Of a stretch of DNA of 64,000 nt, positions 1 through 64,000 are shown one piece after another. The notes below the pieces were generated by a model. That model saw only the letters and a program-made list of their open reading frames with translations. It did no database searches and had not been told where the DNA came from. The stretch is taken from NCBI GenBank assembly GCA_045649025.1, contig JAZRPB010000025.1:38600-102599 (forward strand), in the 5' to 3' direction. How positions within the stretch are numbered: position 1 is the stretch's first letter; each line of letters opens with the position of its first letter. The translations under genes were made by a program, and so were the position numbers. The DNA is from Clostridia bacterium. Lineage in GTDB: Bacteria; Bacillota; Clostridia; UBA1381.

Positions 1-1442
1 GTTTTAACGAAATAAAAAACACACTTGGCGTAATTGAAAACAAGAAAATATCTGTTTTCTGCGGCAAGGGTAACAATGGCGGCGACGGCTTTGCAATTGC
101 AAGACATTTAATAAATAACAACGCAGATGTAACCATATACCTCGTTTGCGGCGATACCTTCAAGGGCGATGCATTAATCAACTTTGAAATAATACGCAAT
201 ATGGGTGCAAAAATTATTACAATTGACGAAAACTATGATTTTTCATCGACTCTCCCCCTTTGCGATATGGTGGTTGACGCGATATTTGGCACAGGAATAA
301 GTGGTAATTTAGATACAAACTACGTTAAAATTATAAATGAAATAAATAAATATTCTAAATACACATTATCGGTAGACATTCCAAGCGGAATTAACGCTGA
401 CACAGGCGAGATTTGTTCTGCCTGTATAAATGCAGATAAAACTGTTACATTTGCACACTACAAACTTGGTTTGCTAATGTATCCTGGTGCTGACTATGTT
501 GGAGAAATAAAGTGTGTTGATATATCAATACCCGAATATATAACAAATTCCGTTGATGCAAATATAACTGTAATTGACAATAATTTATTCACAGACAATA
601 TGCCAAAAAGAAGGCGTAATTCTCAAAAAGGCGATTATGGCAAGCTGCTTATTGTTGCCGCCTCACGCGGTATGACAGGTGCTGCGTATCTTGCTTCACA
701 ATCATCTATGCTTTGCGGAAGCGGTCTTGTTACATTGGCAGTTCCCGATTGCGTGAATGATATTTTAGAGGTAAAAACAACAGAAAGTATGACTATGCCG
801 TTAAAGTCAGACAACGGTCATATTTCATACGAAGCAATTAATGAAATTTTAGAAAAAGCAAAAAATTGCGATGCAATATTAGTAGGTCCAGGGTTAGGAT
901 TGAGTGATGATGTTAAAAAGACAGTTGAAGAATTGGTTTTAAAATCCACAATTCCTTTAATACTTGATGCCGATGCCATAAATTGTGTTGCAAAAAATAC
1001 AGATATATTAAATAAATCCAAATGTGATATAATTCTTACTCCACATACTGTTGAATTTTCAAGGCTTACAGGATTGAGCATTGATGAAATCGAAAAAAAC
1101 AGAATAAGCACATCAGTTGAATTTGCAAAAAAATATGGTGTAACACTAATTTTAAAAGGATCTCGTACAATTGTAACCTCACCCGACGGTATGCAATATA
1201 TTAATATTACAGGCAATCCAGGCTTATCAACAGGCGGAAGCGGTGATGTTCTTTCGGGAATTGTTGCATCATTCATTGCACGAGGCATAAATCATTTAAA
1301 AGCATGTGCTATGGCAGTGTATCTTCACGGCGTAAGTGGTGATATTGCAAGCGATATTTTAGGTGAGGAAAGTGTTATTGCCACAGAGCTTTTAAATTGT
1401 ATACCAAAGGCATATAACCAAATATTACAGCTGGAAAAATAA
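1..1442 (+). CDS. nnr: Bifunctional NAD(P)H-hydrate repair enzyme (YjeF N-terminal epimerase plus ADP-dependent dehydratase); 5' end cut by the window edge
   Basis: The frame of ORF 201..1442 stays open back to nt 3 and reads SVFCGKGNNGGDGFAIARHL (YjeF_N motif). The C-terminal half has the kinase-like GGSGDVLSG motif. It sits directly upstream of alr. Confidence 0.9.
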   Translation, partial: FNEIKNTLGVIENKKISVFCGKGNNGGDGFAIARHLINNNADVTIYLVCGDTFKGDALINFEIIRNMGAKIITIDENYDFSSTLPLCDMVVDAIFGTGISGNLDTNYVKIINEINKYSKYTLSVDIPSGINADTGEICSACINADKTVTFAHYKLGLLMYPGADYVGEIKCVDISIPEYITNSVDANITVIDNNLFTDNMPKRRRNSQKGDYGKLLIVAASRGMTGAAYLASQSSMLCGSGLVTLAVPDCVNDILEVKTTESMTMPLKSDNGHISYEAINEILEKAKNCDAILVGPGLGLSDDVKKTVEELVLKSTIPLILDADAINCVAKNTDILNKSKCDIILTPHTVEFSRLTGLSIDEIEKNRISTSVEFAKKYGVTLILKGSRTIVTSPDGMQYINITGNPGLSTGGSGDVLSGIVASFIARGINHLKACAMAVYLHGVSGDIASDILGEESVIATELLNCIPKAYNQILQLEK

Positions 1443-1464
1443 AAGAAAGTGTGTTATTATATAT

Positions 1465-2634
1465 ATGAAAAACAAAAAATTTCGCGCGTGGGCAGAAATT
1501 GATATTGACGCAGCGGCAAAGAATATACAAAATGTAAGAGCCATAACAAATAAAAATGCTCAAATTATGGCAACTGTTAAAGCAGACGCATACGGACACG
1601 GTTTTTTAGAGATGTCTAAAATCTTTTTAGAAAACGGTGCAGACCGTCTTGCTGTGGCAACTCTCGACGAAGCAATACAATTGCGACGTGAGGGTATTGA
1701 TGTTCCTATAATGATACTTGGTGCATCGGACAGTGATGATGCCAAAGATATTATTAATTACGATATTATAAGCACTGTATTTGATTATGAATTTGCAAAA
1801 GTGCTTTCTGATGTTGCAGTTAAATTAAAAAAACAGGCAAAAATTCATATTAAACTTGATACAGGTATGACACGCATAGGCTTTGTTGTAACCGAAGATA
1901 ATGCTGCAGTAGTTAATGAAATATTAAATGTTGCTTCACTTCCCAACATATACACCGAGGGTATATTCTCTCATTTATCAACCTCTGATGAGGCAAATTC
2001 CGACTATACTAAAATGCAGTTTGAACGTTTTATGAATATTGTTGATGAACTAAAAACAAAGGGACTTAACATTCCAATTAAACATATATGCAACAGTGCT
2101 GCAATTATGATGTATCCCGAAATGCATCTTGATATGGTCAGACCAGGTATTATTTTATATGGACTATACCCCTCTGATGAGGTCAACAAAGCCAAATTAC
2201 CGCTAAAGCGTGTTATGACGCTAAAATCTCACATTACAATGATAAAAGAAGTTGAAGCCGGCAGAGGTGTAAGCTACGGAAAAGAGTACATAACCGACCA
2301 TACAACACGAATTGCTACTGTTTCAATCGGTTATGCAGACGGATATATAAGAAAATATGCAGAAAATGGTACTGTTTTATTGGAAAGCGGTGAAATTGCT
2401 CCCATTATCGGAAGAATTTGTATGGACCAATGTATGATTGACGTAACAAATGTCCATAATATTCATAAGGGTGATGAAGTAATCCTTTTTGGTAATGAAA
2501 GCATAACAACCGACGTTGTTGCAAAAAAACTTGGTACTATTAATTATGAAATTACCTGTATGGTTTCTAAACGTATTCCGAGAGTTTATATTAAAAACGA
2601 AAGGACGGTGAAAACACTGAACTATCTTGTATAG
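1465..2634 (+). CDS. alr: Alanine racemase
   Basis: 389 aa. PLP-lysine motif VKADAYGHG near the N-terminus and a typical Alr C-terminal domain. Classic alr-mazEF neighbourhood. Confidence 0.95.
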   Translation: MKNKKFRAWAEIDIDAAAKNIQNVRAITNKNAQIMATVKADAYGHGFLEMSKIFLENGADRLAVATLDEAIQLRREGIDVPIMILGASDSDDAKDIINYDIISTVFDYEFAKVLSDVAVKLKKQAKIHIKLDTGMTRIGFVVTEDNAAVVNEILNVASLPNIYTEGIFSHLSTSDEANSDYTKMQFERFMNIVDELKTKGLNIPIKHICNSAAIMMYPEMHLDMVRPGIILYGLYPSDEVNKAKLPLKRVMTLKSHITMIKEVEAGRGVSYGKEYITDHTTRIATVSIGYADGYIRKYAENGTVLLESGEIAPIIGRICMDQCMIDVTNVHNIHKGDEVILFGNESITTDVVAKKLGTINYEITCMVSKRIPRVYIKNERTVKTLNYLV

Positions 2635-2667
2635 TTTAAAGGAAGACCAGAAAGGAGCCTGATTGCT

Positions 2668-2826
2668 TTGTCACAAAACAAAAAAGATAACTTGGAGTTG
2701 CAAAAGAAACTCGAAAACGGTTATAAGGAAATGGCGGAAATAAATCTTGAATTAGCACAAATATGTTTTGAAGCTGACAATGATTGTTTGAAGCATTGCG
2801 AAGAAAAACTGACGGAGTGTGAGTAA
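2668..2826 (+). CDS. Short MazE/EndoAI-like antitoxin (52 aa, toxin-binding C-terminal segment only); not in the ORF track
   Basis: SD GAAAGGAG at 2650-2657, then TTG at 2668. The translation ...NGYKEMAEINLELAQICFEADNDCLKHCEEKL resembles the C-terminal GYMEMAKINL region of Bacillus EndoAI. The stop lies 3 nt before the mazF start. No ribbon-helix-helix part can be encoded because the alr stop is at 2632-2634. Confidence 0.55.
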   Translation: MSQNKKDNLELQKKLENGYKEMAEINLELAQICFEADNDCLKHCEEKLTECE

Positions 2827-2829
2827 ATT

Positions 2830-3180
2830 GTGATAGTAAAACGAGGAGATATTTATTACGCTGATTTAAGTCCCGTTGTAGGTAGTGAACAAGGCGGTAT
2901 ACGGCCTGTGCTAATAATTCAAAACGACATAGGCAATAAATACAGTCCCACTGTGATAGCAGCTGCAATCACAAGTCGGATAAATAAAGCTAAAATGCCT
3001 ACACATATTGAGCTTTGTGCCAAGGAATACGGACTTAATAAGGATTCTGTGATATTATTGGAGCAAATCAGGACAATAGATAAAAAACGATTAAGAGAAA
3101 AAATTGGTTGCCTGGACAATGAGCTTATGAATGAAGTAAATGATGCTTTGTCTGTAAGCTTTGGTCTGGGCGATTGTTAA
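2830..3180 (+). CDS. mazF: MazF/PemK-family mRNA interferase (EndoA type)
   Basis: 116 aa. [33 protein letters not shown] is nearly identical in pattern to Bacillus EndoA. GTG start. Confidence 0.93.
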
Positions 3181-3203
3181 TATTAAATTTAAAGTACATT
3201 AGT

Positions 3204-3236
3204 AATCCGCAGGTGCAATACTTGCGGATTTTTTTA
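3204..3236 (+). terminator. Rho-independent terminator after mazF
   Basis: Stem AATCCGCA (3204-3211) / TGCGGATT (3223-3230), followed by a T-run to 3235. Confidence 0.7.
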
Positions 3237-3259
3237 TGCAAAAATATACAAAATATGTA

Positions 3260-3288
3260 TTGAAAAAAAATATGATATGTGATATAAT
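3260..3288 (+). promoter_or_regulatory. Sigma-A type promoter (TTGAAA, 17 nt spacer, TG-n-TATAAT)
   Basis: -35 TTGAAA at 3260-3265 and an extended -10 TGATATAAT ending at 3288, with an exact 17-nt spacer. Confidence 0.6.
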
Positions 3289-3495
3289 TGACACATACAG
3301 AATTTTATTTTATAAAATTCACAAGAGCTTACGCTCTTGTGTACTCTTTCGAGTACTGTGTCAATTGACGGCGTCGCAAAAATGCTCTTGCAAGCAATCA
3401 TTTTTACTCCTGGTAAAATAATTTTGCGGCATCAGAATTGTGCACTGATTATATAATTTTAATTGAGATATTATATATTTGAAGGAGGGATTAGC
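3289..3495 (+). promoter_or_regulatory. Structured leader element, copy 1 of a duplicated module (see findings); not a T-box
   Basis: A closing helix (3289-3295 / 3357-3363) surrounds three hairpins (3301-3319, 3320-3341, 3342-3355). The 56-nt core 3364-3419 matches the reverse complement of 43564-43619 at 53 of 56 positions. Confidence 0.5.
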
Positions 3496-3678
3496 TTGGT
3501 AATAAAAGTAATTGCTATTGTTTTAGCACTGATAGCTCTTATGTTGAATTTTCGTGGAAAATGGATTATGGAAACATTTTTAAAAAAAGACACCTCCTCC
3601 CAAAATTTACTTTTAGGAATGAAATTTGCAGCACTTATAATTGCAATTATAGCTTTTGTGCTTGTATTTTTATCTTAA
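3496..3678 (+). CDS. Small two-helix membrane protein (60 aa), hypothetical
   Basis: SD GGAGGG ends 6 nt before TTG at 3496. The product has two hydrophobic stretches (VIKVIAIVLALIALML and FAALIIAIIAFVLVFL). The track start at 3463 lacks an RBS. Confidence 0.5.
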   Translation: MVIKVIAIVLALIALMLNFRGKWIMETFLKKDTSSQNLLLGMKFAALIIAIIAFVLVFLS

Positions 3679-3705
3679 TAAACAACAGAAAGGAAGAATA
3701 TATAA

Positions 3706-6339
3706 ATGGAAGATGCAAACAACATTGCAAAAACCTACGACCCATCATCGTTCGAGGAAAGAATATATAATACATGGGTAGATAAAAAGTATTTTCATGC
3801 AAAGGTTAATAAAGATAAAAAACCTTTTACAATAGTTATTCCACCCCCTAATGTAACAGGTCAGTTGCATATGGGTCACGCTCTTGACGAAACAATACAG
3901 GATATTCTTATCCGTTACAAGAGAATGAAGGGCTTTGAGGCACTATGGGTGCCTGGAACAGACCATGCCGGTATTGCTACTCAAATAAAGGTTGAGGAAA
4001 GCTTAAGAGTAAATGAAGGTCTTACACGCTACGATTTGGGACGTGAAAAGTTTTTGGAGCGTGTATGGGATTGGAAAAATCAATACGGCGACAGAATAAT
4101 TAATCAGCTTAAAAAAATTGGTTCTTCTTGTGACTGGGACAGAGAGCGTTTTACAATGGATGAGGGCTGCTCAAAGGCTGTTAAGGAGGTTTTTGTTAAT
4201 TTATATAATAAAAATCTTATATATCAGGGCTCAAGAATAATAAACTGGTGTCCGCATTGTATCACTGCCCTATCTGATGCAGAGGTTGAACATAAGGAAC
4301 AGGCTGGACATTTCTGGCATATTAAATATCCGATTAAGGATAGTGACGGCTTTGTGGTTATTGCAACCACACGTCCTGAAACTTTATTGGGTGACGTGGC
4401 AGTTGCAGTTAATCCCAACGATAAAAGATACAAAGACCTTGTTGGTAAAAAACTGATTTTACCATTGGTTGGCAGAGAAATTCCTGTTATTGCAGATGAA
4501 TATGTTGATAAGGAATTTGGTACAGGCTGTGTTAAAATCACTCCTGCTCACGACCCTAACGACTTTGAGGTTGGTCAAAGACATAATCTTGAACAAATCA
4601 AGGTGATGAATGATGATGCAACCATTAACCACTATGGCGGAAAATACGAGGGTATGGACCGTTACGATGCAAGAAAGGCAATGGTTAAGGACCTTGAGGA
4701 TTTAGGCTTACTTGTTAAGGTTGAGGATCACACTCATAATGTTGGTGAGTGTTACAGATGCTCCACAACTGTTGAGCCGATTATTTCAAAACAATGGTTT
4801 GTTAAAATGAAGCCTCTTGCACAGCCTGCAATTGATGCTGTTAAAAACGGGGACACTAAATTTGTGCCCGAGCATTTCGAAAAGGTTTACTTCCACTGGT
4901 TAGAAAACATAAAGGATTGGTGTATCTCACGTCAGCTATGGTGGGGACACAGAATTCCCGCATTCTACTGCGATGAATGTGACGAGATGGTTGTAACAAA
5001 GGATGAGAGTGCAATATGTCCTAAATGCGGTAAAAAAATGCGTCAGGATCCCGACACACTTGATACATGGTTCTCATCTGCACTATGGCCATTCTCTACA
5101 CTTGGCTGGCCTGAAAAAACAGAGGAATTAGAATATTTCTATCCCACAAGTGTGCTTGTAACAGGCTACGACATTATTCCGTTCTGGGTAATGAGAATGA
5201 TGTTCTCTGCAATTGAGCATACAGGTCAGGTACCGTTTGACCACGTATTTATACACGGACTTGTGCGTGACTCACAGGGCAGAAAGATGTCTAAATCTCT
5301 TGGAAACGGCATTGACCCATTGGAAATCGTATCAAAATATGGTGCAGATGCATTAAGATTTACTCTTGCAACAGGTAACGCACCAGGTAATGATATGCGT
5401 TTCTATATTGAAAGAGTAGAGGCAAGCCGTAACTTTGCAAACAAGATATGGAATGCATCAAGATTTACACTAATGAATCTTGATATTAACGAAAATAAGC
5501 TACCTGATTTTGATGAGCTTCAAATTGAAGATAAGTGGATACTTTCAAAGTATAACGAGGTTGTAAAATCAGTTACCGAAAACCTTGACAATTTCGAGCT
5601 TGGTGTTGCAGTATCAAAGCTATATGACTTTATATGGGATAATTTCTGCGACTGGTATATTGAGCTTGTTAAGCCAAGACTGTTCGATAAAGAAAACCCA
5701 ACAGGCAAGAGTGCACAGTATGTTTTAACATATGTTTTATCAAATACTATGAAACTTCTTCATCCGTTTATGCCATTTATTACAGAGGAAATATGGCAAC
5801 ATCTTCCCCACGAGGGCGAAAGTATAATGATAAGTGACTATCCTGAATATAACAGTTCACTTGTGTTCGAAGATGAAGAAAAGGCAATGGAGCTTATAAT
5901 GTCGTCTATTACTGCAATAAGAAACAGACGTGCAGAGATGAATGTGCCACCATCAAAGAAAGCAAAGGTTATAATAGTAACCGACAAATCCGACATCTTT
6001 ACAAAGGGTGCAATATTCTTTGAAAAGCTTGCATCGGCAAGCGAAACTGTTGTGCAGGGCGATAAAACAGATATAAGTGCAAATGCAGTTAATATTGTTG
6101 TACCAAGTGCTGAAATATTCTTACCTCTTGATGATTTGGTTGATAAAGAAAAAGAGCTTGAAAGACTAAATGCTGAAAAGAAAAAGCTTGAGGGCGAAAT
6201 CAAGAGAGTTGAGGGCAAGTTAAATAACCCAGGCTTTGTTGCAAAAGCACCGCAAAAGGTTGTTGACGAAGAAAAAGCAAAGGGCGAAAAATATAAAGAA
6301 ATGCTTGCAAAGGTACTTGAAACAATTAATAATATGTAA
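3706..6339 (+). CDS. valS: Valine--tRNA ligase
   Basis: 877 aa. Class I HIGH motif ([10 protein letters not shown]), KMSKS motif, and the C-terminal coiled coil typical of ValRS. Confidence 0.97.
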
Positions 6340-6349
6340 TTTAAGCAAC

Positions 6350-6381
6350 AAAAAACACTTCACAAAGTGAAGTGTTTTTTT
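6350..6381. terminator. Bidirectional terminator between valS and the convergent flavoprotein gene
   Basis: Stem AACACTTCAC (6354-6363) / GTGAAGTGTT (6367-6376), flanked by an A-run upstream and a T-run downstream. Confidence 0.75.
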
Positions 6382-6382
6382 G

Positions 6383-7003
6383 TCATCTTATAAAGCTTGT
6401 TCTTTCTACCTTTGGATTGTTTGGTGCCTCAATACCGTTTTTCTTACCTGCTTCTATACACTTTAAAAGCCAAACCATATTTCTTGCACCGTTACGCATT
6501 GTCTGCATACCCTCTAAATCCTGTTTAACCTCTTCAGGCGTGTTTCCGTGTACATTATTCCAATACGTAGAAGAAACAACAGGCATCTGGTTTATTGTGC
6601 AATGCTTTAGCACTGCATCAAGTGATGCAGTTGTGCCGCCACGTCTTGCAGAGGCTACTGCCATTGCAGGCTTATGTGCAAAATACTTTGCTCCTGAATA
6701 GAAGGCACGGTCGAGGAATGATAAAATTCTTCCGCTTGGATGTGCATAATAAACAGGTGTGCCAAACACGAATGCATCGGCACTCTTTGCTTTTTCAACA
6801 ATTTCATTCACAATATCATCATCAAATCTGCACTTGCCAAGCTGCACACACGCTTTGCAGCCAATACAGTCACGGATAGGGTCTGTACCCAGTGTTACTA
6901 TTTCGTATTCTATGCCTTCTTCTTTAAATACTGTACACATTTCACTTAATGCAGTATATGTGCAGCCTTCACGGCTACTGCCATTTATAAGTAATACCTT
7001 CAT
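6383..7003 (-). CDS. Flavodoxin-fold NADPH-dependent FMN reductase family protein, iron-sulfur flavoprotein (Isf)-like
   Basis: 206 aa. N-terminal MKVLLINGS flavodoxin-like start and a compact cysteine motif CIGCKACVQLGKC (CX2CX2CX5C). Confidence 0.8.
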   Translation of the reverse strand: MKVLLINGSSREGCTYTALSEMCTVFKEEGIEYEIVTLGTDPIRDCIGCKACVQLGKCRFDDDIVNEIVEKAKSADAFVFGTPVYYAHPSGRILSFLDRAFYSGAKYFAHKPAMAVASARRGGTTASLDAVLKHCTINQMPVVSSTYWNNVHGNTPEEVKQDLEGMQTMRNGARNMVWLLKCIEAGKKNGIEAPNNPKVERTSFIR

Positions 7004-7043
7004 AAAACATACAACCTTTCTATTTTTAATTTCTTATCAAAAC

Positions 7044-7072
7044 GGGACGTCGCGGACGCCGTCCCCTACAAT
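7044..7072 (-). repeat. REP-like unit: GTAG followed by a GC-rich hairpin (read on the minus strand)
   Basis: The minus strand reads ATTGTAGGGGACGGCGTCCGCGACGTCCC, with stem GGGACG/CGTCCC. It shares ATTGTAGGGGA plus a hairpin with 13407-13434. Confidence 0.5.
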
Positions 7073-7074
7073 TT

Positions 7075-7114
7075 TGATACTTCACGAATGAACAAGTGGT
7101 ATGATGGGCAATTT
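7075..7114. repeat. Partial (right-half) copy of the MITE-like element
   Basis: TGATAC...GAACAAGTGGTATGATGGGCAATTT aligns with the right halves of 7134-7219 and 14240-14322. Confidence 0.4.
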
Positions 7115-7133
7115 CATCTATCAAATCCATAAT

Positions 7134-7219
7134 AAAATTGTTCAGATTGCCGCTTTGAAGTTTGGGTGCTGTATGTTTGATACCGCCCCAAACGAACAAG
7201 TGGCAAGATGAGCAATTTT
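7134..7219. repeat. MITE-like palindromic element (86 nt) abutting the GNAT stop codon
   Basis: Terminal inverted repeats AAAATTG/CAATTTT. The first 19 nt are identical, and 16 of the last 19 nt identical, to 14240-14322. It has a central hairpin. Its last TT plus the next A form the TAA stop of the GNAT gene on the minus strand. Confidence 0.65.
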
Positions 7220-7712
7220 ATTCGGATTTACAATAGTCTTTTACCAATTTCGCTCTTATATATCCCCTGTCTGTATCAGTCGATTCAATATAAAAACCTC
7301 TGCCATAGTAAAATCTTATAAGGTCTGTTACCTTTGAGCCTGTATGTAAATATATTCGCTCAACACCCTTTTTAATCATAATTTTATCAACAAGATTCAT
7401 TATTGATTTACCTATTCCGTTATTCTGGTTGGAAATTCTTACGCCAAATCTTGTTAAATACGCTGTATTATCAGGTAAAATCTCCACACGTACACTGCCA
7501 ACATACTGACCGTTATCAAGTGCAACTAGCACAAGCTTTGTGTTAATATCGTGTTTAACATCGGCATACGTTTCATTAAGTGCGTCAAGCTGTGTCACAC
7601 CCGAAATTTCACTGTACTTCAAAAACGCCTCTCTTGTCATCTCCATAATTGCGGGAATATCATCATAATTTGCAAGGCGTATCTGAAAAAGTGATTCGTA
7701 ATCTACTACCAT
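7218..7712 (-). CDS. GNAT-family N-acetyltransferase, last gene of the argD-argF cluster
   Basis: 164 aa. Acetyl-CoA binding motif QNNGIGKS. SD AAGGGAGAG upstream of the ATG. The start is 12 nt downstream of the argF stop. Confidence 0.8.
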   Translation of the reverse strand: MVVDYESLFQIRLANYDDIPAIMEMTREAFLKYSEISGVTQLDALNETYADVKHDINTKLVLVALDNGQYVGSVRVEILPDNTAYLTRFGVRISNQNNGIGKSIMNLVDKIMIKKGVERIYLHTGSKVTDLIRFYYGRGFYIESTDTDRGYIRAKLVKDYCKSE

Positions 7713-7724
7713 TTTACTCTCCCT

Positions 7725-8642
7725 TTATCCCATAAGAGTTGCCATTACGGCTTTTTGTGCGTGCAGACGGTTTTCTGCCTCATCAAATATTACACTGTGA
7801 GGTCCGTCTATAATCTCCGATGTTACCTCAAAGCCACGATATGCAGGCAGACAGTGCATAAATATAGCATCGCTATCTGCGTGTGAGAATAGCTTTTCGT
7901 TAACCTGATAATCACCGAACACCTTAACCTTTTCGGCTTTCTCGCTTTCCTGTCCCATAGATACCCACGTATCGGTATAAACCACATCTGCATTCTTTAT
8001 TGCTTCAACAGGGTCTTGTGTTATAATAAGGCTCTTGCCGCTCTTTTTAAAATCGTCTTTTGCGTTCGCAACAACCTCATCATCGCATTGATACTTGTCG
8101 GGCGTTGCAATTGCACAGTTAAGTCCTGCTTTTGCACAACCATACATTATTGAGTGAGCCATATTATTACCATCACCGATATATGCAAATTTCAAGCCCT
8201 CTAACTTGCCCTTATGCTCATATGTTGTCATAAGGTCTGCAAGCACCTGACAAGGATGCAGAAGGTCTGTTAATGCATTTATAACAGGAATTGATGCCTC
8301 ATCGGCAAGCTCAACAACATCGGAATGAGCATATGTTCTAATCATAATGCCATCGAGATATCTTTCAAGCACCTTTGCTGTGTCGTGTATGGTTTCACCT
8401 CTGCCAAGCTGAATATCATTCGACGATAAAAACAACGGATATCCGCCAAGTTGTGTCATACCAACTTCAAACGAAACTCTTGTTCTTGTTGATGATTTTG
8501 TGAATATCATTCCAAGTGTTTTTCCTTTTAGAATAGGATGCGGAATGTTGTTTTTTTGTTCCTTTTTTAATTTCAAACCAAGCTCAAGCAGGTTTTTTAT
8601 TTCTTCTGATGTTAAATCGTGTAGACTTATTAAATCTTTCAT
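7725..8642 (-). CDS. argF: Ornithine carbamoyltransferase
   Basis: STRTR carbamoyl-phosphate motif (FTKSSTRTRVSFE) and HCLP motif (MHCLPAYRG). Start moved to the MKDLISLHDL ATG at 8642, which has SD GAAAGGAAA. The track start at 8696 overlaps argD. Confidence 0.93.
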   Translation of the reverse strand: MKDLISLHDLTSEEIKNLLELGLKLKKEQKNNIPHPILKGKTLGMIFTKSSTRTRVSFEVGMTQLGGYPLFLSSNDIQLGRGETIHDTAKVLERYLDGIMIRTYAHSDVVELADEASIPVINALTDLLHPCQVLADLMTTYEHKGKLEGLKFAYIGDGNNMAHSIMYGCAKAGLNCAIATPDKYQCDDEVVANAKDDFKKSGKSLIITQDPVEAIKNADVVYTDTWVSMGQESEKAEKVKVFGDYQVNEKLFSHADSDAIFMHCLPAYRGFEVTSEIIDGPHSVIFDEAENRLHAQKAVMATLMG

Positions 8643-8667
8643 TGTATTATTTCCTTTCAAATATGTA

Positions 8668-9870
8668 TTATTTATTTTGCTTAATTGCCGTTGCAAGAGA
8701 GCTTACAAACAGATTTGCATCGTTCTTTGTGATTATAAGCGGCGGTGCAATTCTTATTGTGTTACCTCCACAAAGGCTTGTTAAAAATCCATTTTCAAAC
8801 AAATCGTTAAATACCGCCTTTGCAATGTCTTGCTTTAGCTCCACACCAATTAACAAGCCTGCAACACGCACATCCAAAACAAATTCAGGATAGTTTTGCT
8901 TTAGCTCGTTAAGCTTCTCTTTAAAATGCTCACCAACAGTTTTTGCATTATCTAAAAGCTTTTCTGTTTCCATAATTTCAAACACTGCCAGACCTGCAGC
9001 TGTTGCAAACGGATTGCCGCCAAATGTTGTGCCGTGATCACCTGGTGAAAAAGCTGATGCAATCTCCTCCTTTGCACAAACTGCACCAATAGGAATACCG
9101 TTGCCAAGTGCTTTTGCAGATGTGAATATATCAGGCTCAACACCATACATCTGGTGAGCAAACATATAGCCTGTTCTTCCCATACCTGTTTGCACTTCAT
9201 CAAATATTAACAAAATTTTGTGTCTGTCACAAATTTCACGAAGCTCTTTAACGTATTCAACATCCATTGGATGAACTCCGCTTTCACCTTGTATTAATTC
9301 TATCATAATAGCTGCAGTTTTTGGTGTTATTGCAGCTTTAATTGCATTTATATTATTTGGTTCAACCTGTTTTACACCTGGTAAAAGTGGATAGTACGGT
9401 TTTTGGTACTTTTCCTGTCCCGTTGCAGCCACTGTTGCAAGAGTTCTGCCGTGGAATGATTTATCCAACGTTATAATTTCATACTTTTCAATATTTTTCT
9501 TATGAAAATATATTTTAGCTAATTTCATTGCCCCTTCGTTAGCTTCTGCACCACTGTTTGCAAAAAAGGCTCTGTCGGCACAGCTATTCTCAACAAGCTT
9601 TTTAGCAAGCTTTGCCTGATTTTCTATGTAGTATAAGCTTGATGTATGAATCAGCTTATCAATCTGATTTTTGAGTGCTTCAATAAATTTAGGATGCGAA
9701 TGACCAAGTGCATTCACTGCAATACCGCCAAGAAAATCGTAGTATTCTTTCCCATCGGTAGAATACAGCTTCATACCCTCGCCCTTTTCAAATGCAACAT
9801 TTAATCTGTCGCCAAATGTATTCATATAATATTGTTTATCTAACTGTTTAATTTCATCTAATGCAGCCAA
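8668..9870 (-). CDS. argD: Acetylornithine aminotransferase
   Basis: Class III aminotransferase with motifs GHSHP, DEVQTGMGRTG and the PLP-lysine context TSAKALGNG. The TTG at 9870 has GGAGG 8 nt upstream. The track start at 9885 has no RBS. Confidence 0.9.
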   Translation of the reverse strand: MAALDEIKQLDKQYYMNTFGDRLNVAFEKGEGMKLYSTDGKEYYDFLGGIAVNALGHSHPKFIEALKNQIDKLIHTSSLYYIENQAKLAKKLVENSCADRAFFANSGAEANEGAMKLAKIYFHKKNIEKYEIITLDKSFHGRTLATVAATGQEKYQKPYYPLLPGVKQVEPNNINAIKAAITPKTAAIMIELIQGESGVHPMDVEYVKELREICDRHKILLIFDEVQTGMGRTGYMFAHQMYGVEPDIFTSAKALGNGIPIGAVCAKEEIASAFSPGDHGTTFGGNPFATAAGLAVFEIMETEKLLDNAKTVGEHFKEKLNELKQNYPEFVLDVRVAGLLIGVELKQDIAKAVFNDLFENGFLTSLCGGNTIRIAPPLIITKNDANLFVSSLATAIKQNK

Positions 9871-9908
9871 GTTATTATCCTCCAAAAAACCAATTTTAAC
9901 TTAAATAT

Positions 9909-9937
9909 ATTATAAACCTTTTTGCATAAAAATGCAA
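9909..9937 (-). promoter_or_regulatory. argD promoter overlapped by a candidate ArgR/AhrC operator palindrome
   Basis: The minus strand reads TTGCAT, a 17-nt spacer, then TATAAT. The perfect palindrome TTGCATAAAAATGCAA (9922-9937) has the TGnAT-wwww-ATnCA ARG-box layout and covers the -35 box. Confidence 0.45.
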
Positions 9938-10023
9938 GTCTTTTTCAAAAATAATTTAATATTATTGAAAAAGACTAATATTTTATGAATATTTATAACT
10001 TTTATATGAATATTATTCATTTT

Positions 10024-11454
10024 TTATCTGCTATATATCCAATTCCATTTTCTGTATTTATTGCAGTCGATACTCATAAGCTGTTCCTTTGTAATTCGAT
10101 AGAGCCAATTTCCCTCTGCTTTTCCGGGAGTGTTCAATCTTGTATCCGAGCCATAGCCAAGAAGATCCTGAATAGGAAAAATAACAAGCCCTGCATTGCT
10201 GGCATAGAGTGTTCTTATTATACTGTTGTACCCTTTATTCCAATCGGAATCAGTATAACCGCAATACTCTAAAAGCTCCTGTCTTTTACCATCATCAAGC
10301 TCCCAAACATATCCAAGGAGGGTATTATTATCGTGCGTGCCTGTATATGCAACTGAATTATTTATATAGTGGTGCGGTTTATGTATAGAATCCCCGTCAC
10401 CCAAAAAACCAAACTGTAACACTCGCATACCAGGGAAAGTGCTGTAATTAACCAGCTCAACAACTTCATTTGTGATTTCGCCAAGGTCCTCTGCAATAAT
10501 GAGCTTATCCCCTGCAAGAGCTTTTAAAACATCAATAAAGTCCTTGCCAGGTCCCTTTACCCACTGTCCGTTTTTAGCATTTTTTGAGCCATACGGAATA
10601 CTGTAATATGATTCAAGACCTCTGAAATGGTCAATACGGACACCGTCAAAAAGCTCGAGCATTAAATTCATACGCTCTATCCACCATTTATATCCGTCTT
10701 TTTTCATATACTCCCAATCATAGAGCGGATTACCCCAAAGCTGACCGTCCTCGGAAAAATAATCAGGCGGAACGCCTGCAACACACTTTGGCACATTCTT
10801 TTCGTCTAACTGAAACTGTTTACGATTTGCCCACACGTCACAACTGTCGTATGCAACAAAAATCGGAATATCACCAATGATTTTTACATTTTTTGCATTA
10901 GCATACGTTTTTATTTCCTTCCATTGTGAAAAAAATTCATACTGAATAAACTGCCAGGCAAATAAAACCTCCGCATCAATTTCTTCTGTTTTCCATTGCG
11001 TCCAACACAGGTCTTCATTTGCAGCTTTTAAAGCCATAAATTCGCAAAAGTCTGCAATATTTTTATGTGTAGAAATAAATTGCTCAATTTCACCTCTGTC
11101 TTTTACACGCATAGATGCAGTTTTTAAAAGCTTAAAGCGTGTATGATACAAATGTTCATATTCACAGCTATATGGTGTATTTTGCTTATTCTCCTCTAAT
11201 TCCTGTGTTGTAATTAAGCCTTTGTTTGCTAATATATTTAAATCAACAAAATATGGATTTCCCGCAAATGCAGAATAAGATTTATATGGTGAATTACATT
11301 CATCAACCATTGTAAAGGGCAAAACCTGCCAATATTTAAAGCCGCAATCTGCCAAAAAATCAACAAATTCCTTTGCCTCGCTGCCGAATGAACCCGTCGA
11401 ATAATCACCGTATAGCGACGAGATGTGCATCAAAACCCCGCTTGCTCTTTCCAT
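10024..11454 (-). CDS. malQ: 4-alpha-glucanotransferase (amylomaltase, GH77)
   Basis: 476 aa. N-terminal RASGVLMHISSLYG and DHFRG catalytic-region motifs typical of MalQ. Confidence 0.92.
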   Translation of the reverse strand: MERASGVLMHISSLYGDYSTGSFGSEAKEFVDFLADCGFKYWQVLPFTMVDECNSPYKSYSAFAGNPYFVDLNILANKGLITTQELEENKQNTPYSCEYEHLYHTRFKLLKTASMRVKDRGEIEQFISTHKNIADFCEFMALKAANEDLCWTQWKTEEIDAEVLFAWQFIQYEFFSQWKEIKTYANAKNVKIIGDIPIFVAYDSCDVWANRKQFQLDEKNVPKCVAGVPPDYFSEDGQLWGNPLYDWEYMKKDGYKWWIERMNLMLELFDGVRIDHFRGLESYYSIPYGSKNAKNGQWVKGPGKDFIDVLKALAGDKLIIAEDLGEITNEVVELVNYSTFPGMRVLQFGFLGDGDSIHKPHHYINNSVAYTGTHDNNTLLGYVWELDDGKRQELLEYCGYTDSDWNKGYNSIIRTLYASNAGLVIFPIQDLLGYGSDTRLNTPGKAEGNWLYRITKEQLMSIDCNKYRKWNWIYSR

Positions 11455-11492
11455 TTATTCATCTCCGTATTTTTATTTATAATTAATAACCG

Positions 11493-12563
11493 TTAGTTCT
11501 CTGTTTGTGATAGCTTTGCAGCCTGGTCGGCGGTTATTAAAGCATCTATAAGCTCATCCATATTGCCGTCTAAAATCTGTTCAAGCTTGTATAGAGTAAG
11601 ATTAATTCTATGGTCGGTAACTCTTCCTTGCGGAAAGTTGTACGTTCTTATTCTCTCACTTCTGTCGCCAGAACCAACCTGCATTTTACGCTCGTCTGCA
11701 ATTTCCTTATGGCGTTGTGCCTCCATTGCATCGTAAATTCTTGAACGAAGAATTTTCATAGCCTTGTCTTTATTCTTATGTTGAGATTTTTCATCCTGAC
11801 ACGACACAACAATACCTGTTGGCAAGTGAGTTATACGCACCGCAGAGTCGGTTGTGTTTACGCACTGTCCGCCTGGGCCGCCCGCACGGAACACATCTAT
11901 TCTTAAATCATTTTGATTAATTTCTACTTCAACCTCTTCAACCTCGGGCAATACTGCAACAGTTACGGCTGATGTGTGAATACGTCCGCCGCTTTCTGTT
12001 TCGGGCACGCGCTGTACACGGTGAACACCGCTTTCAAATTTGAATTTTGAGTATGCACCCTGTCCTTCTATTGAGAATGATACCTCCTTATATCCGCCAA
12101 TATCTGTTGCGTTGGAGTTAAGAATATCTATCTTCCAACGCTTTGCTTCGGAATACATTGAATACATCCTCATCAAATCCGCTGCAAACAGGGCAGCCTC
12201 GTCGCCGCCTGTGCCGCCTCGTATTTCAACAATAACGTTCTTTTCATCGTTAGGGTCTTTTGGCAGCAGGAGTACCTTCAGCTCCTCGGATACAACCTTA
12301 ATTCGTTCCTCCGCCTCGTTAAGCTCCTGCTTTATCATTTCTTCAAATTCTTTTTCCTGTCCCATTTCGAGCATTTCTTTATCGTCTGCAATGGTTTTCT
12401 TTGCTTCCTTATACTCTTTATATTTGTTTACAATAGGTGTAAGGTCGGAATGCTCCTTGCAAAACTTTCTCCACGATTCCTGGTCTGCAATAATTTCGGG
12501 GTCGCTTATTTTTTCTGAAACAAAATTAAATCTTTCTTCTAATGCTTCTAACTTATCAAACAT
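11493..12563 (-). CDS. prfA: Peptide chain release factor 1
   Basis: GGQ motif ([19 protein letters not shown]) and RF1-type PxT tripeptide (RVPETES). Start set at MFDKLEALE (ATG 12563), which has SD AAAGAGGAAA. Confidence 0.95.
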
Positions 12564-12649
12564 TTTATTTCCTCTTTCTACGCACATTTCTACATAGTAT
12601 ATTTTATTATAAATTCACTTTTATGTCAACACTTTTTGTAAGATATTTC

Positions 12650-12678
12650 TTGATTATTATGTGAATTTATGGTATACT
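12650..12678 (+). promoter_or_regulatory. Promoter for the pseudouridine synthase gene
   Basis: TTGATT (12650-12655), 17-nt spacer, TG-n-TATACT (12673-12678). Confidence 0.5.
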
Positions 12679-12694
12679 TAAGGTGGTTTAGGCG

Positions 12695-13399
12695 GTGATA
12701 ATAATGAGATTGGATAAATATCTTGCAAATTGCGGAGTTGGGGCAAGAAGTGAGGTTAAAAAGATAATAAAAAGCGGTGTTGTAGCCATAAACGGCACTG
12801 TTATAAAAAAGAGTGATGAAAATGTAAGCGACACTGATATTGTATCCGTAAATGGTGAGGAAATAAAATATCGTGAATTTGTATATTTGATGTTAAATAA
12901 GCCACAAGGCTATGTGAGTGCAACAGAGGACAGAGAGCATAAAACAGTTCTTGATTTAATTGGCGATGAATATTCACATTTTAACCTCTTTCCTGTTGGC
13001 AGACTTGATATCGACACCGAGGGCTTATTAATTCTCACAAATGACGGTGCATTTGCACACTCTGTTACATCGCCCAAAAAAGAGGTATATAAAACATACT
13101 TTGCAAGACTTGACAAGGATGCCGATATTGATGATGTTGAAAGCTTTAAAAACGGCATGGAGTTTAAAGATTTTACCGCAAAAAGTGCAATATTGGATAT
13201 TACAGATAAAAAAAATGAAGTATATATAAAAATATACGAGGGTAAATTCCATCAGGTTAAGAGAATGTGTGAAAGAGTTGGTAAAACGGTTGTGTATTTA
13301 AAACGTGTTGCAATTGGTAATCTTTTGCTTTACAATAGCCTTGAAGTTGGAGAATACAGAGAGTTAAATGATGATGAATTAAGAATGATATTTGAATAA
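12695..13399 (+). CDS. rsuA: S4-domain rRNA pseudouridine synthase (RsuA/RluB family)
   Basis: N-terminal S4 domain (RLDKYLANCG), catalytic GRLDIDTEGLLILTNDG, and EGKFHQVKRM. The GTG start has AGGTGG 8 nt upstream. Confidence 0.88.
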   Translation: MIIMRLDKYLANCGVGARSEVKKIIKSGVVAINGTVIKKSDENVSDTDIVSVNGEEIKYREFVYLMLNKPQGYVSATEDREHKTVLDLIGDEYSHFNLFPVGRLDIDTEGLLILTNDGAFAHSVTSPKKEVYKTYFARLDKDADIDDVESFKNGMEFKDFTAKSAILDITDKKNEVYIKIYEGKFHQVKRMCERVGKTVVYLKRVAIGNLLLYNSLEVGEYRELNDDELRMIFE

Positions 13400-13406
13400 A
13401 TTTTAA

Positions 13407-13434
13407 GAGGGCACGAAAGACCCTCCCCTACAAT
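13407..13434 (-). repeat. REP-like unit: GTAG followed by a GC-rich hairpin (read on the minus strand)
   Basis: The minus strand reads ATTGTAGGGGAGGGTCTTTCGTGCCCTC, with stem GAGGG/CCCTC. It has the same ATTGTAGGGGA lead-in as 7044-7072. Confidence 0.5.
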
Positions 13435-13468
13435 AAAAGACCAAACGAAATTAATCGTTTGGTCTTTT
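13435..13468. terminator. Bidirectional terminator between rsuA and hisA
   Basis: 14-bp stem AAAAGACCAAACGA / TCGTTTGGTCTTTT with loop AATTAA; the A-run and T-run lie inside the stem arms. Confidence 0.75.
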
Positions 13469-13474
13469 GATTTT

Positions 13475-14188
13475 CTATTTTGCAACTTCTATTGCTTCTT
13501 TTAAATCTACATTACCTGTATAGAGTGCACGTCCAACAATTACGCCATCAACACCTGTATCGGCAAGTGATTTTATATGCTCTATACTACCTATACCGCC
13601 CGATGCTATAATATCGGCATCAACTGCATTTGCCATTTCACGCATTGCCTCAACATTTGGTCCTGCAAGCGTGCCATCGGTGGCAATATCGGTATAAACT
13701 ATTGTTTTAACACCCATATCAACCATCATTTTTGCAAATTCAATTGCAGTAAAGTCACTTGTTTTTTCCCAACCCTCAACTGCAACCATTCCATCCTTTG
13801 CATCTATTCCTATAACAATCTTGTCGCCATATTTTGCAACAGCTTCTTTTATAAATTTGGGATTTGATACTGCCTTTGTGCCAATTATTACTCTTGCTAT
13901 ACCATAGGAAAGCTTTGTTTCAATATCCTCGATTGTGCGTATTCCGCCGCCTGTTTGCACAGGAACAGATACGTTTTCGCAAATTTCCTTTATTTTTTGT
14001 GCATTAACTCCATTACCCTTCAGTGCTCCGTCGAGGTCTACAACGTGTATAAACTCGCCGCCTTGCTCCTCCCATTTCTTTGCCATTTCGGCAGGGTTTT
14101 TGCCATATACTGTAACATCAGAAAATCTGCCTTGCAGAAGTCTTACACAGTTGCCGTCTTTTATATCTATTGCGGGGTATATTCTCAT
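13475..14188 (-). CDS. hisA: ProFAR isomerase (1-(5-phosphoribosyl)-5-[(5-phosphoribosylamino)methylideneamino]imidazole-4-carboxamide isomerase)
   Basis: 237 aa. MRIYPAIDIKDGNCVRL start and a C-terminal GVDGVIVGRALY, typical of the HisA TIM barrel. Confidence 0.9.
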   Translation of the reverse strand: MRIYPAIDIKDGNCVRLLQGRFSDVTVYGKNPAEMAKKWEEQGGEFIHVVDLDGALKGNGVNAQKIKEICENVSVPVQTGGGIRTIEDIETKLSYGIARVIIGTKAVSNPKFIKEAVAKYGDKIVIGIDAKDGMVAVEGWEKTSDFTAIEFAKMMVDMGVKTIVYTDIATDGTLAGPNVEAMREMANAVDADIIASGGIGSIEHIKSLADTGVDGVIVGRALYTGNVDLKEAIEVAK

Positions 14189-14239
14189 TTTATAATTGTT
14201 CCTTTCGTCTTTTAGTATAGCAAATATGAGTTTAATAGA

Positions 14240-14322
14240 AAAATTGTTCAGATTGCCGTTTGAAAAAGCGACGGCGTATGTTGATACGCCGAGTTTTTGA
14301 AAATGGTGAGATGGGCAATTTT
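14240..14322. repeat. MITE-like palindromic element (83 nt) between hisG and hisA
   Basis: Same family as 7134-7219, with TIRs AAAATTG/CAATTTT and a central hairpin GGCGTA-TGTTGA-TACGCC. Its last TT plus the next A form the hisG TAA stop on the minus strand. Confidence 0.65.
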
Positions 14323-14947
14323 ACTTTTTAAACTCGTTAACTATTTTCATTATTCTTTCCTTCTCCATCTTCATAGAAACTCTGTTCACAACCAATCTTG
14401 CACTTAAAGGACATACCTCCTCTAAAACATCAAGTCCGTTTTCACGTAATGTTTTACCCGTTTCAACAATATCCACTATAACGTGTGAAAGTCCAACAAG
14501 AGGTGCCAGCTCAACCGAGCCGTTAAGCTTTATAATTTCAACGGTCATACCCTTTTCTTCACGAAAGAATTTATCGGCTATGCCTGTGTACTTTGATGCA
14601 ACACGCAAATTTGTGATTTTATCGTACTTGCCCTTTAGCTCAACAGGACCGCAAACACACATACTGCACTTTCCAAAGCCAAGGTCTACCATTTCATAAA
14701 GCTTTCTGTTTTCTTCTAATATTGTATCTTTACCTACTATGCCTATATCCGCTGCACCATGCTCAACATATGTGGGCACGTCGGAAGCCTTAACAAGTAT
14801 AAATTTAACCTTGTTTACCTCATCTGTAAATATAAGCTTTCTTGTTTTCTCTTTCATTTGCGAGCAATCCATACCCAGATTTATAAATGTATCCATTGCA
14901 AGCTCGGCAAGTCTGCCCTTTGCCAAGGCAACTGTAAGATATTTCAT
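14321..14947 (-). CDS. hisG: ATP phosphoribosyltransferase, short (HisZ-dependent) form
   Basis: 208 aa short-form length. [13 protein letters not shown] start. Immediately downstream of the hisZ paralog. Confidence 0.92.
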
Positions 14948-14960
14948 TATTTTTTATCTC

Positions 14961-16190
14961 CTATTCCGATATATTCATTTCACTCTCTGTATTTTCAGTG
15001 ATATTATACATTGTAATTTTATTATTACATATCTTTACAATGTTTTTGTTTATTGACTTTGCATATAAAAGTGCACTATCAAAGCTATTATCCTGAATAT
15101 ATATCTGTGCATTAATATTCTCTGTATTTCTTAAATATTTAGCCACACTGTATGCCTTATCCATCATACCGTCACAGGCAAAAACAACAACACCATTATC
15201 TTCAATAACAATTTCATTTTCTATAACCGAAAGCAGACGGTTTATTCCTATTGCAACGCCAACCGCACCCTTGGGAGCACCAAAGTTTTGCATCATCTTA
15301 TCGTAGCGTCCGCCTGCAAATACAGGGAAACCAATGCCTGCGGTATAGCCTTTAAATATAGAGCCTGTATAGTAATCTATGCTCTGAAGCATACCAAGGT
15401 CGATTGAAATGTATTTATCTAATCCAAAGGCTGACATACAATCATAAATAGCACTTAAGTTTTCCAATGCTTGCTTTGACGTGCTATTAAGTCCATTAAC
15501 CATAGCCTGTGAAATAACCTCACGTCCGCCAAACATATACGGAAGCTCTATCAAAAGCTTTTTAATATCCTCACTTATATCAAGCTTATCTGTGATTTGT
15601 TGTATGCCAACACAATCCTTTGCGTCTATTCTTTCACGCAATACCGACATTTCCTTTTCGCTTAAATTTGCCTGCTCTGCAAGTCCGTTAAAGAAGGCAA
15701 CCTGTCCAACCTCAACATTAAGCTCCTTAACACCTGTTGCTAATGTAGCCTCAATTGCTGCAGCTATAACCTCTGCATCTGCCTTTGGTGAGTATGAGCC
15801 GATAAGCTCTATTCCGCTTTGTGTAAACTCTCGTTGGGATGCGTTATGGTCTCTTTCAAGACGGTATACATTACCGTTATACATATATCTCTGCACAAAG
15901 TTGTTATTTACCTTTGTTGCAGCCATACGTGCTATTGAATTTGTAAAATCAGGACGAAGTGCTAAAAGACTTCCCTTTTCATCGAAAAATCTAAACATTT
16001 TATCTTGTGAAAATGAGCCGTCATCACCAACATAGCAATCGTAATACTCAAATGTTGGTACCTCAACCTCGCTATATCCCCAAGATGACAGCACCTTTTT
16101 TATTGTATTTTGTGTTTTTGTTTTTTTAGCACATTCAGCCGGAAGTATATCATTAACTCCGGTGGGTGTATGTAACTTTAACTGTGACAT
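14961..16190 (-). CDS. hisZ: ATP phosphoribosyltransferase regulatory subunit (HisRS paralog)
   Basis: 409 aa with a class II aaRS-like core (HisRS-like motifs). Adjacent to short-form hisG. Confidence 0.85.
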   Translation of the reverse strand: MSQLKLHTPTGVNDILPAECAKKTKTQNTIKKVLSSWGYSEVEVPTFEYYDCYVGDDGSFSQDKMFRFFDEKGSLLALRPDFTNSIARMAATKVNNNFVQRYMYNGNVYRLERDHNASQREFTQSGIELIGSYSPKADAEVIAAAIEATLATGVKELNVEVGQVAFFNGLAEQANLSEKEMSVLRERIDAKDCVGIQQITDKLDISEDIKKLLIELPYMFGGREVISQAMVNGLNSTSKQALENLSAIYDCMSAFGLDKYISIDLGMLQSIDYYTGSIFKGYTAGIGFPVFAGGRYDKMMQNFGAPKGAVGVAIGINRLLSVIENEIVIEDNGVVVFACDGMMDKAYSVAKYLRNTENINAQIYIQDNSFDSALLYAKSINKNIVKICNNKITMYNITENTESEMNISE

Positions 16191-16211
16191 ATTTTTACAT
16201 ACCTTTCTTAA

Positions 16212-16748
16212 TTATTTTGATATAATTTCCTTTGTTTTTAATATTGCAATTGCAGTTTTGCAATCGTAAATTTCATTATTCATAACCATATTATATAATT
16301 CATTAATATGATATTTTTTAACATTTAAAAATTCACCGTCATCTAAATTCTGACCAACCCATTTTAAGTTTCTTGCAAGGTATATATGAAGCTTCTCTTC
16401 ACAATATCCGGGCGTTGCATAATACGCACCAAGATATTCAAAATCACTTGCCTCATAGCCTGTTTCTTCTATTAATTCACGTTTACCACATTCAAGAGGT
16501 TCTTCACCCGCTTCAAGCTTACCTGCCGGAATTTCGAGCATTTCACACTTTGCCGCAATACGATATTGCGACACCATAAATACCTCGTTATTTTCAGTTA
16601 GTGCAATAACTCCAACACCGCCATTATGTGCTATAAGTTCACGTGTTGCCTCTGCACCGTCGGGAAGAATAACGTTGTCTACTCTAACTTTAAAAACCTT
16701 ACCATCAAAAACAGGTCTTGATGATATTACCTTCTCTTCAAAATTCAT
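16212..16748 (-). CDS. Nudix hydrolase, ADP-ribose pyrophosphatase-like
   Basis: 178 aa. Nudix box GKLEAGEEPLECGKRELIEETG. Confidence 0.85.
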   Translation of the reverse strand: MNFEEKVISSRPVFDGKVFKVRVDNVILPDGAEATRELIAHNGGVGVIALTENNEVFMVSQYRIAAKCEMLEIPAGKLEAGEEPLECGKRELIEETGYEASDFEYLGAYYATPGYCEEKLHIYLARNLKWVGQNLDDGEFLNVKKYHINELYNMVMNNEIYDCKTAIAILKTKEIISK

Positions 16749-16766
16749 TCTAAATCTCCTATAAAA

Positions 16767-17909
16767 TTAAAATACAAACTTTTCTATTGCCGGACTAACA
16801 TTTAACATCTTCTTTAAATTATCATAATCTGATTTTGAATGTAAATCTCTTTTGCCTGTGTATGTTGCACGTATCATAATATTTTTTGGAGTTTCAAGCG
16901 GTGAAATGTATTCAATCATAGAAACATTATAGCCAACACTTTCAAGATACGATGCTCTTATTGCATCTGTTAACGTATCGGCAAGACGTGCCTTTAAAAT
17001 ACCGTGCTTTGTTACTGCACGTAGGGGTGCATATGAATACTGTTTTAAAATATCCTTATGGCAACACGGCACACACACAATCGCCTTTGCCTTTGAACGA
17101 ATACCCAACCCCATTGCCATATCTGTTGCAACATCGCACGCATGCAGCGATATAACAAGGTCAATTTTTCTTTGCGGCATATATTCTCTTAAATCTGCCT
17201 TTATAAATTCCATATTGGAATAGCCAAGATTTTGGGCTATTTTCTTTGATGCATTAATTACAGTATCGCTATAATCAACACCAATAAAGTAGCATTTTTT
17301 CTTTAATATTTCACGCATATAGAAATTGAGCACAAAGGAAAGATAACTTTTTCCGCAGGCGGCATCCATAACCACTATTTCGTCTTTATTCTCAAACTCT
17401 TTGATTATAGGTTGCACTAATTCCACAAAATAGTCTATTTGATTATACTTTCGGATTTTATCATTTTTAATTTTACCGTTTTTTGCAAGTATACCAATTT
17501 CCGACAGTAAATCCTTTGCAAGAGCAGGATTAACCATATACTCTCTTGTACTTTGAACAACGCTTGTTTTATCAACCGTATCGGTTATATCCTCGTGCTT
17601 CATAGCAACACGCTTATCGGTTGCTTCAATAACAATTTGTGCACCTCGTTCACGATATTCTACACGTGCCTCGTCGTACACACTGCTTTCTTCCCTTACA
17701 AACGACAAAATATCATCTGTGCTGACCTCACGGTTTACGGCCTGAAAATTAAGCATTAACGTATCTTCATAAAAGATATGTGCCTTAAAGTTTTTTGTGC
17801 CTGATTTGTATATAATATTTATATCCTTAAAAAAATCTTTATTTTCATCCATTCGTGAGAGTAACCCCGAAAGGAACATTTCTAATTTTGATACTGTTTT
17901 TTTATTCAT
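16767..17909 (-). CDS. Class I SAM-dependent methyltransferase with an N-terminal extension
   Basis: 380 aa. Motif I-like VVMDAACGKSYLS, then a Rossmann-like pattern. Substrate unknown. Confidence 0.7.
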   Translation of the reverse strand: MNKKTVSKLEMFLSGLLSRMDENKDFFKDINIIYKSGTKNFKAHIFYEDTLMLNFQAVNREVSTDDILSFVREESSVYDEARVEYRERGAQIVIEATDKRVAMKHEDITDTVDKTSVVQSTREYMVNPALAKDLLSEIGILAKNGKIKNDKIRKYNQIDYFVELVQPIIKEFENKDEIVVMDAACGKSYLSFVLNFYMREILKKKCYFIGVDYSDTVINASKKIAQNLGYSNMEFIKADLREYMPQRKIDLVISLHACDVATDMAMGLGIRSKAKAIVCVPCCHKDILKQYSYAPLRAVTKHGILKARLADTLTDAIRASYLESVGYNVSMIEYISPLETPKNIMIRATYTGKRDLHSKSDYDNLKKMLNVSPAIEKFVF

Positions 17910-17954
17910 AGTTAAAATTCACCTTTGGTATGTATGGCAGTTATATGGTTATTT

Positions 17955-18434
17955 TTACAGTTTTAGCTCTACTACCCTTTCTGTAGGCTCATATTGGCGA
18001 TACTTAACACCAACCATATCAAACATTCTTTTTGAGGCTGCTGTTGTAAAATCATTTGCATATTTGTCGCTATGATATATAACCTCTCTTATTCCGCTTT
18101 GGATTATTGCCTTTGCACACTCATTACAAGGAAACAGTGTTACATAAACTCTTGCACCGTTTAAACTTCCCACAGGTGCATTTAATATTGCATTAAGCTC
18201 TGCGTGGCACACATACACATACTTTGTATCAAGCGGCTCGCCAACTCTTTCCCATGGCATTTTATCGTCATCGCAGCCGGTTGGCATTCCGTTATAGCCT
18301 AAGGAGAGAATTTTGTTGTTTTTATCCACAATACATGCTCCCACCTGTGTATTATTATCTTTACTTCTTTGGGCACTTAAAAGTGCAATACCCATAAAGT
18401 ACTCATCCCAGGATATGTAATCGGTTCGTTTCAT
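17955..18434 (-). CDS. comEB: dCMP deaminase (ComEB type)
   Basis: 159 aa. Zinc-binding motifs HAELNAI and PCNECAK. Confidence 0.9.
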   Translation of the reverse strand: MKRTDYISWDEYFMGIALLSAQRSKDNNTQVGACIVDKNNKILSLGYNGMPTGCDDDKMPWERVGEPLDTKYVYVCHAELNAILNAPVGSLNGARVYVTLFPCNECAKAIIQSGIREVIYHSDKYANDFTTAASKRMFDMVGVKYRQYEPTERVVELKL

Positions 18435-18476
18435 AATTATTCGCTCCTTACTACTTAAAAAATATAACTATTTTTT

Positions 18477-18505
18477 ATTTTATCATATATAATTTGCAGT
18501 GTCAA
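18477..18505 (-). promoter_or_regulatory. Promoter upstream of comEB
   Basis: The minus strand reads TTGACA, a 17-nt spacer, then TG-n-TAAAAT. Confidence 0.5.
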
Positions 18506-18701
18506 CGGATTAAAATGATTTTTTTATGTATTTTTATTCAAATTACGAATAAATATTATTCATCAATGCAAAATCTCATTTTTTAACAATTTTATAACAA
18601 AATTGTTAAAATATTACTTATTGAAACACCTTGTCAAAATAATGTTATATGTGTTATAATATGTATGTAATTGTAATAATTATTATAGAAAGGTAAATCA
18701 A

Positions 18702-19217
18702 ATGAAGAGCGCATATGTATATTTACAGCTTTATAAGCTTTTTGACGAGGTAACACCTTTAAAAATTGATTGCGGTATGTTGTGTAACAAAGCCTGTTGC
18801 CAGGGTGACGACCAGGGTATGTTACTTTTCCCTGGTGAAGAAAATGTATATAAGCTATTTTCTCCAAAATGGGCAAAAACCGACAAGACGGATTTAAAAT
18901 ATACTTATAACGGCAAGGAATATAAAACTGATATTTTGTTTTGCAGCGGAAATTGCGACCGTTATCAGAGACCGCTTGCATGCCGTATATTCCCTCTTAC
19001 TCCCTATCTTAACAAAGACGGAGAGCTTGAGGTTATAGTGGACCCGCGTGCAAAGAGTATATGCAGAATATCGAAGCTTATGAATATTGATGAATTTGAC
19101 CCTGTATTTGTTAAGAATATACATCGTGCATTTGGGCTGCTTATGAAAAATAAACGTGTGTATGCCTTTTTAAAGAAATACTCCGAATATTTAGACGAAT
19201 ACAAAAGATTTTTTTAA
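18702..19217 (+). CDS. YkgJ/UPF0153-like cysteine-cluster (putative Zn/Fe-chelating) protein
   Basis: 171 aa. Cysteine cluster CGMLCNKACC near the N-terminus and a later CRIFPLTPY segment. Confidence 0.6.
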   Translation: MKSAYVYLQLYKLFDEVTPLKIDCGMLCNKACCQGDDQGMLLFPGEENVYKLFSPKWAKTDKTDLKYTYNGKEYKTDILFCSGNCDRYQRPLACRIFPLTPYLNKDGELEVIVDPRAKSICRISKLMNIDEFDPVFVKNIHRAFGLLMKNKRVYAFLKKYSEYLDEYKRFF

Positions 19218-19257
19218 ATAAATATAAATATACAAGGAAAGGATGAAATAACCATTT

Positions 19258-21204
19258 ATGGATAAGGATATAAACACACCATCAAATGTTGCTGATGAAA
19301 ACACAATCGACGAACAACTTACAATTGAAAGTATTAGTGAACAAGATGAACTTATAGGTGATACACAGGTTGTTGATGTAAAAAAAATCAAAGAGCTTTC
19401 ACAAAACACAGATACAACAAATAATATAACAACCGAAGCTGACACATCCACCGACGAAGAAGGCTCATCAAGCAATGAGCAAAACGAGGAAACCCCCGAA
19501 GCTTCACAGGAGGATATGACAGAGGACGACACTAAATACGAAGCAATCAATGAGGATACTGTAACCATTCCTTCAGACATTGACGTTGACGACGATGATT
19601 TTCCGGATATTACACCCGTTGATGATGACATAAATGAAAATGATGAAGCAGAAAACAAAATCGAGGAAATGGACGGTGAGGAACAAATCACTCTTGCTCA
19701 TAAGCCATCCCTGTCGGTATCATTTGCAAGGTTATGGCATGGTATATGCAATGTATTCACACCAAAGGTAAGAAAAATATTGTATATTATTTTATTGGTT
19801 GTATTTGTACTGTTCGTAGCCGGATATATATACTGTATGTCTAATTTACCAACCGATAAAATTGCAAGAAATGTATATATAGAAGATATTAACGTGAGTG
19901 GTATGACGTATGATGAGGCACTTGAAAAAATCAATAATTCGTCTTTATTTGATGACCAGATAATCACACTTACACACAGAGGTAACCGTTTTGAAATTAA
20001 CGGGAATGCAATAGGTCTTGTTGCAAGTCCTGAAGAAACCGTACAAAAAGCATTTGACTACGGAAAAGACGGCTCAAAATACAAAAACGGACTTATACTT
20101 TTAGGACTTCATCTTGCAAGACACACAGTTGTTCCCGTTGCACAGATTGAGGTTGAAAAATTAGACGAACAGCTACAGCAATTTGGTATACAGTGCTATG
20201 GCGAGCTTATGCAACACAACATAGTTGTTCAGGCAGACGGACTAACATACATTGGTCCGGGCAAAACAGGCTTTGATAACAACATTGAAGATGCACGAAA
20301 CAAGGTTATGGAAGCTTTAGATAATGAGCAATTCAAAAATATTTGGGTTCCTTTGGATAACTGTCCGCCCGACGATTTAACAATGGAGGCATTTGATGCG
20401 GCAGTATACTGCGACCCCATTGATTCATATTTTAAATATGAGGGCGACGAGGTTATAGTTGTTGAGGAATCCATAGGCAGATATATAAACAAAGAAGAGG
20501 CGGCACCGCTTCTTGAAACAGTGCACGAGGGCGGAGAGCCTGTTTATATCCCATGGTATCCGTCGGAGCCGCAAATATACAAAACAGATATAGAGCCAAA
20601 GCTATTTAACGCCACACTTGGCTCATTCTCAACATATTACGGCGGAACATACAACAGAAATGCTAACGTTGTGCGTGCAGCATCACTGTTAAACGGTGCA
20701 ATTGTACCTCCAGGTGAAGTACTTTCGTTTAACGACAGAGTTGGTCCAAGAACAACAGCAAACGGTTTCTATACCGCACCTGAATATCAAAATGGTGAGT
20801 CTGTAATAGGAATTGGCGGCGGAACCTGTCAGGTTAGCACAACTCTATATGGTGCAGTTCTATACTCGGCTCTTGATATAACATCAAGAACCTGTCATAT
20901 GTTCGCAGTAGGTTATGCACCGCTTGGTCAGGATGCAACTGTTGCATATGGAAGTGTTGATTTTAAGTTTAAAAACAACTCCGATTACCCAATAAAAGTT
21001 GTTGCACAAACAAACGGCGGCACAATAACCGTTAGTATTGTGGGAACTGCGTGGGAGCCTGCTAAAACAGTTAAGCTTAGCCATTCAGTTTCACAGGGCA
21101 CAGGCACATCGGTTACATCAAGAAGATACATTTATTCAAACGGCGAGCTTATAAAAACAGAGCAGCTGCCGTCAAGCTACTATAAGCCTCACGAAGAACA
21201 TTAA
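19258..21204 (+). CDS. VanW-domain protein with an acidic N-terminal region and one TM helix
   Basis: 648 aa. D/E/T-rich first ~150 aa, TM segment ILYIILLVVFVLFVAGYIY, and a C-terminal VanW-like region (GGGTCQVSTTLY). Confidence 0.8.
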   Translation: MDKDINTPSNVADENTIDEQLTIESISEQDELIGDTQVVDVKKIKELSQNTDTTNNITTEADTSTDEEGSSSNEQNEETPEASQEDMTEDDTKYEAINEDTVTIPSDIDVDDDDFPDITPVDDDINENDEAENKIEEMDGEEQITLAHKPSLSVSFARLWHGICNVFTPKVRKILYIILLVVFVLFVAGYIYCMSNLPTDKIARNVYIEDINVSGMTYDEALEKINNSSLFDDQIITLTHRGNRFEINGNAIGLVASPEETVQKAFDYGKDGSKYKNGLILLGLHLARHTVVPVAQIEVEKLDEQLQQFGIQCYGELMQHNIVVQADGLTYIGPGKTGFDNNIEDARNKVMEALDNEQFKNIWVPLDNCPPDDLTMEAFDAAVYCDPIDSYFKYEGDEVIVVEESIGRYINKEEAAPLLETVHEGGEPVYIPWYPSEPQIYKTDIEPKLFNATLGSFSTYYGGTYNRNANVVRAASLLNGAIVPPGEVLSFNDRVGPRTTANGFYTAPEYQNGESVIGIGGGTCQVSTTLYGAVLYSALDITSRTCHMFAVGYAPLGQDATVAYGSVDFKFKNNSDYPIKVVAQTNGGTITVSIVGTAWEPAKTVKLSHSVSQGTGTSVTSRRYIYSNGELIKTEQLPSSYYKPHEEH

Positions 21205-21249
21205 AAAGAGTGTTGTTTAGAAACACTGTTTCTAAACAACACTCTTTTT
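21203..21249. terminator. Bidirectional terminator (perfect 22-bp stem) between the VanW gene and pfp
   Basis: 21203-21224 pairs perfectly with 21228-21249 around loop ACT. The A-run and T-run lie in the arms. Confidence 0.8.
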
Positions 21250-21262
21250 CTTAATTTCCTGG

Positions 21263-21294
21263 CTTTTGCGATCTGCGCTTTTTTAACATCCCCT
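21263..21294. repeat. Short dispersed repeat (pairs with 46380-46412)
   Basis: CTTTTGCGATCTGCGCTTTTTTAACATCCCCT compares with CTTTTTGCGGTCTGCGCTTTTTTTACATCCCCT at 46380-46412. It lies just 3' of the pfp stop. Confidence 0.45.
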
Positions 21295-21305
21295 AGTACA
21301 AATTT

Positions 21306-22526
21306 TTATGCAAGGCTTCTTATATGCTTTGGCAAGCCATCCTCCATAATTGGTGTCATTTCACCCATTATTAACGGACGTGCATATACCATAAATTCAT
21401 TTGAAACATTTGTGCCGTTATCTGTTATCCATTCTGTTGGCACAAGTCTTTCTACGTTTGCAATGTCATTTATATTACACATTTCAACTGTTATTTCGTA
21501 TGGCTCATCGCTTAATCTCTTAAATATAGCCATTTTTCCAGTTTCACCCTTACTTGCTGCCACAAGTGCCATAAAGCCTGCATCGTATGCTTCGTCTATA
21601 TCATTTTTGGACGCAATATGCGATGCACAACGTTGAAGTGTTGAAAGTATAATTCCTCTTGCTTTTATTTTAGCATCTCTCACAATCATATCCGATAATG
21701 TGAGTGCAACGTTACCGAGCATTTTATGACCAAACGCATCTATTGCTGCATTTTGTGCCTCACCCATCGGTATGCCATTTTCATCACGCACACCCTCCGA
21801 CAGTGCCACTATAACTGCACTCTTTCTCTTTTTAACCTCCATAATATCATTAAGGAACTTTTCATAGTTAAATGGTGTTTCGGGAAGATAAATTAAATCA
21901 GGGCCATTACAATCGCTTGTTTTTGAAAGAGCAGACGCAGCAGTCAGCCAGCCCGCATTTCTGCCCATTATTTCAACTATTGTTACTGCGTCTAACGTGT
22001 ACACACTTGAATCGAGTATGATTTCCTTCATTGATGATGCAATATATTTTGCCGCACTGCCGTATCCGGGAGTATGGTCTGTAAAAGCAAGGTCATTATC
22101 AATTGTTTTAGGAACACCAATAAAGGTTATATCGCTTTTGATTGTGGCTGCATATTGAGAAAGCTTTTTAACGGTATCCATTGAGTCGTTACCGCCTATA
22201 TAAAAGAAATGCTTTACATCGAGTTTATCTAAAATTTTAAAGATTTTTTTATACACTGCCTCGTCCTTTTCATATGACGGAAGCTTATATCTGCAGCTGC
22301 CAAGATATGACGAGGGAGTACGCTTTAAAAGCTCAATATCCATATCGGAGCATATATATTTACTCATATCAACATATCTTTCGTTTAGTAAGCCCTCAAT
22401 ACCGTTAAGCATACCATACACACATCCGCAACCAAGCTTTTTAGCGCCGTCAAACACACCCGCAAGGCTTGAGTTAATAGCTGCTGTTGGTCCTCCTGAT
22501 TGCCCTACTATAACATTACCTATCAT
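21306..22526 (-). CDS. pfp: 6-phosphofructokinase, likely pyrophosphate-dependent
   Basis: 406 aa PFK-A family. GGNDS in place of GGDGS, and PKTIDND in place of PGTIDND (Asp104/Lys124-type signature in E. coli PfkA numbering). Confidence 0.88.
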   Translation of the reverse strand: MIGNVIVGQSGGPTAAINSSLAGVFDGAKKLGCGCVYGMLNGIEGLLNERYVDMSKYICSDMDIELLKRTPSSYLGSCRYKLPSYEKDEAVYKKIFKILDKLDVKHFFYIGGNDSMDTVKKLSQYAATIKSDITFIGVPKTIDNDLAFTDHTPGYGSAAKYIASSMKEIILDSSVYTLDAVTIVEIMGRNAGWLTAASALSKTSDCNGPDLIYLPETPFNYEKFLNDIMEVKKRKSAVIVALSEGVRDENGIPMGEAQNAAIDAFGHKMLGNVALTLSDMIVRDAKIKARGIILSTLQRCASHIASKNDIDEAYDAGFMALVAASKGETGKMAIFKRLSDEPYEITVEMCNINDIANVERLVPTEWITDNGTNVSNEFMVYARPLIMGEMTPIMEDGLPKHIRSLA

Positions 22527-22585
22527 TTCTCTATCTCCTTTGTATATTATAAATTATCTGCACTTAAATATTCAATTGAGCATTT

Positions 22586-23140
22586 TTAAATCAGATGCTC
22601 AATAAGTGTTTTTGTTCCTATTGCAATAAGCATTAAGCCGCCTATTATTTCTGCTCTGTCCTCTAAAATATCTCCTGATTTTGCGCCAATATAAAGTCCG
22701 GCAAAAGAGAAAACAAATGCAACAACTCCAATTATGATTGATGGCATAAGAATTGATGTGCCAACTGCTGCAATTGTTATACCCGCGGCAAGTGCATCTA
22801 TGCTTGTTGCTATTGCCATCATTAGTAAAACCGAGAAACCAAGCGGATTTTTAGGAATTTCCTTTTCTTCTTTTCTTGCATCAACAATCATTTTAATTCC
22901 TAAAAATAAAAGCAGGAAGAAGGCAATCCAGTGGTCTATTGCTTCTATGTAATCCATTGCAAAATTTGCAAGAAAACTGCCTATACACGGCATAATAAAC
23001 TGAAAGAAGCCAAAGAAAAGACCAATCTTTAATGCATTAGTTACCCTTACCTTTTTTAAAATTATGCCGTCTGTTATGCTTACACCAAAAGCATCCATAG
23101 CCAGCGCAACCGCTAAAATAAAAATTGAAATTAAATCCAA
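22586..23140 (-). CDS. mntP: Manganese efflux pump MntP
   Basis: 184 aa. Two internal repeats with ALAMDAFGVS and ATSIDALAAG motifs. TTG start preceded by AGGGGGA. Confidence 0.88.
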   Translation of the reverse strand: MDLISIFILAVALAMDAFGVSITDGIILKKVRVTNALKIGLFFGFFQFIMPCIGSFLANFAMDYIEAIDHWIAFFLLLFLGIKMIVDARKEEKEIPKNPLGFSVLLMMAIATSIDALAAGITIAAVGTSILMPSIIIGVVAFVFSFAGLYIGAKSGDILEDRAEIIGGLMLIAIGTKTLIEHLI

Positions 23141-23266
23141 TTATAATCCCCCTAATTATACATATATATTATTTATATTTATCACATTTAAAGCTATTCA
23201 TAATATCATTTATAATAACACAAAAAGAAAAACAACATAAAATTGATGTTTTTCCTTTTGAATAGA

Positions 23267-24454
23267 CTATCTTTGATTTTCCAGTGACAGTATTAAATCC
23301 ACATTTTTAAGCTCAATCTTGTTAAGATTTACAGCTTCATTGTTATAATTATACTTTGGATTTTCTTTATACCATGACTTTGACTTAAAATAGTCGCTGT
23401 ATTCTTTTATTTTAAAGCTTCTGCCGTGACGTGCATATATTTCATTTCTTGCTATTCCAAGCTCTTTTTTTGTAAGCTTTGAAAGGTCGCTCTTTGTAAG
23501 ATATCTTATGCCCGAATCAGGAACAATATATCCGTCGGCATCATAATATGTCAGACTTGAAATATCATATATTGTACTGCCGTTATATGTTTGGGCTGTG
23601 GGAGCAGCAGTTAGTGTGATATACTTACCGTTAATCATACTTGTAACACTGCCCTGTGAAACATACGCATAGTATGTTGTGTTATTAGTAACAAACGTCA
23701 TAAGAGACTTGTTTGTTGCTTTATCTATTATAACCTCGCCACCAACTGCAAGAACAGATGTTAAATTAGCATTTACAACTCCGCTTGTTTTTGATGGTGT
23801 TTTATAAGATGTGCCGCCTGTTCCCTTTCTGCTTTCACCGTTATTTGACACAGGTGTGCTTGGCTTTTGAGTAGCAGTTGACTGTACAGGTGCTGTTGGT
23901 TTCTTTGTTGCAGAAGGCTGTACACTATTACTCTGTACTTGTGTAGCACTTTGTGTTTGATTTGATACCACATTTTCACTATCAGCCTGTGCTGTTGGAG
24001 CTGGCGTAGCCTCCTCTGGTCCGGGACTGCTTGTTGGTGCCAACGTAGGCCTTATTGTTGCCACAGGTGTAGCAGTGGGTGTTGGGTCTATATTGGGGTC
24101 CTGTCCCTTAAGTAAATATGCCGCCGTTGCCGCCGCAGCTGCAACAATTAAACAAACAACAACTATAACAATTGTTCTGTTTCGCTTTTCACGTTTTCTT
24201 TTTAACTCACGTCTTTCATTAATTTCAGAAAGCTGCTGTTGCTTTTCATCAATGGCCTTTTGTGCCTGATTTTGACGTTTTTGCTTGTTTTCTTCAAATA
24301 TTTCGTGAGTTGAACGCTGTTGTTTTTCAACAGTTTCTTCGGGTTGCTCAATAATCTCTTCCTCAACAATAACAGGTGTTTCAAAGTTCTCACCGCAGAA
24401 TTCACATACTGTTGCATTATCGTCAATTTGAGCTCCGCATTTTTTACATAGCAT
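23267..24454 (-). CDS. Zinc-ribbon / TM / P,T,S-rich linker / YARHG-domain protein
   Basis: 395 aa. N-terminal CKKCGAQIDDNATVCEFCG, a TM helix (IVIVVVCLIVAAAAATAAYLL), and a C-terminal EIYARHGRSF (YARHG) domain. Confidence 0.75.
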   Translation of the reverse strand: MLCKKCGAQIDDNATVCEFCGENFETPVIVEEEIIEQPEETVEKQQRSTHEIFEENKQKRQNQAQKAIDEKQQQLSEINERRELKRKREKRNRTIVIVVVCLIVAAAAATAAYLLKGQDPNIDPTPTATPVATIRPTLAPTSSPGPEEATPAPTAQADSENVVSNQTQSATQVQSNSVQPSATKKPTAPVQSTATQKPSTPVSNNGESRKGTGGTSYKTPSKTSGVVNANLTSVLAVGGEVIIDKATNKSLMTFVTNNTTYYAYVSQGSVTSMINGKYITLTAAPTAQTYNGSTIYDISSLTYYDADGYIVPDSGIRYLTKSDLSKLTKKELGIARNEIYARHGRSFKIKEYSDYFKSKSWYKENPKYNYNNEAVNLNKIELKNVDLILSLENQR

Positions 24455-24553
24455 AAAAACTACCTCCGTTCTTAATATGCATATCTACTATTCTACATTA
24501 TATAACATTTATTATCAATAGTCAATAACGATACTATTACAATAATGCTACAA

Positions 24554-25126
24554 TTATTTGTCTTTTTTTTCTTGCTTATACACAAGCTTTTGTATATGCT
24601 CGCCAAGTAAAAATCCACGACAGCCTGCTATGTAACCAACTACTGTTGATACAATCGGTACAATCACCCAGAAGGCAAACGAGTACATCATTACATAACC
24701 CTTGCTTGCACCAATTATTCCAACATAGGGATATGTCCATATAGAAAATACAAAATTAGTGAGTACAGTTACTACAAAGTTTATGCCACCCTCTATGCCA
24801 AGGTGTTTCCATACAAGTGAATACAGTGTAAAAAGTACAAATGTTATTGCGCATATTACCACACCCCATAAAAAAGACTTAAACACATTCGGCTTTAATC
24901 TTGAATATGGTTTATTATCTGCAATCGCCAGTTCATTTGCACCATAATATAGCATAAAGGCATAGATAAGTATGAAAAGAACCGAAAAAATTTCCTTTAG
25001 CGGTGATTTATCAAATGCCCACGAAAATACCATCATAAGCACAAACGCTATTGCACACCCTGCAAGATGCTGCAGCAGCATATATTTAAATTGATATGGT
25101 ATTGTCATTTTTGTTGTTTCTCTCAT
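24554..25126 (-). CDS. Polytopic membrane protein, hypothetical
   Basis: 190 aa with several hydrophobic helices and an SD upstream. No motif that I recognise. Confidence 0.5.
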   Translation of the reverse strand: MRETTKMTIPYQFKYMLLQHLAGCAIAFVLMMVFSWAFDKSPLKEIFSVLFILIYAFMLYYGANELAIADNKPYSRLKPNVFKSFLWGVVICAITFVLFTLYSLVWKHLGIEGGINFVVTVLTNFVFSIWTYPYVGIIGASKGYVMMYSFAFWVIVPIVSTVVGYIAGCRGFLLGEHIQKLVYKQEKKDK

Positions 25127-25146
25127 TTTTACATTATCTCCTTATA

Positions 25147-26340
25147 TTAATTTTTTGCACTTTCTCTTCCGGCAACATACCCCGATGACCACGCCCATTG
25201 CAGATTATATCCGCCGCAATCGCCGTCTATATCAAGTATCTCGCCACAAAAATATAGGCCCTTATGTTTTTTTGACTCTAACGTGTAACTGTTAATCTCA
25301 TTTGTTTTTATACCGCCACGGGTAACCTGTGCATTATTCCAAGACATAGTACCCGAAACTCTAAATTTCCATCTTTTGAGTGATTGTGCAATTGCTTCAA
25401 CTTCAGCTTGAGTTAATGCAGAAGCTTTCTTTGAAAGAGGCTCTATTCCAATACTCTTTAAAAACACCTGACCAATTCTTTTATTGAGCATACCAACAAA
25501 GAAATTTTCCATTTCAGTATTCTTTAATGCTTCAACACGTTTTTTTGTTATATTTAGTACATCGTTTTTTGAGTATTTAGGCATTATATCAATTTCTATT
25601 ATATCGCCTGTGTTTACATATGCCGACATTTCAAAGGCAGGCACACCCGATAATCCATATTCTGTAAATAAAAGCTCGCCGTCCTTTGTTACATTTTGTG
25701 ATGTGAGTGAGCACTGAAGCTTTAATCCTTTAAGCTTTTTAGCTACATCACCCTCTGTTTTTATCTGGACAAGCGACGGAGTAAGCTTTGTTATACTGTG
25801 TCCGAGCTTTGTGGCTATATCGTAGCCGCTTCCATTTGAGCCAAGCGATGGTGAGGCCTTTCCGCCCGCTGCAACAATTGCTCTCTCGCAAAAAGCTCTT
25901 TGTCCTGTATACGATATGATTTCGTAGCCGTTTTTTAACGGTTTTAGCTCTTTTACTTCAAAATCCGTTTTTACCTCAATGCCCATCTCATTTATTGCAT
26001 TTCGCAAAACATCAAGAACAGATGTGGCGGTATCTGAATATGGATACACTCTCCCCTTTTCTTCAACCTTATACATAAGGCCAAGCTTTTCAAAGTATGC
26101 AAGTGTTTCGCTAACCCAAAACTGCGACTTCACGTCATCAATAAAGCTATTATCTTCACCGTGATAATTTCGTGTTTTTGCGTTTAGATTTGTCATATTG
26201 CAACGTCCGTTACCTGTTGCAAGTATTTTTCTTCCAACTCTGTCGCATCGTTCATAAATGGTAACAGAAGCACCATTTTGAGCTGCTGTAAGTGCACCAA
26301 TTAACCCCGAAGCACCGCCGCCAATTACTGCAACAATCAT
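25147..26340 (-). CDS. NAD(P)/FAD-dependent oxidoreductase, HI0933/YhiN (BaiN-like) family
   Basis: 397 aa. VIGGGASGL dinucleotide fold, ATGNGRCNMTN motif, and C-terminal GEILDIDGDCGGYNLQWAWSSG. Confidence 0.85.
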   Translation of the reverse strand: MIVAVIGGGASGLIGALTAAQNGASVTIYERCDRVGRKILATGNGRCNMTNLNAKTRNYHGEDNSFIDDVKSQFWVSETLAYFEKLGLMYKVEEKGRVYPYSDTATSVLDVLRNAINEMGIEVKTDFEVKELKPLKNGYEIISYTGQRAFCERAIVAAGGKASPSLGSNGSGYDIATKLGHSITKLTPSLVQIKTEGDVAKKLKGLKLQCSLTSQNVTKDGELLFTEYGLSGVPAFEMSAYVNTGDIIEIDIMPKYSKNDVLNITKKRVEALKNTEMENFFVGMLNKRIGQVFLKSIGIEPLSKKASALTQAEVEAIAQSLKRWKFRVSGTMSWNNAQVTRGGIKTNEINSYTLESKKHKGLYFCGEILDIDGDCGGYNLQWAWSSGYVAGRESAKN

Positions 26341-27470
26341 TTCTTTACCCTTTCTTCATACATTGCAGTTACTTCCTGAAATAAAATTCTTAAAACTGCA
26401 ACAACAGGAACTGAAATAAGCATACCAATAAATCCAAACAACGAGCCGCCAACTGTGACAGCTATTATAATTAACAACGGACGTATTTCAAGTGTGTCAC
26501 CCATAACCTTGGGTCCTAAAATATTGCCGTCTATCTGCTGCAGTATAAGCAAAATTATTGCAACAGTTACACCCTTTATAAGACCGCTTGTTATAATTGA
26601 AACCACAATGGCAGTAACGCTTGCAATTATTGAACCAAAGTATGGAATCAAATCCATTGCACCAATAAAAAGTCCGAGTATGAGTGCGTATTTGATATCA
26701 AGCAGCGATAACACAATTATTGAAACTGCCGCCATTATACCGCAACAAATCAATCTTGAGTATATATAATTTGTAAAAATTTCATTTACCTGTCTTGAAT
26801 GAACTAAAACACCATCAAGACGTTCTTGCTTTATAAAAATAGCACAAAAGCTTATTAATGCTTTTTTTATTCTATCCTTATCCAAAAGCATATAAACAGA
26901 AGCTATTAGGGCAATCACAATATTTAACAGGCTTGATGTTATATTAACAACACCCATTGCATACTTACCCACCTGTGAGGCATCAAAACCGCCAACAAGC
27001 TTATTTATTGCGTTTGTAATATGCTGTGCACTGTTTTCAAATAAATTACTGTTGCCAAACATTTCGTATTGGCTCAATTTTGTGATAGCCAAATCAATAA
27101 GCTTTGGTATATCCGACATCAAATCTACCAAGCTCATATACATAGACGGAAGCAGGTATGATGCTATCCACATCAGTACACCTACACCTATTAAATAAAC
27201 AATTAATATACTTAAGCCCCACGAATGTTTTTTTAGGATTTCACAATGCTTAAATTTTAAATTATCTATTAGACCTTTAATTTTCTTTGCGGGCAGGTTA
27301 AAAACATATGCAATTATAAATGCTGCAAAAAACGGTTTAAACGCAGATAAGACAGTACCAATAATACTGCCTATATCTCTTATGTTATCAAAGGTTTTAT
27401 AAACGGTTATAACCGCAACTGCAAAAATAAATGCAACAACCCATCTTGAATATTCCTTTAATTTTCTCAT
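26337..27470 (-). CDS. AI-2E family transporter (PerM/YtvI-like permease)
   Basis: 377 aa polytopic protein with a conserved DLIPYFG-type segment. Its stop overlaps the next start (ATGA). Confidence 0.85.
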   Translation of the reverse strand: MRKLKEYSRWVVAFIFAVAVITVYKTFDNIRDIGSIIGTVLSAFKPFFAAFIIAYVFNLPAKKIKGLIDNLKFKHCEILKKHSWGLSILIVYLIGVGVLMWIASYLLPSMYMSLVDLMSDIPKLIDLAITKLSQYEMFGNSNLFENSAQHITNAINKLVGGFDASQVGKYAMGVVNITSSLLNIVIALIASVYMLLDKDRIKKALISFCAIFIKQERLDGVLVHSRQVNEIFTNYIYSRLICCGIMAAVSIIVLSLLDIKYALILGLFIGAMDLIPYFGSIIASVTAIVVSIITSGLIKGVTVAIILLILQQIDGNILGPKVMGDTLEIRPLLIIIAVTVGGSLFGFIGMLISVPVVAVLRILFQEVTAMYEERVKK

Positions 27471-27490
27471 TTATATAACACTCTCTTTTA

Positions 27491-27530
27491 AAAATACAGG
27501 CAAACCGCCTTTTTGGTCTGCCTGTATTTT
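27491..27530 (-). terminator. Terminator downstream of the SLH protein gene
   Basis: Arms AAAATACAGGCA (27491-27502) / TGCCTGTATTTT (27519-27530), followed by a T-rich tract on the minus strand. Confidence 0.65.
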
Positions 27531-27538
27531 GTTATGAT

Positions 27539-29359
27539 TTATTTTTCTTCTATTACAATCAATGTTGCAACAAATGCACCATTTGTAACCTTACCATATG
27601 CAACAACCTGCATACCTGCCTTTATGTATTCCATATTCTTCTTTGAACCCAACGAAGACACGATCATTGTTTTTGTATTGTTCGAGAATACTGTTTCTGC
27701 AACCGTGTTACCATCTCCAACAATATTTACAAATCCAAGCGATGTATTTACTGCACTTACAGTTCCAACAACCTTACCATCATTTGAAATTGTGCTTCCA
27801 AGGCAAACAATCTTTGTTATAGCCTCTGAATCTGTTGTTATTTTTATTGTGTCGCCAACTCGTAAATCATAAACTGTAATATCCTCGTTATTCTTTGTGA
27901 TTGGAGTATCGTTAGCTATAATATATGTCTTTTCAACAGAGTTGATTTTTACTGTCATTGTTGATTGAGTAGAAATGTTGATTGATTGTATAGTTCCTTC
28001 AAAGGTCTGCAATGTAGATGTTGCAACAACCGATGTAATCTCGCCGTATTTAACAGTTAATGTTACATTGTCACCAGGATAGATTGCTGAAAAGTCGGTC
28101 ATAACACCGTTCTTTTGTACCTTTGCATCATTTGCAACAGGGATAACCATTCCGTCGTACTGACTGTTGCTATGTGAAATTGTTACTGAAAGATAGTCTT
28201 CAATATCTACCGATTGAATTACCGCATTTTCAATTCTGTATTCTTTCTTCTCGCCCTTTACTGCGTATACCTTACCGTCTGACATCTCTAATGTAATAAC
28301 ATCGCCGCTCTGGAATGACCTTAATGTTGCAGGCTCTCCATCGTAGCTTACTGTTATATTATCTGCACATATATATGAGCTTGATGCACTCTCACCAAGT
28401 GGTATTAATCTTATTAAAACCACGCCGCCTGTTGTAGCAGAGCCTTGATATTTACCAGTAACAGTTACATCTGCTTTATCGGAATGTGTATCAACACTAA
28501 TAACATTACCATTTTGAACTGCACAAGTAACAGATACATTAACTATCATTTGTTCAAGCTTTACGTCTGAACCAAGGATTTTAAATTGTGTGTTACTATC
28601 ATATGTGTATTTTATATTATCGCCGAATTGATTTGAAATAGTAATCTCGCTATTTTCGGTATCAATATTTGTAAGCTTACCCTCAACATACTCGCAACCT
28701 GTTTTATCAACCACACGTGCAAGCATAACTGCCATTTGACCTCTTAAAACAGACTGGTTTGGTGCAAAGCCACCATCCTCCATACCATTCATTATACCAT
28801 TATCGGTAACAAAGCTTACATAACCCAGTGCGTTAGATGGAATATCCTTTGCATCGGTATAATCAAGACTTATGCTTGTTTGTCCCTTTACTTCCTCTTC
28901 GCCGTGCATTGCCTTTGTTATGATAATAGCCGCCTCGTAACGAAGCATAGGCTCGTCCTTTACTTCTTTAATATATGTATTAAGGTCTGATTCTGTAAGT
29001 GTGCCATTATAGAGCATATATGCAAGCTCGTCTTGTCCCCAGCTTAAGTAATATTGTTTCAACAGCTCATCATATTCCTCGTGAGCCTTTTTTAACACAT
29101 TTGCATTTGCTTCATCCAAAGCACCCATAGCTCTTGCAAAAAGAGCAATACATTCAAGCTTTGTAACCTGATTATCTGGTTTGAAGGTTCCGTCTTCATA
29201 ACCATTTATATATCCTTTATCAGCCATATCCTCTATGTAGGTTCTTGCCCATGAATATTGCTCCGACATTATATCAGAAAAAGTTGCAGCAAAAACACTT
29301 GATGTACACATTGCTATTGCAATTGCACTTGATGTTATAATCTTGGTTATCTTTTTCAT
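27539..29359 (-). CDS. Secreted SLH-domain cell-wall protein
   Basis: 606 aa. Signal peptide (MKKITKIITSSAIAIAMCTSSVFA), N-terminal SLH repeats (GYINGYEDGTFKPDNQVTKLE; IMNGMEDGGFAPNQSVLRGQ), and a beta-rich C-terminal region. Confidence 0.85.
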   Translation of the reverse strand: MKKITKIITSSAIAIAMCTSSVFAATFSDIMSEQYSWARTYIEDMADKGYINGYEDGTFKPDNQVTKLECIALFARAMGALDEANANVLKKAHEEYDELLKQYYLSWGQDELAYMLYNGTLTESDLNTYIKEVKDEPMLRYEAAIIITKAMHGEEEVKGQTSISLDYTDAKDIPSNALGYVSFVTDNGIMNGMEDGGFAPNQSVLRGQMAVMLARVVDKTGCEYVEGKLTNIDTENSEITISNQFGDNIKYTYDSNTQFKILGSDVKLEQMIVNVSVTCAVQNGNVISVDTHSDKADVTVTGKYQGSATTGGVVLIRLIPLGESASSSYICADNITVSYDGEPATLRSFQSGDVITLEMSDGKVYAVKGEKKEYRIENAVIQSVDIEDYLSVTISHSNSQYDGMVIPVANDAKVQKNGVMTDFSAIYPGDNVTLTVKYGEITSVVATSTLQTFEGTIQSINISTQSTMTVKINSVEKTYIIANDTPITKNNEDITVYDLRVGDTIKITTDSEAITKIVCLGSTISNDGKVVGTVSAVNTSLGFVNIVGDGNTVAETVFSNNTKTMIVSSLGSKKNMEYIKAGMQVVAYGKVTNGAFVATLIVIEEK

Positions 29360-29425
29360 TATCGAGTACCGTCCTTTCCTTAATATAGCTTAACAGTTTA
29401 CACTATTTATTGCTATTTCAAATAA

Positions 29426-29454
29426 ATTATAACACAATATATTGCATTTTTCAA
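29426..29454 (-). promoter_or_regulatory. Near-consensus promoter of the SLH protein gene
   Basis: The minus strand reads TTGAAA, a 17-nt spacer, then TG-n-TATAAT. Confidence 0.55.
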
Positions 29455-29496
29455 CAATGTAATAGAAAATTAGCACTCCTGTAATTAAAAATTAAT

Positions 29497-29530
29497 ATTC
29501 CCGTTGAAACATGTAAATTACAACGGGAAT
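29497..29530 (-). terminator. Terminator downstream of the DUF378-like gene
   Basis: 10-bp stem ATTCCCGTTG / CAACGGGAAT, followed by a T-rich tract on the minus strand. Confidence 0.5.
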
Positions 29531-29535
29531 TCAAT

Positions 29536-29736
29536 TTATGCATTATTATTATTTCTTGATGTGAATAGAAATTTTATCGACCAAAGACCTGCTATTCCTA
29601 CAATTGTGAATATAATTCTCGGAATTAACGCTAACTGACCGCCAAATATTGTGCCAACAAGATCAAAGCCAAACAAACCGACCAATAACCAGTTTATTGC
29701 CCCAATTATAACTAATACTAATGCTGTTTTATCCAT
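29536..29736 (-). CDS. Small membrane protein, DUF378 (YuzA)-like
   Basis: 66 aa, two TM helices, IGAINWLLVGLF motif. SD AAGGAG. Confidence 0.7.
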   Translation of the reverse strand: MDKTALVLVIIGAINWLLVGLFGFDLVGTIFGGQLALIPRIIFTIVGIAGLWSIKFLFTSRNNNNA

Positions 29737-29857
29737 AAGCTTTTTCTCCTTACATAAATTATTCGTTATTATTCTATGCTTGTATCATTTCTTTAAACGT
29801 GGTAATAATTTCCATATTTAAAATATATGCTTATAATAGCAAAGGAGATGAATAAGA

Positions 29858-30277
29858 ATGAAAATTAAAAAAGGATATTTTATAGCATCTTTTATGGTTG
29901 TGATTTCAATTATATCGTTTATAGCATTTGGCGAAGATGTGCATAATGATATGAATATTTTATTTCTAAATTCATACGGCTGGGAGGTTGATACCGTATA
30001 CTGCGACAAAAGCAACATAATTATCCCCCAACCCTTTGATATGGTATATGAAAACTATAACAAACTTCAGCTTGAAGCAGGTCTTGATTTGCAACCATAT
30101 CAGGGAAAGAAAGCAATACGCTACACATATAAGGTCAAAAACTACCCCATTGATGTTCACGATACTGTATATGCAAACGTGATAGTTGCAAATAACACGT
30201 GTATCGGCGGTGATATTATGACAATCCCCCTCGACGGCTTTATGCACTCACTTTCATATATGCCAAAAAGCAATTAG
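29858..30277 (+). CDS. DUF4830-like secreted/anchored protein
   Basis: 139 aa. N-terminal hydrophobic segment and a YGWEVD motif. SD AAAGGAG. Confidence 0.55.
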   Translation: MKIKKGYFIASFMVVISIISFIAFGEDVHNDMNILFLNSYGWEVDTVYCDKSNIIIPQPFDMVYENYNKLQLEAGLDLQPYQGKKAIRYTYKVKNYPIDVHDTVYANVIVANNTCIGGDIMTIPLDGFMHSLSYMPKSN

Positions 30278-30368
30278 TGTGTTTTGTAAAAATTATTTGT
30301 TATAATCATTGACTTTTTATTGTAAACTTTGTATAATATAATTGTAGAATAAATTAAGGACGAACTTT

Positions 30369-30839
30369 ATGAAAAAATATTTAAAATATATACCTTGTGT
30401 AACCACACTTGCCATTATGTATATAATTTTTTCTTTCTCTGCACAAGATGCTACCACCTCATCCCAGTCGAGCAGCTCACTTATAGCTTTTTTTATCAGC
30501 TTACTGCCCGATGGCTTTTTTAATTCAGACAAGGAAGTATTAATACAAAATGCAAGTCATCTTGTGCGTAAAATGGCACACTTTACAATTTATACTGCAT
30601 TGGGTATAAGTGTTTTTTCTATGTTTAAATTACTCATAGAGAAAATAAAACCCATACACACAATAATTATATCAACACTATTTTGTTTGATGTATGCAAT
30701 ATCCGACGAAATACATCAAATGTTTGTTCCCGGCAGAAGCTGTCAGATTTCTGATATTATACTTGATACATCGGGAGCACTAACCGGTGTAATTGTAACA
30801 TTTTTGATAATTAAAATACTACGGAGGCGAAAAATATGA
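30369..30839 (+). CDS. VanZ-family membrane protein
   Basis: 156 aa, four hydrophobic helices, RKMAHFTIY and DEIHQMFVPGR motifs. Confidence 0.75.
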   Translation: MKKYLKYIPCVTTLAIMYIIFSFSAQDATTSSQSSSSLIAFFISLLPDGFFNSDKEVLIQNASHLVRKMAHFTIYTALGISVFSMFKLLIEKIKPIHTIIISTLFCLMYAISDEIHQMFVPGRSCQISDIILDTSGALTGVIVTFLIIKILRRRKI

Positions 30840-31606
30840 TAGATGCACATTCCCATATTTTGCCCGAATTAGACGACGGAGCGCAAAGTCTTGAGCTTGC
30901 ACTTAATATGCTTAAGGAAAGTACACTTCAGGGTGTGACCGACGTTGTGTCTACATCTCATTGCTATCCAAAAACAGAAGCAGAAATTATTGAATTTTTA
31001 AATAAGCGAAAATCATCATATGATATACTTCATAGCGGTATGGAAAGCATTGATACGAGCCTTCCGCATATTCATCAAGGCTGCGAGGTCAATATGCTTA
31101 CAGATATTTCTGATTTGGAAAATATTTCCTCATTATGTATAGATAACACAGACTACATATTAATTGAAATGCCCTATTCACCTTGGAGTGACTGGATGAT
31201 AGACAGTGTATACAAGCTTATATTACGTGGCTTAAAGCCAATTATGGCACATATTGACAGATACACCTCTCAAAACAAAGAAAATTTAATGGCACTTTTG
31301 GAGCTTGATGTTATTTTTCAGGTAAATGCTGATTTATTTTTAAATAAAAAAATGAAGAAAACTGCCGATAAATTAATAAACGACGGATATGTGCACATTA
31401 TAGGCAGCGATATGCACAGTATGGGTATAAGAAAACCAAATCTAAAAAATGCAAAAGTAGAAATCACCTCAAGATACGGATTGGAATTCTTTAACGAAAT
31501 GCAGGAAAATGCCCGTTATATTTTAAAAAATGAGGACATCCCCCACAGACGTCTTACAATAAAAAAACAACACTGTCCTATTTTTAATTTTTTAAAGAGC
31601 AAATAA
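30836..31606 (+). CDS. CpsB/YwqE-type (PHP-fold) protein-tyrosine phosphatase
   Basis: 256 aa. MIDAHSHILPELDDGA N-terminus and GSDMHS near the C-terminus. The start overlaps the VanZ stop. Confidence 0.85.
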   Translation: MIDAHSHILPELDDGAQSLELALNMLKESTLQGVTDVVSTSHCYPKTEAEIIEFLNKRKSSYDILHSGMESIDTSLPHIHQGCEVNMLTDISDLENISSLCIDNTDYILIEMPYSPWSDWMIDSVYKLILRGLKPIMAHIDRYTSQNKENLMALLELDVIFQVNADLFLNKKMKKTADKLINDGYVHIIGSDMHSMGIRKPNLKNAKVEITSRYGLEFFNEMQENARYILKNEDIPHRRLTIKKQHCPIFNFLKSK

Positions 31607-31637
31607 CGGCTTTATATGAAATTTACCCCAAAATCAC

Positions 31638-31666
31638 TTGACATAAAAGCTAATTTGTAATATAAT
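31638..31666 (+). promoter_or_regulatory. Consensus sigma-A promoter of the large SLH protein gene
   Basis: TTGACA (31638-31643), exact 17-nt spacer, TATAAT (31661-31666). Confidence 0.65.
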
Positions 31667-31712
31667 TAGAAGTAGTTTATTTGGGAAAATATTTAATTAA
31701 GGAGTGATATAA

Positions 31713-33857
31713 ATGAACAAGAAGATAATTTCGTTTATAACGGCATTATCTATGTGTGCAACAATGGCAATTATGCCAATTACAGCGTCGGCGGACGACT
31801 CACTGAAGACCGCAGTAATGGATGCTTTTACCGCTTTGGCTGATACCAACGGTGAGTTCACAATAGACGGAACAACCTTTAAGAAGGATAATGATAATAA
31901 TCGTATTAACGTGTTAAAAACAGCTACTGTTAACGGCGTTACTTTTGATGAAATTCTGGTTGATACAAACATTCAGGCAAAAACAGGTGTTCTTGGAAGC
32001 ACATCAGTTTGGGCAGATGAAAATGTTTCGCAAACAGTAACAGACAGAACTGCAATATCAGATTTTTCACTAAAGACAACTATGTATATGGCAGGGGTTA
32101 AGACCATATATGATAAATACATAGCACTTGCAACTATGTTTGTTAATAATGCTTCTCTGCCGGGTGTTACACAGGCAGAGCTTAACGGTATAAAGGTAAA
32201 GGGTGAGTTTACAATAACAGTTAAACTCCCTGTAGGACTTACTATTGCAGATGAAACTATGAAGCAGAGTAATCAGGATATGCATGGTTTCTCTTTTGAA
32301 GATGGCACAGCTATATCCACACTATACAAGGAAATCAGCAGAACCTACACTCCCGCTTCAGCCTCATCAGGAGAAGTGCTTAACATAACAATTGCACCAT
32401 CCTCAAACGGTGATGTAGATTACGCACATAAATCCACTCTTGATACCCATGTTGGCAAAAACATTGTAATTCAATGTCCTGTTAAGGCTCTTGCTCCTCA
32501 AACAGGAACATCCATAACATACACTGCCGAGGGTTATGTAAGAGGTTGGACAGAGATATGTTCTGCAGCTGACGATTCATTAGCATACGTTAATTACAAG
32601 GCAAACCAAAAAACTGATACAAGTGAAACAGTAACAACCGAAGGCACTGTAGGTGATGAAAACATTATATTAAGTGAAGATGTTATCGTGAATTACCAAC
32701 AACCCACAACACCATCCGCACCCGGAGGCAGCGATGTGGCAACATACATCTTAAAGTTTGAAACAAATGGTGGTAATAATATTGTTCCGCTTTCAAAGAC
32801 AAAGGGTACATCAATCGACCTTACTGTGTATAAACCTGTAAAAGAAGGTGCTGTATTTGAAGGTTGGTATAGCGACAGCGCGTTAACAATACCTGTTGAC
32901 AAGGTTACTCTGAATTCTAATATGACTGTATATGCAAAATGGAGTGATACAACAGACGAAGAAAAAGTTACCTTAACATTTGTAACAAACGGTGGTTTAT
33001 CTGTTGCTCCTGTAACAACAAACAAGGGCACTGCTGTTGATATTAACGATTATATTACATTAAGAGAAGGTTATACATTCGAGGGCTGGTATCTTGATAA
33101 GGAATTTACAATTCCTGTTGATATTCATACATTGCATAATGATACAACAGTATATGCAAAATGGAGTGAAACTCCAATACCATCACAACTTACCGATGAG
33201 CACTATGCATATATTATAGGACGTCATGATGGTCTTGTTCACCCAAGTGCTAATATCACAAGAGCAGAGGTTGCAACAATCTTCTTCAGACTTCTTACTG
33301 CCGAGGTAAGAGATGGTAACCTTACAAAAGAAAATAATTTTGATGACGTAAATGACGGAGATTGGTTCTGTGCTGCAGTATCAACACTTGAAGATTTAGG
33401 AATTATCAACGGACGTACCGACACAACATTTGTTCCTAATGCATTCATAACAAGAGCAGAATATGCTGCAATTGCATCAAGATTCTCCGATGTAGTATAT
33501 GATGGCAAGGATAAGTTTACAGATATAGCAGGCCACTGGGCAGAAGACGAAATCAACGAAGCATCTCATATTGGTTGGATAGTTGGTGACGGAGGCAAGT
33601 TCAGACCTGATGATTATACCACAAGAGCAGAGGCTATGACTCTTACAAACAGAGTTCTAAAGCGTATTCCTCAAACAACCGACGACCTACTCGACGATAT
33701 GGTTAAGTGGCCAGATAATATGGATACAGCAATGTGGTATTACCTTGCAGTTCAAGAGGCTACAAACAGTCACGATTACGAACTAAAGGCTGATAATGTA
33801 CACGAAAAGTGGACCACAATTGAAGCTCCTCGTGATTGGACAGAGTACGAGAAATAA
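31713..33857 (+). CDS. Secreted cell-wall protein with Listeria-Bacteroides (Flg_new) repeats and C-terminal SLH domains
   Basis: 714 aa. Signal peptide ending ITASA, two FETNGG...EGWY...YAKW repeats, and three C-terminal SLH-like segments (ITRAE..., GIINGRTDTTFVPNAFITRAE, HWAEDEI...). Confidence 0.85.
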   Translation: MNKKIISFITALSMCATMAIMPITASADDSLKTAVMDAFTALADTNGEFTIDGTTFKKDNDNNRINVLKTATVNGVTFDEILVDTNIQAKTGVLGSTSVWADENVSQTVTDRTAISDFSLKTTMYMAGVKTIYDKYIALATMFVNNASLPGVTQAELNGIKVKGEFTITVKLPVGLTIADETMKQSNQDMHGFSFEDGTAISTLYKEISRTYTPASASSGEVLNITIAPSSNGDVDYAHKSTLDTHVGKNIVIQCPVKALAPQTGTSITYTAEGYVRGWTEICSAADDSLAYVNYKANQKTDTSETVTTEGTVGDENIILSEDVIVNYQQPTTPSAPGGSDVATYILKFETNGGNNIVPLSKTKGTSIDLTVYKPVKEGAVFEGWYSDSALTIPVDKVTLNSNMTVYAKWSDTTDEEKVTLTFVTNGGLSVAPVTTNKGTAVDINDYITLREGYTFEGWYLDKEFTIPVDIHTLHNDTTVYAKWSETPIPSQLTDEHYAYIIGRHDGLVHPSANITRAEVATIFFRLLTAEVRDGNLTKENNFDDVNDGDWFCAAVSTLEDLGIINGRTDTTFVPNAFITRAEYAAIASRFSDVVYDGKDKFTDIAGHWAEDEINEASHIGWIVGDGGKFRPDDYTTRAEAMTLTNRVLKRIPQTTDDLLDDMVKWPDNMDTAMWYYLAVQEATNSHDYELKADNVHEKWTTIEAPRDWTEYEK
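32745..33164 (+). repeat. Two tandem Flg_new-type domain repeats inside the CDS
   Basis: 32745-32942 (YILKFETNGG...TVYAKW) and 32967-33164 (VTLTFVTNGG...TVYAKW). Confidence 0.6.
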
Positions 33858-33876
33858 TTACAATTTAATTAAAAAG

Positions 33877-33912
33877 AAAGAACGAATTTCTTTAAGAAAT
33901 TCGTTCTTTTTT
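33877..33912. terminator. Bidirectional terminator between the SLH protein gene and metY
   Basis: 14-bp stem AAAGAACGAATTTC / GAAATTCGTTCTTT with loop TTTAA, flanked by an A-run and a T-run. Confidence 0.8.
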
Positions 33913-33955
33913 GTGTTTGCAAAATATTAACTGTTTTGCATTTACCTGTTTTAAA

Positions 33956-35227
33956 TTACTTTGTGTTATTTAGTGCTTGCTCAAGGTCTGCAATTATATC
34001 GTCTACATTTTCAATACCAACGCTGAAACGTACTAAATCCGGGCCTGTGCCGCACTCTGCAAGCTGTTCATCTGTCATTTGTCGGTGTGTTGAGCTTGCG
34101 GGATGAAGTGCACACGTTCTTGCATCTGCAACGTGTGTTACTATTGCGGCAAGCTTTAGAGAATCAAGGAATTTAACTCCTGCTTCCCTGCCGCCTTTTA
34201 CACCAAACGATACAACTCCGCACGAGCCTTTGGGCAAATACTTTTTAGCTAATTCATTATATTTACTTGATTCTAATCCCGAATAGTTAACCCAACCAAC
34301 ACAGGGATGTGATTCAAGATACTGCGCAACCTTAAGTGCATTTTCGCTATGACGTATCATTCTCAAATGCAATGTTTCAAGTCCGAGATTTAGCAAGAAT
34401 GCATTTTGCGGTGACGGTGATGAACCCATATCACGCATAAGCTGAACTCTTGCCTTTGCTATATATGCAGCCTTGCCAAAGTGCTCTGTATACACAACAC
34501 CGTGATATGATTCGTCGGGTTCTGTCATACATGGGAATTTTCCCGATTTAGACCAGTCGAAATTGCCACTGTCTACAATAACGCCGCCCAATGATACAGC
34601 GTGTCCGTCCATATACTTTGAGGTTGAATGAATAACAATATCTGCACCAAATTCAAACGGACGGCATAAAATAGGTGTTGCAAAGGTGTTGTCTACAATA
34701 AGCGGAATACCATTATTGTGTGCAAGTGATGCAAACTTTTCTATATCAAGAACTGTTAGCGCAGGGTTTGCAATAGTTTCACCCATAACAGCCTTTGTGT
34801 TTGGCTTTATTGCTTTTTGAAGCTCCTCTAAATCATCGTCAGGATTAACAAACGTTGTTTCAATTCCAAACTTTTCAAGTGTTACTGCCAACAGATTAAA
34901 GGTTCCGCCATAAACTGCCGCAGAGCATACAATATGGTCACCTGCACCTGCAATATTCATAACTGCCATCATTGTGGCAGCTTGTCCTGCGGATGTCATC
35001 ATAGCACCAACGCCGCCCTCTAAATCGCTGATTTTTTCTTCCACTGCAGCAACTGTGGGGTTTGCAAGACGTGTATAGAAAAAGCCGTCTTCCTCCAGAT
35101 CAAAAAGCTTACCCATATAATCAGATGAGTCATACTTAAAGGTTGTGCTTTGATATATTGGCAAAACACGTGCCTCTCCGTTTTTAGGCTTATAACCTGA
35201 TTGAATACATTTAGTTTCTAATTGCAT
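33956..35227 (-). CDS. metY: O-acetylhomoserine (thiol)-lyase / sulfhydrylase
   Basis: 423 aa in the Cys/Met-metabolism PLP family, with the PLP-lysine context HSTSKYMDGH. Confidence 0.92.
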   Translation of the reverse strand: MQLETKCIQSGYKPKNGEARVLPIYQSTTFKYDSSDYMGKLFDLEEDGFFYTRLANPTVAAVEEKISDLEGGVGAMMTSAGQAATMMAVMNIAGAGDHIVCSAAVYGGTFNLLAVTLEKFGIETTFVNPDDDLEELQKAIKPNTKAVMGETIANPALTVLDIEKFASLAHNNGIPLIVDNTFATPILCRPFEFGADIVIHSTSKYMDGHAVSLGGVIVDSGNFDWSKSGKFPCMTEPDESYHGVVYTEHFGKAAYIAKARVQLMRDMGSSPSPQNAFLLNLGLETLHLRMIRHSENALKVAQYLESHPCVGWVNYSGLESSKYNELAKKYLPKGSCGVVSFGVKGGREAGVKFLDSLKLAAIVTHVADARTCALHPASSTHRQMTDEQLAECGTGPDLVRFSVGIENVDDIIADLEQALNNTK

Positions 35228-35247
35228 ATATCTATCTCCCTTTCTTA

Positions 35248-36366
35248 TTACAATCTCTTTTTAAAATCCTCATAGCCAAATTCGCGTACTAATTCAAGCG
35301 TATCATCAGCCTTTAAAACATATATAGACGGTAAATTTATACCGTTAAATGTGTTATTTTTAACTGTTGTATATATTGCCATATCCTCAAACACAAGTCT
35401 ATCTCCAACAGACATTTGTTTATTAAATGAATAGTCACCAATTACATCCCCTGCAAGACAGCTTTGAGAGCCTATACGATAGGAATATTTAAGCTTGCCT
35501 AAATCATCCGCACCAACAATTCGTGGTCTGTATGGCATTTCCAGAACATCAGGCATATGACACGCCGCACTGCCGTCTGTAATTAGTATATCCATTCCAT
35601 TATTCATTATTTCAAGCACCTCACACACGAAATAACCTGCATTAAGCGCCACAGCCTCGCCAGGTTCAAGATATACCTCAACATTGTATTTGTTTTTAAT
35701 ATAGTCTATGCACTCTATAAGAGTATCAACATCATAATCATCCCTTGTTATATGATGTCCGCCGCCGAAGTTTATCCACTTCATATTGTGCATATACTTG
35801 CCAAACTTTTCCTCTACGGCATTAATTGTGCGTTTTAAGGTGTCGGAATTCTGTTCGCACATTGTATGAAAATGCAGACCGTCTATAAGTTCTAAAATAT
35901 CCTCATCAAAGTTTTTTAGTGTTGTACCAAGACGTGAATTTTTAAAGCAAGGGTTATACAGGTCAGTTTCGATTTCACTGTATTCGGGGTTAATTCTTAT
36001 ACCACACGATTTGCCATTTAGCCGACTATAATATTTTCTCACCTGTGATGGTGTGTTAAATACAATATGGTCGCAAAGCGATACAATTTCATCAAACTCA
36101 CTGTCTTTATATGCTGCAGAGAAAATATGTGTTTCTTTGCCAAATTCCTCATAACCAAGTCTTGCCTCATTTAATGAGCTTGCGGTTGTTCCGCAAAGGT
36201 ATTTTTTTATAAGCGGATATGTTGAATAATTAGAATATGCCTTTTGAGCCAATAATATTTTAGCTCCCGTTCTTTTTTGCACATAGTCTAAAATCTCACA
36301 GTTTTTTATTAACTGTTTTTCATCTATTACATATGACGGCGTTTTTACAATATCTCTAAAATTCAT
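35248..36366 (-). CDS. nspC: Carboxy(nor)spermidine decarboxylase
   Basis: 372 aa, alanine-racemase-fold decarboxylase (TPSYVIDE start, FGGGHH, EPGEA motifs). Directly downstream of the CASDH gene. Confidence 0.9.
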   Translation of the reverse strand: MNFRDIVKTPSYVIDEKQLIKNCEILDYVQKRTGAKILLAQKAYSNYSTYPLIKKYLCGTTASSLNEARLGYEEFGKETHIFSAAYKDSEFDEIVSLCDHIVFNTPSQVRKYYSRLNGKSCGIRINPEYSEIETDLYNPCFKNSRLGTTLKNFDEDILELIDGLHFHTMCEQNSDTLKRTINAVEEKFGKYMHNMKWINFGGGHHITRDDYDVDTLIECIDYIKNKYNVEVYLEPGEAVALNAGYFVCEVLEIMNNGMDILITDGSAACHMPDVLEMPYRPRIVGADDLGKLKYSYRIGSQSCLAGDVIGDYSFNKQMSVGDRLVFEDMAIYTTVKNNTFNGINLPSIYVLKADDTLELVREFGYEDFKKRL

Positions 36367-36367
36367 A

Positions 36368-37567
36368 TCAGTCTACCAAAACAGGATTGAAATCCTCTTG
36401 CCACGGAAGTCCGAATTTATTTAACGCTTCCATAAACGGATCGGGGTCAAATTCTTCTACATTATATACACCAGGTTTGCACCATTTACCTGTAAGAACC
36501 ATAGCTGCACCAATCATTGCAGGCACACCTGTTGTGTATGAAATGGCCTGTGAGCCAACTTCTTTATAGCACTCCTGATGGTCGCATATATTATATAAAT
36601 AATATGTCTTTTCCTTACCGTCCTTTTTACCTATAAAGATACAGCCTATGTTTGTTTTACCAACAGTTCTTGGCCCTAACGAGGCAGGGTCAGGAAGCAC
36701 CGCCTTCAAAAACTGAAGCGGAACAATCTTTTTGCCCTCAAAGTCAATAGGCTCAATAGATGTCATACCAACATTTTCAAGACATTTTAAATGTGTTAAA
36801 TAGCTTTGACCAAAGGTCATAAAAAATCTTATTCTTTTTATACCCTTTATATTAAGTGCAAGAGATTCCAGCTCCTCGTGATGAAGAAGATACATATCTT
36901 TTTCGCCAACCTCTTTGAAGTTATACACACGCTTTATCTCCATCGGCTCGGTTTCTACCCATTTACCGTTCTCGATATAGCTACCCTTTGCACTTACCTC
37001 ACGAATGTTTATTTCGGGGTTGAAATTTGTTGCAAATGGATATCCGTGGTCACCGCCATTGCAGTCTAATATATCAATATAATTTATTTCATCAAACTCG
37101 TGCTTTTGTGCATACGCACTAAAAACACCTGTTACTCCAGGATCAAAGCCACTGCCTAAAATAGCGGTTATGCCTGCTTTTTCAAAACGTTCTCTATATT
37201 CCCATTGCCATTTATACTCAAATTTTGCAGTATCTTCAGGCTCATAATTTGCAGTATCAAGATAATGTGTTTTTGTGGCAAGACACGCATCCATAATTGT
37301 TAAATCCTGATACGGAAGTGCTAAATTCATAACAATATCAGGCTTGAATTTATTTATAAGCGCTATTAGTGCATCCACATCATTAGCATCAACCTGTGCA
37401 GTGGATACCTTTGTTTTTCCACCCTCTACCTGTTTTTTTATTTCTTCGCATTTTGAAAGTGTCCTCGACGCAATGCAAATTTCCTCAAATACATCACTGT
37501 TCTGACAGCATTTGTGAATTGCAACACCTGCAACACCGCCTGCTCCTATTATTAGTGCTTTTCCCAT
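36368..37567 (-). CDS. Carboxy(nor)spermidine dehydrogenase/synthase (saccharopine dehydrogenase family)
   Basis: 399 aa. N-terminal IIGAGGVAGV Rossmann motif. Paired with nspC. Confidence 0.9.
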   Translation of the reverse strand: MGKALIIGAGGVAGVAIHKCCQNSDVFEEICIASRTLSKCEEIKKQVEGGKTKVSTAQVDANDVDALIALINKFKPDIVMNLALPYQDLTIMDACLATKTHYLDTANYEPEDTAKFEYKWQWEYRERFEKAGITAILGSGFDPGVTGVFSAYAQKHEFDEINYIDILDCNGGDHGYPFATNFNPEINIREVSAKGSYIENGKWVETEPMEIKRVYNFKEVGEKDMYLLHHEELESLALNIKGIKRIRFFMTFGQSYLTHLKCLENVGMTSIEPIDFEGKKIVPLQFLKAVLPDPASLGPRTVGKTNIGCIFIGKKDGKEKTYYLYNICDHQECYKEVGSQAISYTTGVPAMIGAAMVLTGKWCKPGVYNVEEFDPDPFMEALNKFGLPWQEDFNPVLVD

Positions 37568-37586
37568 TTGTAGTCCCCCTTATGTT

Positions 37587-38432
37587 TTAATATATTGTTA
37601 GTAATAATTCCCGTAATATTTTGCAGGCAACTGCTGTTGAAGTTCCGCTTAAATCGTAATGTGGAGATAGTTCGTTTATGTCACAGCCCACAATGTTTAG
37701 ATCCTTTAACATATGCACCGCCTCCAATAGCTCATTAAATGTTACTCCGCCCGCTTCAGGTGTTCCCGTGCCGGGAAATATTGATGGGTCTAAAACATCA
37801 AGGTCGAGTGTGAAATACACCTTTTTGCCTTTAAGCTTTTTAACAACCTCACCAAAGCCCTTTAAATCAAACTTATGCTGTATAACGTGCTCCTTTGCAA
37901 ATTCAAATTCACTTCTGTCGCCGCTTCTTATACCAAACTGATAAATTCTGTTGTCATCCACAAGATTATGGCATCTACGCATAACACAAGCATGTGAAAG
38001 TGTTTGACCAAGATATTCCTCTCTTAAGTCTGCGTGTGCATCAAGATGAATAATATAAACATCGTTATATTTATTATATACTGCCTTAAATGCACCTAAT
38101 GTAACAAGATGCTCTCCCCCTATCATACAGGGTATTTTATTATCGTCTAAAAGCTTTTTGGTAAACTGTTCAATATCTTTTAGTGCATTTTCAGGTGAAC
38201 CGAATTGAAGCTCCAAATCACCACAGTCAAAAACACATATATCCTCTAAATCCATATCAAGATACGGGCTGTATGTTTCTATTCCAAAGCTTTCATTACG
38301 CATTGCAGATGATGCAAAACGTGTCCCCGGCCGAAAGGATGTTGTTGAATCAAATGGTGCACCAAAAATCGCAATTTTACTTTCATCATATTCGTTATCA
38401 CAGCCTATAAATGTAAATACATTCTTATTCAT
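37587..38432 (-). CDS. speB: Agmatinase
   Basis: 281 aa in the arginase family, with metal-binding motifs HLDAHADL, GGEH and DLDVLDP. Confidence 0.92.
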   Translation of the reverse strand: MNKNVFTFIGCDNEYDESKIAIFGAPFDSTTSFRPGTRFASSAMRNESFGIETYSPYLDMDLEDICVFDCGDLELQFGSPENALKDIEQFTKKLLDDNKIPCMIGGEHLVTLGAFKAVYNKYNDVYIIHLDAHADLREEYLGQTLSHACVMRRCHNLVDDNRIYQFGIRSGDRSEFEFAKEHVIQHKFDLKGFGEVVKKLKGKKVYFTLDLDVLDPSIFPGTGTPEAGGVTFNELLEAVHMLKDLNIVGCDINELSPHYDLSGTSTAVACKILRELLLTIY

Positions 38433-39270
38433 CCAATAGCTCCTTTACATAGTTTGGTAAAACAAATGACGCCCTGTGAATATCGGTATTATAGTACCTT
38501 GTTCTTAAATTCAGCGATTTCCAATAATCCTCTTTAAAATCATTAATTGGGTGGAATTTTTTAGAGGCGAAACCAAAATACCATATTCCCGACGGATAGG
38601 TTGGCATTTGAAAGCCATACACATACGTTTCATTAAACACCTTTGATATCTTTTTGTGTGTTTTTGCAAACGCTTCTGCGTATTCCTCATAAAATGCTGA
38701 TTCGTGTTGATTTATTAAAATACCGTACTCCGAAAGAGCCTTGTAGCAATTTCCGTAAAATTCTCTTGTAAACAGTCCCTCGCCTGGTCCAAACGGGTCG
38801 GTTGAGTCTACAATTATTAAATCATATATGTTTTTTGTTTTTCTTACATATGCAAGTCCGTCCTCGTAGTGTATTGAAACACGAGCATCATCAAGCATCG
38901 ACGCAGTTTGTGGAATGAATTTCTGACACACCTCCACAACCTCGCTGTCAATTTCAACTAAATCTATATGTTCAATACTGTTATATCTTAAAAGCTCTCT
39001 TACTGCACCGCCGTCACCGCCGCCAATAATGAGTACATTCTTTATATTCGGGTTTACTGCCATAGGTATATGAGTAATCATTTCATGATACATAAACTCG
39101 TCCTTTTCGGTAATCATAATACATTCATCAAGAACAAGCATTTTACCAAATTCTTCTGTATCAAAAACCTCAATAAGCTGATAAAAGCTCTTTTTACTGT
39201 ATAGCTGTTCTTTAACCTTTACTGAAAGCTTAAGGTTTTTTGTATGCATTTCCGAAAACCATATTCCCAT
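38425..39270 (-). CDS. speE: Spermidine synthase (aminopropyltransferase)
   Basis: 281 aa. Motifs VLIIGGGDGGAVRE and DLIIVDSTDP. Overlaps the speB start by 8 nt. Confidence 0.93.
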   Translation of the reverse strand: MGIWFSEMHTKNLKLSVKVKEQLYSKKSFYQLIEVFDTEEFGKMLVLDECIMITEKDEFMYHEMITHIPMAVNPNIKNVLIIGGGDGGAVRELLRYNSIEHIDLVEIDSEVVEVCQKFIPQTASMLDDARVSIHYEDGLAYVRKTKNIYDLIIVDSTDPFGPGEGLFTREFYGNCYKALSEYGILINQHESAFYEEYAEAFAKTHKKISKVFNETYVYGFQMPTYPSGIWYFGFASKKFHPINDFKEDYWKSLNLRTRYYNTDIHRASFVLPNYVKELLDE

Positions 39271-39285
39271 TTACCATTCACCCCT

Positions 39286-40734
39286 TCACATTACAACATT
39301 TATCACATTCATATCCATATCCTCTGTACCTGTCATAAAACAGCCTTTTTCCTTTGCATAGAGAATATAATCAAGTATTTCGGAGGTTATCAGTTCGCCT
39401 GGTGCTAAAATAGGTATTCCAGGCGGATAACACATAACAAACTCCCCGCACACTCTGCCAACGCTTTCTTTTATTGGTACTTGTTTTTTTTCGCCGTAAA
39501 ATGCCTCTTGCGGAAGCATTTTAACGTGAGGATTTATGTATTCGTGGTCAAACATACCGCTTGCGTCCTTTTCATATATCCTCTTAATATCGGAAAGCGA
39601 TGAAATCAGGCGTTCTATATCCAAAGCCCTGTCGCCTGCACTTATAATTGCAAGTATGTTGCCTATATCTCCAAATTCTATTTGAATATCATACTCATCT
39701 CTTAATATATCGTAGACCTCTATACCTGCAAGACCTATATTACGTGTATGCACAGAAAGCTTTGTTGTATCAAAATCAAATACGTTTTTATTATTTATAA
39801 GCTCTCTTCCGAATGCGTAGTATCCGCCAAGCTTATTTATTTCTTTTCTTGCATAGTCGGCATATGCAACAGTTTTTCTTATCATCTGCACGCCGTTTAT
39901 GCTTAAATTCTTTCGTGCCAAATCAAGCGACGACAATAAAAGATATGAGCCGCTTGTTGTTTGAGACAGGTTTATAATTTGCCTTACATATCCCTCATTC
40001 ACAGATTTTGAGCATAACAAAAGTGCACTTTGTGTTAACGAGCCGCCTGTTTTATGCACACTCAACGCCGCCATATCTGCACCCGCATTCATTGCACTTA
40101 CAGGCATATTTTCGCCGAAGTAAAAGTGAGTGCCGTGTGCCTCATCAACAATAACCTTCATTCCGTGCTTGTGAGCAACAGATACTATTCTTCTTAAATC
40201 TGAGCATATACCATAATACGTTGGGTTATTAACAAGCACCGCCTTTGCGTCGGGATTTTCTATTATTGCCTTTTCAACGTCTTCAACCGACATTCCCAAA
40301 GGTATACCAAGCTCGTGACTTATACCAGGATTAACATACACAGGTACAGCACCGCAAATAACAAGTGCGTTTATTGCACTTCTGTGCACGTTTCTTGGCA
40401 TAATTATCTTTTCACCCGCTTTACAGACCGACATTATCATAACCTGTACCGCAAAGGTGTTACCGTTTACTATAAAAAACGCATTCTCGGCATTGCAGGC
40501 TTGTGCAGCAAGCCTTTGTGCATCACGTATTACACTCACAGGATGACACAAATTATCGAGGTTTTTCATAGAATTTACATCTATTTTAAGGCACTGCTCA
40601 CCCAAAAATTCGCAAAGCTCTCTATTTCCCCTGCCACCCTTATGACCAGGAACATCCATACGCACAACTCTGTTTTTTGTATGCTCCTCCAATGCCTCAT
40701 ATATGGGTGCATTTCTTTGACTTAATCTCTTCAT
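39286..40734 (-). CDS. speA: Orn/Lys/Arg decarboxylase family enzyme, probable arginine decarboxylase (Bacillus SpeA type)
   Basis: 482 aa, fold-I PLP decarboxylase with the [13 protein letters not shown] lysine motif. The agmatinase context suggests arginine as substrate. Confidence 0.85.
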
Positions 40735-41534
40735 TTCTTTGAATATACATTTTGTCCGCTGAATATTTCTATCATTTCACGCCTTAGGCTATCTGTTATC
40801 ATAAGGCGTCTTTTTGGCGGAATTTCGTATACGTCTGTATTAAACAGATAGTTTTGCAGTTCTATTTCTTTAATTAAAAGCTTTGTGTGGAAAATATTTG
40901 ACTGATACACATTCATATCAATTGCATCATATTTAGTTAGTGTTTCATCATTTATATAATCCTGTATAGATTTAATATCGTGATCAATAAAATATTTTTT
41001 ACCTTCAACATCTCGTGTGAAGCCTCTTACACGGTAGTCGATTGTTATAATATCCGAATCAAAGCTGCTTATAAGAAAATCAAGAGCATTAAGAGGTGAT
41101 ATTGTACCGCAGGTGGATACGTCTATATCAACTCTGAAGGTAGATATTGAATTATCGGGATGATATTCAGGAAAAGTATGTACCGTTACGTGACTTTTAT
41201 CGAGATGGGCATGCACCGTTTGCGGCGATAAAATACCCTTATTACACGATACGTCAATATCCTTATCGTTAAGGTCTTTTTCGGCAATCAAAATATTAAC
41301 CGAAGCACCCTGCGGTTCATAGTCCTGTTTTGAAATATTTAAAATTGTAGCACCAATCATTTCGGTAACCTTTGTTAAAATACCTGTTAATCGGTCGCTG
41401 TTATACTGCTCATCTATATATGCAATATAATCCTTTTGCTCACGCTCACCCTTTGCATAACAAACATCATATATATTAAAACTAAGTGTTTTTGTAAGAT
41501 TATTAAATCCATAAAGACTTATTTTATCTTTCAT
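40731..41534 (-). CDS. speD: S-adenosylmethionine decarboxylase proenzyme (E. coli SpeD type)
   Basis: 267 aa. [22 protein letters not shown] and [10 protein letters not shown] closely follow the E. coli SpeD pattern. ATGA overlap with speA. Confidence 0.92.
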
Positions 41535-41569
41535 GTATGCACCACCTCTCGTATAAATAACAAATTAAT

Positions 41570-42502
41570 TTAAACTGTTTTTAATCCCATTTCACCAACG
41601 TACGTTGACGCACTTACTGCACCAACCGCACCGTCTGCCGCTGCCGTTATAATCTGCCTTAACGGCGTTGTTCTTACATCACCAACTGCAAATATTCCTT
41701 TGATGTTGGTACGCATATAAATATCTGTTTTTATAAATCCATAATCGCAAAGCTCAACTCCGCAGTCTGCAGCAAGTTTTGAATTGGGGGTTATGCCGAT
41801 TGCAACAATAACTCCATCAACTAAAAGTGTGTTCCTGTCGCCATTTAGTATATTTTTTATTTCAATACTTTGAAGCTGCATTGTGCCATTAAACTTTTCA
41901 CATACTGTATCTGTAATAATTTTTATATTGCCATATCTCTTTACATTTTCAAATATAGAAGCCGTTGCACGAAACTTTTTGGAACGATTTATAAGATATA
42001 CTGTTTTACATAGCTTTGAAAGGTATATTGCATCCTCGCAGGCAGTGTTACCGCCGCCAATAACTGCAACGTCCTTACCTTTAAAGAACGCACCGTCGCA
42101 ATGTGCACAATACGATACTCCGCTTCCACCAAGCTCCGCTTCGCCCTCAACTCCTAATTTTTTAGGGCTTGCACCTGTTGCAAAAATAATTGATTTAGTT
42201 GTATATTTGTGATGTCTTGTATGCACAAGCTTTATATCAAACTCGGCATTTTCAATTGATTTTACATTTTCCTTTACAATTTCAATGCCAAACTTTTCAG
42301 CATGCTTGTACAAAGCCTCGCTAAGCTCCTCGCCTGTGGGAGTATTATAGAAGCCAGGGTAATTATCCACATCATTTGTTTTCATAACCTGACCGCCGCT
42401 TGCTATGCTTTCTATTACAAGTGTTTTCATATTAGCACGCATTGCATAAATTGCGGCACTTAATCCCGCAGGGCCTGCACCAATTATAACTATATCATAC
42501 AT
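41570..42502 (-). CDS. trxB: Thioredoxin-disulfide reductase
   Basis: 310 aa. GAGPAG FAD motif, redox CAHC (SYCAHCDG), and a GGGNTA NADPH motif. Confidence 0.93.
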   Translation of the reverse strand: MYDIVIIGAGPAGLSAAIYAMRANMKTLVIESIASGGQVMKTNDVDNYPGFYNTPTGEELSEALYKHAEKFGIEIVKENVKSIENAEFDIKLVHTRHHKYTTKSIIFATGASPKKLGVEGEAELGGSGVSYCAHCDGAFFKGKDVAVIGGGNTACEDAIYLSKLCKTVYLINRSKKFRATASIFENVKRYGNIKIITDTVCEKFNGTMQLQSIEIKNILNGDRNTLLVDGVIVAIGITPNSKLAADCGVELCDYGFIKTDIYMRTNIKGIFAVGDVRTTPLRQIITAAADGAVGAVSASTYVGEMGLKTV

Positions 42503-42525
42503 ATTTAAACTTCCTTAACCCTTCT

Positions 42526-43470
42526 TCATTTTTTATATTCTTCAACAATATATCTTGGCCGTCTTTTAACTTCCTTATAGATTTTTCCAATATACTCACC
42601 AACAAGACCAATCGACAAAAGTTGAACGCCACCGATAAACCATATTGAAAGCATAAGCGATGCCCAGCCGTCGCTTGTGTTGCCTATAATCTTTTCAACA
42701 AAAGCGTATACTGCCATAATAAATGAAAATACACACACAATTAAGCCGAGTGATGTTATTATTCTTATAGGTGTTATACTAAACGACGTTATTCCATCGA
42801 GTGCAAATGAAATCATTTTTTTTAACGGATATTTCGACACACCTGCAAAACGTATGGTGCGGTCATAATATACTGTTTCCGTTTTAAAGCCAAGCAAAGG
42901 AACCATTCCCCGCAAAAACAAATTTCTTTCTTCAAATTCCGATAACGCCTTTAGTGCTTTTTTACTCATCAGCCTGTAATCTGCGTGGTTATATACAATG
43001 TTTACACCCATAAGCTTCATAAGTTTATAAAAGCCCAGTGCTGTTGTACGTTTAAATGCACTGTCACTCTTGCGTTGTTTTCTTACACCATATACTATAT
43101 CGTTGCCTTCGTTAAATTTTTGTACCATTTCGGGTATAACGTGAATATCATCCTGTAAATCTGCATCAATTGAAATTGCACAGTCACAATCATCCATAAC
43201 ACTCATAAGAGCGCCGAGCAGTGCGTTCTGGTGTCCAACATTACCAGCAAGCTTTATACCATAAATTTCATTAAAATCTTCGGTTAGTCTGTTTATAATT
43301 TCCCATGTTTTATCTTTTGAGCCGTCATCTGTGAAAACTATTTTACTGTTTTGGCTTATAAGCTCTTTACGTATCATATCCTTTAAAAGCTGGAGCATCT
43401 GTCTTGATGTTTCGTGCAAAACCGCTTCCTCGTTATAGCAAGGAACAACTATATATAAAGTTTTAGCCAC
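42526..43470 (-). CDS. Family 2 glycosyltransferase, polyprenyl-phosphate glycosyltransferase (GtrB/CsbB-like)
   Basis: 314 aa. YIVVPCYNEE, DDGSKD and IDADLQD motifs plus two C-terminal TM helices. GTG start with SD AAAGGAGG. Confidence 0.88.
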   Translation of the reverse strand: MAKTLYIVVPCYNEEAVLHETSRQMLQLLKDMIRKELISQNSKIVFTDDGSKDKTWEIINRLTEDFNEIYGIKLAGNVGHQNALLGALMSVMDDCDCAISIDADLQDDIHVIPEMVQKFNEGNDIVYGVRKQRKSDSAFKRTTALGFYKLMKLMGVNIVYNHADYRLMSKKALKALSEFEERNLFLRGMVPLLGFKTETVYYDRTIRFAGVSKYPLKKMISFALDGITSFSITPIRIITSLGLIVCVFSFIMAVYAFVEKIIGNTSDGWASLMLSIWFIGGVQLLSIGLVGEYIGKIYKEVKRRPRYIVEEYKK

Positions 43471-43725
43471 ACCAATACCTCCTTTAAATTATATAAAACC
43501 TTTTCAATTATATGTAATATGAATTCATTATATAAAGACCATACATTTCAGATGACAGAATTCATTTTACCAGGAGTAAAAATGCTTGCTTGCAAGGGCA
43601 TTTTTACGACGCCGTCAATGGCTGTAGCGGTCGCAAGACCGCAAAAAAGCCGCAAGGCTTTTATAAATTTTGCAAAGAAAAATTTATTATACAGTCATTA
43701 TACTATATTTTTCGTATAATTACAA
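43471..43725 (-). promoter_or_regulatory. Promoter plus structured leader element, copy 2 of the duplicated module
   Basis: The minus strand reads TTGTAA (43725-43720), a 17-nt spacer, then TATAAT (43702-43697). A closing helix (43690-43696 / 43620-43626) and three hairpins (including 43628-43643 and 43645-43662) follow. The core 43564-43619 matches 3364-3419 at 53 of 56 positions. Confidence 0.5.
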
Positions 43726-43802
43726 GTGTTTTTTCCATTATTTATATATAGATTTTTTGTAATTAAAACCACAAATTTACATAAAATTAATTTTAGATAT
43801 TA

Positions 43803-43831
43803 TTGATTATTTTTAAGGTTTATGATAGAAT
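43803..43831 (+). promoter_or_regulatory. Promoter of the phosphodiester glycosidase/SLH gene
   Basis: TTGATT, a 17-nt spacer, then TG-n-TAGAAT. Confidence 0.5.
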
Positions 43832-43853
43832 AATTAATTGAGGTGTTATGGCT

Positions 43854-46127
43854 ATGAAAAAACTTATAAATACCATTATAGCAACAATGATTTTGGTTAA
43901 TACAACTGCATTTGCAGGTGTTTTTGGAAATGTGTATAATTCACAGAGCGAGGAAATGTGGAAGCATACATACTACCAAAACAGCTTTACAAATGCAAAT
44001 AATCAAAAGCAATCGGAGCACTATATTGAATATACGCCCAACACAGACATTGTGCCCGTTATGGTAAACGGAGATAAATTATGGGGTACATTAAATATAT
44101 ATGATGCACAAAAAATTCTGGATAAAAACGGTTTCAGGAGCAGATTTGGAATAAATGCAGATTATTTCTCGTTCCAGACAGGTCTACAAATGGGTACTAC
44201 CATTTCAAACGGCGAGATTGTGTCTAAAGAATATGATGCACAGGATGCAATAGGCTTTCGTGCAGATGGGAGTGCTTTTATAGATACCCTACAAATACAA
44301 ACAATGCTTTCAAACGGCGAAAAATCAGTAGAAATAATGTTTATAAACAAATGGTGTCAGGCAGGATTTGACCCCATTTATCTTCTTACAGATGCTTTTG
44401 GCGATGCAACAAAAACAAAATCAAATTGCCTGTATATTATGGGTGCTGTTACAGACGGCTCAATAAGTATAGATAAAACTGCAACAATAACGGTTGAGGA
44501 TATATTTGAATATGACGGAGAGGTTAAAATTCCAAAAGGCAAAATACTTTTGCAAATAGATATTGCAGGTGGCAGAGCAGATTTGATGGAGTTTATGAGT
44601 TCAATACAAAAAGGCGATACATTAACAATCACAAACACTGCCATAAACAGTGAGAAAAACCTGTGGGATGAGGCAGTTGAGGCAAGCAGTACCGTTGGCG
44701 GACGGCTTATAAAAAACTCCAACATCGGCAGTGGCTTTGAAGCAGGTGTACACCCAAGAACTGCAGTAGGAATAAAAGAAAACGGCAACGTAATTTTTTA
44801 CACTCTTGACGGTCGTCAAAGCGGATACAGTGTAGGGGCATCGCTTACTGATTTAGCAAAGCGTATGATTGAATTAGGTTGTGTTGATGCAATAAACCTT
44901 GATGGCGGAGGTTCAACTGTAATTGGCGGTTGGCTACCCAATAATCCCACCTTCAGTGTCTTAAACAAGCCCTCGGGCGGTGCACCAAGATACGTTGCAA
45001 ACTATATATTTTTGCAGGATAAAAGAGAAAAAACAAACCTTGCTGAAAAAATTATATTTAAGGATTTAAAGAAAGATGTGCTTATAAATTCAACACAGGG
45101 AATTAATGTTGAACGGATTTTTGACACCTCCGACTACGAAATGACAGATTATTCCTTAAGTTATTCTTCAAACGATGCCACAGTAACAAACAACCTTGTT
45201 ACATTCGATAAGGAGGGTACTGCAGAGGTTTTTGCTCACGTAAATGATACAGAGTTACCCATAACCTTTAACGTGTACGATAAGGTTGATGATATGACAA
45301 TATATGATACTTCTTCCTGGAGTAAAATAACTGAACTTTCATTCAATGCAGGCGACGTTAAGCAGTTGTCACTTCGTCCTGCTATATATGCGGATGAAAA
45401 GGAATTGTATTTTTCAGGTGACACAATAAAATGGGAGGTTGACGGAGATATAGGCACTATCACCGATACAGGGCTATTTACCCTTAATTCCAAAAACAAT
45501 GGCTCAAAAGGGGTTATAAAGGTTAGCGCAGGACAGTTTACAAAGGAAATACCTGTTACAATAAACAAATTATTAGTATTTTATGATATTAATGAGCATT
45601 GGGCAAAGGAAATGATAATTTCACTTAATGAAGATAAGATGTTTAGCGGTATTGAAACAGAACAAGGTTTGGCATTCTTCCCTGATAATAATATGACAAG
45701 AGCAGAATTTGCAATCACAATGTGCCGTTATCTTGGTTTGAATTTAGATGATTATTCTTCATCCGATATTGTTTTTGCAGATAATGAAGAAATCCAGCCC
45801 TGGTCGCAAAATGCAATAAATGCTGTATTTAAAAACAAAATAATGAATGGAAGAATGGGAATTGACGGTGTATCGGTATATTTTGCACCCAACGAGCCTA
45901 TAACAAGAGCCGAGGCTATGACCGTTATAGGAAGAACAATAGAGGACAGCGAAAAATACGAGTTTAATTTTGCAGATGATAACAGTATTCCCGATTGGTC
46001 AAGGGATGAAATATATAAGCTTGTGAATAAAGGGATTGTTAGCGGATATGAGGATAACACCATTAATCCGCAAGGTAATATAACAAGAGCAGAGGTTGCA
46101 AGTTTAGTTTATAAACTACTGAAATAA
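43854..46127 (+). CDS. Secreted phosphodiester glycosidase (NAGPA/DUF2233-like) protein with C-terminal SLH domains
   Basis: Signal peptide; NLDGGGST motif in the N-terminal half; three C-terminal SLH-like segments (NNMTRAEFA, PITRAEAM, GNITRAEVA). The second ATG (43854) is preferred because GAGGTG lies 8 nt upstream. The track start is 43848. Confidence 0.8.
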   Translation: MKKLINTIIATMILVNTTAFAGVFGNVYNSQSEEMWKHTYYQNSFTNANNQKQSEHYIEYTPNTDIVPVMVNGDKLWGTLNIYDAQKILDKNGFRSRFGINADYFSFQTGLQMGTTISNGEIVSKEYDAQDAIGFRADGSAFIDTLQIQTMLSNGEKSVEIMFINKWCQAGFDPIYLLTDAFGDATKTKSNCLYIMGAVTDGSISIDKTATITVEDIFEYDGEVKIPKGKILLQIDIAGGRADLMEFMSSIQKGDTLTITNTAINSEKNLWDEAVEASSTVGGRLIKNSNIGSGFEAGVHPRTAVGIKENGNVIFYTLDGRQSGYSVGASLTDLAKRMIELGCVDAINLDGGGSTVIGGWLPNNPTFSVLNKPSGGAPRYVANYIFLQDKREKTNLAEKIIFKDLKKDVLINSTQGINVERIFDTSDYEMTDYSLSYSSNDATVTNNLVTFDKEGTAEVFAHVNDTELPITFNVYDKVDDMTIYDTSSWSKITELSFNAGDVKQLSLRPAIYADEKELYFSGDTIKWEVDGDIGTITDTGLFTLNSKNNGSKGVIKVSAGQFTKEIPVTINKLLVFYDINEHWAKEMIISLNEDKMFSGIETEQGLAFFPDNNMTRAEFAITMCRYLGLNLDDYSSSDIVFADNEEIQPWSQNAINAVFKNKIMNGRMGIDGVSVYFAPNEPITRAEAMTVIGRTIEDSEKYEFNFADDNSIPDWSRDEIYKLVNKGIVSGYEDNTINPQGNITRAEVASLVYKLLK

Positions 46128-46128
46128 G

Positions 46129-46159
46129 GGCGGTGTAAAAATTCTACACCGCCTTTTTT
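46129..46159 (+). terminator. Rho-independent terminator
   Basis: Stem GGCGGTGTA / TACACCGCC with loop AAAATTC, followed by TTTTTT. Confidence 0.8.
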
Positions 46160-46185
46160 AGGGATAGGAAAAAAAGATGCAGAAT

Positions 46186-46273
46186 GAACAAACCGAACCA
46201 AAAGCAAAGCAATTGCTTTGTTTTTGGGTTACCCGAAGGCGTACGAGGGTACGTCGAGTGGTGAGGTTTGTTT
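46186..46273. other. GC-enriched three-helix structured island, partly related to the MITE-like repeat family
   Basis: P1 AACAAACC (46187-46194) / GGTTTGTT (46265-46272). P2 is a 13-bp hairpin (46198-46227, loop AATT). P3 is GGCGTAC-GAGG-GTACGTC (46238-46255). Confidence 0.35.
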
Positions 46274-46379
46274 GTAGCAAAAAGTCTTAAAAATCAAAAA
46301 ATCAAATAATAATAAATTTTTGCGTGTTTTATATCTTTTTCATAATAAACAATCAATTTGTATTTGATGCATTTACTGA

Positions 46380-46412
46380 CTTTTTGCGGTCTGCGCTTTT
46401 TTTACATCCCCT
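46380..46412. repeat. Short dispersed repeat (pairs with 21263-21294), overlapping the last codons of the deacetylase gene
   Basis: See 21263-21294. On the minus strand it reads AAG GGG ATG TAA followed by AAAAAGCGCAGACCGCAAAAAG. Confidence 0.45.
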
Positions 46413-47163
46413 TTATGCTTTTTTGCTTGCCTGTATGGTCGATTATGTAGTTATCCTTATATATTAAATCCGAAACCGTTACAAAATCAAATTGTGCACA
46501 CAGTTTTTCTAACACCAACGGTAATGCCTGTGCAGTAAATTGTGTTCCGTTATGTAGCAGTAATATGTCCCCCTCTGTAACGTTTTTTGTGGCACGTTCA
46601 ACTATATCAGATATTGAATTAGCTTTATAGTCGATAGAATCCACCGACCACTGAATATATGTTTTACCCATTTGCTCACACGTTTTTATAACAGTATCGT
46701 TATATGCTCCCGATGGTGCTCTCACAAGTGTTGGTCTTATACTAATCACACTTTCTATAACATTATCACACACCTCAAGGTCGTGAGCAATTTGTTCTGA
46801 CGAGAGTGAGGTATAGTCCTTATGGTTATATGAGTGGTTGCCTATTTCATGTCCCCTATCGTGAATTTTTGCAAGGCTTTCGCCATACTTTTCCACCCAG
46901 TCGCCAACCACAAAAAATGTTGCCTTACAGTTATATCTGTCTAATATATCAAGAATTACATCTATATCCTCATCATTCCACGCACAATCAAAGGTTATTG
47001 CTATTTTTTTATCGTCCCTTTCTACACTGTATATTGGTATCTCTCTGCCATTCACATTATACACAGGTGTACTCTTTGAAACAAATGCAATCACAAGAGG
47101 TATTACAATTATTATGCTTAACCACATTAAAATACTTTTAGCACGTATCACAATAAAATTCAA
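46402..47163 (-). CDS. Polysaccharide deacetylase (NodB homology domain; PdaA/PdaB-like)
   Basis: FDCAWNDEDI, ATFFVVGDW and HEIGNHSYNH motifs, plus an N-terminal TM anchor. The start is uncertain (47124-47172). TTG at 47163 has GGAG 10 nt upstream. Confidence 0.85.
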   Translation of the reverse strand: MNFIVIRAKSILMWLSIIIVIPLVIAFVSKSTPVYNVNGREIPIYSVERDDKKIAITFDCAWNDEDIDVILDILDRYNCKATFFVVGDWVEKYGESLAKIHDRGHEIGNHSYNHKDYTSLSSEQIAHDLEVCDNVIESVISIRPTLVRAPSGAYNDTVIKTCEQMGKTYIQWSVDSIDYKANSISDIVERATKNVTEGDILLLHNGTQFTAQALPLVLEKLCAQFDFVTVSDLIYKDNYIIDHTGKQKSIKGM

Positions 47164-47182
47164 GTAAATCACTCCAATAAAA

Positions 47183-47211
47183 AATAGTACAGACCAATAG
47201 CCTGTACTATT
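47183..47211 (-). terminator. Terminator downstream of the transposase-like gene
   Basis: 10-bp stem AATAGTACAG / CTGTACTATT, followed on the minus strand by TTTTTTATT. Confidence 0.65.
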
Positions 47212-47246
47212 ATTATATGAATTGTATTTATGATTTAGAACATTTT

Positions 47247-47882
47247 TTATAAAAGCCAGGTTGGCAATGAATTGTTCTTCTTTTTCTCAATAGGCTTTTC
47301 AACCACTTCTTCCTTAACCTTTTCAACCTTTGGTTTTTGAACTTTAGGTGCCACACTTTTCTTTGGTGTTTCCTTTTTGGCAGTTGCTTTCTTTGGTGTG
47401 GCACTCTTTTTAGCTGTTGGTGCTTTTTTTGCGGCACTCTTTTTACCAGCTAATGAAGCGTAAAAATCTATCATTTCATACTTTCCGTCGCCATTAACAC
47501 TTGTGTAGCCATCTGCCTTTGTTAAAACAAGCAAATCCTCTATGAGCGATACACTGTTCTTTAAAGCATTATCACTTTCTATCGGTTCACTCTTAAATCT
47601 GTCTGCAAAAAGCTTTCCCTCTAAATTATTAAGCTTATTATAATATCTTGCATATTTAGTCATAAGCGGCTTTAAATCAAGACCTATGCCCTTTTCACTT
47701 TCTTTTACAGCCATACAAATTACATCAGGAGTAAGTGCAAAAGCATAAACCTCTTCTAAATACTCAACCATACCTTCCATAAAGAAATCATAGTCCTCGT
47801 CATTTTTAAATAACGGTGCAGTACCTTTAATTATTATATTATACATTCCTGTACTGCTTTTTTCTCTTGCCTTTCTTGCCAT
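47247..47882 (-). CDS. IS200/IS605-type Y1 transposase (RAYT)-like protein, catalytic motifs degenerate, with a Lys/Ala/Pro-rich C-terminal tail
   Basis: 211 aa. MARKAREKSSTGMYNII, NDEDYDFF and LFADRFKSEPIE match the family pattern as I recall it. The HUH position reads VIC (TPDVICMAVKE) and the Tyr region reads SLIEDLL. The tail reads KKSAAKKAPTAKKSATPKKATAKKETPKK. Confidence 0.7.
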   Translation of the reverse strand: MARKAREKSSTGMYNIIIKGTAPLFKNDEDYDFFMEGMVEYLEEVYAFALTPDVICMAVKESEKGIGLDLKPLMTKYARYYNKLNNLEGKLFADRFKSEPIESDNALKNSVSLIEDLLVLTKADGYTSVNGDGKYEMIDFYASLAGKKSAAKKAPTAKKSATPKKATAKKETPKKSVAPKVQKPKVEKVKEEVVEKPIEKKKNNSLPTWLL

Positions 47883-48075
47883 TCTTTAACTCCTCCAACA
47901 TCATTAATATCAAATTCATTTTTATGTCCCTTTTTATATTAGGGACATAAAATATTATATCATATTTTATTTTAATATTCAAAAACATTTTCATTACATT
48001 TTAAATACAAAAAGTAATAATAGAATTTTAAAATGAATAATTATCTATAAAACAATCATAAAAAGGAGAAATGTA

Positions 48076-50625
48076 ATGAAACACTACCATAACGTCAGTA
48101 TTGAACAGGTTATACAGGCACTAAAAACAGATATAAAAAGCGGTCTCACCTCAAATGAAGCAAAGAAAAGATTAGAACGAAACGGTACTAACACCATAAG
48201 CGAAAAGAAAAGGAAATCTATAATTATTAGATTTATTTCTCAATTTAACGACTTTATGATTTTATTGCTAATTGGTGCGGCAATAATTTCATATATAACA
48301 TCAATTATAAGCAAAAATCCTGATATTGTTGAGCCTGCAATAATACTTGCAATTGTTACAATAAACGCAATTTTAGGTGTTACACAGGAAAGCAGAGCAC
48401 AAAAAAGCATAGATGCACTAAAAAAGCTATCTGCTCCCAAAACTCGTGTTATACGCAACGGCAAAGAAATCACAATAGACAGCTCTCAAATTGTATGCGG
48501 TGATATTTTAATTTTTAACACAGGTGACATTGTGTGTGCCGATTGCAGACTTATTGAAAGTAATTCTCTACTTTTGGGCGAAGCATCACTTACAGGCGAG
48601 GCCGCACCACGCTCAAAAAATGCAGACAAGGTATTGCCTGAATTTACACCGCTTGGCGACAGAGTAAATATGGTATTTTCATCAACAGGTGTGGTTGGAG
48701 GTAACGGCAAAGGAATTGTTGTAAAAACAGGTATGGCAACCGAGGTTGGCGAAATTGCCTCTATGCTTCTTACCGAGGATACGCCTCAAACACCGTTGCA
48801 AAAAAAGCTCAATAACACAGGCAAGGTGCTTGGCACCTCGGCACTCTTAATTTGTGTTGTGATTTTTATTATAGGCATATTCAGCCATTTAGACCCACTT
48901 GATATGTTTATGACCTCTGTTTCGCTTGCAGTTGCCGCAATCCCCGAGGGACTTCCTGCAATTGTTACAATAATGCTTGCAATTGGTGTTGTTAAAATGT
49001 CGGGTAAAAATGCAATTGTAAGAACACTGCCATCGGTTGAAACACTTGGCTCTGCTTCTGTAATATGCACCGACAAGACAGGAACATTAACAAAGAACGA
49101 AATGAAGGTGACAACACATTATAGTGACGATACTCAAACACTTTTAAATTTATGTGCATTGTGCTCAAGCAAAAATACAAATCCAACAGATATGGCAATT
49201 TATAGCTGGGCAAGTGAAAATATAAAAGATATAGATACACACATTAGAAAGCATAAAATAATAAAGGAAATTCCATTTTCGTCGGATAGTAAGAAAATGA
49301 GTGTTTTATGCTCGTATTCAGGCAAAAACAAGGTTATAACAAAGGGTGCAGTTGAGTATATTTTACCTCAATGTACAAGTATTTTAAAGGGCAAAAAAGC
49401 AATACCTCTGTCACCGCAGGAGAGGAAAACCATATTAAACCGAAACGAGAATATGACCTCTAATGCATTGCGTGTTATTGCAGTTTCATATTGCGACACA
49501 GCATCAAGCGAAATTAAAGAAGAAAATATGGTGTTTGTTGGGCTAATAGGCATTGAGGATCCACCCCGCGCTGAAGCAAGAAATGCAGTTTTAAAATGTA
49601 AAAATGCAGGGATTATTCCCGTTATGATAACGGGCGATAATGTTGGTACGGCTGTATCTATTGCCAAAAAGACAGGTATTTTGGATAATGAGAAGGTTAT
49701 GGTTGGAGGCGAAATTGATAAGCTTTCAGATGACGAGCTAAAAAAATGTGTGCGTGAATACAGAGTTTTTGCACGGGTTAGTCCAACGCACAAGGTACGC
49801 ATAGTGAAGGCTTGGCAGAGTAACGGTGCAGTTGTTGCAATGACAGGCGACGGCGTGAACGATGCCCCTGCCCTCTCTAACGCTGATATTGGTTGCTCTA
49901 TGGGTAAAAGCGGAACAGAGGTTGCTAAAAATGCTTCCGATATAATTCTTGCCGACGATAACTTTGCAACAATTGTTGGTGCAGTTGAGGTTGGCAGAAG
50001 TATTTTTGATAATATAAAAAAATCCGTTAAGTTTTTGCTTTCAAGCAACATTGGCGAAATTTTAACTGTGTTTTCAGGCATTGTGTTTGGTTATTCATCA
50101 CCGCTTAATGCAATATCGCTTTTGTGGGTAAACCTTGTTACCGACTCGCTCCCTGCAATTGCGTTAGGTTTGGATCCCGACGATGACAATATAATGAACA
50201 GACCCCCAAACAATGCAAAAAACAGCCTCTTTTCTGTGTCGATGTGGCGTGATATAATTCTTCAGGGGCTTATGATTGGTGCACTTTCGCTTCTTGCATT
50301 TTCAATCGGCACTAATGTGTTTGGTAATATTCTTGTTGGCAGAACAATGGCGTTTGCCGTTCTTTCAATTTCACAGCTTGTACACGCATTTAATATGCGT
50401 AGCGAGACTTCCGTTATTAAAGCGGGATTATTTAAAAACAAATACCTTATACTGTCGTTTCTTGTTGGTGTAATATTAGAGGTTAGTGTTATATCAATAG
50501 AGCCTGTTGCACGTATTTTTGATATAACTCCCTTATCACCTATACAATGGGTTATTACTGCAATGTTATCTATTATACCGTTATTTATTGTTGAAACAGG
50601 TAAAATATTAGAAAAAAAGGATTGA
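48076..50625 (+). CDS. P-type Ca2+-transporting ATPase (P2A, YloB/SERCA-like)
   Basis: 849 aa. Motifs TGE, CTDKTGTLTKN, MITGDN and GDGVNDAPAL, with 10 predicted TM segments. Confidence 0.95.
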   Translation: MKHYHNVSIEQVIQALKTDIKSGLTSNEAKKRLERNGTNTISEKKRKSIIIRFISQFNDFMILLLIGAAIISYITSIISKNPDIVEPAIILAIVTINAILGVTQESRAQKSIDALKKLSAPKTRVIRNGKEITIDSSQIVCGDILIFNTGDIVCADCRLIESNSLLLGEASLTGEAAPRSKNADKVLPEFTPLGDRVNMVFSSTGVVGGNGKGIVVKTGMATEVGEIASMLLTEDTPQTPLQKKLNNTGKVLGTSALLICVVIFIIGIFSHLDPLDMFMTSVSLAVAAIPEGLPAIVTIMLAIGVVKMSGKNAIVRTLPSVETLGSASVICTDKTGTLTKNEMKVTTHYSDDTQTLLNLCALCSSKNTNPTDMAIYSWASENIKDIDTHIRKHKIIKEIPFSSDSKKMSVLCSYSGKNKVITKGAVEYILPQCTSILKGKKAIPLSPQERKTILNRNENMTSNALRVIAVSYCDTASSEIKEENMVFVGLIGIEDPPRAEARNAVLKCKNAGIIPVMITGDNVGTAVSIAKKTGILDNEKVMVGGEIDKLSDDELKKCVREYRVFARVSPTHKVRIVKAWQSNGAVVAMTGDGVNDAPALSNADIGCSMGKSGTEVAKNASDIILADDNFATIVGAVEVGRSIFDNIKKSVKFLLSSNIGEILTVFSGIVFGYSSPLNAISLLWVNLVTDSLPAIALGLDPDDDNIMNRPPNNAKNSLFSVSMWRDIILQGLMIGALSLLAFSIGTNVFGNILVGRTMAFAVLSISQLVHAFNMRSETSVIKAGLFKNKYLILSFLVGVILEVSVISIEPVARIFDITPLSPIQWVITAMLSIIPLFIVETGKILEKKD

Positions 50626-50650
50626 AAAAAGTGTTAAATTATGGTATAAT
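50622..50650 (+). promoter_or_regulatory. Promoter upstream of the EamA transporter leader
   Basis: TTGAAA (50622-50627, overlapping the ATPase stop), a 17-nt spacer, then TG-n-TATAAT (50645-50650). Confidence 0.55.
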
Positions 50651-50786
50651 AATCACAAAATATGTTACCAAAGCCGCTCTGTCGGCTTTGTAATTGATGT
50701 GATTATTGTACCGGTGTGAAGCAAAGTCTACACGACTTTGCACTTATGGTATAATCACCATAATTTATAGATTAGGATGATTACAT

Positions 50787-51656
50787 ATGAAAAAAGAATA
50801 TACAAAGCACATACTATCTTTACTGATGTTTGGCTTAAACGGTGTGGTTGCAAGCTCAATCAGTCTTTCAAGCTACGAAATAGTATTTTTCAGAACATTT
50901 TTGGGAAGTCTGTTTCTTGTTTGTGCATTCTTTATCACAAAACAAAAACTGACTTTCACAAAGCATAAAAAAGACCTTGTATTTATTATATTATCGGGAA
51001 TTGCGATGGGAGCAAGCTGGTGCTTTTTATACGAGACATATGCTCAAATAGGTGTTAGTCTTGGAGCACTTGCATATTATTGCGGACCTGTTATTGTAAT
51101 GATTTTATCGCCAATACTCTTCAAAGAAAAACTCACATTTGAAAAAATACTCGGATTTGTTGTTGTATTTACAGGCATACTTCTAATTAATGGCAAAGTG
51201 TCGGGAGAAAGTATGAATGTGTGGGGTATGTTTTGCGGAGTTATGAGTGCTCTTACATATGCTGTTCTGATTATGTTGAATAAAAAGTCAAAGAATGTAA
51301 CAGGAATTGAAAATTCAACCATACAGCTCATTGGTGCATTCTTTACCTTACTTGTATTTATAGGCTTTAAAACGGGCTATGATTTTAATATAATTCCATC
51401 GGATATTCCCGCAATATTGCTTATAGGACTTATAAACACAGGCTTTGCGTGTTATTTGTTCTTTTCGTCAATATCACGTTTGCCCATACAGTCCGTTGCA
51501 ATATTGGGATATTTAGAAGCATTATCAGCAATTTTCTTTGCCGCACTTATTCTTGGCGAGAAATTAACACCACCGCAGATTGTGGGTGCTGTATGTATTA
51601 TAGGCGGTGCAATGTTTAGTGAATGTTATAAATTTATTAAAAAAAATAAGCAGTAA
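50787..51656 (+). CDS. DMT-superfamily (EamA) transporter
   Basis: 289 aa, ten hydrophobic helices arranged as two EamA-like halves. Confidence 0.88.
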   Translation: MKKEYTKHILSLLMFGLNGVVASSISLSSYEIVFFRTFLGSLFLVCAFFITKQKLTFTKHKKDLVFIILSGIAMGASWCFLYETYAQIGVSLGALAYYCGPVIVMILSPILFKEKLTFEKILGFVVVFTGILLINGKVSGESMNVWGMFCGVMSALTYAVLIMLNKKSKNVTGIENSTIQLIGAFFTLLVFIGFKTGYDFNIIPSDIPAILLIGLINTGFACYLFFSSISRLPIQSVAILGYLEALSAIFFAALILGEKLTPPQIVGAVCIIGGAMFSECYKFIKKNKQ

Positions 51657-51677
51657 AACACTGCTTATTTTTTTAAT
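51644..51677. terminator. Bidirectional terminator between the EamA gene and a convergent small gene
   Basis: 11-bp stem AAATAAGCAGT / ACTGCTTATTT with loop AAAAC, then a T-run. Confidence 0.75.
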
Positions 51678-51939
51678 CTAAAAACTGACATATAAACACA
51701 AATCCAAGTGCGATGAGAAGTATTTTATCATCGCAGTCATCCAAAACTAATGCCAATATTACAATTAGTAATATAATATCATCTGTTTCTAAATTTGCAA
51801 GAAAACCATCGTTTTTTTCTTCTTTTTTCTTTATCGGTTTTTGGTGGTTTTCTTCTTTACATTCACTTTTTTGAGGTTTTTTTTCGTATGTGTGCATTAT
51901 TGGCTTTGGCATATCATTATAGCTGTAACTGCGATACAT
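51673..51939 (-). CDS. Small hypothetical protein with a charged N-terminal half and a hydrophobic, Asp-interrupted C-terminal half
   Basis: 88 aa. SD GGAGGGG. C-terminal DDIILLIVILALVLDDCDDKILLIALGFVF. Confidence 0.5.
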   Translation of the reverse strand: MYRSYSYNDMPKPIMHTYEKKPQKSECKEENHQKPIKKKEEKNDGFLANLETDDIILLIVILALVLDDCDDKILLIALGFVFICQFLD

Positions 51940-51961
51940 TCCCTACCCCTCCGTTAAATAA

Positions 51962-52267
51962 TTACTTAAACAGCACTGCAAGCTTTGCAAGATTTAAAAG
52001 CTTTATTGCTGAATCTATTGAGCCTTGTCTTTTTGCTCTCATATACGGCTTTAACGACAAAAGTAAATTCGCCCTTGGGTCTGAATTGCTATTTCCAAGA
52101 CGTGATATAATATCACGCATTTGCATTAATGATTCCATTGCTTCGCTATCACCCAACGAAGATTGTTGTGAGGGTGTTATACCCGATAACGACGACATTG
52201 CATTTTTTATTTTATCCTCTGCATCATCACCTAAAATGCCTTTTAGAGTTTCCATTGCGTCTGCCAC
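51962..52267 (-). CDS. Small hypothetical soluble protein
   Basis: 101 aa. GTG start 9 nt after AAGGGGGG. No motif that I recognise. Confidence 0.55.
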   Translation of the reverse strand: MADAMETLKGILGDDAEDKIKNAMSSLSGITPSQQSSLGDSEAMESLMQMRDIISRLGNSNSDPRANLLLSLKPYMRAKRQGSIDSAIKLLNLAKLAVLFK

Positions 52268-52286
52268 AGCTCAAATCCCCCCTTAT

Positions 52287-52517
52287 TTAAAGATTATTCA
52301 AAATCCTTAATATATCAGCTTGTGATAAGCCTTTGAGCTTACTGTTTACAGTCTTTGGGTCAAGCGATGACAGTTCCCTTATTAAACGCTCTTTATCTGT
52401 TTTACTTATTTTGTTTTTTATATTTACTCCCTGTTTGGAATTTAAAAACCTATTTATCTCTCTTAACTGATTTTGGTCGAGATTTTTCAACAGATTATTT
52501 ATATTCTGCATATCCAT
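52287..52517 (-). CDS. Small hypothetical protein
   Basis: 76 aa. SD GAGGTGG. Helical and Lys/Asn-rich. Confidence 0.5.
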   Translation of the reverse strand: MDMQNINNLLKNLDQNQLREINRFLNSKQGVNIKNKISKTDKERLIRELSSLDPKTVNSKLKGLSQADILRILNNL

Positions 52518-52572
52518 AATACCACCTCATATTACATAAATATTTAGATACACATTATTATATGCAAAAAAA

Positions 52573-53163
52573 TCATAAACTGTTACACATATCCTCCAAT
52601 TCCTCTATACTCACAAGACTGTTTAAAACCTCTAAAAGCATATTTGTTGACAACTTTGCGGGAAGCTCCATTTTTTTTAAAAGTGCATATCGTTTTTCCC
52701 TACTGCCAACTGCACCTGTTAGGGAAAGCCTCATTAAATCTGCTTTTGTTATATTCTTTTTTGCTTTTGGTGTGTGCTTTTTTCCATCTATCTCACAGCC
52801 TGCTTCCTTGAGTGCATTAATAATTGTATTTTCGTCAATACCCTCAACACCTAAAAGTCCCTCTTTGCTTGCCTCTCTTTTTCGTTTTTCCTTACCAATT
52901 ATATCGGGAATATACGCATGCTTTACATACAGAGGATTAATGTTTTGCTTTATAAAGCTTCGTATGCGAAAACCTGCACTGTCACTGTCGGTCAGTATTA
53001 CTATACCCATCTCCTCTGCAATGCGTTTTATGGTATTTTGCATATCCTTATTATTGTATATTGCGAAGCCATGCACAACAAGTATAACGCCATCTATAAA
53101 ATTTGAAAGCTTTATTTTATCGTGCACACCTTCAACAATTATACATTCCTTGATTTTATACAT
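52573..53163 (-). CDS. rnmV: Toprim-domain protein, ribonuclease M5 (RnmV)-like
   Basis: 196 aa. IIVEGVHDK at the N-terminus and ILTDSDSAGFRIR (the Toprim DxD region). Confidence 0.75.
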   Translation of the reverse strand: MYKIKECIIVEGVHDKIKLSNFIDGVILVVHGFAIYNNKDMQNTIKRIAEEMGIVILTDSDSAGFRIRSFIKQNINPLYVKHAYIPDIIGKEKRKREASKEGLLGVEGIDENTIINALKEAGCEIDGKKHTPKAKKNITKADLMRLSLTGAVGSREKRYALLKKMELPAKLSTNMLLEVLNSLVSIEELEDMCNSL

Positions 53164-53176
53164 ATTTCATCCTCAA

Positions 53177-54778
53177 TCACGGATTTAGTGTTTCTACCTT
53201 TAGTATTGCACCGTCGCCCGAATATTCCAAAGTTACATTATCACCCTCATTTAAAGTGATAACCTCCTCAATTTCAGATACATTGATTGCATAGTATTTA
53301 TCCGAGCCTTCAAGCAACAGGTAATATCTTGTGTTTCCGCCAACAACTGCACTCTTTATTTGCACAATTCTTCCGCTTACAGTGTTATTATCTGCCACAG
53401 GCTGTTCTGTTATATTATTTGATGAAAGAAGCTTTGTGTATGCCTTTTCGCACTCTGCAACCGTTGCACCTGTTGCAACAATCTGATATTGCTCAACATT
53501 AACCATTGCATACATTTTAACAAGCATTGCATTATCCTTTAGAGCCATAAAGTATGTGGGCTCGCCCGATACATTTAACAAAAGCGGAAATGTTGACCTG
53601 TATCCAAGATGCTGAACAACACCCTCGGCACTCGACATTGCCGAATTTTCCGTTGCACCTGCACACGAATAATATTTTGTTTCCTTTGTTCGTTGATTGG
53701 ATAGCAAAAATCCTACATTTGATTGGTCACGGCCTGTTGACGTTACACCTGTGTATAAATACACATCATCGTTCATTGCAATATAGTTATAGCCCGAGGT
53801 GGTTTGTGTAACACCCTTCTGACCAAAAATATAGTTCCAGAAACCATTTATATATGCACCATAGTAGTTATATTGCTCAACAATTAAATCTGCAGGGTAC
53901 AGTCTGTCTACCCACGTTGGAACCTCCTCGTAGTATTCACACTCACCCGTTATTGCATTAACCAGCACTCCGCCCTGAACGTCTACACCGCCAAAAAGTC
54001 CTACTCTTTTAACTATTCTGGGGCACACCCAATAGGGATTATCATTTTCGTCAATTTCAAAGGTGGGTTTACTGAACATAAAGGTTGGATAGTTGAAACG
54101 TAAATGACGGTATATATTTCTGTTAAAGTGTTCTGATGGCGAATATTTTATTCCCTCTTCTACTCTTACAACCTCTGCACTCTGATCTGCCATATCAACC
54201 ACAATATATGCTGGCAAGCCCTTTGAGGTATTTGTTATCCATTTAACAACATCGGCATATTCAAGCGTTGTTACTCTTACAGGCCTGCCGTGAAGATTAA
54301 TTTGTGTATAGTCGTCTGACACTTCAAACTGACTTACCATATCGGACAACTCACCAAGCTTTCTGTCGCCAAGACGTTCTGCACTGTCTTTATCGAGCAT
54401 TGGGATTTTATCGAATGAAATTTCATCTACCTCCTCGGCAAAATTACCGTTTTGCACACTTATAAGGTTCTTATAATCATTCGCACGAATAACCTCCCAC
54501 GAAAGTGCACCGCCTATAACTCCCACAAGCACAACTGCAGCTATTATTATAGCGGGTATTTTACATTGCTTAATTATTATTCTTATATATTCCTTAATTC
54601 CGTTTGATTGTTTTATTGTGCCTGTACTTAAAAGTGCAAGTGCCATATAAAGCACACACATTAATACAATAAATGTGTAAAAATCTGGTGATGAAAAATT
54701 AAGTGCAGGCAGTGATACATAGAAAAACAAAAACGCTGCCACCACGGTTATGAGTAAATTTCTTAATACCTTTTTCAT
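53177..54778 (-). CDS. Membrane-anchored protein with a large extracytoplasmic domain, hypothetical
   Basis: 533 aa. Three N-terminal hydrophobic helices, then a ~400-aa soluble region. Strong SD AAAGGAG. Confidence 0.6.
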   Translation of the reverse strand: MKKVLRNLLITVVAAFLFFYVSLPALNFSSPDFYTFIVLMCVLYMALALLSTGTIKQSNGIKEYIRIIIKQCKIPAIIIAAVVLVGVIGGALSWEVIRANDYKNLISVQNGNFAEEVDEISFDKIPMLDKDSAERLGDRKLGELSDMVSQFEVSDDYTQINLHGRPVRVTTLEYADVVKWITNTSKGLPAYIVVDMADQSAEVVRVEEGIKYSPSEHFNRNIYRHLRFNYPTFMFSKPTFEIDENDNPYWVCPRIVKRVGLFGGVDVQGGVLVNAITGECEYYEEVPTWVDRLYPADLIVEQYNYYGAYINGFWNYIFGQKGVTQTTSGYNYIAMNDDVYLYTGVTSTGRDQSNVGFLLSNQRTKETKYYSCAGATENSAMSSAEGVVQHLGYRSTFPLLLNVSGEPTYFMALKDNAMLVKMYAMVNVEQYQIVATGATVAECEKAYTKLLSSNNITEQPVADNNTVSGRIVQIKSAVVGGNTRYYLLLEGSDKYYAINVSEIEEVITLNEGDNVTLEYSGDGAILKVETLNP

Positions 54779-54790
54779 TTTTTCGCTCCT

Positions 54791-55171
54791 TTATTGATTA
54801 TTAATTTCATCTCTTGGTGTTGTTGGGTTCTCATTTAATGCCTGCAGCGTTTCTTCATCTTGTGCATCCTCGGGCATATAGGGTTCTTCCTCAACCGCAA
54901 CACCATTTTCAATTTGTTGCGTTAACTGTGCAATTTTTGCATTTAACTCATCAATTTGAATTTTTTGTTCCTCTATCTGTTGCTTTAGTTCGGTATTTTC
55001 TGCAATTGCCGCATTTATATTCTGACTTTCGGCACTGTTACTTCCTGAAATAATACCAACAATCGAAATTAATATAAAGCATACAACTAAAATTATGCCA
55101 AGTGTGGTTAGTAGTTTTTTTGTTTTTTTTCGTTGCTGATTAAATGTAAAATTACTGTTATAGGTGTTCAT
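54791..55171 (-). CDS. Single-pass membrane protein with a coiled coil (FtsB/DivIC-like architecture)
   Basis: 126 aa. TM helix LTTLGIILVVCFILISIVGII, then a heptad-like segment QIEEQKIQIDELNAKIAQLTQQIE. Confidence 0.5.
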   Translation of the reverse strand: MNTYNSNFTFNQQRKKTKKLLTTLGIILVVCFILISIVGIISGSNSAESQNINAAIAENTELKQQIEEQKIQIDELNAKIAQLTQQIENGVAVEEEPYMPEDAQDEETLQALNENPTTPRDEINNQ

Positions 55172-55193
55172 TTTAAATAATCACTCCCGTTCT

Positions 55194-58100
55194 TTAATTA
55201 TACTCTGCCGCTTCATTTATATCAAATAAATACAGATATTTTTTTACTACTCTTTTCTTTGTTATTTTTTCTATTGCCTGGGTATACAAATCAAGTTGCA
55301 AGCCATACATATCCAACATATCTTGTTTTGTTTTGTTTTTCATATTGTCGGTCTTAAAATCCAATAATATAATCTCACCTGCTTCATTTTCATAGAAACA
55401 GTCAATTACACCCTGCAATATCATTTTTTCGCCTTTTTCTATTTGTGCTTCACTCTTGTAGTATGATGCATCAATGTTTGTCTGGAAACCCTTTTCACGT
55501 TGCACATTATTGTTTTTAAGCAATTCACTTCCAAGCTCACTAACAAAAAACGCATAAATCCTTTGTGCCATTTCTTTATCTCTTTTGTATACGGCACAAT
55601 TTATTTTATCCTCATCACAAAGTCTTTTAAGCTCATCCTCAACTGTTGCAATAGTAAGGTTATCTCTTAAAGTGTTAAGGTTGATATACGCCATTGCGTT
55701 ATGATATGCAATACCCCTTAAGGCAGCATCTGTTTCGTTACTCATAAAGCTTGGTTTTTTACGTATGGTAATTTGCGACTTTTTTCTTATGCTTTCTGCT
55801 TTTTTAAGCTCCGTTGCCGACGTTCTTGACGGTATATCTGTACTATGCTGGAATTTATATTTATAATCTAAAAGCTCTTTAACGCTTTGCTTTCCCTCGT
55901 CAGAAAGTGATGGCATATTATTTTCTTCTTCAATATGCATTTCTTCACTTTCTCGGTAAATGTGCACATCGTCACAATTAAAGCTATCCGACAAAAGTGC
56001 AACAGGAACAACCCAATCCTCGAAGCACTGTGCCTTTATATTGGTTTTGTTGTTGAGTGTGGCATTATACCACTTTTGCATTATTTTATCTATGTCTTCT
56101 TCATCTTTTGCTTTAAATGAGGCAAAATTCATTAAAACATATTGTGCTCTGGTCATAGCAACATACAAAAGTCTTACATACTCCGACATTTTTTCACGGT
56201 TATTAACATAGCTTATTGTATCGGTGTATATATTTGTTTGGTATATCTGCTCGTCTATATTATTGTATTTTATGCCTATTCCGTAATCGCCATGCATTTT
56301 CACGCTTCCCTCGGAAAGCGAATTTTTAAGCTTTTGCTGCATACCGCCAAGAAAAACTATTGGAAATTCCAAGCCCTTGCTTGCGTGAATAGTCATCATC
56401 GAAACTGCATCCTCCGACACCGATTTTGCACCGCTTATTTCCTCTTTATTTTCTCTTAAGCTGACCATATATTGCACAAAGTTAAACAGACCCATTGAGC
56501 CGCCCGACTCAAACGACTGTGCTCTTTGATAGAGCAATCGCAAATTCTTTTGCGATTCCTCGTTGCCGTCTAATGCACCCATAAAATCATAGAAGCCGCT
56601 TTCCTCATATATTGTCCAGATAAGCTTTGCAACTGTCATTATACGTGTATATTTACGCCATCTGCGTAATTTTTCTACAACATTTTTACATTTGCTTGCT
56701 ATAAGTGCATCATCGCAGTTTGCCGCCATAAAGTCTATAATATCAAACAGACTTACTTTATCGTGATTTTGTCTTTTTTCGCGGTATTCACACTTTAAAT
56801 ATGCAATTTCATTTGCACTGAAGGCAAAAACGGGCGAGAGTAAAACACTCATCAAAGCAATATCCTGCTTAAAGTTTGATATAACGGATAAAAGCGAAAC
56901 CATAACCTGTACTTCCCTTTTATCGAAAAAGTCGGAAAGGGCAACTCTTAACGGAACACCCATCTTTTTAAATTCATCCATATAAATTGATGCGTGATTT
57001 TTTATTGCTCTTACAAGAATTGTTATATCTCCATAGCCTATAACCTTTTCTTCGTTTTCGCCAATCTTTATTGTTTTACCCACTAACTCCTTTGCTTTTC
57101 TTGCCATATACTGTGCTTCTGCTCTGCTGCAGATTTTTTCATCATCCTCATAGCTGCCTTTAACACAGGCAATTGGATACAGCTTTGTAACAAGCTCATC
57201 ATTTATTTCGTTGCTATCGTACGAATTACAGGTATAATTAATATCACCGATCTCATCGGTCATAATATTTGAAAAAAGTGCATCTACGCTTTTTAAAACC
57301 TCTTTAGAGCTCCTGAAGTTTTTAGAAAGCTTTAATAACCTTCCTTTTATTTGATGCTCATTATCTTCATTTACCTCTTCGCTATACTCGTTATACTTCT
57401 TCTTGAATATATACGGATCGCCGCCCCTGAAAAGATAAATACTTTGCTTTAAGTCACCAACCATAAATATATTTTTGTTGTTTTTTGATATACTTTTAAA
57501 AATTGAGTCTTGCAAGCCGTTTGTGTCCTGATACTCGTCAATTAATATTTCTGTGTATTTATCTCTGTATTTTTGACTTAAACCATTACTTTTATCGTTA
57601 AACAGATTATACACCTTATGCTCAATATCCGAAAATGACCACGCATTTCTTTTTTCTTTTAACTTTGTAAGCTCTGTATCATATTTTTTTGTTATCCACG
57701 AAAGAGCACTTGCAATTTCATTTAAATCATTGAGGTGTATGTCCTCTGCAAGCTCATCCTCCGATTTGTACGGAAATTGTGATATACATTCGTGCACACC
57801 CTTAATAGCCGTTGCAATTTCATCGTATGCAGTGCTTAAATGGGGGTATCTTGAAATACCTGTGTATTTACTTGAAAGTGCTTTAACAGAAAATAAACTG
57901 TTTTTTTCCATCAACTGATTAATATTTTTACTATCATACAGCTTTTCAACAAAACACAGTAATTCACTTGCATACAATGCCAATGCAGTATATGCATCCA
58001 CACTTTTTTTAGCAATAGCATTTTCGCCTGTGTCCACACCAAAGTCTTCGCCATCCTGTGGGTTATTAGAAACTGCATTTTTAAGTTCATCAATTGCATC

Positions 58101-58790
58101 GGCAAGATTTTTTTTGTACACAAACGGAAGATACAGTTCATTAAACCATACCCTTGCATTCGTTTCCTTATCATAATACTTACATACATTATCTATCCAC
58201 AAAAGAGGCTCATCGAAGCTTTGCGAAAATTTATATACGTCCATTATAAGCTTTACAAGCTTATCGTCGCTTCTGTTATCGGCAAAGGCAAAAATCAGTT
58301 TATTGAGCTTTTTATTATCCTCATCAATATCACTTGTATAAAGCTCATCAAAAACATTTTCTATTGCTTTTACCTTTATAATTTCCTCTTCAGTTTTATC
58401 CATTATGTAGAAGTTGGGTGAAATACCTGCAAAATGGAAGTTGTTTTTTAATACATTAAGACAAAATGCATCTATTGTTAAAATATCGGATGTAGCACAA
58501 AGATACGTCTGTTCCTTTAAACGACGTTTTTCCACACTGTTATCGCACTGTGCCACACACTGCTGCAGACGTTTTATGATTTTCTCTTTCATACCTGCCG
58601 CAGCGGCATTTGTGAATGTAACAACCAACAGGTTTTCTATTGAAACACCATCATTAATTATCATATTGCAAATACGCTCAACCAAAACAGCGGTCTTACC
58701 ACTGCCTGCATCGGCAGAAACCAAAATATTATATTTCCCCACAGGTGCGTATATTGCAGATTTTTGTTCATCAGTCCAACTTCTGACCAT
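55194..58790 (-). CDS. addA: ATP-dependent helicase/nuclease subunit A
   Basis: 1198 aa. UvrD-type helicase motifs (ADAGSGKT, DEYQDTN) and a C-terminal RecB-family nuclease region (GVIDCFYE...LLDFKTD). Confidence 0.95.
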   Translation of the reverse strand: MVRSWTDEQKSAIYAPVGKYNILVSADAGSGKTAVLVERICNMIINDGVSIENLLVVTFTNAAAAGMKEKIIKRLQQCVAQCDNSVEKRRLKEQTYLCATSDILTIDAFCLNVLKNNFHFAGISPNFYIMDKTEEEIIKVKAIENVFDELYTSDIDEDNKKLNKLIFAFADNRSDDKLVKLIMDVYKFSQSFDEPLLWIDNVCKYYDKETNARVWFNELYLPFVYKKNLADAIDELKNAVSNNPQDGEDFGVDTGENAIAKKSVDAYTALALYASELLCFVEKLYDSKNINQLMEKNSLFSVKALSSKYTGISRYPHLSTAYDEIATAIKGVHECISQFPYKSEDELAEDIHLNDLNEIASALSWITKKYDTELTKLKEKRNAWSFSDIEHKVYNLFNDKSNGLSQKYRDKYTEILIDEYQDTNGLQDSIFKSISKNNKNIFMVGDLKQSIYLFRGGDPYIFKKKYNEYSEEVNEDNEHQIKGRLLKLSKNFRSSKEVLKSVDALFSNIMTDEIGDINYTCNSYDSNEINDELVTKLYPIACVKGSYEDDEKICSRAEAQYMARKAKELVGKTIKIGENEEKVIGYGDITILVRAIKNHASIYMDEFKKMGVPLRVALSDFFDKREVQVMVSLLSVISNFKQDIALMSVLLSPVFAFSANEIAYLKCEYREKRQNHDKVSLFDIIDFMAANCDDALIASKCKNVVEKLRRWRKYTRIMTVAKLIWTIYEESGFYDFMGALDGNEESQKNLRLLYQRAQSFESGGSMGLFNFVQYMVSLRENKEEISGAKSVSEDAVSMMTIHASKGLEFPIVFLGGMQQKLKNSLSEGSVKMHGDYGIGIKYNNIDEQIYQTNIYTDTISYVNNREKMSEYVRLLYVAMTRAQYVLMNFASFKAKDEEDIDKIMQKWYNATLNNKTNIKAQCFEDWVVPVALLSDSFNCDDVHIYRESEEMHIEEENNMPSLSDEGKQSVKELLDYKYKFQHSTDIPSRTSATELKKAESIRKKSQITIRKKPSFMSNETDAALRGIAYHNAMAYINLNTLRDNLTIATVEDELKRLCDEDKINCAVYKRDKEMAQRIYAFFVSELGSELLKNNNVQREKGFQTNIDASYYKSEAQIEKGEKMILQGVIDCFYENEAGEIILLDFKTDNMKNKTKQDMLDMYGLQLDLYTQAIEKITKKRVVKKYLYLFDINEAAEYN

Positions 58791-58793
58791 AGT

Positions 58794-61700
58794 CTATTCC
58801 TTCTCTTCCTGTTTTGCAACTATTTCTTTCCAGATTGCGTCTGCCTTAAGGTCCTTGCCCTCTTGCAGCCGCTGATTTATACAATCACTAATCTGACAAA
58901 TATTTGAATAGTTACAATAATCACACGCTTTTTCATATGGCATTATTCTTATATCGCCCTTATTTCTTATATTATCGTCAAATTCAAGTATTTTATCACG
59001 TACAAATTCCATAAGCTTTTCGCCCTCATATTGAGTTCTTACCTTTTCGGTGCTTCTTTTATCCAGACTGCCGTTTTTGGTAAATTTAATTGGTAAAACA
59101 GTACTTATGCCGTTTTTGGTTTCGTTGTCCATATCAAAAAGCACCTTGCCGTCATCAAAATTATCGTTATTCTCAAACGTAATTCCGTCAAGCTTTTTGA
59201 GCTTTTCAACATCTGAAACTTCTCTTTTTAATTCACCACGCAGCTTGGTATAATACATTCCTGTTACGGTATATGGTATCTGCTCTTCCTCCTCGCATTT
59301 AAGCTTGGCAGCAAGTGCATATATAACCATTTGCATATCCACTCCGTTATATATGTCTTTTATATTAAACTCACTTGCACCTGTTTTATAGTCTATAACA
59401 CGAATAGAGTTTTTGCCGTCCTCCTTTAATTCATCAAGACGGTCTATAAAGCCGTTTATAAACACCTCATCGCTTATTGGAACAGTTATCTCCTTTTCCA
59501 TACCTTTAATTGTGTATTTGCCGTGCACAAAGCAATTTGTTACCGACTTGGTTGCTTTGTCTATTACTCTGTTCATACGGTTTAGGATATGCTCAATTTT
59601 TGCCTGACGTGTGAGGCTTGTGCTTTGCATACGTTCACTTACCTTATTAAATATTTCATTTAATATACTCTTTCTGCCGTCCTCGCCAAGTTCACGCCAT
59701 TTATTTAATTTTTCCTCCGAAGTGACGGCACCGTCCTCAACACGTGTGCAGAACTTTTCTATTATTTCGTGTGCATAGCTGCCTAAATCAGCCTTTGAAA
59801 TTTCCCATTCCTCACGTTCCTTTATACCAAGACCGTAGTTAAGGAAAAATCTGTACGGACACATTGCATACTCGTTAATTTTTGATTTACTGTAATTTAT
59901 TGTGTTGCCGTATAGCTTTCTTGCCCATTCGCTGTCTATATTTTCCTGCACCTTAAAAAACTCATTATCCTCATCAAGTAATTGCAATCTTGAAGCATAT
60001 TTATCGTTTAATGCATAGTATTCTTTAACAGCATCCCAGATTTGCGAGCTGCATTTACGATTTTGCGACTTATTTATAAGCAGCTTATGGAATGTTGCCT
60101 CGGGCGAGCTTATATAGAATTTTTCCTCGCTGTTGTAATAGGAAAAATTATTACTTATTTTAACATTGGGGAATTTTCTTTTAATTTCGGTTACTATTGA
60201 TGCTTCGCCATGTTCTGCACCTGAAAAATCAAAAAGAGGCATACTTATAAACAGATAATCACTTACCTGTGCAAAAAGCTCGAATATTGCATAATTTTGC
60301 TTTTGTATTCTTTCCTTAACAGTATCGGCAAACATTTTTCTTTGACGGCTGTTATTTAGAGTTTCTCTTTCGTCATCTGTTAAAAAACCCTCTGTTTTTG
60401 ATATATTAGGATATGTGCCCTCTATTGCACCCATTGCAAACAACACCTTAACATCAACAACAGTGTTCTTATCTGCACTGCCCACATATACTCTGTCTAT
60501 TCCCGACGGCACAAGACGTATTTCGCAGGTTGAAATACCCTCCTTTATATACTCGCCAAATTCTTCTATGCTCATTTCTTCATCGCCCATTGTAATAACA
60601 ATCTGGTCGATTACTTCTAACAAAAGCTCCCATATTCTTTCATATTGCTGTGCTTCGTCTATTCTGTTTTCATTTTCAAGGTTATATATTTCGCTTTCTA
60701 TACCCTCTGCTATGTTTATATCCTCAAGTAATTCAAACAGTGCCTTTGCATAGTCTTTGCCTGTTTTTGACCTGCTTATCTTTTTATTGAATTTTGCCAC
60801 AGGGCTCATAAGCTGGCTATGAATTGAGTTTATTTTCTCAATCATTTTTTCGTTTTGCTCCACAAAAAGACTGTCCTTACCATCATCAAAGGCAGCCTGC
60901 ATTATAGTTAGCTCCTTGGCAAAATCACTTTCTATAAGCCATCTTTTTTTACCTCTTATGCCATACTTTAGTGCATAATTATCTAAATCGTCTATATCCT
61001 CAACGCTAAATGGCGTATAGTAATATCCATTTTCAGCTTCATTCTTCTTAAATATATATCCCGATTTTAAATACATAAAAACGGAAGCATAGTCAAAGCC
61101 GTTATCAAACATATCAAAAAGAGATGTTATTTGTATTGCTATTGGGTGATTTTGCAAAAGCTCTCTTTTATCGGAAAAATATGGAATTGCATATTCATTA
61201 AAAACAGGCTCAATAAGCGGTGCGTACATATCCTCATCACTGCATACTATTGCAATATCACGATATCTGTATCCCTCTTCACGCACAAGCTCTGTAATCT
61301 TACACGCAACTCTCTCAACCTCCATATACGTATCGGCACTTTTAAACATACGTATTTTGTCGGTTTCTTTTGTGTAAATATCATCGCTATCCCACGAATT
61401 TATAAGATGATAAAGCTCTTCATTCCTACCCTTTGTGTGTGTTAAATGCTCACCGCATTGTATTTCCTCTATAACATACTCTGTTTTTATATCCTCAAGG
61501 GTTTTTTCATTAACCTCATAAAGCTCCTTTTCGCCCTCTCTATCGGATACGCACAACGTTATAAACACCCTGTCTGCCTGCGCATTTATTGCTTTTATAA
61601 CATTCCAACGTGGCGGCAAAAAATCGTTGAAGCAATCCACAAACACACTCGTACCCTTAAATAATTGGGGGTTGGCATTTATTTTTTGCGACAGTAAGTC

Positions 61701-62237
61701 AAGAAATCTGTTTTCATCGGTGTAATTCATATTTTTACTAATTTCCTGATATTTATCGTATATATCTGCAATTACATTTATTTTTTCTGCTAATAAGGCA
61801 TCGTTTGTTTTTAGAGCTTCATCACGCAGTTCGTCACTTGTGGTACGATAGTTGCCAAGCTCATCAACAAACGATGTCATAACCTGTGCAAAGCCGTTTT
61901 TACCTACAGAACGCAGCATATTTGCACTTATATCAGGATTGGTTGCAATATATGCTTTTATTGCACGGTACACAAGCATTTGTCTGCCCGCTTCACTCAT
62001 ATATGTTGTATTTTGAGTGTTGATTAATTCCTCGGCAAGCTTTTTAAAGGTCATAACCTCAATATTGTTAAGACCTGTTCCGCCAAATCTGTTTATAAAG
62101 CTTTTTTCCGTTTCAAAAGAGTACTTGTCGTTAACAAGCACCACACATCTGTTTTCCTTATGCAGCTTTTCTATTTCATTCATACAAAGGGTAGTCTTTC
62201 CCGAGGAAATTCCACCCTTTACAACTGTAATTGACAT
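58794..62237 (-). CDS. addB: ATP-dependent helicase/nuclease subunit B
   Basis: 1147 aa. N-terminal Walker A (GGISSGKT) and a C-terminal nuclease with Fe-S cysteines (AMCPYRFF ... CDYCNYSNIC). Confidence 0.93.
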   Translation of the reverse strand: MSITVVKGGISSGKTTLCMNEIEKLHKENRCVVLVNDKYSFETEKSFINRFGGTGLNNIEVMTFKKLAEELINTQNTTYMSEAGRQMLVYRAIKAYIATNPDISANMLRSVGKNGFAQVMTSFVDELGNYRTTSDELRDEALKTNDALLAEKINVIADIYDKYQEISKNMNYTDENRFLDLLSQKINANPQLFKGTSVFVDCFNDFLPPRWNVIKAINAQADRVFITLCVSDREGEKELYEVNEKTLEDIKTEYVIEEIQCGEHLTHTKGRNEELYHLINSWDSDDIYTKETDKIRMFKSADTYMEVERVACKITELVREEGYRYRDIAIVCSDEDMYAPLIEPVFNEYAIPYFSDKRELLQNHPIAIQITSLFDMFDNGFDYASVFMYLKSGYIFKKNEAENGYYYTPFSVEDIDDLDNYALKYGIRGKKRWLIESDFAKELTIMQAAFDDGKDSLFVEQNEKMIEKINSIHSQLMSPVAKFNKKISRSKTGKDYAKALFELLEDINIAEGIESEIYNLENENRIDEAQQYERIWELLLEVIDQIVITMGDEEMSIEEFGEYIKEGISTCEIRLVPSGIDRVYVGSADKNTVVDVKVLFAMGAIEGTYPNISKTEGFLTDDERETLNNSRQRKMFADTVKERIQKQNYAIFELFAQVSDYLFISMPLFDFSGAEHGEASIVTEIKRKFPNVKISNNFSYYNSEEKFYISSPEATFHKLLINKSQNRKCSSQIWDAVKEYYALNDKYASRLQLLDEDNEFFKVQENIDSEWARKLYGNTINYSKSKINEYAMCPYRFFLNYGLGIKEREEWEISKADLGSYAHEIIEKFCTRVEDGAVTSEEKLNKWRELGEDGRKSILNEIFNKVSERMQSTSLTRQAKIEHILNRMNRVIDKATKSVTNCFVHGKYTIKGMEKEITVPISDEVFINGFIDRLDELKEDGKNSIRVIDYKTGASEFNIKDIYNGVDMQMVIYALAAKLKCEEEEQIPYTVTGMYYTKLRGELKREVSDVEKLKKLDGITFENNDNFDDGKVLFDMDNETKNGISTVLPIKFTKNGSLDKRSTEKVRTQYEGEKLMEFVRDKILEFDDNIRNKGDIRIMPYEKACDYCNYSNICQISDCINQRLQEGKDLKADAIWKEIVAKQEEKE

Positions 62238-62283
62238 ATATAACCCTTCCTGTTTTTAAACATACATCAAAAGTATTCTTTTA

Positions 62284-63462
62284 TTATTCGGGATATACCT
62301 CTATAACCTCAACACCGTTTAGTGCTTCTTCTATAAGCTTATCCATATCAAGCTTTGATTCGGATAACTCAATTTTTTCACGTTTTGGATTAACGGTTGG
62401 GTGCTTTGGTGTAAATACTGTGCAGCAATCCTCATATGGCAGTATTGAGGTTTCGTATGTGCCGATTTCTCTTGCCCTGTCTATAACCTCAATTTTGTCC
62501 ATACCTATTAATGGCTGCAGAATTGGCATATCCACCACTGCATTTGTAACATCAAGTGCGGCAAGTGTTTGGCTCGCAACCTGTCCCACACTTTCACCTG
62601 TTATTAATGCAAGCGATTTATTTTTTCTTGCAATTTTTTCTGCTATCTTCATCATAAAGCGACGCATTAAAAGAGTCATATGCTCCTCGGGACAATGGTC
62701 ACGTATTTGAAGCTGAATTTCTGTAAACGGAACTATATATAAATTGATTTTAGATGTATACTGTGCAATTATTGAAGCCAGCTCTATAACCTTTTCCTTT
62801 GCTCTTTGCGATGTATAAGGATACGAGAAAAAGTTTATTGCGTCTATTGTTACACCTCTTTTTGCTATCATATGACCTGCCACAGGGCTATCTATACCGC
62901 CCGACAATAAAAGCGTAGCCTTTGAGCCTGTGCCTATTGGCATACCTCCCTGACCTGCTCTTTTATTTTCTGCGATGTATACATATGCTGCAAAATCTCT
63001 TACCTCGACCTTTACTGTTACATCGGGGTTGTGAACATCGCAACGGATTTTTGAAAATTCTCCGTTTAGAAAGCTACCAATATTCTGACTTAATTCAACA
63101 GAATTTAGAGGGAAGCTCTTATCGGAACGCTTCGACTCCACCTTGAACTTTAAAGACTTATTCAAATCCTCTGCAAGATATGCTTTTGCAACCTCTTTTA
63201 TAGACTCTATATTTTTCTCGCACACCGCCGCCTTAACAACCGACACTATACCAAAAATTTTAGTAAGTCTTTCAAGCACCAAATCAATTTTTGTTTCGTC
63301 CTCTACGTCTATATATACTGTTGCCTGTGCAAGACGTACCTTTGCCTTTGCAACATTTTTAATTGCGTTATTAATATTATTTACCAAAATACTCTCAAAA
63401 CGCGGTCTGTTACCGCCCTTTAATATTATTTCTCCGTATTTTGCAAGTAAAATTTCTTTCAT
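62284..63462 (-). CDS. thiI: tRNA 4-thiouridine synthase / sulfur carrier ThiI
   Basis: THUMP domain plus a PP-loop (LLLSGGIDSPVA). Start set at MKEILLAKYGEI (63462). The track N-terminal extension has no support. Confidence 0.93.
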   Translation of the reverse strand: MKEILLAKYGEIILKGGNRPRFESILVNNINNAIKNVAKAKVRLAQATVYIDVEDETKIDLVLERLTKIFGIVSVVKAAVCEKNIESIKEVAKAYLAEDLNKSLKFKVESKRSDKSFPLNSVELSQNIGSFLNGEFSKIRCDVHNPDVTVKVEVRDFAAYVYIAENKRAGQGGMPIGTGSKATLLLSGGIDSPVAGHMIAKRGVTIDAINFFSYPYTSQRAKEKVIELASIIAQYTSKINLYIVPFTEIQLQIRDHCPEEHMTLLMRRFMMKIAEKIARKNKSLALITGESVGQVASQTLAALDVTNAVVDMPILQPLIGMDKIEVIDRAREIGTYETSILPYEDCCTVFTPKHPTVNPKREKIELSESKLDMDKLIEEALNGVEVIEVYPE

Positions 63463-63555
63463 ATTTGTATTTGTTCCTTTCCCATACCCAGCAGCACAAA
63501 AGTAAGTCTGCAAGAAAATTATCTGTATTGAAGCTTTAAAAAGCAACAGTGTTTT

Positions 63556-64000
63556 TTACATATACCTTCTAATTGTGTCTGTTTCTTTTTTTAAAGCGTC
63601 AATTAATGTTTTTATTTCTTCATCATCAAGCTCATTTATAAAGCTCATTCTTATTGCACTGTCTATTACCTTTTTATCGCAGTCCATAGCCTGCAGCACG
63701 TGGCTTGGCTGCGGTTTGTGCGACGAACAGGCAGAGCCTGTTGAAACATATATATTATGGTTTTCCAATGCGTGTAATAAAACCTCCGCTTTAACACCTA
63801 AAAATGACATATTTAAAACACTGCCGCTGTTATGCTCATTTGAGCCGTTTATTGTTGTGTTTGAAATTGTTGATTGTATTTTATGTGCTATCTTGTTTCT
63901 GAACTCTTTTAAACCATTCACGTTTGGATTACACTCAACACAAGCACTGCCAAAAGCAGCAATACCTGATGTGTTTTCTGTGCCAGGTCTGAACTGCTTT
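63556..64000 (-). CDS. Cysteine desulfurase (NifS/IscS family), C-terminal part; 5' end beyond the window
   Basis: The frame is open to nt 64000 (FRPGTENTSGIAAFG...). Active-site loop STGSACSS. Classic pairing with thiI. Confidence 0.88.
   Translation of the reverse strand, partial: KQFRPGTENTSGIAAFGSACVECNPNVNGLKEFRNKIAHKIQSTISNTTINGSNEHNSGSVLNMSFLGVKAEVLLHALENHNIYVSTGSACSSHKPQPSHVLQAMDCDKKVIDSAIRMSFINELDDEEIKTLIDALKKETDTIRRYM

Follow-up and report, generated by a model that had tools for sequence, protein, structure and literature searches.

Both copies of the structured intergenic element that are found in the DNA analyzed here, a 64,000-nt stretch from a Clostridia bacterium (referred to as the window), are, with high confidence, insertions of a promoter-associated mobile element. 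The copies probably represent a large family of non-coding, non-autonomous mobile elements, 130-170 nt in length, that insert behind promoters in gut and rumen Clostridia. Only two copies are present within the 64-kb window; they lie on opposite strands, 40 kb apart, one upstream of valS and the other upstream of the GT2 operon. A previous sequence-only reading of the window described the region as a duplicated promoter-leader module that occupies the place where a T-box would be expected in front of valS; the near-consensus promoter, the closing helix (3289-3295 / 3357-3363), the three hairpins and the core that it reported were all recovered at the same positions. The features of the two loci, in window coordinates, are the following.

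3260-3288, plus strand: native sigma-A promoter of the small-ORF/valS operon; the target site, outside the element
3289-3457 (168-169 nt), plus strand: element copy 1, modules A+B+C, directly 3' of the -10 hexamer; a single block that is absent from relatives L202, L199, L200 and L201, with both flanks alignable
3289-3364, plus strand: module A of copy 1, a four-way junction predicted from RNA and DNA folds and family covariation
3288-3295 / 3357-3364, extending to 3285-3295 / 3357-3367, plus strand: closing helix P1 of copy 1, from predicted folds
3300-3320, 3321-3340 and 3341-3356, plus strand: hairpins hp1, hp2 and hp3 of copy 1, from predicted folds
3365-3419, plus strand: module B of copy 1, the conserved core, from the match to copy 2 and family folds
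3420-3457, plus strand: module C of copy 1, the optional tail, with TATAAT (3452-3457) at its end
3458-3705, plus strand: native leader, homologous in the four element-free relatives L199-L202
3484-3489, plus strand: SD, within the native leader
3496-3678, plus strand: conserved 60-aa membrane ORF, from the ORF list
3706, plus strand: start of valS, from the ORF list
43697-43725, minus strand: native promoter of the GT2 operon, with -35 TTGTAA (43725-43720), a 17-nt spacer and -10 TATAAT (43702-43697)
43527-43696 (about 170 nt), minus strand: element copy 2; a block missing from relatives L203, L204 and L205, the right flank being homologous to the empty-site leader
43696-43620 (A), 43618-43564 (B) and 43563-43527 (C, with terminal TATAAT at 43532-43527), minus strand: modules of copy 2, from the covariance model and alignment

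Evidence of insertion comes from close relatives, which were identified by searches with the ValS and GT2 proteins and whose contigs were fetched and aligned in the intergenic regions. At the first locus, the gene order yjeF-alr-mazE-mazF-small ORF-valS is retained in four relatives, L202, with a ValS 98% identical to that of the window, and L199, L200 and L201 (92-94%). The sequence of L202 has the letters of the window through ...TTGAAAAAAAATATGATATGTGATATAAT and then runs straight on with ATTAAATTGAGATATTG..., the homologue of window position 3458 onward; 3289-3457 is missing as one block in this relative and likewise in the other three. The hexamer and the start codon are almost equally far apart in the two states (38 nt in the window vs 40 nt in L202). 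At the second locus, L203, which encodes a 96% identical GT2 protein and comes from the same metagenome sample as L202 (strain ERZ27302317), has ...TTGTAATTATACAAAAAATATAGTATAAT continued by AAGTTTGTATTGTATATAATGG..., the homologue of what comes after the final TATAAT of the element in the window; about 170 nt (43696-43527) are absent in L203 as well as in L204 and L205 (78% and 81% identical). Presence and absence at orthologous sites, with boundaries precise at TATAAT, as is generally expected of mobile elements, is thus observed at two loci, that is, in two empty/filled pairs, both involving A+B+C copies and both from one pair of strains. The metagenomic valS loci L119-L198 (best ValS 88% identical, with intergenic DNA too distant to align) include none with the core, and exact-protein look-ups of MazF, ValS and P0121 of the window returned no record.

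Both window copies are therefore insertions (gains, by parsimony) behind two unrelated native promoters. The promoters are native to each locus because they are present unchanged in strains that lack the element, so they have to be taken out of the duplicated module in which the sequence-only reading had included them. Upstream of valS, the promoter consists of -35 TTGAAA (3260-3265), a 17-nt spacer, TG (3280-3281) and -10 TATAAT (3283-3288), all on the plus strand; it scores 11/12 in a promoter scan, with the TG present (TG-A-TATAAT), has the same letters in the empty site of L202 and is conserved in L199-L201. The promoter of the GT2 operon is kept without the element in L203, L204 and L205.

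A scan of species-representative genomes for 20 specified bases of the core (TTGACGGCGTCGNAAAAATGC) identified at least 118 loci, that is, dispersed, non-orthologous copies within and between genomes, as expected of a mobile element. The sequence-only reading had allowed that many copies elsewhere would turn its module into a repeat, and such a reclassification is indeed called for; the regulatory interpretation is not supported, although the structural insight was sound. Among the listed loci, nearly all belong to uncultured gut or rumen Clostridia MAGs, with host labels including Oscillospiraceae, Congzhengia, Ructibacterium, Ornithomonoglobus and ‘Clostridia bacterium’; several loci per MAG are found, e.g., in CAUHAO01, JAZURZ01, JAZOBB01 and CAJLLT01, and many of the listed matches are located at true contig ends (contig range starting at 1), as repeats behave. 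Two or three matches in other phyla (L029, L097) are intragenic and appear to be due to chance. Searches of plasmid and phage records with BLAST produced no match to the element; IMG/VR contained one match, of the same locus type as L033.

The layout is the same throughout the family: a locus-specific TTGnnn-17-(TGn)TATAAT, module A, module B, often module C, a short leader, an SD and a co-oriented gene. Module A comprises the closing helix P1 and three hairpins, and is variable in sequence. The consensus of module B (about 55 nt) is TTGACGGCGTCGYAAAAATGCCCTTGCRAGCAAGCATTTTTACTCCTGGTAnAAT, a near-invariant sequence, with the apparent conservation inflated in the part where an exact 20-base match was used to select the loci. 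In copy 1, this module contains an imperfect palindrome, TTGACGGCGTCGCAA, a predicted long hairpin (GGCGU..AAAAAUGC..CUUG-loop-CAAG..CAUUUUU..AC.CC) and an extended -10, TGGTAAAAT, at 3411-3419; the core at 3365-3419 has 3 mismatches in 55 positions with the reverse complement of 43564-43618, a match found in 0 of 100 shuffles, so that the duplication of the element within the window, proposed earlier, stands. Module C is an optional 38-nt tail (family form GATTTTGCGGCATCTAAATYGTGCACTGATTCTATAAT) that is present in many but not all members. In GC-rich lineages (e.g., L001 and L017), the architecture is kept with entirely different module A sequences; near-identical module A subtypes occur at unrelated loci in different species. 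Tandem and mosaic arrangements, such as A-B-A-B, B-miniA-B and A-B-C-A-B, were detected as well. Nearly all A modules, as judged by eye, abut a B module; one truncated module A (L083, about 1352) gives way to another type of repeat.

The next downstream ORF is co-oriented with the element in about 90% of the copies, and the upstream ORF can be in either orientation. Among the listed loci, there are 95 distinct downstream proteins, with unrelated functions and no common theme. From their N-terminal sequences, we take these proteins to include DnaA, UMP kinase, cytidylate kinase, RecR, pyrophosphatase, dephospho-CoA kinase, Pol I, TrkA, MscL, DAHP synthase, ParA, ValS, glycosyltransferases and transporters. 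The element-bearing genes are not a regulon, and the regulation specific to valS that had been envisaged is at odds with the presence of the element in front of some 95 functionally unrelated genes. At certain orthologous genes, trkA (L063/L100) and an MFS gene (L013/L059), both the element and the native -35/-10 are shared across species.

The left ends were examined in the 87 copies for which upstream sequence was available. The left hexamer is TATAAT in 84 of the 87 copies, which points to a site-specific process; TG is present at -15/-14 in 59, and TTG exactly 17 nt upstream in 64 (74%), with spacers that are unrelated even between copies carrying near-identical A modules. The element lies immediately 3' of a pre-existing sigma-A TATAAT, in the direction of transcription, and its right end supplies a second, element-borne -10-like hexamer (TGGTAnAAT for module B, TATAAT for module C) at the native distance from the leader of the gene; in copy 1, flank alignment places TATAAT 3452-3457 at the native -10 position relative to the downstream leader. 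The enrichment at true promoters could result from targeting, e.g., of open complexes, or from survivorship. Both window copies have TATAAT on each flank, the cut positions being ambiguous within the repeated hexamer and a 6-bp duplication possible for these two. Family-wide, a target-site duplication is made unlikely by the right-end hexamers, most of which are not the TATAAT of the left end: module B ends in TAAAAT 43 times, in TAGAAT 21 times and in TATAAT 5 times, and the hexamers of module C drift too. The left end (TGACACATAC...) does not recur in inverted form at the right end (...GATTATATAAT or ...CTCCTGGTAAAAT), so the terminal inverted repeats of classical MITEs are absent; the only inverted repeat of the element is P1, which closes module A internally.

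Divergent variants keep TG-n-TAnAAT at the end of module B, spelled differently (TGATATAAC, TGGTGTAAT, TGTTAGAAT), which argues for selection on an extended -10 promoter; the hexamer of module C, which has neither a -35 nor a TG, decays, and the native -35/-10 stays intact. Other types of promoters considered for the core were rejected: the spacing of a sigma-54 -24/-12 site is off by 2, the dyad of a putative MerR-type long-spacer promoter is centred on the -35 rather than in the spacer, and sporulation-sigma promoters match poorly.

Another line of evidence concerns the secondary structure. RNAfold reproduces the helices of copy 1 with z = -6.6 as RNA and -8.1 as DNA compared to shuffled sequence, and copy 2 (covariance-model score of 142.8 bits) has the same set of helices at the same positions in unrelated sequences. 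The consensus obtained with RNAalifold for 30 diverse copies includes, besides P1 and hp1-hp3, a single long hairpin that runs through module B, with compensatory changes in 26 of the 47 pairs. In the covariance-model alignment of 106-107 copies, 97.4% of the pair cells are standard pairs, and changes on both sides are found in 32 of the 47 pairs (567 cells); fitting the alignment to the model biases these figures in favour of the model, although the effect size and the raw sequences leave little doubt. The covariation score is 0.302, vs 0.03-0.05 for slid controls, and none of 500 shuffles reached the observed value. Even the stem pairs of module B vary as GC, CG, TA and AT between copies. 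Building a covariance model and scoring covariation across the family, as the sequence-only reading had suggested, thus gave strong support to the helices and to its view that pairing is conserved rather than sequence; by this pattern of substitution, the structure of the element is judged to be under selection. The possibility that module A is an invertible promoter was dismissed: hairpins in inverted order occur in no copy.

Which nucleic acid and which strand fold appears to differ between the modules. P1 starts at the last T of the -10 hexamer, and in the consensus fold it reaches further into TAAT, the partner of which is the ATTG immediately preceding module B; the GC-rich variants retain this extension as TAATA/TATTG. 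Because P1 overlaps the -10 hexamer, an RNA started about 7 nt past the -10 cannot contain its 5' strand. The non-Watson-Crick cells of module A were estimated at about 32 G.U, 36 A.C and 56 other, with one invariant T.G pair, equivalent to 93 G.U cells, left out of the estimate; such rare and symmetric mismatches are expected of a structure that forms at the DNA level or of one that is needed on both strands. In module B, the corresponding counts for the sense strand are 46 G.U, 6 A.C and 18 other. A further helix between modules B and C (GUCGCAAAA/UUUUGCGGC) pairs in 26 of the 29 copies with a long module C, and its partner strand has mostly C or U opposite G, and G or A opposite U, that is, wobble-type variation only. 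Given this wobble tolerance in module B and the B-C helix, modules B and C bear the signature of a single-stranded sense strand, which would be accounted for most simply by a sense transcript reading through both modules from the upstream promoter.

Under the mechanism that we propose, the captured native promoter would transcribe the element, with the start about 7 nt inside it, and the transcript would fold into a compact 5' leader made up of hp1-hp3, the hairpin of module B and the B-C helix. A start site near the original one would be added or preserved by the extended -10 of module B, such that host expression survives; a start of this kind would make the insertion tolerable or even useful to the host gene. 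Module A, which we read as a DNA-level structure given that P1 cannot be part of a promoter-started RNA and that wobble bias is lacking, might be a single-strand or cruciform fold by which the left end is marked for a recombination enzyme acting in trans; pairing of P1 with the flanking -10 bases would bring the left junction beside the invariant module B, the putative sequence-specific site of that enzyme. Our confidence in the mode of movement is low to moderate: single-strand ‘peel and paste’ of the IS200/IS605 type is invoked by analogy, as the closest known mechanism, and other systems that act on folded single strands, such as IS110/bridge-RNA recombinases, integron-like or Xer-like recombination, are possible. 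A retro-element origin was rejected, the left boundary being at the -10 and not at the transcription start.

We offer only tentatively, as a rather improbable reading, a promoter-homing transposon, in which the enzyme would recognise the folded sense strand (module B plus P1) and place the element in open promoter complexes, in the -10/discriminator region where the non-template strand is single-stranded. Such homing would explain the correctly spaced -35 in front of 74% of the copies and an orientation set by transcription, not replication; here, too, the captured promoter would transcribe the element and the host gene would receive a replacement -10. The analysis linked no transposase or recombinase to the element. 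In a tblastn search with IS608 TnpA, which covered some 1.5 Mb of DNA from the fetched loci, a single IS200-like gene was detected, in L096; it was rejected as a partner, its end hairpins being unrelated to modules A and B.

Transposition of IS200/IS605 elements by the Y1 HUH transposase TnpA reportedly proceeds through single-stranded DNA (work ascribed to Barabas et al., 2008). The non-autonomous derivatives of these elements, PATEs (PMC10055086), resemble the present family in several respects: there are no terminal inverted repeats and no evident target duplication; insertion is orientation-specific and directly 3' of a short fixed motif (here, TATAAT in 84/87 copies, with about 90% co-oriented); the ends are hairpin-rich; and an internal sequence can pair with the flanking target (TAAT with ATTG). 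In addition, as in IS200/IS605, one functional single strand is indicated, in module B. The differences are that the target is a 6-nt promoter -10 box rather than the 4-5-nt motif of PATEs; that the left end is a variable four-way junction, whereas IS200/IS605 elements have a conserved imperfect hairpin similar to that of the right end; that the right part is a conserved long hairpin unlike the left end, so that similar subterminal hairpins are not found; and that, unlike PATEs, the element has no autonomous partner in the fetched loci, the ends of the nearby tnpA of L096 being unrelated. The location of the window copies on opposite strands 40 kb apart is also a poor fit to a simple lagging-strand bias. 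Membership of the element in IS200/IS605 is accordingly not established.

Other small elements share particular features with this family. In integron attC sites and the CTX-phage attP hairpin, a folded single strand, and not the sequence, defines the recombination site, and the element similarly combines a conserved structure with variable sequence; unlike these sites, it comes with no integrase, cassette array or R/L box signature and is dispersed in front of housekeeping genes. The pneumococcal BOX and Neisseria Correia elements are small, non-coding and multicopy, form stable stem-loops, and can supply -10 or -35 sequences and join neighbouring transcripts. The A, B and C modules are reminiscent of boxA/B/C, but BOX and Correia elements have terminal inverted repeats (with a TA duplication in Correia), and are found in either orientation in a wide range of intergenic locations. 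To our knowledge, none has been reported base-precisely behind a -10 hexamer in a single orientation. Modular intergenic repeats of the BOX and Correia type have been reviewed (PMC2229807, PMC10969869). In the literature searched, and among the terms looked up in a review of MITEs in prokaryotes from 2024, nothing relevant was found for the core string or for MITEs targeting the -10, and no description was found of an element that inserts base-precisely behind the -10 and restores it.

Several explanations that do not involve mobile DNA of this kind have to be weighed. The element could be a promoter-parasitic small-RNA gene, in which transcription of modules A and B from the captured promoter stops at the B hairpin with its U-run and gives an RNA of about 125 nt that acts in trans to repress translation through CAUUUUUACUCCUGG (anti-AUG plus anti-SD) or serves as a guide or bridge-like RNA for its own mobility, and the extended -10 past the hairpin re-promotes the host gene. 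Anti-AUG plus anti-SD segments are carried by the streptococcal csRNAs; the conserved segment is complementary to AGGAG-N5-AUG, the hairpin is followed by U5 and preceded by an A-tract, the wobble pairs of module B are biased to the sense strand, and the extended -10 is conserved immediately downstream. However, the consensus fold pairs ACUCC with GGCGU inside the core, and not with the downstream SD to which the sequence-only reading had noted complementarity, and puts the U-run inside a helix; the B hairpin is not called by a simple terminator scan, and the B-C helix, if real, requires read-through past that hairpin. On balance, we consider a small-RNA gene unlikely.

The family also fits the definition of putative mobile promoters, that is, promoter-bearing intergenic sequences of high similarity that precede genes without homology to each other, both within and between genomes (Nijveen, Matus-Garcia and van Passel 2012, PMC3575422), as indicated by the 95 distinct downstream proteins and the conserved extended -10. 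That category rests on similarity alone and involves no insertion mechanism or structure, whereas here the -35 and first -10 are native, the boundaries are base-resolved and the conserved secondary structure is dominant. If taken as promoter reuse instead of active transposition, the category leads to a portable promoter/leader cassette that benefits the host and owes its spread mainly to recombination and selection. The homologous sequence in front of non-homologous genes (PMC3575422), the maintenance of both the native -35/-10 and the extended -10 of the element, including the cross-species cases of trkA and the MFS gene, and the recombination suggested by mosaic and tandem forms are all compatible with a cassette. 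Yet two subtypes occupy two promoters in one lineage, within 2-4% protein divergence and with base-precise junctions, for which general recombination offers no explanation, and the abutment to TATAAT is strict (84/87); this alternative, accordingly, seems improbable.

A riboswitch- or attenuator-like cis-regulatory leader RNA, replacing a T-box in the control of valS and the GT2 operon, is what the strong covariation of a structured element located 5' of a co-oriented gene in about 90% of the copies would bring to mind, all the more so with the sense-strand wobble in module B and the B-C helix, which suggests that a sense transcript matters, and with a B hairpin and U-run that resemble a terminator. 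A structured 5' region in front of an aminoacyl-tRNA synthetase gene of a Firmicute is, moreover, reminiscent of a T-box leader, but the T-box sequence and the specifier/antiterminator architecture are absent and the element is dispensable in close relatives. As the sequence-only reading had noted, this is not a T-box: no Rfam family, RF00230 included, has a match at the gathering threshold anywhere in the 64-kb window, and nothing relevant appears at E<=10 in 3150-3750 or 43400-43900. A comparison of both copies to Rfam 15 at a permissive threshold assigned them to no family, yielding only chance-level scores (FopS, 26.8 vs a gathering threshold of 56; RAGATH-22, 19.5 vs 120; twister-P3, 17.1 vs 39.9). 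Nor is the element a substitute for such a T-box: the close relatives have valS behind the same plain promoter, with neither the element nor a T-box. Also counting against a regulatory leader are the same promoters without the element in the 96-98% identical strain and other relatives, the lack of a shared function among the downstream genes and hence of a plausible common ligand, the overlap of the closing helix with the -10 hexamer, which keeps it out of RNA started there, and the absence of RNA-type wobble bias in module A. Taken together, these observations make such a leader very unlikely.

Finally, the opposite strand, with its good SD-ATG within the conserved core (a small ORF, AGGAG-N5-ATG, MLACKGIFATPS...), the four window loops that read GNRA and the terminator-like hp2 on both strands, can be dismissed almost entirely as the functional one, whether as a gene or as a GNRA-tetraloop RNA with terminators: the ORF is not coding because its changes include 30 nonsynonymous vs 4 synonymous, distributed 18/8/8 over codon positions 1/2/3, the predicted C-termini are unrelated between copies, the loops of the family vary (TAAC, TGAC, TATC and others) such that the GNRA reading holds for the window only, the wobble pairs of module B (46 vs 6 in favour of the sense strand) would become A.C mismatches, and A+B-only copies have no conserved promoter for that strand.

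If the interpretation of the copies as inserting mobile elements is correct, it would mean that small mobile elements target the -10 box of promoters and repair the damage with a -10 of their own, which would provide a concrete, base-resolved mechanism for ‘mobile promoters’ and for the rapid rewiring of 5' leaders in a large part of the gut microbiome that is uncultured. The question would then arise whether transposition systems read promoters or open complexes as targets. For genome annotation, the family would serve as a warning that strongly covarying multi-helix elements at 5' positions may be mobile DNA and not riboswitches, and its near-invariant 55-nt core should be a good handle for an enzyme search by co-occurrence.

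The valS locus that carries element copy 1 is arranged as follows (window positions):

2668-3180, mazE/mazF-type toxin-antitoxin pair, directly upstream of the element locus
3204-3238, strong intrinsic terminator (12-bp stem and T-run) at the end of the mazE/mazF-type pair
3496-3678, 60-aa hydrophobic open reading frame with its own Shine-Dalgarno sequence, between the promoter and valS

Because the mazE/mazF-type pair is closed by this strong terminator, transcription reading through from upstream into element copy 1 is unlikely. The 60-aa open reading frame is retained in all close relatives, whether the element is present or absent; valS therefore stands second in a small operon, behind this frame, and a T-box is absent both from the window and from every close relative.

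Among the fetched loci, one (L096) encodes an IS200-like transposase about 430 nt from the element copy:

L096 2010-2477, minus strand, gene for an IS200-like transposase of the Y1 type (155 aa, sharing 35% identity with an IS608 TnpA)

This gene adjoins two putative tRNA genes; comparison of the IS200-like end hairpins, CCACGCGATAGTCGCGTGG and CCACCCGCTATGCGGGTGG, with modules A and B of the element revealed no relation.

In six loci (L004, L091, L040, L015, L075, and L044), small nested repeats of further families share the 5' regions with the element, downstream of module C. The types of repeats include a short-hairpin array with the spacer ATGAATTG and a matching CAATTCAT farther along, and an array with the spacer AGCTAAAT. 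Through such repeats, the element-to-gene distance can grow by 150-300 nt. At three loci from different MAGs (L016, L056, and L083, about 1352-1500 in the last), the element copy is followed or cut short by a GC-rich repeat that begins with AAAAGCCTTCCCCTTGAGGGGAAGGTGGG and spans about 250 nt.

In L018 (minus strand, after the core at 3142) and L042 (after the core at 2153), about 110 nt of GC-rich, structured sequence interrupt module C itself, with the layout …GGCATCTA/CATTGTACAA…GGGTTCGGCG…GTGGCACATTGACTA/CATCGTTCATTGATTCTATAAT (slashes denote junctions); this interruption may be another mobile element that inserted into the first one. Where module B, the near-invariant core, begins, a variant element copy (L083 5003-5141) carries the perfect 16-nt palindrome TTGACAACGTTGTCAA in place of the imperfect TTGACGGCGTCGCAA; dyad symmetry or pairing, rather than sequence, may be the conserved feature at this position.
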